The translations under genes and the position numbers were made by a program. Positions 1-35,058 of a stretch of 35,058 bases of DNA are shown here, piece after piece; position 1 is the first letter of the stretch, and every line of letters starts with the position of its first letter. Source of the DNA: Pelomyxa schiedti (lineage: Eukaryota > Protista > Evosea); the NCBI GenBank assembly GCA_020536535.1, contig JAHLWZ010000974.1, positions 1 through 35,058 of the forward strand. The letters are read 5' to 3'. The notes under the pieces are model-generated. The model saw nothing but the letters and a program-made list of their open reading frames with translations. It was not told the DNA's origin and ran no database searches.

Positions 1-315
1 GACTCTGGCTGGCTGCGAATTACGAAGAAGCAACAAAATGATGCTGGGGGGAAAAAAAAAAAGAAGTGACACACTCTCTCCCCAACCCCCCCAAAAAAGA
101 AGGGATTCAACAACAACAGCACACACAACCACACGAAAATCCCACACGAGCAACCCACCCCCTTGCTGCCCAGAGCGTGACACGCCGAACCCCCAACCCC
201 AGACAAAGGCCCAACTTGTCTGGTGGAACTGGGGGTTCGGTGTGCTGCCTTTGGTGTCGCAGGGGGGCTGTTGGGCGGGTTGTCTCAACGGGATTCAAAC
301 CCCCCAAAAAAGGCC

Positions 316-352
<37 letters not shown>

Positions 353-605
353 GGAATCCCACTGAGAGAGTGTGAATGCCAATAAAACCCCCCAAAAAAG
401 AAAGAAGTGCCTGTGTGTGCAAGAACAGTGGCTGACGAAAGGGCCTTTCTCTTCTCTTCTGAACGTGACCACCCAAATTCCAATACAAGCAAACCTCAAC
501 AAAGTGCCACAAGTCACATATTCCATCAGCTGCTGGAACGCACAGTCCCTCACTCACAGACCCGTGTTGCGCACTGCTGCTGTTTGCTACCCCCCCATTG
601 GACAT
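1..605 (-). CDS. Probable 5' part of an intron-containing gene running off the left edge; product unknown
   Basis: Minus-strand ATG at 605 (MSNGGVANSSSAQHG...DLWHFVE, followed by a GTTTGC donor). A strong polypyrimidine acceptor (tttttttttcccccccag) lies at ~43-60, followed by open sequence to the edge. Exon structure not resolved. Confidence 0.35.
318..351. repeat. (GT)17 microsatellite, probably intronic
   Basis: Directly visible perfect dinucleotide run. Confidence 0.95.
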
Positions 606-875
606 TTTATGGCTGGGCCAGTTCCACTTGTTTGATTCCGAGTCCTGTTCTTCTCCACTGTCACCATAACACCAACACACATCCCCAACACATCCCCACA
701 TTGCAGCACACTTGCACATGCCCACAATTGTAATTGTACAGGCTCTCAAAATCTGACAAAATAATTGCCACTTTTTCTGATTTTATTTTTTAAATAGACG
801 AGGTTACAAAGAAATTCTTTGTCTCCTCAACTATGTTACATACAACACTAGTGGAAACAGAATATGCGGTAGTAT

Positions 876-3800
876 CTACATCATTCCGTGCAAATCAGCC
901 TTCTTTGACAAGTGGAGGTAGACTTGTGAGGAGTATGCAGATGAAAACCTCAGCTCTAGCTCCACAGTTTTTGGCCGGAGTGGTTGCAATTCAATGCCAA
1001 TGGTACCAAGCACATCCTTGGCCACTTTCCAGTAACTGCGCATCCCCCAAATACAATGGTTACAATGGTAGACATAATGATGGATATTCGGCGAACCTGG
1101 TATCCTTGAGGAGGTGAATCCACTTCAATTTATCATTCTTGAGAGACACAAGAAGCGGGGGCCGGGTCAGCATCCCTGGCAAAGTGAGAGCTTTATCAGT
1201 AACACCACAATCGGGAGTCTAACCTTCATCATTTACAGAGATACTGCAGGGGAGTGTCCCGCAAAGAAGAAGTAATTCGCTAAGCCAGTGGGTGATAACA
1301 CTATCTTGTCCTGGAATGCTTTGAACATCGAGACAGTTGAGAAGTCTTTCCTCCAGTACTTTGGGATTATGAATTAACTAAAAACCCTGAATTCTGCCAC
1401 TTACCTTGGATAGAAACAACAATGCCACTCTCGTCTGTGACTTCCCACTGCAGACTTTTGTTGTATGACACTGCTTGTTCCAGCTGAGAAACTCTTTTTT
1501 TTGTTGGTAAGAGAACGTGAATGACTCCACGCTTCTGAATACCTGAAGAGTGCATTTTCTGAAAGAAGCCGTTTGTCACCAAAATCTGACACAAAAGCCA
1601 GCTTGGCGGGGATGTCAGATACATTAGCTTTTATCATCATGTAGGTCAAAATAGAGAGCCTATCATCTGGACCCCTAGGTTAGGTAAAACATCCCGTAGT
1701 TGAAACTAATCAAAGTACAATTCGATATGTGGGATGTCAGAGGGAGATGTCTGCTTGTAGAATAGTTCAATATCTTTTTCGATGGCATTTGATGCCCTGC
1801 TGATGCACTCGACCACTGCCTGAATTGAATTGCATCGAGACAACAATCGAAGATGTTTGATTGAAAGACCGTATGGAACACAAGCTGAAAAGATGTTAAA
1901 AATGCAAGCGACGTAAGAAACGCACCAGATTGATCTACGCAGGGGCTCCATAGACTATGCGCTGTTTGAGGGGAATTCGGATTGGAGTAGGACAGCGACT
2001 GTGCAACTGGAGGAGAAGACGGTGTGTGGGTTGGAGTGGTCAGGCAAGTTGGGCTTGGTGTGATGCAGTTTTGTGGTGGAGATGCCTCTAAATGCAGCTG
2101 GGAATTTCTCTCTTCTTGGAAGCCATAACTCGGTAGTCGCCCCTCTTTTGTTGGAACACACGGTGGGGTACCAATCGGGCTCGTCCTTTCAGGTTGCTCG
2201 TCAAGCTGCAGAGGGGGTATTTCTGGAAAGCTGGGACTTTTTGATAAAGTCCGTGGTTCGTAGGGGCTGGAGTTGGTTCCTGGCCAGGAAACAGTATTCT
2301 CAATGGGTTTTGGCATTCTTTGAAAATGAGATTCCTTGTACAAGACGTGAGAACTGGCGTATGAGAAAAGAATGAGCAAGCATACCCATAAGCACAACTT
2401 CCGTGAAACCCCTAGTTCTTTCAAAGATCTCAATCGAAGAGAGTTCAAGTTCATTACGAGAGTCTGAGCTTCCGTTTTGTACTTGTATTTGTAAGATTTA
2501 ACTGATAGAATGTTTGATGGAAACACTGAACTGTTCGTCTGTACAAGGCAAATAAATCTGTTGACACGTTTCCAATAATAACGGTCTTGGTCCAGTGAAC
2601 CCACTCCAACCTTTTGAGAGAATTCAAGGGGCCAAGTAAGCTCTCACAGCATCGAACAATCTGATCTGAGCCAGGTTATTTTTAGCAAAGAAATTAAGCC
2701 ACGAGTTACCAGCAAATGAATTGATATCGTCAATGGCGTCTGCTAAAAGAAGTGCAGCTTCTTTCCTGGGGGTCCCGTGATAACAAACAGTGAAGATGCG
2801 ACTGAACTTGTACACACACTGGCCAAAGGGGTGATTTAAATCACTGGCACTCAAAAGTCAGAGACAGCTTAGAAATTGGGAATAGCAACTTCAATAGAAT
2901 GCAAAAGATGCGTTGGTTTATCTGTTTTTCTGTAAACCTGGAAAGAATGTGATCTGCCCACTTGGAGGGCTAGAAATTGGTAAGCTAAAAAAAAAAACAG
3001 TAAGGGGAAAATACTTTTTGAACTTCCTCGTAAGGGAAATTGAACAAAGCTATTTGCTTATCTTCAGGAATGACAGGGCAAAGAAACCGCCACTTTTGGT
3101 ATCTACCTTCGGGCAGGGAATCTCCTCCTTCTTGGGAAGGGCTACAATAAAGAATGAGTTTATCCAAGTGATTTTTATCGACATAAACCTCTTAATCAAA
3201 GAGCCAGTGATATTAGTTCCATCGAACATTCCAGTGAGAGAATCTCCATTTGGGAAGTGCATTGCTGTGAACTTTCAGTTGATAATTCAACAGTTTCTTA
3301 CAATATACTTCCTTGCCCTTTGGGCTTTCCCTTTGCAAAAATCCCAGAGAAAGTTGTGCCATCTGGTTGGATTGAAACCTGAATGATTACAATTACACCC
3401 TATTTATAGCTATATGGCATACCCCAAATCCATATTTCTGGTGTTACGTAAGGAAAAAAGTAAAGAAAAAAGAACGAACTTCATCTTCACGCCAATGGCC
3501 ATAGTATTGACCCGAACTAGAATACTCAACACCAAAGCCGTTTCGCTAAGGAAATATGAGAACCCAAAGTGCCGAACAGAAGATACCTTGTCATTCAACC
3601 AGGTTCCAGCATAAAGGGCTGTCTGTGTACCCTGGATCAAGTGCAACTCCCCCTTTGCTTTTGTTGGCTGTAAAGCCTGAATTTGGGGGGAAATGCACAC
3701 CAATCCTTGTTTAAGCTGTTTTCCTCCGGACTCGTACAATCCTCCAACATACTTTGCACTCTCATCTACGAGAATCCCTGGAGGAGGATCTTTGTGGGGT

Positions 3801-5926
3801 TCTAATCCCCAAGCACAAACAGTTCCCTCCGAATTAAAGGACAAGGCGAGAACAATCATATCAATAGAAATAGTGAAATCGAGCGCTGGAGAATGCACAC
3901 GCCACTCACATAGACAATGGTAAGTCTTGATTTTGATTAGAATTGGATTGTTTTGGTGGTGTTCTTCATTGCTGTTTCGAGAAGAATAGTGATATTACCT
4001 CACAGTGCCACATGCAAACTAAACCATCATCATACCCTGATAAAACACACGGGGGGTTTCGCATGCTTACGTCACATAGTGCAGTAATTTTGGCACGTTT
4101 CCCGATGGGATCATTTCTCCAAGTAAGTTCGCGGGTCTTATTGGTAATTTAATTACTTCTGTTAAGAAATCGGTGATACCAGAGGATCCCAGACACAGAG
4201 ATAACCAGAAACGTCACCAGTCCAAATGTGATCACCCATTAGCTTGATACAGGTTAGAGAGTGATCAATTGTACTGTCTCTTTCATCTGTAGAAAACCAC
4301 TGTGTGTCCTCTTCTTTAAACTGCTTGTGAATTAGCTAGTGCCAACTTTTGCAGGGAATCAACCGCAGATACAAGCTTGGATCCAATATCGGGGCCGTTC
4401 TTGCTCTGCCAATGAGCATGCATCTCATCACACTAAGGTACAACACTGAGTGGTATACTTTCCTCGCATGCAATACCTTTTCTTTCGAGAGTGTCACTAC
4501 ATTTATTTTTGAGCCAGATGTAAGCCAGATACAGTATTGCGTTACCAACGTAGCACAACCAATGCCAGCACACCCAACGCTATATGTTCCGTATAAGTTT
4601 CCCTGTGATTTTTCTTCTGAGAATTCGTTGCGAAAAAATGGAACCTACCTCTGCATCCCATATTATCACGTCCTGGTATAAGAAGCCCCAAACAAGTGAA
4701 TCTTTTGAGAGAAGACCTGTAATGGCTTGCAGTCCAAACCGTTCTGGGAGTCTCACAGTGTTACGAAGAGCGTGTGTCTGTTTTGGGAGTTGGATCTGAC
4801 AGTAGAGAAGTAACTACCTCTGCATCCCAGATTTTACATTCCCCAAAATTTGTCGCGGTCCACACAGTATCTCCACTGACACATTTAGCAGACACAAGTG
4901 ACGAAATCTTGTGTTCATGTGCAAGAAATTCGGGAACAGTTCTTTGAATCTACAGGGCCTTCAGGTTTTTTCTCTAAGGTACATTTAATACGCTTTGATT
5001 GTCTTGGTTAAGAGTCCAGATAGAAAGTGTTCCCTTCTCTGTTCCGATCCATATTTTATCTCGCCAACAAAGTAGTGCAGATATCTAGTTTCGCCAAGGT
5101 CAAAGAATAACCAAGAAACATAAACACATGCATTATGCTCCGAGGGTCGAAACTGTGATGCCCAAGTGACACAAGACTGTACCATATTTGATACAATCTG
5201 AGAGTTCAACTGCACAACACCACTGGTGCACACTCCCACAGTAGCAGAGCCAATCACCCCACTTCCTCCATTCACCCACAAAAATGATGGTGGTGAAGGA
5301 ACGTGCATACTGGGTGATGGTGAAGGGGACCCAACATGAAAATTCGCAGTTGCATTGGCATTCGAGTTGGAAGGGAGGATATGTGCACTCATTGAGTTTC
5401 GCCTGCGCAACTGCGGCGACGAGCTCTGGAAGTGGACCTGAACCGGGGGAGTATGACACGGCGGCGGAGTCGAGATCGGCGGCGACGACTGAGACTGGGA
5501 AAGGGCCTGGGCCTGGGACTGAGAGATCGCCAGCGACAGATTCGACAAGGCACTGAGCAGCGGCGACGAGCCCCGCGGCGGGTCGACCCAACTTGGCAGG
5601 CTGGAGCAGCACCTCGGCTCAGGGACCGACGCCGATGGCGTCGATGCTGACGGCGACGACGGCGACGGCGACTGCGACGACGGCGACGATGAGATTGCGT
5701 ACATCGGGGGCGACGAGTTGGGCGAGGAGGCCAGGCTGAGGTTGCCGGTGCTCCACTGGCGCCGCAGGTGCGGCTGCAGCTGGATGGGGACGTGGACGCG
5801 CTCAATTGTGGGAGCGGGCGAGTGGGACTGGGACTGGGACTGCTGGGGGGCCTGCTGCGTCACGTTGGACAGCGACGGCGACATGCAGCGACGAAACCTG
5901 TCCGCCATGCTCGTGTGCGACGCCAT
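876..5926 (-). CDS. Multi-exon WD40 beta-propeller + MORN repeat + VPS9 domain protein (alsin-like Rab5-family GEF)
   Basis: Ser/Pro-rich N-terminus from ATG 5926. WD-like blades (VWTATNFGECKIWDAE, VWGFLYQDVIIWDAE, HIWTGDVSGYLCVWDP, GYDDGLVCMW). MORN-like repeats (YAGTWLNDK-RNGFGVEYSSSGQYYGHWRED; HFPNGDSLTGMF). Alsin-like pre-VPS9 helix (HPFGQCVYKFSRIFTVCY). VPS9 core GPDDRLSILTYMMIKANVSDIPAKLAFVSDF at ~1590-1673. Stop TAG at 876-878 after hand splicing. Confidence 0.8.
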
Positions 5927-6166
5927 GTTTGTTTTGTTTGTTGTGCTTTATCGAGTTTTTCGTTCGGGTAAGTTACGGGAGGTCACAGAGAAGTTCGCCT
6001 GGCGATTTTTCCCAAACGGGCACGCTTTTTCTCCTCCAAGGGTGATGAAAATTTGGAAACCTACAAAAGGTGACTGCCATTGCGGGCAATCATCACCACC
6101 ATCTGGTAAAAGCAAACAATCACAAAATGACAAAGATGGATATTCTTTTCTTAACAATCAGATAAA

Positions 6167-7919
6167 CTACAAGGATGATTGTTGGCCTTCACGTGTGTGG
6201 GCAAGGGAGCTGACAACTACAGAACGCAGGGTCTACGAGGGAGTGTTAGCAAAGCAAGAAAAAAGCACTGTAGGAAGTACCCCATTCAAACTCACTGGGC
6301 GGCCAGTGCAAGCCGCAAGGTTCCGGGCATTGCAACACTCCTTATGCACAACAACATTGCAAGCCAGACATTTGAAGCCTTTCAGCCCAAAACTGCAACT
6401 TAATTAGTAAGGAGGTAAGGCGATTCCAGTACTCATACCCCATTAGCCGTTGGTCACAGGCTCGGCACCACCCAGGAGTGGGAACCGTGACTGGCCCCCA
6501 GTCATGTTCTTTTCCTGTGGATTGGTTGATATTCGATGTTATTTCCCTGAGTGTTCCTACAGCCTGACGAATAGTGACTGTGTCAGGATGTTCAGAATAG
6601 GTATACCTTATTTTTGTGTTTAGTTTTAATTGTATCTGAACTGGTTTTGGTTGGATGTTACTTCAGAAGATCTCTAAATAGAAGTTCGTAACGAGGGAGT
6701 CGTTGAACTAAAGAAAGTGAGAAATTCTTTGAAAACGAAAATGGGATTGCCTATTGTTATCAATAAAGATTGCAGATATTGTTTTCCAACACCCATTGAT
6801 TGAGAAACACGGGTGTCCACAAAGTGTCTAAATGACTTGTCTGATTGGTAATACAAATCGAGGTGCCGTTGAATTATGTCAAACCTAAGAAGAGATGATT
6901 AAGAGGGAGGAGTGGGAGAGACTATACTTGCAAACAAAACTTCGATACGCCTCTAAAAATTCAGGGTTTCCCACAAATTCACAGAGTAAAGCACCAATAT
7001 GTGACAGGGGTTTCCAGTCTTTTACCACAGGAGTGAGTCTGGATAGAAAGTCCCCGTGAATGGCGGATAACTTTGGCAAACAAGGAAACAATATCATCTG
7101 TTCTTCAGTATGTAACAATGGTGAAGAGGTAAGCAGCTAATATAAATTCTTTAAGTACAACAATTTTTTCCTGTGTCAAGATGTGCTGGTTTAGTAGCGG
7201 CATTTGGAAGGTCTCCCTCAGTTCTAGCATATGAGCAATATAATCCAATTCAGTTGATCTCAACTCATTAACAGTATATTTTTTATTTCGTGACTGGGCT
7301 GCTACTTTCACCACATATCCCATAAACCTGGACAGGAATCACTCTGTATGTACTTTTCATATATGATTATACCTCCGTCTTCGGAAATTCCGTTGGATCA
7401 TAATCTGCGTTACGTAAGCCAAAGGAAAAAAAAAGTACAACCAAATCAAGTTGGTGAGAGATGATAAACGGAAGTCAAAATTACAGCAGCTTTTTCCTCA
7501 GGCGATATAGTTGGAGGGGGAGCAAGAGGATGCGCCACAACAGGCACGCCGCGGCACACCGCCACGCCTCCCCGGTTAACAGCAGATCCGCTACTGCTAC
7601 TGCTACTGCTACTGCTGCCACTCGCACCAGTGCTCCTCCTGTCTGTACTGTTTGATTGCGCAGTTGTGACACTAACAGTGGGGCTTGCAGATCTGCCGCC
7701 CTGCGAGGCTGCAGATCTTGCAGAGGCTCTGGACGCCACGGAATTCGCCAGATCTCCCAACACAGGCGGTGACGGGTGCGTAGGAATGCTCGGCAGAGAT
7801 CTTGGCGGGCGAGGGGGCAGCGGAGGCGGCAACTGCACAGCGGAAACAGATGACGCAGTCGTGGTGTTGTTATTACGTTGCGACGTAGCTGCGTAACTCG
7901 CACGCCGCTGATCTGTCAT
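6167..7919 (-). CDS. RhoGEF with IQ motif, Dbl-homology (DH) domain and C-terminal C1 zinc finger; no PH domain seen
   Basis: Spliced translation gives IQ motif AAIMIQRNFRRRR, DH CR1 TVNELRSTELDYIAHM, DH CR3 LQSLLITIVQRLPRYELLFRDLLKYTYSEHPD, and C1 domain HDWGPVTVPTPGWCRACDQRLMG-FGLKGFKCLACNVVVHKECC. Pro-rich N-terminus. The last exon and stop (6167) are less certain. Confidence 0.85.
6708..6750 (-). other. GC-AG intron (43 nt) inside the DH domain
   Basis: Removing G|GCAATC...TTTAG|TT restores the conserved DH motif LLITI-V-QRLPRYELL in frame. Confidence 0.75.
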
Positions 7920-8114
7920 TTCCTTTTTTCAACTTCCTTTTTTTTGTCGTTTCAGGAAATCAAGTACCCAAGGCCAATCAAAAAATCTCAAAAAAAGGAA
8001 TCTTGGATTGCGTGAAACGAAATGCCCATGTTGTTTGATTTTCAGCACAACGGTTTGGGTTGTGCTGGCAGGAGGAGATAGAAAAAGAGATAGAGGGGGA
8101 GGGGATAAGAATAT

Positions 8115-10029
8115 TTACATGAGGGGGCAATCAGGGACCCCGGTTCCAAACGGCACCGTCATCTGGGGGTCCTGCCCTGGCTTGCTTCCCTGCATAAACG
8201 ACGACGAGGACGGAGACTGCAGCTGAGACTGTGACTGTGTGTGCTGTGAGTGCTTGCCATGCTTCGACGCCGTGGTGTGATGGCAGTGACACGTGCACGT
8301 GCACGACCCAGTGGGGCTCGGGCTATTGCTGTTGCTGTTACTAGTGCTGTTAATAGTGCTGGTACTGGTGCTAGTGATAATGCCAGTGCTGTTGGTTGTG
8401 GATGTGGATGTGGTTGGGGGAGTATTTGTTGGGTGATCTGTAGGATGGATAGCGGTTGGAATTACGACTGTGGGGGCACATAGAAGCTCCAGGAAGTTGG
8501 CGTAGGGCATCGCGTGCTTATGCGGGATTTCGGAAGCGGAGTCCTTGTCGTGGGGGATGACGGGGGGCATGTAGGCGGAGGCGGAGTCTGCCGACGCGCC
8601 GCAGCCGCCGTTGTTGTTGGTGTTGTTATTGTTATTGTTGTTGTAGTAGAGCGGGAAGGGGAGCTGCGGGTAGTACTGCTGGAAGGAGGGGATTCCAGGG
8701 GAGGAGGGAGAGGACGAGGACGAGCCGGACGCCTCCGAGTCCGAGTCGGAGGAGGACGACGAGGAGGAAGAGTCGGGCGAGCCGGGGGACGAGGGGTTGG
8801 AGGATACGTTGTAGAGGGGCGGGAGGCTTGGGAGCGAGGAGGCTGCGGAGCTGGGCAAATGCGGCGGGATCCCCATGAGCGGAGGGAAGATATCCTCGTA
8901 GCCGCCCACGCTGCGGTGTGCTGCATGATGTTGGTGCTGGTGCTGGTGCTGGTGCTGATGCTGATGTTGGTGCTGGTGTTGCTGGGGGAATGCTTGAGCG
9001 GAATGCATGTTGATTTTGGGTAGTTGGTCAAGCGGCCCACCTTGGTGTTGATCCTCCAAGACAGGGTGCATTGGTGCAGTTTCTTTTGGAACCTTTCGCC
9101 TCTTGCTACTGGATTGTTGTGGAAGATTCGGCGGAGTTACAGGCGAAACGTGCTCAGTGACTCTCCTCTGAAAAAAATGAACTTAGTTTGGAGTGATATC
9201 CAAATGTTCGAACCAACCTTCAGAGTTGAGTTCCATCTGTTCTTGACCGAATTGGCGGTTCTACCCTCTAGCATTCGCGAAATGTCTGTCCACTTGTTAC
9301 CCAAAGTATGATGTGCAGTTATAATAAGTTCATCTTCAGCTGCAGTCCATGGATCCTTACGAACTGCTGGTGCAAGATGGTTGAAATACCTACAAGTAAG
9401 AATTAAATAATTCCGTAGTACGCAAGTGACTAGGTACCTCTCTCGGCACTGCTTTCCCACACGACCGCTTATTTTACTTGCAATCGTTGTCCACTGTCCA
9501 GTGCCATTTTCCGCCACTAATTGAGTCAATAGTGCATCTTCCTGCCATTTGGTTGGAAAAACCAGAAAACAGCGATAACAACAAACCTCTGGTGTCCAAG
9601 GTCCCTTCTTCCTCCTAACGAGTTTGTATTAAAATCGAGAAAACACTTCCACATAAAAATAAGATAACCGACTTAATTTAAGTGATACGAGATACTAGAT
9701 GCCGCGTACCTATCTCTCCTATCCTCAGTCTCTCTCAGAATAGATTCTGTGTCAGGGGGTGGCGACGGCGACGGTGAAGGAGGCACGGGAACCAATGGTC
9801 CGTAACCAATCACTCCCCCGCCCTGGTGAATCCCATAATACCTGGCCTGTGCCTGTGCTTGCTGTTGTTGGTGCTGCTGGGGGTGAAGTTGGAGAGCGGC
9901 GCCCGCGCTATGCTGGCGGTGGTGGATTGGATTGTGGGAGGGGTGTTCAGGACCGGGAGTTGTTGGCCTGCGGTGTTGCCTGTGGTGTACTACTTCTTCG
10001 CCGCCGAGACTGGGGCTCATATACATCAT
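8115..10029 (-). CDS. Two-repeat (R2R3-type) Myb transcription factor with long low-complexity C-terminus
   Basis: KKGPWTPE-EDALLTQLVAENGTGQWTTIASKISGRVGKQCRER-YFNHLAPAVRKDPWTAAEDELIITAHHTLGNKWTDISRMLEGRTANSVKNRWNSTLK. C-terminal HQ, S, N and T homopolymer tracts. First in-frame ATG at 10029. Confidence 0.92.
8928..8982 (-). repeat. Coding hexanucleotide repeat encoding (HQ)n in the Myb protein
   Basis: tggtgc/tgatgc units on the + strand; translation QQHQHQHQHQHQHQHQHQHH. Confidence 0.85.
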
Positions 10030-10551
10030 TGTGGGATGAAGCAGCACAGTCTACGTCGTACGAAAGGGTGGTGGTTAGGCTTTGTCCTTTTTTTTTGTTT
10101 TTGGTTTTTTTCGGCCAGGTAACCGTGGGGTCTGGCTGTGTCAACAACAAAACAAAGTGATGTTGATGATTGCAGCAAGTGAAATTTTTTTGCGTTATTT
10201 TGTGTTTTCTTTTTGCTTGATGTCCACACAAAACTGTCAGTTGTTGCAACCGACAGCCCGTTGGAAAACTGATGATCGTTTTCGTTCGTTGGTGGTTCTC
10301 GAAATCCGTTAGTGGTTGGGACATTGCACGTTTCTTCCTTTGTTTGATTTGTGCATGTTCTCTGCCATAGAGGTCAAAGTTTTTTATCACGTAGTACACT
10401 GCACTTTACTCTGTTCCCGAAAAAGAACTGAGCGTTTCGGCTACAAGAAATCGCGCCAAAATAAAATTCCCCAAAGGCGCTGAACGTTTCGCTAAGCGAA
10501 TAAGGGAACCTTCCTTCCCAACAGGTTTTTTTGTGGCTTGTTAGTGTATTG

Positions 10552-13500
10552 TTATGAACGCTTGTGCAGTCCATTCATGAATTCGGTGTAGGATGGAAGG
10601 CCCAGGCACTTGTCAGTTACAGCGTATTGCAGGAAATGCAATTTTTCCGCTGGACACCACTCACGGCATATCTGTAAGTGCTGTGGCCATGAGTGGCACT
10701 GCTTGAGGTGTGTAATAAGGCGCCGGACACAAACACTGTACTCGTTATCTAGCTCAGGAAGCTGATTCTGGTGTGGCAAATATGGGAGAGTTGTGGGTTA
10801 GTTATTGTTTGGAAGAAGCAGGATTCATAGTGGCATTTTGGTACCTGAATGGCAAAGCAGTCATTGTCAGATAATCGGCCGGAAACCCCGAAGAGACCCC
10901 CGAGAATTTCGAGGGGTGCATTATTGCCAACCCACAGGAGCAATCCCATGGTAGTATCCATTAACATCACAGACGTTGTGGTGATACTCTCACAAGACAG
11001 AGCGCACAACGGTGGCAACACTGTTTGCCCCTCGGCATTCGTTGTCCCAACCTGCATAAGATAATGTCATTTTGTATGTTGAAGTAAAATGGAGGAAAAT
11101 ACATCTGAAGTAATGTTGCTTAAAGAAAACAATCGTGGGTGCACAAAAATTGCAGTTTCTTCCACGGGCATAGACCGCAATGCTGTGGTATAAAACACAC
11201 GTTCATCAGGTCTAAGAATTTTGTCAGATCTAGGGGGGAATAGCTTATGTGTCTTGAAAGTACCTCAGGCTCTGGCCACCTGGTCTGAACACTGCGTTTT
11301 TAATCAGTGCTAAAGCATAGAGAGGCATGTTTGTCAAAGTTTCAGGAATGACCACTTGTGGAGAAGTGTGGTTGTGAACAGATGCCCGATACGCATTAAG
11401 AGTGTCAACGAGTCTCCGCACTATGGCTTCGCGAACAGTTGAAAGCTTTGTGGTGGGAATCTTCTCAATTGCTGAAAAATGTTACAGGAGGTACTTCAAA
11501 AAAAGGAGTTCACCTGCTCGCGCAGTAAGGTTCAGAAAAGCCTCAACGTCAATAGATTTAAATAGTTGGTCTACTGTGCTTACAACAGGAAGACACAGTG
11601 TGGACACACGGATCCTCCGTTGGCCGTCCATGGAAGTGTACCTGTGCAATTCAAACTAAGCAATGTTTTAGACAAGAGGAGGGAGTACAGGAGAGCATTT
11701 TGTAAGTAGCAATATAGAGAATTGATGTTCTCATTGACATTGAGTTGTACTGCTACGCTTTGACTAGCATCAACAGAGGGGAGAGCAAGAAGATCGGAAC
11801 TACGGATAAAGAAGTTGCCAAAATGGCCTTCTATTGTTAAACCTGCATGATGTCAATCAGATTTAGCTAGGGGTGCACTATTTCGCACTACCTGCACTGC
11901 AACGTAATCTAATAACAGCTTCAAGGGCACCCTGACTTGCAAGACCTTGATTTAAGTCATCTATCAGCTGTTTCTCGTGACGCTCGGGAGAGAATGATGG
12001 GTATCGGTGTAGCCTACCCGATGTAATTTTAGGGAGTGAACCTTTGATTGATTAACGAAGAAATTGTCATTCTTGTTTCAGGAAGTACTTATTGTTGCCA
12101 AGTCACAGAAATTTGCAGTTGTGTATATATCAGCAGAGGTGTGTTGTCGTGAGAGTTCCAGTGCAAGATCTTTGTAAAAATCTCCAGCATCTGAGGCAAG
12201 AGGCAAAATCAAAGGCATCTCCTTATCATCACCAAGCAATTTGAGGTCTTCACGGCTTGGGAGGGCACCTGCGCCAAGAGAAGGAAGATTGGAGAGAAAG
12301 GATACAATCTTCCCTCCAATAGGGCTCTTGTGATTTGTTGATTATTTCTTAGAAAGTCACATTGAAAGGGTGCGAAAGCATACAATAACATTGAAAGCTC
12401 CTTGCAAAGCAGGCCCGAAAGCACATCCAACTTGTTTTGAATTCGAGAAAAAATTCGGTAGTTTGGCAAGGAATTGTGTCACCATAGCCTTGCCCTCACG
12501 CAGGCTGACAAGAAGTTGATTGGGTACTGGCAAGGCGATATTATTGATATCCGGAACAACCATCATACGGGGTTGGGAGAGTTTCGGCTAACACCAGTTA
12601 ACACAAAATATAAAATTATTAAGGAATACATCAAACTGGTAAAAATGGACTGTATTATTGAAGGTGACAAATCCAACTTTGTTTCTTATAGGGCAGGCTG
12701 AATTGTTTTTTATTGGGTGAGTGAAAGGAATAGAAACAACCATTAACCACACATTCAATAAACTGAAGTATAGCTTTTGCCACAACAGCTACTAAGCCAG
12801 AGGACAGTGCAGGATATGAAACATCAATCACAAAGACATAACCAGGGGGTTGAATTTGCCGTACAAGATATTCTGACGGAGCAACCATATCAACACAGCC
12901 CTGTGAGTGTTGACATGTGACCCGACCAATAGAAAACTCAAGTGAGGCTTACATATGTAAGTTCTGGTCGATCAGCAAGATCCTTGCGTAGTCCAGTTGT
13001 TGGAATAATAGGAGAAAAATAGTCACTTGGTACTGGGGAGTATATCACTGTGAAGTGCAAGGCTTGGTTTGGGAGGTACCTTGGTTGCTGTAGTCGCAAA
13101 TATTGCACTTCCATGTGCTCCCATTGTTGAGCCACTGAACAAATGGGTTTACATAAGTGCGGCATGTCCTGCACCGCACCATTTTCCCAAGATTCACAAT
13201 TGGAACCTATATACCCGAGTTGTAAGGTTAGACAGGAATTTTGGGGGTAGAACGGAAAGAATTCGAGCATCAACCTCTTCATCAGTAACAAATGGGTGGA
13301 TAATGCACCCCAGAGGAACAGCCTTGGCCAACTGTGGGGTGTTTGGAATTGCAGTAGTAGTGGTTCGCAGAAACCGGCGCGAGCAGTTCCACTTTGCCAA
13401 ATTGTTTGCTATGTTTTGGTGGTACAGCTGCTGGTACCCCGTCGGCGTCCCCGGGGGTCCCATAACCGTAGTATTCGTCGCCGAATTCGCCGGGGGTCTA

Positions 13501-13892
13501 GCAGGCGACGTCGTCATCGAAGCCGGGGAAGGCAACGCCGAGACTGCGCCGGTCTGTGTTGAATTCGACAGCGGCTCGTCGTCCTCAGGCCCAGAGTTTG
13601 CAAATGCAGCCGGGACCAAACTGTTCAAATCAGCTGGCACAAATGACCCCCTGTGTTGTTGTTGTTGTTGTTGTGTTTGCTGTGATGACGGCTGTTGTTG
13701 CTGAGGAGGGATTTGGGGGGGGACCAACTGGGCCGGCTGCAGTTGCTGTGGTGTTGATGATGACGTGGCAGGGGTTGGAGCAACGAACGGGGTGTTTACG
13801 GCCGCAGGAGTCGTCGACGTAGTGGACAAGAGCGGAGGGGGTGCTTGTGTCATCCACTGTTGTGCTTCATTCTTGGGGTACCTTCGTGCCAT
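10552..13892 (-). CDS. SEC24: COPII coat protein Sec24
   Basis: Pro/Gln-rich N-terminus. Sec24 motifs: FLRTTTTAIP..VPLGCIIHPF, zinc finger VRCRTCRTYVNPF...WKCNICDYSN, DLADRPEL, VAPSEY..QPPGYVFVIDVS (trunk), KVGFVTFNNTVHFY, MMVVPDI, EAVIRLRCS, GHFGNFFIRSSDLL, gelsolin-like segment, and C-terminal SYTEFMNGLHK. Many short introns. Confidence 0.95.
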
Positions 13893-14081
13893 CCCCTAAT
13901 CTGTTTCTTTGGTTGGTTTTTTTCTCTGCCCTGCTTGTTCCCTCAGGGTGGTCCACGTCCCCACTATCGCCTTTGGTAAAAAAAAATTTTTTCGTTTTTT
14001 CCTTTTTGATGTTTGTGATTGGGCCAGGGGCTAATTTTGGCCGCCACTTTTTCAACAAAGAAGGGTCATTCTCCAGTTCTG

Positions 14082-17000
14082 TTATGTTCTCCTTCTCTTG
14101 GGGTTGTTGGTGGCTGGTGCTGAGTGAGCTGGGGCATTGGGTGGCCTCTTGCCTGTTGCTGTTTCTGTGGGTGTGTTTGGTGGTTGTTGCGTAGCAGCGA
14201 GATTGGCTTGCTGCTCCGGTTGCTGCTGTTGCTGTTCAGTGGATCGGGAACGAGCCGCTTCTTGCTGTTGCTGCCGCTGCATTTGCTTGCGGCGAGCTTC
14301 GTTGGCCAATATCTGCCTCAGCTGGTCCTGCCGGGCCTTTGCCCTGGCCGCAAGAGCCCTGGGGCTTTTACTTTGCTCAGTCCTTTGTCTCTCAGCCTGG
14401 GCGAGCCTTTTAACTCGGTCCTCCTCTCGGAAAACGCCAACGCGCTTGGCGTCACCTTCCTTGGTTTTGACGAGGTCGGATATCTTCTCCAGTTTGCACA
14501 CAAAGAATCCATCAAGGTTATGTGTATGAGGGTAGTAACGCCTAGAATCTGGGTCAAAGCGATGGGAAAAAGGAAATTCTCGTACATGGAAAGTTTTGTG
14601 CTGGGGTGAAAGCGTTTGTCGGTCCATTTCGTGAAGCCTGGGGTGCCAAATGGCAATCTACGGAAAGTGAATTCATTTTCACTAACTGATCAATTGGTAC
14701 CCAGTTGGGACAATACGAACATCACGTTTTCGGAGAGCGTAGTTGACGATATTTTCATTTTCTTCGACGGTAATTGAACAAGTGGAATACCTAAGTGAAA
14801 GTCAAATGCGAAAAGAATCACATGTGCCACTTACACAAGAATTCCTGGCTTTCCAGGTGCACATTTCAAGGAGTCAATCACTGCAAGTATCAATTCTTTT
14901 TGAACTTTACAACATTCATAGATGTCTTTGGCACTCTATTCAATAGGTTAAGACAGTACTGAAAGATGAGGAGGAACCTTAGAGAGTTTAATAGAGGGAT
15001 CCCTGGATATTACACCAAGACCAGTACAAGGAGCATCCAGAAGAATTCTGTTGAAACCATGAATTCTCTGCAGAAATAAGTAATGGAAAATTGCACTGAA
15101 GGTGATTACTTTTGCTAGTAGTCTCCCGTCTTCACAACTGACGAAGGAATTTTGGACACCCTAGGAGTGTGAAAATAGTCTTAGTCAAGAGCTACCATAC
15201 CATTCTGTGTAAATTGGCAACCAGGGCTTTGCATCGTTCTGCATTGACATCATTCGCCAGTAAAATACCAGTGTTTTTCATCATAGCAGCTTGGTTTGAT
15301 TAAAACAACGAGAAAATGCACAAGGTGTACCAATATGCGTTGTTTTTCCTCCTGGGGCTGCACAGGCATCTAAAATATATTCTCCTGGCTTGCGAAAGTA
15401 AACAACAAAAAGAAAGTCTTGTGTCTTGATCTACCTGTGGATCGAGTGCCACAACGGGTAAAAATGAAGCTGCACTCTGTAACATATAGTGACCAGCCAT
15501 GTATTCCGGTGTTGCACCTGTGAAAGGTGAAATAGTTATTTAAAAAGAAGTACAAACCAATGGGAACTTGGGAGTCGTAAACAATCAGGCCAATTTTGGA
15601 CCATGTAATGGGATCTAAGTTGACACCACGGGATATCAGAGTTTGTGCAAGATCTCGTCTCTTTTTGGAAAATTAATTTTCTTTCTAGTTGGTTAAGAGT
15701 CTCACTCGTGTTTTCAGTGTGTTAACTCTGAGTGTAACAGGTCTGGGTTGCTCATTTGCTGCCATAATTTGTAAAACCTGGCATTTCGTTAGAAGTACAC
15801 GGGGAAAAAAGTGAAAGTAGAACCTCTGTCACTGGAAATAAAGACATCAACTTGTTTACAACAAATTTAGAGGTTGCATAATAGAATGACAAGTCATGTT
15901 CTAGCAAACGAATGTAATCTTGACGGGATCGCTTTGGGTCTCTCTCTTCTCTAAAATTGGATAACACTTTTGTCACCTAGGTGGTGTAAATAATTTTGGG
16001 AAGTAGATTTATTAATATTTACCTCGTGTATCCGTTCAAAAATAGCAGGCAAATCTGTACTTTCTGATCGCAGTTAAAGGTTTATTTTCTTTTAAAAAAG
16101 AAAAATACCTATTTCCCTCTTGGGTGGGAAGTGGAATCTGTCTTCCCTAGATTCTGCAGATAAGAGTTCCTTCTTGGACTCACTCTGAACTTTGGCTTGT
16201 TTTTCAACTGTCTTGTGGGCTCGCTTTTCGAACTCCGTTTCCTGTTCCTCCCCATTTGCTTCGACACCAGCCCATTCCCAACCAGTGCCGACTTCTTTAT
16301 TGGTGTCCGCCTGTACTCCTTCCTTTTTGAGTTTTTCTGCCTGCTTTCTGAGTTTGGCTCGTTTGCCCTTTCCAAGGTAATGTCTCTCCCTTCTTCGTGG
16401 TTTTTCATCTTCTTGAGTGGCTTCTGGCTTTTCTGTAGTCGAGTTCTCACCACTCTCATCACCATCCTCCTCTTTCACTGGTGCTTTTGTTGTCTCCTTT
16501 TTCACTGGTGGTGTTGCTGTCACCGTTTTCGTAGGTATTTTTGGCAAACCAGTGTAAGCTTTGTCACCCTTCAAAAACTCATCTCCCCCAAAGTCGTCAT
16601 CGTCATTGTCGTCCTCGTCATCAACAACAATGTTGTGGGTCCCGGGCCGTGTCTCTTCATCAGACCCCGTTTCAGGTATAACCTCGAAATCATCTTTTTT
16701 CGCCCTGGCCTTGAGCTCACGCCATTTGTTCTTTGTGGCCTTCACCTCCTCCTCGTCAACCAACACAAGTCCCTTCGGCGTGACTCTCAGCTTAGGAGCC
16801 TTGAGCACCGACGGCGCAACTTCTCCCTTTGTAGCACCACCCCCCGCCGCCGCCGCCGTCGTCTCCTCGTCCTCCTCCTGCTCTCCCTCGTCACCCTCGC
16901 CATCACCAGCGCCGTCTCCTTCGACTTTATCTTTCGGGCGCGGAGTGCCCTTCACCTTGAGCTTCTTGCCGCCTCGCCTCGTCCTCTTGGCCTTGCCGGG

Positions 17001-17570
17001 CTTCGCGGCCTCCGCGTCCTCGCCTTCCTCGCCCTTGGCGTACTCGGCCTCGTAGTCGCTGCCGCCCCCCTCCTCCTCCTCGTCCTCGCCCTCGCCGGCC
17101 TCGGCGCCCGGCACCACGCCGACCACGGGCTTGATGGGCCGCGGCGCGACCCTCACGCTCACGCCCTTGCCGGCCTTGCCCGAGTCCCTCGCCGCCCTCC
17201 GGTCGGCCTTGCGCCGCTTGGCCTCGCGGCGCTTCTCCAGGTGGCGCTGGAAGCTGGCCTCGCGCTCCTCGGGCGTCCTGTGGTCTATCCTCCTCGCGGC
17301 CTCCTCCGCGTCCGAGTCGCTGTCGCCGCCGCCGCCGACGACGAGCCCGAGGCCCTCGCCGTAGCCTTCGTCGTCGCCGCCTCGCGCCGCGGGGAGCGCG
17401 GCGCCCTCGTCTCCCAGGAGCTCCAGGTCGGCGAGGTCGTTGTTGCGGTCGTCGTCCGACGCGGGCGCGTCGTCGTCGTCGGCACGCTTCTTTCGTGGGC
17501 CTGAGGTCCAGTCACTGTCGCCTACTACCGCCTTGCCGGCCTTGGGACCCTTCGTCCTTTTCGACCACAT
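14082..17570 (-). CDS. NOP2: NOP2/NOL1 large-subunit rRNA m5C methyltransferase with long acidic/basic N-terminal extension
   Basis: Motifs [84 protein letters not shown] and [17 protein letters not shown]; preceded by [18 protein letters not shown]. Confidence 0.95.
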
Positions 17571-17813
17571 CGGCTCGGTGTTTAATTAAACTAATGCAAC
17601 TGCGTAACTCACCGAAAAAGAGAAAGGGAAAATTTAGAAACTCAGGGGAATCACTCCCGGGGCCAATGCACCCCTGCAACACCGCCGTGATCAAAACAAA
17701 CTTTTTCTCAGTCTTTCCTAAGGAAAAGCTAGTTTTTGATGCGGGGGAGCGTTGTGGTTGCAAAAAGAAGCTGTTTAATAAGGAAAAACTTTTTTTTTAT
17801 TTTGGCTTCTTTC

Positions 17814-20488
17814 TCAAGTGAGGGACACGCCATAGAGGCCGAGGTATGACTCCACTTGTTTGGGAATTTCAGCAAGAACCTGTGCCCTCAGTGCCTTCTT
17901 CTTGATCTTCCCACCTTGCATGCAGTCATTCAACTTCACCACCTTTTTTGTTTTATTTTGAGTGTGAGGTGTTAAAGTTACTGTTTGTGTTTGTGTGTTT
18001 TGCCAGAGTGGAGAAACCTGGACAATGTCACGTGCAGCCTTCACTGTCCTGCCATCGGGTGTTGTGAATGTGAGGGGCACTGTGTCAGAGTCGAGTTGTG
18101 ACAAGTGGTGAAAGTCCCTTTCGGGGCCAACTCCAACGAGAACGATGGATATTGGGAGGGCACTGGCTCGAATTATTGCTTTGTGGGTATCTGTTTGTTG
18201 TTGTTTTGTTGTTTAGTTTTGTTTAGTTTGTTGTTTTTGGAAAAAAAGTGGGGTTGCTTCTCCTTCATACAGGTGCTTGTATAATGAATTTATTCAGCAT
18301 TGTTGGTTGTCGAAACGGTTACTTACAATCAATGGTGAATTCATCTCCTGCAACGAATATGCATAGGACCATGTACTCTTGTGGAAGCTTGTTGAGGGGT
18401 GCCCCTTGAACATTCAACTCAAGAACATCACATGCATGGTTGATTGCCTGACACAGACAGTCAAGTTACCTCCATGCCGCTGCAGAGAAATATACCTGAT
18501 AAAAGTCGTGGCCAATGTAGTGCTTATTTTTTGCTCTCCACATGACATCCCCGAAGTCAAACTTTTCCATTTCCATATGGCACATTACGGGGAGGCTCTG
18601 GTTATAGGTCTTGAGTGCTCCCTTGACACCTTTTTTGCAGGCAGCATCATATTTGCTAATCCCAGCGACAGGAGTATACTTGTCCCACAACCAAGCACCA
18701 AAGACAAACCTATCAACACAAACACCAAAAGGAAGCGTTACATGTGTTTAACAGTGGTGAAAAACGAAAAAAAAAAAAAAAAATTACACACATGTGGATA
18801 ATATCGTCACTTGTGTAAGATTTCAGAACCTTTCCTAACGCTCTAAAGCATGTTTCATACTGCCACAACGTTAGCGGAACGGCGCCGAGTTGAGTGGTGA
18901 AAGTGAACCTGGTACCCGCCGATTATTGAGCGTGTCTCAGACTGGAGGGCTGCAACCAAAACTTGATCCAACACCAGCCAGGGGGAAATTTTCAGGCCGA
19001 GGCTGAGTGACTGTAAGAAGGTTACTGGGTGCCAGATGTTGAGATATGTTCTTTCAGAGTTGGTGACAATCGGATGCGACTGAAGCGATTCCACTCCCTT
19101 GGCCATCAGATGCCGGTGCAGAACTCTGTTGATTATAGTGATGGTTACCTGTTTCCCAGCGATTATAATTCGGCCATTGTGGAAGGGAATAAGAAGCATA
19201 CAGTTCCAGTGGGGGTGACAGGACAAATCTTTGTTGTCACTCCAGGGGGCAAACTCCTCAGTCCAGGGGTGTCAAAGGGGAATAGACAACTTCCAAGAAA
19301 ATCATCTTTGAACGTGTCATGATCGTAAATACGAAATATACCACCAGAGTCTTCATTTAGTAATGTGAATCAAAGGGAAAATGTGAAATGCAACAACGCT
19401 TTGGGAATCCAGTGATATCAACCTTTTTCCACTCTGGATTTAAAGTCTTTTTTATATATTCACTCTTATATATAACCGTATCCTCTTCCCACACTGTGAA
19501 GAGAATCAATTGTGGGTTTGGGGAGACAAAGGACTTCACCAAAATAGGGATCTGATGTTCCTCCTCTGTCAGCAGCACGCAGATTTGACGCACTGACTTT
19601 AAGATGCACTTTAAATTCATATTCCCTTCATCCAATTGTCAGTGGATCAAACTGGGAGAAAAAGACAACCATCTAGGATTTGTGTAGACCTCTCTGATAA
19701 CAAGTTGATCCCCAACAAGAGGAGGAATGAAGGAGACACCAGGCGGGGCAATATGTGACATGAGCTCCAAGGCACGCACAAGAAGCTTTCCAGGCATCAA
19801 AGGTGGGTGCTGCTTCACAGTGATTACTTTCCCAGACTTTTTTGTCACTTGAACAATTGGAAGAGGGCTGTCCAGGTGCTTGATTGTGTACCCCAAAATA
19901 AAAATAAAAAAAGAAAACAAAGCAGTCAAAATGAGGCATAGAGAGAGAGAGAGAGAACGTCAAGAGAATGAAACTTGCCTCATGGAGGTCAAGGAAGTGA
20001 GGTGCACATCCTGTTCGGCTCTGCTTGAAAGCCAACTTGACCAGCTTGCCCAGTTTTATCTTTGTCTCCCAAAATCGTGGTTGTCCTTCAAACAGCACAC
20101 ACAGGATGAACTTCATGCTGTCCGCAAAACAATACTGCACCACAACCGGAACCGAGAATGATGTCACCAGCGCGGGGTTGAACGAATCTGCCTCAGTAGC
20201 ACCGTGAGGGCTTACACTTGGCGGCGGCGTGGTTGGTGTTATCCACTCAGTCTGGCCAACAACAAGAGGTGGCCCTGTGTTCTTCTTCCCACTTTCCACA
20301 TACACAACAACCTGTCATTTATTATTATCCCACAAGAAAGTACAAGAGTCTGGGGGGGTAAAAAAAACCAAACCAGTGTGATGGCAAAAACAAACCTGAC
20401 ACCGAGCGTGGACGTTGTAGGTGGAGAAGAACAAGTGCAAGGGAATCCCTGTGCTCGTTGTTGCTGCTGTGGTTGTTGTTGCACTCAT
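17814..20488 (-). CDS. Divergent copine-family protein (C2-C2-VWA)
   Basis: ATG 20488 (MSATTTT..LFFSTYNV). C2A-like VVVYV..GQTEWI..FNP; C2B YKSEYIKKTLNPEWK and IYDHDTFKDDFLG; copine VWA motifs AIIRASALPISIVLVGVG, LDSD, AARDIVQ and VLAEIPKQVESY. Confidence 0.85.
19879..19978 (-). other. GC-AG intron (100 nt) in the copine gene
   Basis: Donor GAG|GCAAGT matches the GC-donor consensus. The intron interior is T/CT-rich. Acceptor AAG|CAC joins DLHE to HLDSPLPIVQV in frame. Confidence 0.7.
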
Positions 20489-20704
20489 CCTCTATGTCTT
20501 TTCGGGTTTCTTTCTGTACTGACACAAAAAAAAAGCCGGCCGTAGTCTGTGAGGCATTCTGTTCTTTTTCCTGTTACTGGTCACAGTGGTTCTCTGATAC
20601 ATTAATCCACAACATCAAGTTTGGCTTGTTTTTTATGTGTTATGTGTGATGTGCTAAAAGCAACAACATTCGCGAACTTTTTTTCCCTTAAGGCAAATGA
20701 CAAT

Positions 20705-22304
20705 TCACTCACTACCTTGACTTATCAATTGCACTATGGGTGAGAACACTCTTTGGGGTGCATCCTTTGCCCATACAACATCCATGTGGGAGTATCCTTC
20801 CAGGTCAGTGTAATGAATGATTTTGCCTGTTGACTGTTCTTTGATGGCTTTGGCCAGGGATTGGCTGTCCACAAGGCTGTCGTTTCCTGCATGGAAGATT
20901 GCCACATTACAGTTTACATTTCTGAATTGGTAGTTTTCAAGAGCAGTGACACTGTCCACTTCGTCACTACTGATTGCCTTGCTGTAATTGACGGGTGTTC
21001 TCAGTTTGCACAATCTCCCGTTTCGCAAATTCGTGAACCAGTGGCCTACTAAACGAGAAGAAACTGCAACCGGTGTGAACTGGAAGTAAGTCGGCCGCCG
21101 CCATCTTTGCCAGCGGTTGTCATTCCAGGAGAATAGATAGTTGAATACAAGGTAGGCCAGGTTTCCAAAGAATGCTGCAGAGGAATATCTTTGTATCTTC
21201 ATAGAATAAGGATTTCCGAAAAGGAGAGAAACTACATACAGTGAGCATGAGTGGGATGAAGGACTGGTGCCCGAAGAGAATTCTAACGAGAGTAACATTC
21301 ATTCTAGCGAGCAGGTGCTTAACTATCCACTGAGGAGGAGGATGAACAAACACCGCAGGCGCAAGTCCAACGAGTACACTGATATCATTGGCCAACAAAG
21401 GGTGACTTTGCAGTGCTACAAACGCTTGTGCAGCTCCCTGAGAGTGCCCTATGTAAGCCACTTTGGCGTGTGATGTGGTCTGCTTAATGAAAGAAATTGC
21501 AGCAGGCACGTCAAAGTGTCCCAGCTCATCCAGCCCCCAGTCCCAAAATCTAGGATCCTTCGCACTGGCTTTTCGTTGGAATAGTAAAATAAAAAAGCAA
21601 ACAGCTTACCTCAGGAACTTGTGCAATGGATAAGTAGCCCTGGAATTCATCAGCCACACATCAAGACCTGCCTTTGCAAGGTGAACTGCCAAACTCCTTT
21701 TAGAACCAGCAATTAGAACCCCGGCGCCGGTCAGCACGCCGTGAGCGCACAAAACAGGAAGGAAGGACTTCGAGCCGGCCAACTTGGGGTCGAAAACCCT
21801 GTGAGTCAGCAGAATGTGGCCGTCCTCAGTCGGGACCATGTGCTCCTCGTATTTTAGCCCGTTGTGCTCAGCAATGACCCTGACCTCGCTGGTTCTAACG
21901 TTGTCAGTCCCATAATCCGGATCGTCCTTGGCAATGTCACTTTCCACTTCCGCCTCCGGTGCTGCTAATTCCGAGTTCGCCGGGGATTCAGATTCAGATT
22001 TTGCTCGCGGATTTGACTTTGACCTCTCAGCTTTTCCACTGGCACTTGAGCCTCTGAGCTTGGTCTTGATCTTGGCCGAGATACAGTCCACAACGCCGAG
22101 AATGACCACGCATGTCAAAAGCAAGGCACCAAAGCCCTGCAGCGCCAGGGCAATGATGTCAATCGCCAATGTCCCCCCAAGCGTCACAACAGGCACCGCG
22201 GTTCCCATCAAAACCTGCCCCAGCCCCACCCAACTTGGTCCTGAGTAGGATGATGGTGCAGGTACGCCGCCGTTTTCGCCAACTCCCATAATTGCAGTAG
22301 TCAT
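20705..22304 (-). CDS. Alpha/beta-hydrolase of the lysosomal acid lipase / sterol esterase family, with N-terminal hydrophobic membrane segments
   Basis: YEEHMVPTEDGHILLTHR, LCAHG, SLAVHLAKAGLDVWLMNSR, FWDWGLDELGHFDVPAAI; nucleophile elbow GHSQG, catalytic Asp GNDSLVD, catalytic His YSHMDVVW. Start ATG uncertain (22304 chosen). Confidence 0.92.
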
Positions 22305-22594
22305 CGTAGTGGTGGTAGTAGTGTCTGAGTGCTGAGTGACGTCGTGGCCGTAATGAAACAAACGCTCACGGTTTTGGTTGGTTGTTGTTTTGGAATTTGG
22401 TTTGACGCCAATAGGAGCATCCTCCTATCCATTTTTTAAAATCACATAGCCAGACAGTCAGGCACACCAACCCGACAGGCAACAAAAACGGCCTACCCGC
22501 ACTTTTATTTCACACTTTTTCAGTTGATCCTTTTGGGAAAATGCACCTTCCGTGAATCCATCAATCAAACAAAAGGCAAAAGTTTTTAAAGCAT

Positions 22595-23713
22595 TCAGGG
22601 TAGTTGGGCTAATGCCCAGTCTCGAAGTTGGTTAGTAGGGGGAGCATGAGGGAATGGATTCTGACCACTGAGAAGGGTTGAGAGTGGTGCCTCGTTCCAA
22701 TTGAGTTCCCTGGAAGGAGTTTTGTTAGGTTGGTCATATGGCTTAGTATCTCACTTGTAGAGGTGGTACACAAAAGGTCTCAATCGGCACTCCAATGGGT
22801 TGCTGCTGTAACCCGGAAGTATTACTCCCTTATTGTGATAAACAGCTGATACAACTTGCCTTAGGGGCACCCATCTTGCTTCCTGGTACAAAGTAAGCTG
22901 GATACTGACAAATGAATGCCTGCATACCGCCACTTCAGTGATATTCTCTTGAATCAGACGCTGCTTATGCAGGTTAATTTGCTTTTGCCGCGTCGCCTCA
23001 TCCAAAAATCCAAGCCATATTATAAACAATCCAGTTCCTAGATTCCAAGCACGGTGTCATTGGATTTAATAGTGTTATTTGTATAACACAACAAGCAACT
23101 AGAATAACAAAACAAAGCCAAAAAAAAGCCAAAAAAAAAAAAAAAGTTACCCATAGTAGGAGACACATAGAAGTAGTGCTGGGTGGGGTCACTTAGTGGG
23201 ATCATAAAAGCACTCTCGCAGCCGAAAACGGCCATGCCCTCCTCGTGTGCCTCCCTGGCCGCCGTGTACGCCTCGTTGTAGTCCCCCTGGTCCTGCCACC
23301 CGTGGAAGTGGCACCACCCCACCTTGTCGTTCCTAAACTCCGGCCCCTTGTCCACCTTCCACTGCGCGTCGGGCTGCAGCCCAAGCACCACCATGGGCTC
23401 CCTCCTCCTCCTACCTGTCCCAGTCCCCGTCCCAGTCCCAGTTCCAGTTCCAGCCCCCGTTCCCCCGGTAGCTACCTCGCCTGTTCCCTCGGGCTCCGGG
23501 TCGTCGGTGGTGCAGGTGAGGAGGACGCCTGAGGCGTAGTTGCGGCCGCACAGGGAGTTGGAGTCGTCGCGGTCGCCTGGGGCCGGGACGCGCCAGTAGG
23601 GCTGGGGCACGCACTTGGTCTGTAGCACGACACTTCTATGGAACACAATTTCTGCCTACTTAGCACATGTGGGAGGACAAATGGGACGCACCTCTACGGC
23701 GGCCAGACGCCAT
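22595..23713 (-). CDS. Nudix-family hydrolase with a variant Nudix box
   Basis: WCHFHGWQDQGDYNEAYTAAREAHEEGM matches G-x5-[ED]-x7/8-RE-x2-EE. ASGVLL and VVLG strands upstream; E..EARWVPL downstream. ATG 23713 joins via a GTGCGT...CTAAG..GCAG intron (MASGRRR-EIVFHR). Stop at 22595 after hand splicing. Confidence 0.8.
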
Positions 23714-23771
23714 TGCTTTTCGTTTCTGAATCAACGTTTTTTTTCCCCATCCGGTTGTGGGCTTGTCGACC
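23714..23771. promoter_or_regulatory. Putative ultra-compact bidirectional promoter / overlapping 5' UTRs (58 bp between divergent ATGs)
   Basis: Nudix ATG on the minus strand at 23711-23713 and GTPase ATG on the plus strand at 23772-23774. Function inferred from position only. Confidence 0.55.
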
Positions 23772-26700
23772 ATGGCCAACTACGAAACGGCTCGGGCGGC
23801 ACTCACACGAGCGCTGATCGATGTCGAACCACTCGATGACTTGTACTTCGATTTGGGTCAGCCTCTGTCCGACAATTTCATGCTTCAACTCGCCGACAAT
23901 CGCGAGTTCATGGACCCTTCGTACTACTACACCGTATGCGACGTGGTGAAGCGTTGCCTTTTCGAAACGCAAGAAATCCAGTTGAGTCCGAAGTTGTCAG
24001 GTTCCTGGTCCACGGCAAATACCAAATACGATCGTTCTAAAATGAAACAGAAATTGGGATGAGTGGTGCCTCGGATTCGTTGTGCCGAGCACTGATGACA
24101 CTGGGAAAGCCCCTCACGGTGGCGGCTCTGAGGGAGGTTCTTTCTCTGCCTGAAATTCCACCTCCACTTTTACATATTTTCAACTCCAAAAAAGGATGGC
24201 TACCGAAGCTTCAGCGAAGATTGGTTCCCATGACTGACCCCGGGGGAACTCCGTCATCCAGCATCGAGTCATTTCCAGGGAAGCTGACCGAGGCAGGATT
24301 CCAGGATTTGGAAGACCTCGTTGGTTTGGATTCTGGTGACTTTCGAACACTCACCGAGGCACTGAGAATTCCAAGGGTATCTGCGAACAAACTGCTGCAG
24401 AAAGCCAAGGACCTCGTTGGAAATGGAAAAAAACCGCTGTGCCTCACACTGGAACACGCAACCGGGATCCACAGCTTGATCACCACCGTCAAAGAGGCAC
24501 ACAATGGAAACACAGTGAACAAGGTCACCCTTGTCACACAGAAGGTTGTGACTCTGATCAACCTGATTTGTAAGGGCAGCTGTTCACCCAGTGGTGACAG
24601 CATTGCCTTTGACAAACTCGATGACTGTTTTGACTTTGTCACCATCGGGCTTTTTGGTGACCTCACATTGATCACCAAGTTCCTGGTGCGAATTGGTGCT
24701 TTTCCTCCAGACAAAGAACTGCCTGAGAATAGGGGCCAGGCAGAGATACACGCCTTCATCACCCAATTTGAGGAATGTTCTGAAATGAGAGGAAAGTCGG
24801 TGATGATCCTTGTCTTTGCTCCAGGGAGCACAAGCTTTTCCAACGTTCAGGAGTCTGACCCGGCATGCCTCTCTCTGCGACTTCTTTACAGCCTCTGTGA
24901 CAGGATTTTCATGTGCTTGTCTGAGGTAATGCTCAGCGAAATTCAACAAAGAAGAGGAGAGGCCGAAACAACAAGGGCTGTTAAAGGTGAGGTCGAGAAG
25001 AGGGCAATCAAAAAAGACAGGTGTGAGTTCCGGAAAGGCTTTGCTCAGAACATTACCCTCCCACCATCAGATTCACCTTGGACAATGATCCAAGGTGAAA
25101 ACAGGGTTGGTTTTGTCTATTGGGAGGAAACCAATGAAAGCACATTGCCCTCCCCACTCAGAGGCCAGATTCCAGCTTATTGCTTTTCCTCACACTTCAA
25201 GGATTTGTTGGAGGGGAGGGAGCTGTGCACTGATACCCTCCCTTATCGCAACAGGTTGGCACTCCTTCAGTTGCTGAATCCCACTGCTGCCCAAGCCCTT
25301 GAAGATGGAAGCAAGGGGCCGATCAAGAATCTTCAGAGGGTCGCAAAGGATCAAATGAAACTGATACTCATGAGATACTTCAGGCACGAGTGGGACCTGT
25401 TGCAACTTGAGGCACCTTGTTCCCCAAGCGATTGTTGTGCTGACCTGGACACATCCAGGCTGAGAGATAACATCAATACATGCCTTTCCAAGACAACGTC
25501 TGTTGTAGTTCTCTTTGAGGAGTTTTGCCCCAAAAAAACTGAAAGTCAACTGAGTGATTTCTTGAGTCTCACAGAACATGAAATGAAACAAAGAATCACT
25601 CAATCTGTGAGTGACCCACCAAGACCCCACATTCCACTTTCCTCTGTTTCATCCTTGGGGTTTGACCCACATTTCATTTCTGAAATCACTTCCATGTTGA
25701 AAAAGAAGTTTATATCTCAGTGTGAAGCGCTCATTACAGAAATTGAAGATATGGTGTGGTGCAACCCTGATGAATTTTGCAGTGGGTCACCATTTTCTTT
25801 GGAGCTTGACATCGCGATTCGCAAAGAGACCCCACACACAAAACCGGAAAAAGCGATCCTGACAATGTTAGACGTTGGGGACAAGGCAAACCCACAATTC
25901 ACCCTGATCATGGAGATGTCTGGAAAAGTTCCACGGCACTTGAAGTTCACAGTTGTGGAACTGAGTTTGAAGACGACTGATGTACGTTCTTATTTCGCTC
26001 CCGCACCTCCCTTATGTTTTTGTTTGGACCTGGCGGCTGTTTTTGGTTGTTTCCTCTTGCCTGAAGGCAAGGTGATGGTTTTTGGTGTTGACACTGCCGA
26101 CCCTTCAAATTACCTCATCTGCATACACCAAGAGAGCACACGCTCCCTCAGTTCGAAACTGCCAAATCAAGGTTGCATTTCCCATGTCAACTTTTGTGCA
26201 GCAACGAGAATGCTGGTGATGTGTTACTCATCGCCCGACTACAGTGTCTGTGCTTTGAAATTCAACGGCTCGTATTCGAAGTATGACAGCCTGGGTAATT
26301 TCTCAATTGTTGATGATGCCGCTCTTGCGAGTGTGAATGGAATTTTCCCGGTTCCAGAAGGGCAAAAGGTTGTGGTCACATTCCAAACAGTGGCCAAGCT
26401 CTTTGACTTCGAGCACAGAACCATTTCCAGGATGCCACAATTTGATGGACCTGCACTTTTCCTCGGTCCGGAATTCTTCGTCACTGTGAAACCATCACCT
26501 GAGGGGGAATCGTGCGTTGTTTCTGTGAGGAGTTGCCTGCCACCCTACGATGTTCAGCACTGGGAAACAAACCTCCTGAACCCACACCTGTTGCCATCAA
26601 CACTTCTGGCAAATTTTCAGGTTGGTGGTGGGGACGGGGCACCACCAGATTTGCAGCTGGTACAGTTCAACCCCACCTCCCGTCACGTTTCCACAGTGGT

Positions 26701-29700
26701 CTTGCGTGCTTCGATGAAGCAGCCAAAATTCTCGCTGCAGATGACCTCACAACCAAGTTGCCCTTCCTGCCTGCCCGATTACGTGCCTCTTATGTTAAGC
26801 AAGTTCCCAATCACAGCCGTTTGTGATATTGCATCGGAAGCGAAAACACACAAGTTGACAGTCATTGTCCCATCAGCAACACCCGAAGCAAAGAGACTGG
26901 TCTCCATGCGTTTCGGGGAATACAGAGAGAAGTTTGTTGGTCTTTTCGAAACACCTGGCACAGCTGACAAGTTCTTCACGGAACCTGTGACTTGCATAGA
27001 GCAAGGATGGATTGAGACGGAACCACTCCAACCAACAGGGTTTGGAACGTGGCTGAAAACACTCATTTCACTCGTTCCCGTCCAAATCGCCCGTGTTGAC
27101 AACAACTGTTTGGTGTTGTGCAACAACAAGAGTTCTTCACAGGGAAAAGATATGATTCAATTCGCACAAACCCAGCACAGTGTTGCAGAGGGAATTTCGT
27201 TTGGACTCCTCGACGCGATTTTCTCGTCATGCTTCAACAAACCAGTTCTTGTTGTCACATCGATGGGAAAACAGAGCACAGGGAAGAGTTACACTCTCAA
27301 CCACCTCTTGGGTGTTCTCTTTGACATCTCTGGTGGGAGGTGCACTGATGGTTGTTGGATGAGTGTTCGCGAGTATTCGGATTGCTTGATTGTGGCTTTG
27401 GATTTTGAAGAACTTTGCTCTCCAGAGCGTTCCGAACAGGAAGACATTCTCCTTTCTGTGTTGAACGCATCAGTTTCTAACTTGACACTTTTCAAGACTG
27501 AATTTACAATTGATCGAGAGACAGAAAGAATGTTCAGGAACTTCCAGGAAGGGGTTGGAATGCTGAAAGGGGATGACAAACTCTTCAAGGGTTGTTTCAC
27601 TCTCATGGTAAAAGATGTTTCTGAAAGGGACATTGAAAGCTTATTCTCAGAATTCAAGACCAAGTTTTTTAATATTGTGGAAACAAACCAGGGACAAAAC
27701 TTCTTTTCTCAAATGTTTCCAGGGGAATTCACAATGATTATGTGTTCCCCACTTGGAACATCTGGCTATACTGAGAGTTTGCGGGGCTGTGCCGAAATAC
27801 TTCAGAAGCAAACACCACAGTTCCACAGTGGAGGAGAGTTCTCCTCGATGCTCAAACTGATTCTCGCGAAGTTGCACTTGAAAGACTGGTCTTCCCTCTT
27901 GGGAAAAGACATGGTGATTGTGGTTCGAATGCTCCAAGAACAGCTCCCTTGGGCAGTTGCTTTCGGGAGAAAGTCAGCAGCCATTGGCCACCAGGGGCAA
28001 CTGGTGAATTTGTCAACAGGGGAAGTTGTTTCCCGCTCGGAATCAGTCACAGTCTCTGGCCTAAGCATTCCCATTCCGAACTTCAATCTGCAAGCAGACC
28101 ACGAGGCAGATTTCACCAGGATAAGAGACGAGTTCAAGTCTTGCTTTCAGCAAAATCTTTCAACACCAGCGAAGCAGGCCGACTTCAAATCATGGCACAG
28201 ACAATTCAGGAGTTTTGTGCACCAAGTCATTGAGAGCAGGAAGAGGCATGTGAGAGATTGGGTCTGTTCAAATACGAACAAGTCCCCTTGTTCTCAGCAC
28301 GATTTCCCCACAGAAGTTTCCCCTGCCTCTGGTACCCCACCTCAGAGTGAATACCCTGAAGTCAAAGAATTTTGGAAGACAGTAGACTCCTCGTTGCGGC
28401 AACTGGATGCACTCGAGGTTTGTTCAGACACGTGCACTCGGTGTCGGTTGCCGTGTTTACTTCTGTCTGGGCATTCAGCACAACACAATTGCAATGGATC
28501 TCACAAGTGCGAAGCAGAGTGCACTTATTGCAGGTCCGCGGGCAGATGCGCGTATCAGGCTGGTCATGAAGGTGATCACGACTGCACAAGAGGTCACAAA
28601 TGCAGCAAGGAGTGCACTCTCTCGAGCAAAACACGTTGCAACAAATTCTGCTCTCTTGTGGTCAATCATGCTGGTCCGTGCATGTGCAATTCGCAGCAAC
28701 ACCTGTGTGGTGAGGCATGTTCTTCTCGGGGACCAAAAGAACCCTGTGGCAAGCCGTGCACGCTCCCTGGCGGTGATCATCAACAACATCACTGTGGATG
28801 GAGGCACTGCCTTCACAGTTGCAGCTTCCCAAAGTGTACAAATCAGTGTGCTTCGGAAGACCATTTTCATGGAGACGATTCCTCGGCTTCCTCCTTCCTG
28901 CACGCGTGTGGCAAAGAGCACGCGTGTCCGGCAGAGTGCAAGATGCCTGGCTGGTGCCTTGTTGAATATATTCAGAAGGTGGAAAGGTTTTCATACAATG
29001 GCCGAAGGCAAAATTTTGTTTACGAGAGATCCACTGTTCCAGAACCAAGAAAGCTCCTTTGCTGCAAAAGGGTGCCACCAGGGCAGCAATTCCATGAGGG
29101 CTCTCACTCTTGCACTTATCCACAATCTGACCATTGTTGCGAAAGCTCATGCCCAACATGTGGTTATATTTGTGAATTACCTTTCGGACACCCTGGCAAG
29201 CATGCAGCGGCACACGGAAACATGATCAAAACACAATTTGTTTCCAGTGGCAAAGACATTAACGTTGATGGGCGTTTGTATGAAGCTGGTGAGCCAGGGG
29301 TGGCCGAACTCTGCAACTTGTTCTGCAACAAACTTGGCAGGCACATTCACATCCTCCCGTGCACGGCGGGTGGCAATGCACCCTGTACTCGCACTGGAGA
29401 AGGAGGCATAAGGCACGCCACCGCTACGTACTTGCCGAATCCAGATACTCCAAAGGATGAGCTGACACACGAAGGGTACTGGAATGCAATTAACTTCCGT
29501 GATCCTTGCACGCCCGAACACAGGGAGGTTTTCAAATTGTGCAACTTCCAGTGTACCGACAATTCTCACTCGAATGCCCGGTGCCGGTGCATGCTTCCTC
29601 TTTGGCATGCACCTTGTGCCTTACAAGCCAACGAACAGCAACAGTTTGCAGGTGAAAAAGTTGGATACGCCACATCAGATGGACACATATTCCCCAAAAA

Positions 29701-30549
29701 GCATGGTCCCCCGGAAAACATTCACATCGTTTTCTGCCTCGACATCTCCACATCCATGTTGAGACGCAACAGGTGGGAAACTCTTAAGAGAGGTGTTGAA
29801 CATTTCATTTATTCCAGAAGCAAACCAGACGATGTTTACAGCATTGTTCTGTTCCACAGTAACGGATTTCTCGTATGTGACAGGGGGTCACCTACTGCGG
29901 TCCGATATTACCTGGATAGGAAACCTAAATCTGCGCAACACAGGAAGTTTTCAAGCGGTCTATCAGTCGCGTATCGAAAGTTGATGGATACTAACTGGTG
30001 CGTTTTTGACGGCTTTCTTTCTCTTTTGCCGTTGTGTGTTGCCCACCAAAAACAAAAAGGTTGGAGTACCGGGCTGCTCTCATATTTATGTCCTGTGGAG
30101 AGGATGAGAACTCAGAATGGGAAACCTGGATGCTGAACATCAAGCACCTCGCACAGGCAAAACCGGTTTCAACTTTCGTGATTGGAATCGGTGATGGCTT
30201 CAATGTCAAAAAGCTTCGAAGTGTTGCCGAAACCGGGGACGCCCATTTCCTCACAGTCAACGCTGTGTGTGAAAATCTGGCCTCAGTGTTAAACAGAATA
30301 GACGCCGAGGCGCAACTGGTGGCTCTGGTGCCCATCCCCCCCACTGCACAACAGCTCAGTGTTGTCCAAACTGAAGCCGCCGTATGTGCCTATCAGCCAA
30401 AGGTGTGGCGAAGCGTAGACTCCAAGGCTGGGAAACAAGGGACTCCATGGGCATTACATTCACAATTTTATGTGGAGATAGACAAGAACGAATTCAGCTC
30501 TCGTTTGCTCTATAATACGGCGAGGGTTACAACACCAAAAAGCTGCTGA
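23772..30549 (+). CDS. Giant (~2221 aa) GBP/VLIG-type large GTPase with N-terminal SAM-like segment, Cys/His-rich repeat array and C-terminal VWA domain; exons 23772-24000, 24051-29997, 30060-30549
   Basis: Two GT-AG introns join three ORFs in frame (total 6666 nt). G1 MGKQSTGKS (27263-27289), G2 RCTDGCWM, G3 DFEE (27401-27412), ERSEQED, G4-like VKDV. C-x3-C/H-x-C array at ~28420-29620. VWA HIVFCLDISTS (DISTS at 29741-29755), VYSIVLF, LIFMSCG, FVIGIG. The 3' end is uncertain. Confidence 0.85.
24001..24050 (+). other. Intron 1 of the giant GTPase gene (50 nt)
   Basis: CAG|GTTCCT...TTCTAA...ACAG|AA. Splicing gives PKLS-E-IGMSGASD, in frame with the 2025-aa ORF. Confidence 0.8.
29998..30059 (+). 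other. Intron 2 of the giant GTPase gene (62 nt), within the VWA domain
   Basis: TG|GTGCGT...AAAG|G. Splicing gives DTNW-LEYRAALIFMSCG and completes the VWA fold. Confidence 0.85.
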
Positions 30550-30753
30550 AACCACAGTGTTGTGAGTAGTAGAGTCAGCGTTTTTTGTTGCATCATTCCT
30601 GCTGGCCCACCTTAACTTCCAAAGATGGGGCGGGACTACTTATTGACTGCACCCAAAACCAGTACTGGGAGGGATGTGAAGGTGATTTTGTTAAAATGAG
30701 CAGAGATGGGTGAATAAAATAAATACGACTTCTCTTACATTCCGGTTTTTGTT

Positions 30754-32484
30754 TCAGAAGGTATAAACCCAAGTATAGGCTTTCAGGGAGGAGCTAGAGG
30801 GGCTTCCTATGACTGTTCCACCTTCTTCCATCATACATTTAATGCCTGCAGCATCAACGCTATCACCATTTCGCCACTGGAATACAAACCCCTCGTTGAA
30901 TTGAAGGGGATCCATGTGGTGGAACCTGTTGGTTGGTTATTATGGAGACCAATGATGGCCTGCATCTTACCGGTACCCTGACCACTCAATATGGGTTATG
31001 GTGGAATCATAATGAGTGTAGCCGGAAACAGGCATGTGGAATTCACCAGCATCGAAATACCAGCCACTGTCTACCATTTCATTTCATTGGGAATTAGTAT
31101 GGGAGAAGAGATAACCATAGTAATCCTCAGTTCCAGTGGATAGAACTGTCCCAGGGAATTCTTGTGCGCCGGTGTACATGTGATAGCACCCCTCCAAGAA
31201 ATTGAGATTGTCTGTTTCAACCTGCAGAGTATGCATAAACATCACACCGGAACCAGTGCTGATGTTAACGAAGTTGACGTATTCAAGTGGAGCAACTTCC
31301 TCTAAATTGGTTCAGTGAGGCATAGGGAGATTGGAGAAAGTACTGTCAAAAGTGAATAAGTGCAGTTTGGCAGTAACAGGTAGAGTCAAATAGCCGATTT
31401 TCAGGGGGACATCTAAAGAAAGAGTGAGTTTCAATTTAATAATGCCGGATCCTACTTGTTGCCCCCCTTATTATCATGTAAAAACTACTCTGGATACAAT
31501 TACCAAAATAACTCATGAAAGGAAAGAAATACGAAGTTTGGGATGCCCGTGTGCTGCGCAGTCACAATAATGCTCTTCTGGAAAGGAATCAAAAAGTTAT
31601 TGAACCATGAGCCATATTTAGCTCCTCGCCCTAGCCAATGCGTGCCCCATGGAGCTTGCTAAAACTGCCGTGAGCTGTGCGGAACTATTCAGAAATCTTA
31701 CATGGTCATCAAATCCAACACCACATGCCAGAGATGGCTCATACTCAATAGAGGCTTCAGACTCCCCATCCACATAGTATCTTATTAGAATCCCTCTATC
31801 ATATTCCGTAGGGATAGTCATCCAAAAATGTGTTATCACTCCCTGTTTTCCTCATTATCAACCAAGCATATTTTGGGATAGTTACGTAATCTCCATCAGC
31901 AGCAATATGCTGGAAGACAATTTGTTCGGATGTACTAATGGGCGCACTCGAAAGCCCAAACCCAAAGGTGAGGTCGGAGTGCGAGGGAGAATCACAGTAG
32001 CATAAACGTGAAACACTTGAATCAGAGTGGCCACATAAAACTCCGCCTGGAACATCAATGTATCCTATTTATAGGATTTGAAAAGGGTTATATTAGATAG
32101 AAGCTGGCAAAGGGTACCAATGCATTGCTTATATTCGAGGCTCTTGGAATCAGAAACAAAAGCTGGCTCATAGTGGTACCTCCAGGCTCGGCTATTAGCA
32201 GTGCATGATACCCCAAGTTGCTGAAAAATAGTGGCTGAATCATTGGTCACAACATGCTTGTGTTAGACGCGTTAGGTTGCAAGTCCAAGCCATAATAACA
32301 TGGTGATTGTGAAATGAATGATACAGCCTATTGTTTTTGCTAAACAACGCACAGGGTTGCAATTGAGACCTCTGGAGTGACAGGCTGAGGAACATGATTC
32401 ACCCTGATTGCCCATGTAGAAACTCCCTCCCATAACCGTGACTGCTGCACCCAACAAAGCCAAGCACGTCGCTATAACCGACAT
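30754..32484 (-). CDS. Secreted protein with N-terminal Cys-rich module and DUF2961 / GH172-like glycoside hydrolase domain
   Basis: Signal peptide MSVIATCLALLGAAVTVMG. Cys module GESCSSACHSRGLNC...RLCYC. Family motifs GVITHFWMT, IRYYVDGESEASI, NNFLIPFQKSIIVT, NFLEG, STGTEDY, YRFHHMDPLQF. Multiple short introns. Confidence 0.82.
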
Positions 32485-33127
32485 CTTTTCGTTTCGCGGT
32501 TTTAGATTTAGTAGGAAGAATCTGGTTTCCAAAAGAGCCCTTTATTATGTCGGGGAAGTGATCCTGCATTTGATTGAAGGATGACACGATTCATGCGTAC
32601 ATCACAATGAAGGCCTGATAGCCTGACTCAATGCAGAAGTTAACTTAAGGAAGAACCGAAATACAGGTCTCTCATAGTATTCCATGTGCTTTGCTGTATC
32701 ACACATTCGTAAGAATGAAAACCATCCAGTGGAAAGAAATGTCCTAACACAGTAGCAGTTTGGGTCCGGTATCTCCCTAATGAAGATTGTTTGGGAGGGG
32801 CAATATAAACAGAGCAAGCATCACATGACATGTCAAAATGCTGATTTTCCACCCCCAAAATACTTAGTTTTTGTTATTTCAATGGTTGTGTGTACCAGAG
32901 TTGATAAGCTAAAATGAAACTGACGGGGGGTGTTGCTGGGTGCTGCACCCAGTCTCTCCTAATCAACACAATGTTCAAAAAAAACTGAGAACCGAAAAAA
33001 GTATTTTCAAACTCACTTTGTAGAGAATTCAGTGCAGAGGCAGAGTCAAAATTGGGTGATGAATTGATACAACTATCAGTGACTGACTGGTGTATGGCTG
33101 GGGAAATGCACATGCCATATACTATGA

Positions 33128-34836
33128 CTATAGGTTGTTGTTGCTTGAAGGTTGGGGTGATTGCAACACTTTGGGACTGTTTGTAATTGTTGCTGCTGCG
33201 GCAATTGGTCTTTGGAGTTGTGTTGTTGATTTGGATCTAATGTGGTGCTGTTGCAGGTGTATATTTTGATGCGGGGGTGCTATGCTTTTTGGTTGGTGTG
33301 GGCTATCTTGTGTTGATGTTGATGTTGCTGCTGTTGGTGTTGGTGTTGGTGCCGTTGGAGGGGGAGTTGGGGTGGGAGTCACACCTCGCGCTTCTCTCAC
33401 TCGGGTGACTTGACGCATTAGTGAGTCCCACTTTTTGTCAGACTCTATAATCTTCTGCTCTTGGTCCTTGCATTTTTGTTGTAATTCTTGTATCTGCTTT
33501 TGTTGCATGTCTATAATTTGGAGGGCTTCTTCTAGGGTCCGGGGTGAAGTTTGAGGATCGAGTTTACATGATTGTTCTGAAGGTTGTGGAGGGTATATAG
33601 GTCGGGGTTTGGTGGGCATTTCTTGTGAAACAGCTGGCTCCGCTGTTTTCCGGTTTTTGTCCTGGATAAAACATGAATGAAAAACAGACATAGGGAAAAT
33701 ATACTATTGCCGGTTCTTGTGACACAGTGGGCTTTGTTATTTGTGTCTGTGGTGGGGATGCTGTCCTATTTACAGATAAAAAGTTCGATTGAAGGTTTGG
33801 TGGATATTGTCCATGAAGAATGACACGTGGTTGTGGTTGTTCTTGTGGCAAATCTGGAGAATCAGGTAACTTTTGAAGCATAGTTTCAAAGTTTTGCCAG
33901 AAATCTCCATTTGTATTAGCAGAGGGCCGTGAGGCCTGTTGGTGGGGCATAGCTGGCACCCCAGAGTTCGTCCAAGGTAAGAGATGTGCTTGTGTTTGCT
34001 GAGTGGTACTCCTCACCACTGAGCCCTGCATATCCAAATTAGCCACACTTGTAGTGAAGTGATCAAGAGCGTTATCATCCTGCTTATGAGCATTGCTTGA
34101 CTTGATTAAAAATAATGCCTATGAAGAGCACTTGAATGAGTTGAGAAAGAATATTTATCCTACCTGCCTCTCAGAGAACTCCCGAATGTGGTCGAGAGCA
34201 GCTAGAGCCACGTCAGTATCGGTTCTGGTCTGTCTGAACATTGGTCTTCGCCGCGGTAATGAAGCTGGTCGATTTGGCTGGGGTTGGGCTGTCAAATAAG
34301 CGCTCTCTGAACGGACGATGTTTGGGTCAACAGACACATTTCCTCTCGACCCTTTGTCCATAAAATACACAGCAGTCCTGTACTGTGGGTCGGAGCAAAG
34401 TGCATCATACACACAACTAAAACTACGTGATGCAGCATGAAATAGCTCACCAGCAGTTTCCAATTTTCCTTCTGCTCTATGATTGTTTTCCCCACCCAAA
34501 CAACCAACCAACCAACCAAGCAAAGTAATAAGATTGAGAAATAGGAGGAATATACACTAGCAAACACTAAAAATACAAGTGGAAAACCAAAACAAAAACA
34601 GAAAAACAAAAAAGAAAGAACACACACAGGGCGGTCTCAGCGTCGTCATAGTACTCCAATCCCAGAAGGGTCGACTCTGGCGCCTCCTGCTGTGCAATTT
34701 CGTTCATCGTGTCGCCGTCGTCGTTTCTCTTGCTGCCTTTCACCGTCGCAAATTGCTCTCCCACAAGTTCCTTCATCGATAGAATGTCGCCCACGGACAT
34801 GGAGCTGGTCGGCGAGCCCTCTGGTGTCACCAACAT
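33128..34836 (-). CDS. Uncharacterised multi-exon protein: helical N-terminal region, Pro/Gln/Thr-rich middle and C-terminal coiled coil
   Basis: Four or five co-oriented ORF segments separated by T-rich GT-AG introns. Coiled-coil-like TLEEALQIIDMQQKQIQELQQKCKDQEQKI. No family recognised. Confidence 0.65.
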
Positions 34837-35058
34837 AAAAAAAAAAAAGAAAAAGCTTTTTTTGTTTCCTTTTGATCTGTTTGGGGTTGTTTCGATTTTA
34901 TTTTTTGTGTTTTCTTAGATGCGATGCACACGCGGCGCACCCTAACTCCAAAAATTTCCCAATTTAAGCGTCAAATCGGAACCAAAGTGAGCCTCCAAAT
35001 TGCTTAACTAGTGCACACTTTGGACAAAGTGGAGGAATTTCAAAGTGGCACCGCTTTG

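What the first reader, a model, noticed from the sequence alone, without database searches (positions are those of the whole stretch)
23772..30549. Giant SAM-like / GBP-VLIG GTPase / Cys-His array / VWA protein: candidate cell-autonomous defence sensor-effector
Seen: a ~2221-aa protein with a SAM-like segment (KLTEAGFQDLEDLVGLDSGDFRTLTEALRIPRVSANKLL), a ~1000-aa unassigned region that is partly beta-rich, a P-loop domain with GKQSTGKS / RCTxGxW / DFEx / VKD motifs, a helical stalk, ~400 aa of Cys/His repeats and a VWA domain. Established: these GTPase motifs typify the GB1/RHD3 (GBP, atlastin, VLIG/GVIN1-URGCP) clade, whose GBP and GVIN members are infection-induced in animals. Inference: this is a poorly characterised protist innate-immunity-type polymerising GTPase, in which the repeats and VWA could act as ligand-sensing modules.
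Basis: partly seen in the sequence, partly recalled or inferred. Interest (0 to 1): 0.85.

Follow-up and report, generated by a model that had tools for sequence, protein, structure and literature searches.

The report
Giant double-GTPase protein with nested propeller
This amoeba gene belongs to a large, apparently unstudied family of giant GBP-like GTPases found patchily from sponges to ferns and fungi, in which a dead GTPase domain carrying an inserted beta-propeller precedes a working one; a defence role is plausible but untested, and this particular copy has lost key catalytic and metal-binding residues.

Summary
The gene is real: three exons, 2,221 aa, in Pelomyxa schiedti, deposited as KAH3743637.1 under a misleading name and with the Cys/His region in the wrong frame. 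The 'unassigned 1,000 aa' resolve, by structure model and language-model search, into a GB1/RHD3-fold pseudo-GTPase without a P-loop, into which a beta-propeller is inserted, itself interrupted by a helical bundle. A GB1/RHD3 GTPase, stalk, seven Cys/His repeats, a conserved Cys/His domain and a VWA domain follow. This core is kept in 108 of 132 full-length relatives (amoebae, algae, land plants, fungi, oomycetes, sponges). The GTPase forms its own clade (97/97), apart from VLIG/URGCP and RHD3, which have separate genes in this genome. There are 13 copies here, 7 intact and 6 broken, under purifying selection. This copy alone lacks the G3 glycine and two MIDAS ligands. A defence role is inferred (about 50%); no expression or reads data were obtained. 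The scan noted arrays of such GTPases before on other DNA of this genome (s1-411773, s1-589670); the pseudo-GTPase/propeller anatomy was not in the notes I saw.

The parts
23772..24000 (+). Exon 1 (76 aa), helical, unassigned; conserved among paralogues only
24001..24050 (+). Intron 1 (GT-AG, 50 nt)
24051..29997 (+). Exon 2 (5,947 nt, one open frame)
24251..24418 (+). SAM-like five-helix domain
   Evidence: model helices 8-63, pLDDT 57-78; HMM-HMM match to a Pfam-positive SAM of a relative, E 6e-5; no direct Pfam hit
24464..25003 (+). Pseudo-GTPase domain, first part: GB1/RHD3 fold with the P-loop shortened (GLFG followed directly by helix; no GxxxxGKS)
   Evidence: VIA match to Sey1p GTPase 5ca8, Z 13.5, rmsd 3.9, 208 aligned, model 79..936; ESM feature hits all GBP/RHD3-type, 0.84-0.88; same order of strands and helices as the true G domain; P-loop survey
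25004..26728 (+). Beta-propeller (irregular, six or seven blades) inserted into the pseudo-GTPase
   Evidence: VIA Z 12-14.6 to NHL, CyRPA, WD40 and Kelch propellers over model 259-833; Foldseek; weak WD40 hits by profile
25175..25828 (+). Helical bundle inserted into the propeller after its first blade
   Evidence: model helices 316-533
26729..26977 (+). Pseudo-GTPase domain, second part (helix-strand-helix; in register with the G4-strand region of the true G domain)
   Evidence: in-register but non-significant HMM-HMM alignment, E 0.17
27041..27889 (+). GB1/RHD3-type GTPase domain with G1, G2 and G4 intact
   Evidence: profile hits GBP5 E 3e-11, Sey1 2e-9; Foldseek GBP1 E 3e-12; VIA Z 20-21 to Sey1p, GBP1, atlastin, SMG9
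27410..27412 (+). G3 glycine codon changed to glutamate (GAA; GGN in all seven other copies compared)
   Evidence: Gly kept in 110 of 113 family rows
27905..28414 (+). Helical stalk, aligned with the GBP1/Sey1p middle domain
28421..29227 (+). Seven Cys/His repeats (unit about HxCxxxC..C.....HxxxHxC), with a long beta-hairpin inserted in unit 6; probable zinc array; no Pfam match
29228..29707 (+). Conserved non-repetitive Cys/His domain with invariant His and Cys residues; no known match
   Evidence: invariant columns of alignment A2
29714..29997 (+). VWA domain, first half: DxSxS intact, MIDAS Thr replaced by Arg
29998..30059 (+). Intron 2 (GT-AG, 62 nt)
30060..30321 (+). VWA domain, second half: last MIDAS Asp replaced by Cys
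30322..30549 (+). Unconserved C-terminal tail to the stop; differs in every paralogue; no membrane helix or CaaX box

Best explanation
The gene is one paralogue of an old, eukaryote-wide but patchy subfamily of GB1/RHD3 GTPases built as pseudo-GTPase (with nested beta-propeller and helical bundle) + active GTPase + stalk + zinc array + VWA. SHOWN: architecture, family, clade, copy number, motif states. INFERRED, by analogy with GBP1, atlastin and GVIN1: soluble family members bind a target through the propeller, zinc array and MIDAS-bearing VWA; GTP binding lets the active G domains dimerise, the stalk swings, and the proteins assemble on the target; the pseudo-G domain is a nucleotide-free partner or lid, as SMG8 is for SMG9, that couples propeller binding to the active site. 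The most likely role is cell-autonomous surveillance or defence against intracellular microbes (in Pelomyxa, ingested bacteria or its endosymbionts). This copy, with G3 Gly>Glu and a remodelled, metal-free VWA face in an otherwise conserved frame, is most likely a hydrolysis-impaired variant (regulator, decoy or altered specificity) rather than a standard member.
For: Closest characterised relatives of the active G domain include VLIG/GVIN (HMM-HMM prob. 99.2, E 8e-20) and GBPs; GVIN1 has two large-GTPase domains and coats bacteria (10.1101/2025.03.24.645074), and the region before the VLIG G domain also looks like a degenerate G domain (E 7e-4). 13 copies in tandem arrays with 6 broken. Fixed core in 108 of 132 full-length relatives with variable ends: SAM+C2, B-boxes, ankyrin with a weak CARD-like hit, ADP-ribosyltransferase, kinase-like, triple AAA. 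Paralogue sets also in Sycon, Cryptomeria, Mesostigma, Phytophthora. No membrane anchor. Fastest window (dN/dS 0.83) lies in the propeller, slowest (0.08) at G1-G3. Private changes of this copy cluster in the VWA (10/59 against 10/206, Fisher p 0.004) while its G domain has only 2/224. NRAS G60E, the same substitution, raises GTP loading (PMC6813200).
Against: No member has a tested function in the papers I could search. No expression data. No window with dN/dS above 1. The GB1/RHD3 clade also holds housekeeping members (atlastin, Sey1p, RNF112, SMG8/9) that match the fold equally well. Grouping with VLIG has weak support (85/37). The pseudo-G call rests on a predicted model and sub-0.9 language-model scores; sequence-profile support is not significant. 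No PADLOC match.
Confidence: 0.5

Rival explanations
1. RNA or protein surveillance scaffold of the SMG8-SMG9 type: the pseudo-G and active G domains form a stable intramolecular pseudo-dimer that does not polymerise; propeller and zinc array bind RNA, poly-ADP-ribose or ubiquitin and bring in appended enzymes.
For: SMG9 matches the G domain as well as GBP1 does (Z 20.1); SMG8-SMG9 is a dead+live G-domain pair (PMC5473137); best propeller matches are RNA-binding NHL domains, though tied with many others; relatives carry ADP-ribosyltransferase or, in a public model, a 3'-5' exonuclease after the VWA.
Against: Propeller Z values are tied across unrelated families; the stalk is GBP/Sey1p-like; copy turnover is unlike that of single-copy decay factors; the two G domains were modelled separately, so their contact is untested.
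Confidence: 0.17
2. Housekeeping membrane or cytoskeletal remodeller (tether, vacuole or phagosome shaping), recruited through propeller and VWA in place of a membrane anchor.
For: Fold shared with Sey1p, atlastin and RNF112; purifying selection throughout; very conserved core over a wide range of eukaryotes.
Against: No membrane helix or CaaX; separate RHD3 genes exist in this genome; own clade; about half of the copies are broken; variable terminal domains.
Confidence: 0.18
3. This particular copy is a young, decaying duplicate (or the G3 change is an amplification or assembly error), whatever the family does.
For: It sits alone on its contig, away from the arrays; 6 of 13 copies are broken; three family-invariant residues are lost; the G3 change is a single G>A in a single-cell assembly (PMC8887013).
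Against: 6.6 kb of open frame; dN/dS against its closest paralogue is 0.13 in the G domain and 0.25-0.44 elsewhere before the VWA; the MIDAS changes are multi-base and clustered, which neutral decay or a read error would not give.
Confidence: 0.15

Closest known systems
VLIG family: GVIN1 / URGCP (Pfam PF25683, PF25496)
   Same: Very large, nearly single-exon GB1/RHD3 GTPases; G1 GxQSxGKS and G2 RCT; a degenerate G domain before the active one; patchy, expanded families.
   Different: Below the PF25683 cut-off (35.9 against 55 bits, only G1-G2 matched); separate clade; no PF25496 match; propeller insert, zinc array and VWA are absent from the VLIG proteins scanned; true VLIG genes exist elsewhere in this genome.
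Guanylate-binding proteins (GBP1, 2, 5)
   Same: G-domain fold and helical stalk (Foldseek E 3e-12; Z about 21).
   Different: No P-loop arginine (Q in its place), no CaaX, almost four times longer, below the PF02263 cut-off for this protein.
RHD3/Sey1p and atlastin
   Same: Fold (Z 20-21); G1 GxQSxGKS as in RHD3; ER..ED motif after G3.
   Different: No transmembrane hairpin; separate clade; multi-copy; real RHD3 genes on contigs C573 and C79.
SMG8-SMG9
   Same: One nucleotide-free and one nucleotide-binding G domain of the same fold (PMC5473137).
   Different: Two chains, single-copy decay factors; here one chain with a propeller nested in the dead domain.
Database label 'VWFA domain-containing' or 'VLIG-type G domain-containing protein' of fungi, oomycetes and algae; 'E3 ubiquitin-protein ligase TRIP12' in Pelomyxa
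   Same: These are the same family.
   Different: The labels name one domain only; no HECT or glucosyltransferase domain was found, so the Pelomyxa names look like transferred mis-annotations.

Membership tests
GB1/RHD3 GTPases | Large G-domain fold with N-terminal extension, followed by a helical stalk | tested here: met
GB1/RHD3 GTPases | G1, G2 Thr and G4 (x-D after the fifth strand) | tested here: met
GB1/RHD3 GTPases | G3 DxxG | tested here: not met
   DFEE in this copy; met in the family (110 of 113 rows) and in all seven other copies compared
GB1/RHD3 GTPases | GTP hydrolysis and G-domain dimerisation | not testable with these tools
   needs biochemistry
VLIG (GVIN1/URGCP) | PF25683 above the curated cut-off | tested here: not met
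   35.9 bits against 55; three other loci of this genome score 95-176
VLIG (GVIN1/URGCP) | Nests within the VLIG clade | tested here: not met
   family 97/97, VLIG 88/87, sister relation only 85/37; 128 columns, three outgroup rows
VLIG (GVIN1/URGCP) | Two large-GTPase domains in tandem | tested here: met
   homology of the two first domains is not significant (E 0.17)
VLIG (GVIN1/URGCP) | Infection or interferon induction, coat formation | not testable with these tools
GBP | P-loop arginine finger (GxxRxGKS) and PF02263 above cut-off | tested here: not met
   GKQSTGKS; 13.7 against 21.1 bits; some paralogues pass marginally on G1-G3 alone
RHD3/Sey1p/atlastin | C-terminal transmembrane hairpin | tested here: not met
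   hydropathy scan; the one peak is a propeller strand in the model
RHD3/Sey1p/atlastin | Groups with RHD3; PF05879 above cut-off | tested here: not met
VWA domain | Fold and family match | tested here: met
   Z 12.4, rmsd 1.7 to 4rck for the first half; paralogue above Pfam cut-off
VWA domain | Complete MIDAS (DxSxS, T, D) | tested here: not met
   T>R and D>C here; T in 124 and D in 136 of 142 family rows
SAM domain | Five-helix fold and profile match | tested here: inconclusive
NF-X1 or PBZ zinc fingers | Pfam match of the Cys/His repeats | tested here: not met
   no hit at E 10; no usable Atlas hit

The most novel reading that the evidence does not exclude
An ancient, overlooked class of eukaryotic cell-autonomous defence GTPases, parallel to GBP and GVIN, present from amoebae and algae to ferns, conifers, fungi and sponges, in which a sensor propeller nested inside a dead G domain gates an adjacent live GTPase, and in which hydrolysis-dead, MIDAS-less paralogues like this one act as decoys or regulators.
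Probability: 0.3. Interest if true: 0.85.

Novelty: new variant of a known kind. Interest (0 to 1): 0.62.

Why it matters
It defines a further branch of the GBP/atlastin/VLIG group with a three-level nested domain (pseudo-GTPase, propeller, helical bundle) that I did not find described. If it acts in defence, GBP-like coat immunity would be much older and wider than the animal interferon system and could be tested in fungi, oomycetes, red algae and liverworts. It also suggests that the dead+live G-domain tandem of GVIN1/URGCP is a recurring design. At the least it corrects the names and gene models of many deposited proteins.

Tried and rejected
I took no contig for human. The spliced model was never searched joined: all searches and both structure models used single exons by reference, so the modelled VWA is only its first half. 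For the tree, three intron-containing outgroup rows were read locally with X at the breaks. Rejected: the public model's three extra introns in the Cys/His region (they shift the frame; distant relatives and six paralogues align through the open frame); the names TRIP12 and sterol glucosyltransferase (no such domains); membership of VLIG, GBP or RHD3; tandem extra SAM repeats in exon 1 and the start of exon 2 (not significant); bacterial or viral origin (no relative in 185,579 genomes or IMG/VR at pattern-scan sensitivity); positive selection (no window above 1; simple Nei-Gojobori counts only). HMM-HMM comparison of pseudo-G with the family's own G domain was in register but not significant. 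Nine paper searches found no study of the family; subscription journals are mostly outside that library.
Full report
OBSERVATION. Exon 2 is one open frame of 5.9 kb. With GT-AG introns at 24001-24050 and 29998-30059 the gene runs from ATG 23772 to the stop at 30549 and encodes 2,221 aa (arithmetic). The genome has 52.37 Mb in 5,337 contigs, the figures of the Pelomyxa schiedti single-cell assembly (PMC8887013), and the deposited protein KAH3743637.1 comes from this contig. The spliced model was searched exon by exon only.

THE ACTIVE GTPASE HALF. A model of exon-2 residues 985-1981 from 113 sequences has mean pLDDT 87. It matches GBP1, GBP2, GBP5, Sey1p, atlastins, RNF112 and SMG9 about equally (Foldseek E 3e-12 for GBP1; Z 20-21 over about 240 residues, stalk included for GBP1 and Sey1p). 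Pfam scores stay under the cut-offs of URGCP_GTPase, RHD3 and GBP, whereas the genome holds separate genes well above the URGCP, RHD3 and GBP cut-offs. In a tree of the G1-G3 core (47 rows, 128 columns) the family is one side of a 97/97 branch, VLIG of an 88/87 branch, and their grouping has only 85/37 (only three outgroup rows, the GBP row on a long branch). So it is a distinct GB1/RHD3 subfamily, perhaps nearest VLIG (HMM-HMM E 8e-20). After the stalk come seven Cys/His units, a conserved non-repetitive Cys/His domain and the VWA; the first two have no Pfam or Atlas match.

THE 'UNASSIGNED' HALF. A model of exon-2 residues 60-1000 from 77 sequences (pLDDT 80, pTM 0.54) shows a five-helix SAM-like bundle, an alpha/beta domain, a propeller and a helical bundle. 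The wide structural search gives propellers for model residues 259-833 (Z 12-14.6) and, among them, the Sey1p GTPase domain (Z 13.5, rmsd 3.9, 208 residues, model 79..936, chain 27..283). The language-model search of residues 130-330 independently returns GBP/RHD3-type G domains for all named hits (0.84-0.88, lead level). The strands and helices follow the order of the protein's own G domain, and the best HMM-HMM alignments put the G1 strand and the G4-strand region in register, though not significantly. The P-loop is shortened across the family; only 2 of 115 rows have any GxxxxGK[ST] in the domain. I read this as a pseudo-GTPase split by a propeller that is itself split by a helical bundle (about 85% confident). 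GVIN1 is also predicted to have two large-GTPase domains (10.1101/2025.03.24.645074), and the region before the G domain of VLIG proteins gives a weak G-domain signal without a P-loop (E 7e-4); whether the two tandems share one origin is open.

FAMILY. 370 clusters at E 1e-30 or better. Of 132 relatives of 1,700 aa or more, 108 have all six core parts. Named members come from Amoebozoa, a euglenid, a dinoflagellate, a foraminiferan, oomycetes, a glaucophyte, red and green algae, a liverwort, a fern, a conifer, basidiomycetes, Glomeromycota, Endogone, sponges and an acoel; several are transcript-derived, so the family is expressed elsewhere. None was found in bacteria, archaea or viruses at pattern-scan sensitivity. 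The N-terminal extension runs from 0 to about 1,500 aa and may hold SAM+C2, B-boxes or ankyrins with a weak CARD-like hit; a few members add an ADP-ribosyltransferase, a kinase-like domain or three AAA domains after the VWA.

COPIES IN PELOMYXA. Thirteen loci: C505 (4, tandem), C900 (5, tandem), C22 (2), C402 (1) and this one. Seven have an intact frame; six have frameshifts, deletions or inversions. Among six close copies dN/dS is 0.08-0.54 in 50-codon windows, with one window of 0.83 in the propeller and none above 1. This copy is closest to the last C505 copy along nearly all its length. It alone has G3 Gly>Glu, a single G>A (Gly in 110 of 113 family rows), and MIDAS Thr>Arg and Asp>Cys (T in 124, D in 136 of 142 rows). 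Its private changes are concentrated in the VWA (10/59 against 10/206 in the others, p 0.004) while the G domain has 2/224.

MECHANISM. Established knowledge: GB1/RHD3 GTPases dimerise through their G domains on GTP binding and move their stalks; GBP1 and GVIN1 use this to coat bacteria; SMG8-SMG9 pairs a nucleotide-free with a nucleotide-binding G domain (PMC5473137); the G3 glycine amide contacts the gamma-phosphate, and NRAS G60E accumulates GTP (PMC6813200). Inference: intact members are soluble target-binding GTPase assemblies in which the propeller, zinc array and VWA choose the target and the pseudo-G couples binding to the active site. Birth-and-death arrays, swapped terminal domains, patchy range, lack of a membrane anchor and kinship with VLIG and GBP make surveillance or defence the best guess (0.5). 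Rivals are an SMG8/9-like RNA or protein surveillance scaffold (0.17), a housekeeping remodeller (0.18) and, for this copy, decay or an error at G3 (0.15). Nothing here shows induction, localisation or activity.

NOVELTY AND VERDICT. The proteins are in databases under one-domain labels; nine searches of the paper library found no study of the family. The scan had noted such arrays on other DNA of this genome and the DFEE motif in this window; I tested arrays and motif myself. What this follow-up adds is the nested pseudo-GTPase/propeller anatomy, the separate clade, the wide range, and the joint loss of G3 and MIDAS in this copy. New variant of a known kind; interest 0.62.

Noticed in passing
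The 500 bases upstream have no match in the paralogue regions, so this copy sits in a new context.
   Followed up: partly
L021/L022, G000:C505:190200-193700: The public model of the closest paralogue (P0002, 2,578 aa) continues past VWA and a Ser/Thr linker into a 3'-5' exonuclease domain (PF01612); real fusion or merged gene models, not resolved.
   Followed up: partly
L036 (G000:C802:119004-125756), L037 (C769), L038 (C454), L039 (C1219): Bona fide VLIG/URGCP-type GTPase genes of Pelomyxa, one with a 2,250-aa open frame, grouping with Daphnia, rotifer, oomycete and fern VLIGs.
   Followed up: partly
G000:C900:34600-37674 (minus strand): Two open frames, one starting like the endonuclease of a non-LTR retroelement, between two copies of the array.
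   Followed up: no
G000:C402:3537-7510 and C505:165646-165735: Broken copies with internal inversions of the Cys/His repeat region.
   Followed up: no
window 30514-30544: The end of the tail resembles, in another frame, a short piece of the VWA coding sequence of the paralogues (blastn E 0.004): perhaps a duplication remnant.
   Followed up: partly
P0109 (Oscarella lobularis), P0158 (Entosiphon sulcatum), P0016 (Mesostigma), P0069 (Lagenidium): Relatives with ankyrin/B-box and a weak CARD-like N-terminus, a C-terminal ADP-ribosyltransferase (transcript-derived), three C-terminal AAA domains, or an extra GTPase piece at the N-terminus.
   Followed up: partly
window 29228-29707: Non-repetitive domain between the repeats and the VWA with invariant His-x-His and further invariant Cys/His; confidently modelled but unmatched; could be a metal site worth folding alone.
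   Followed up: no
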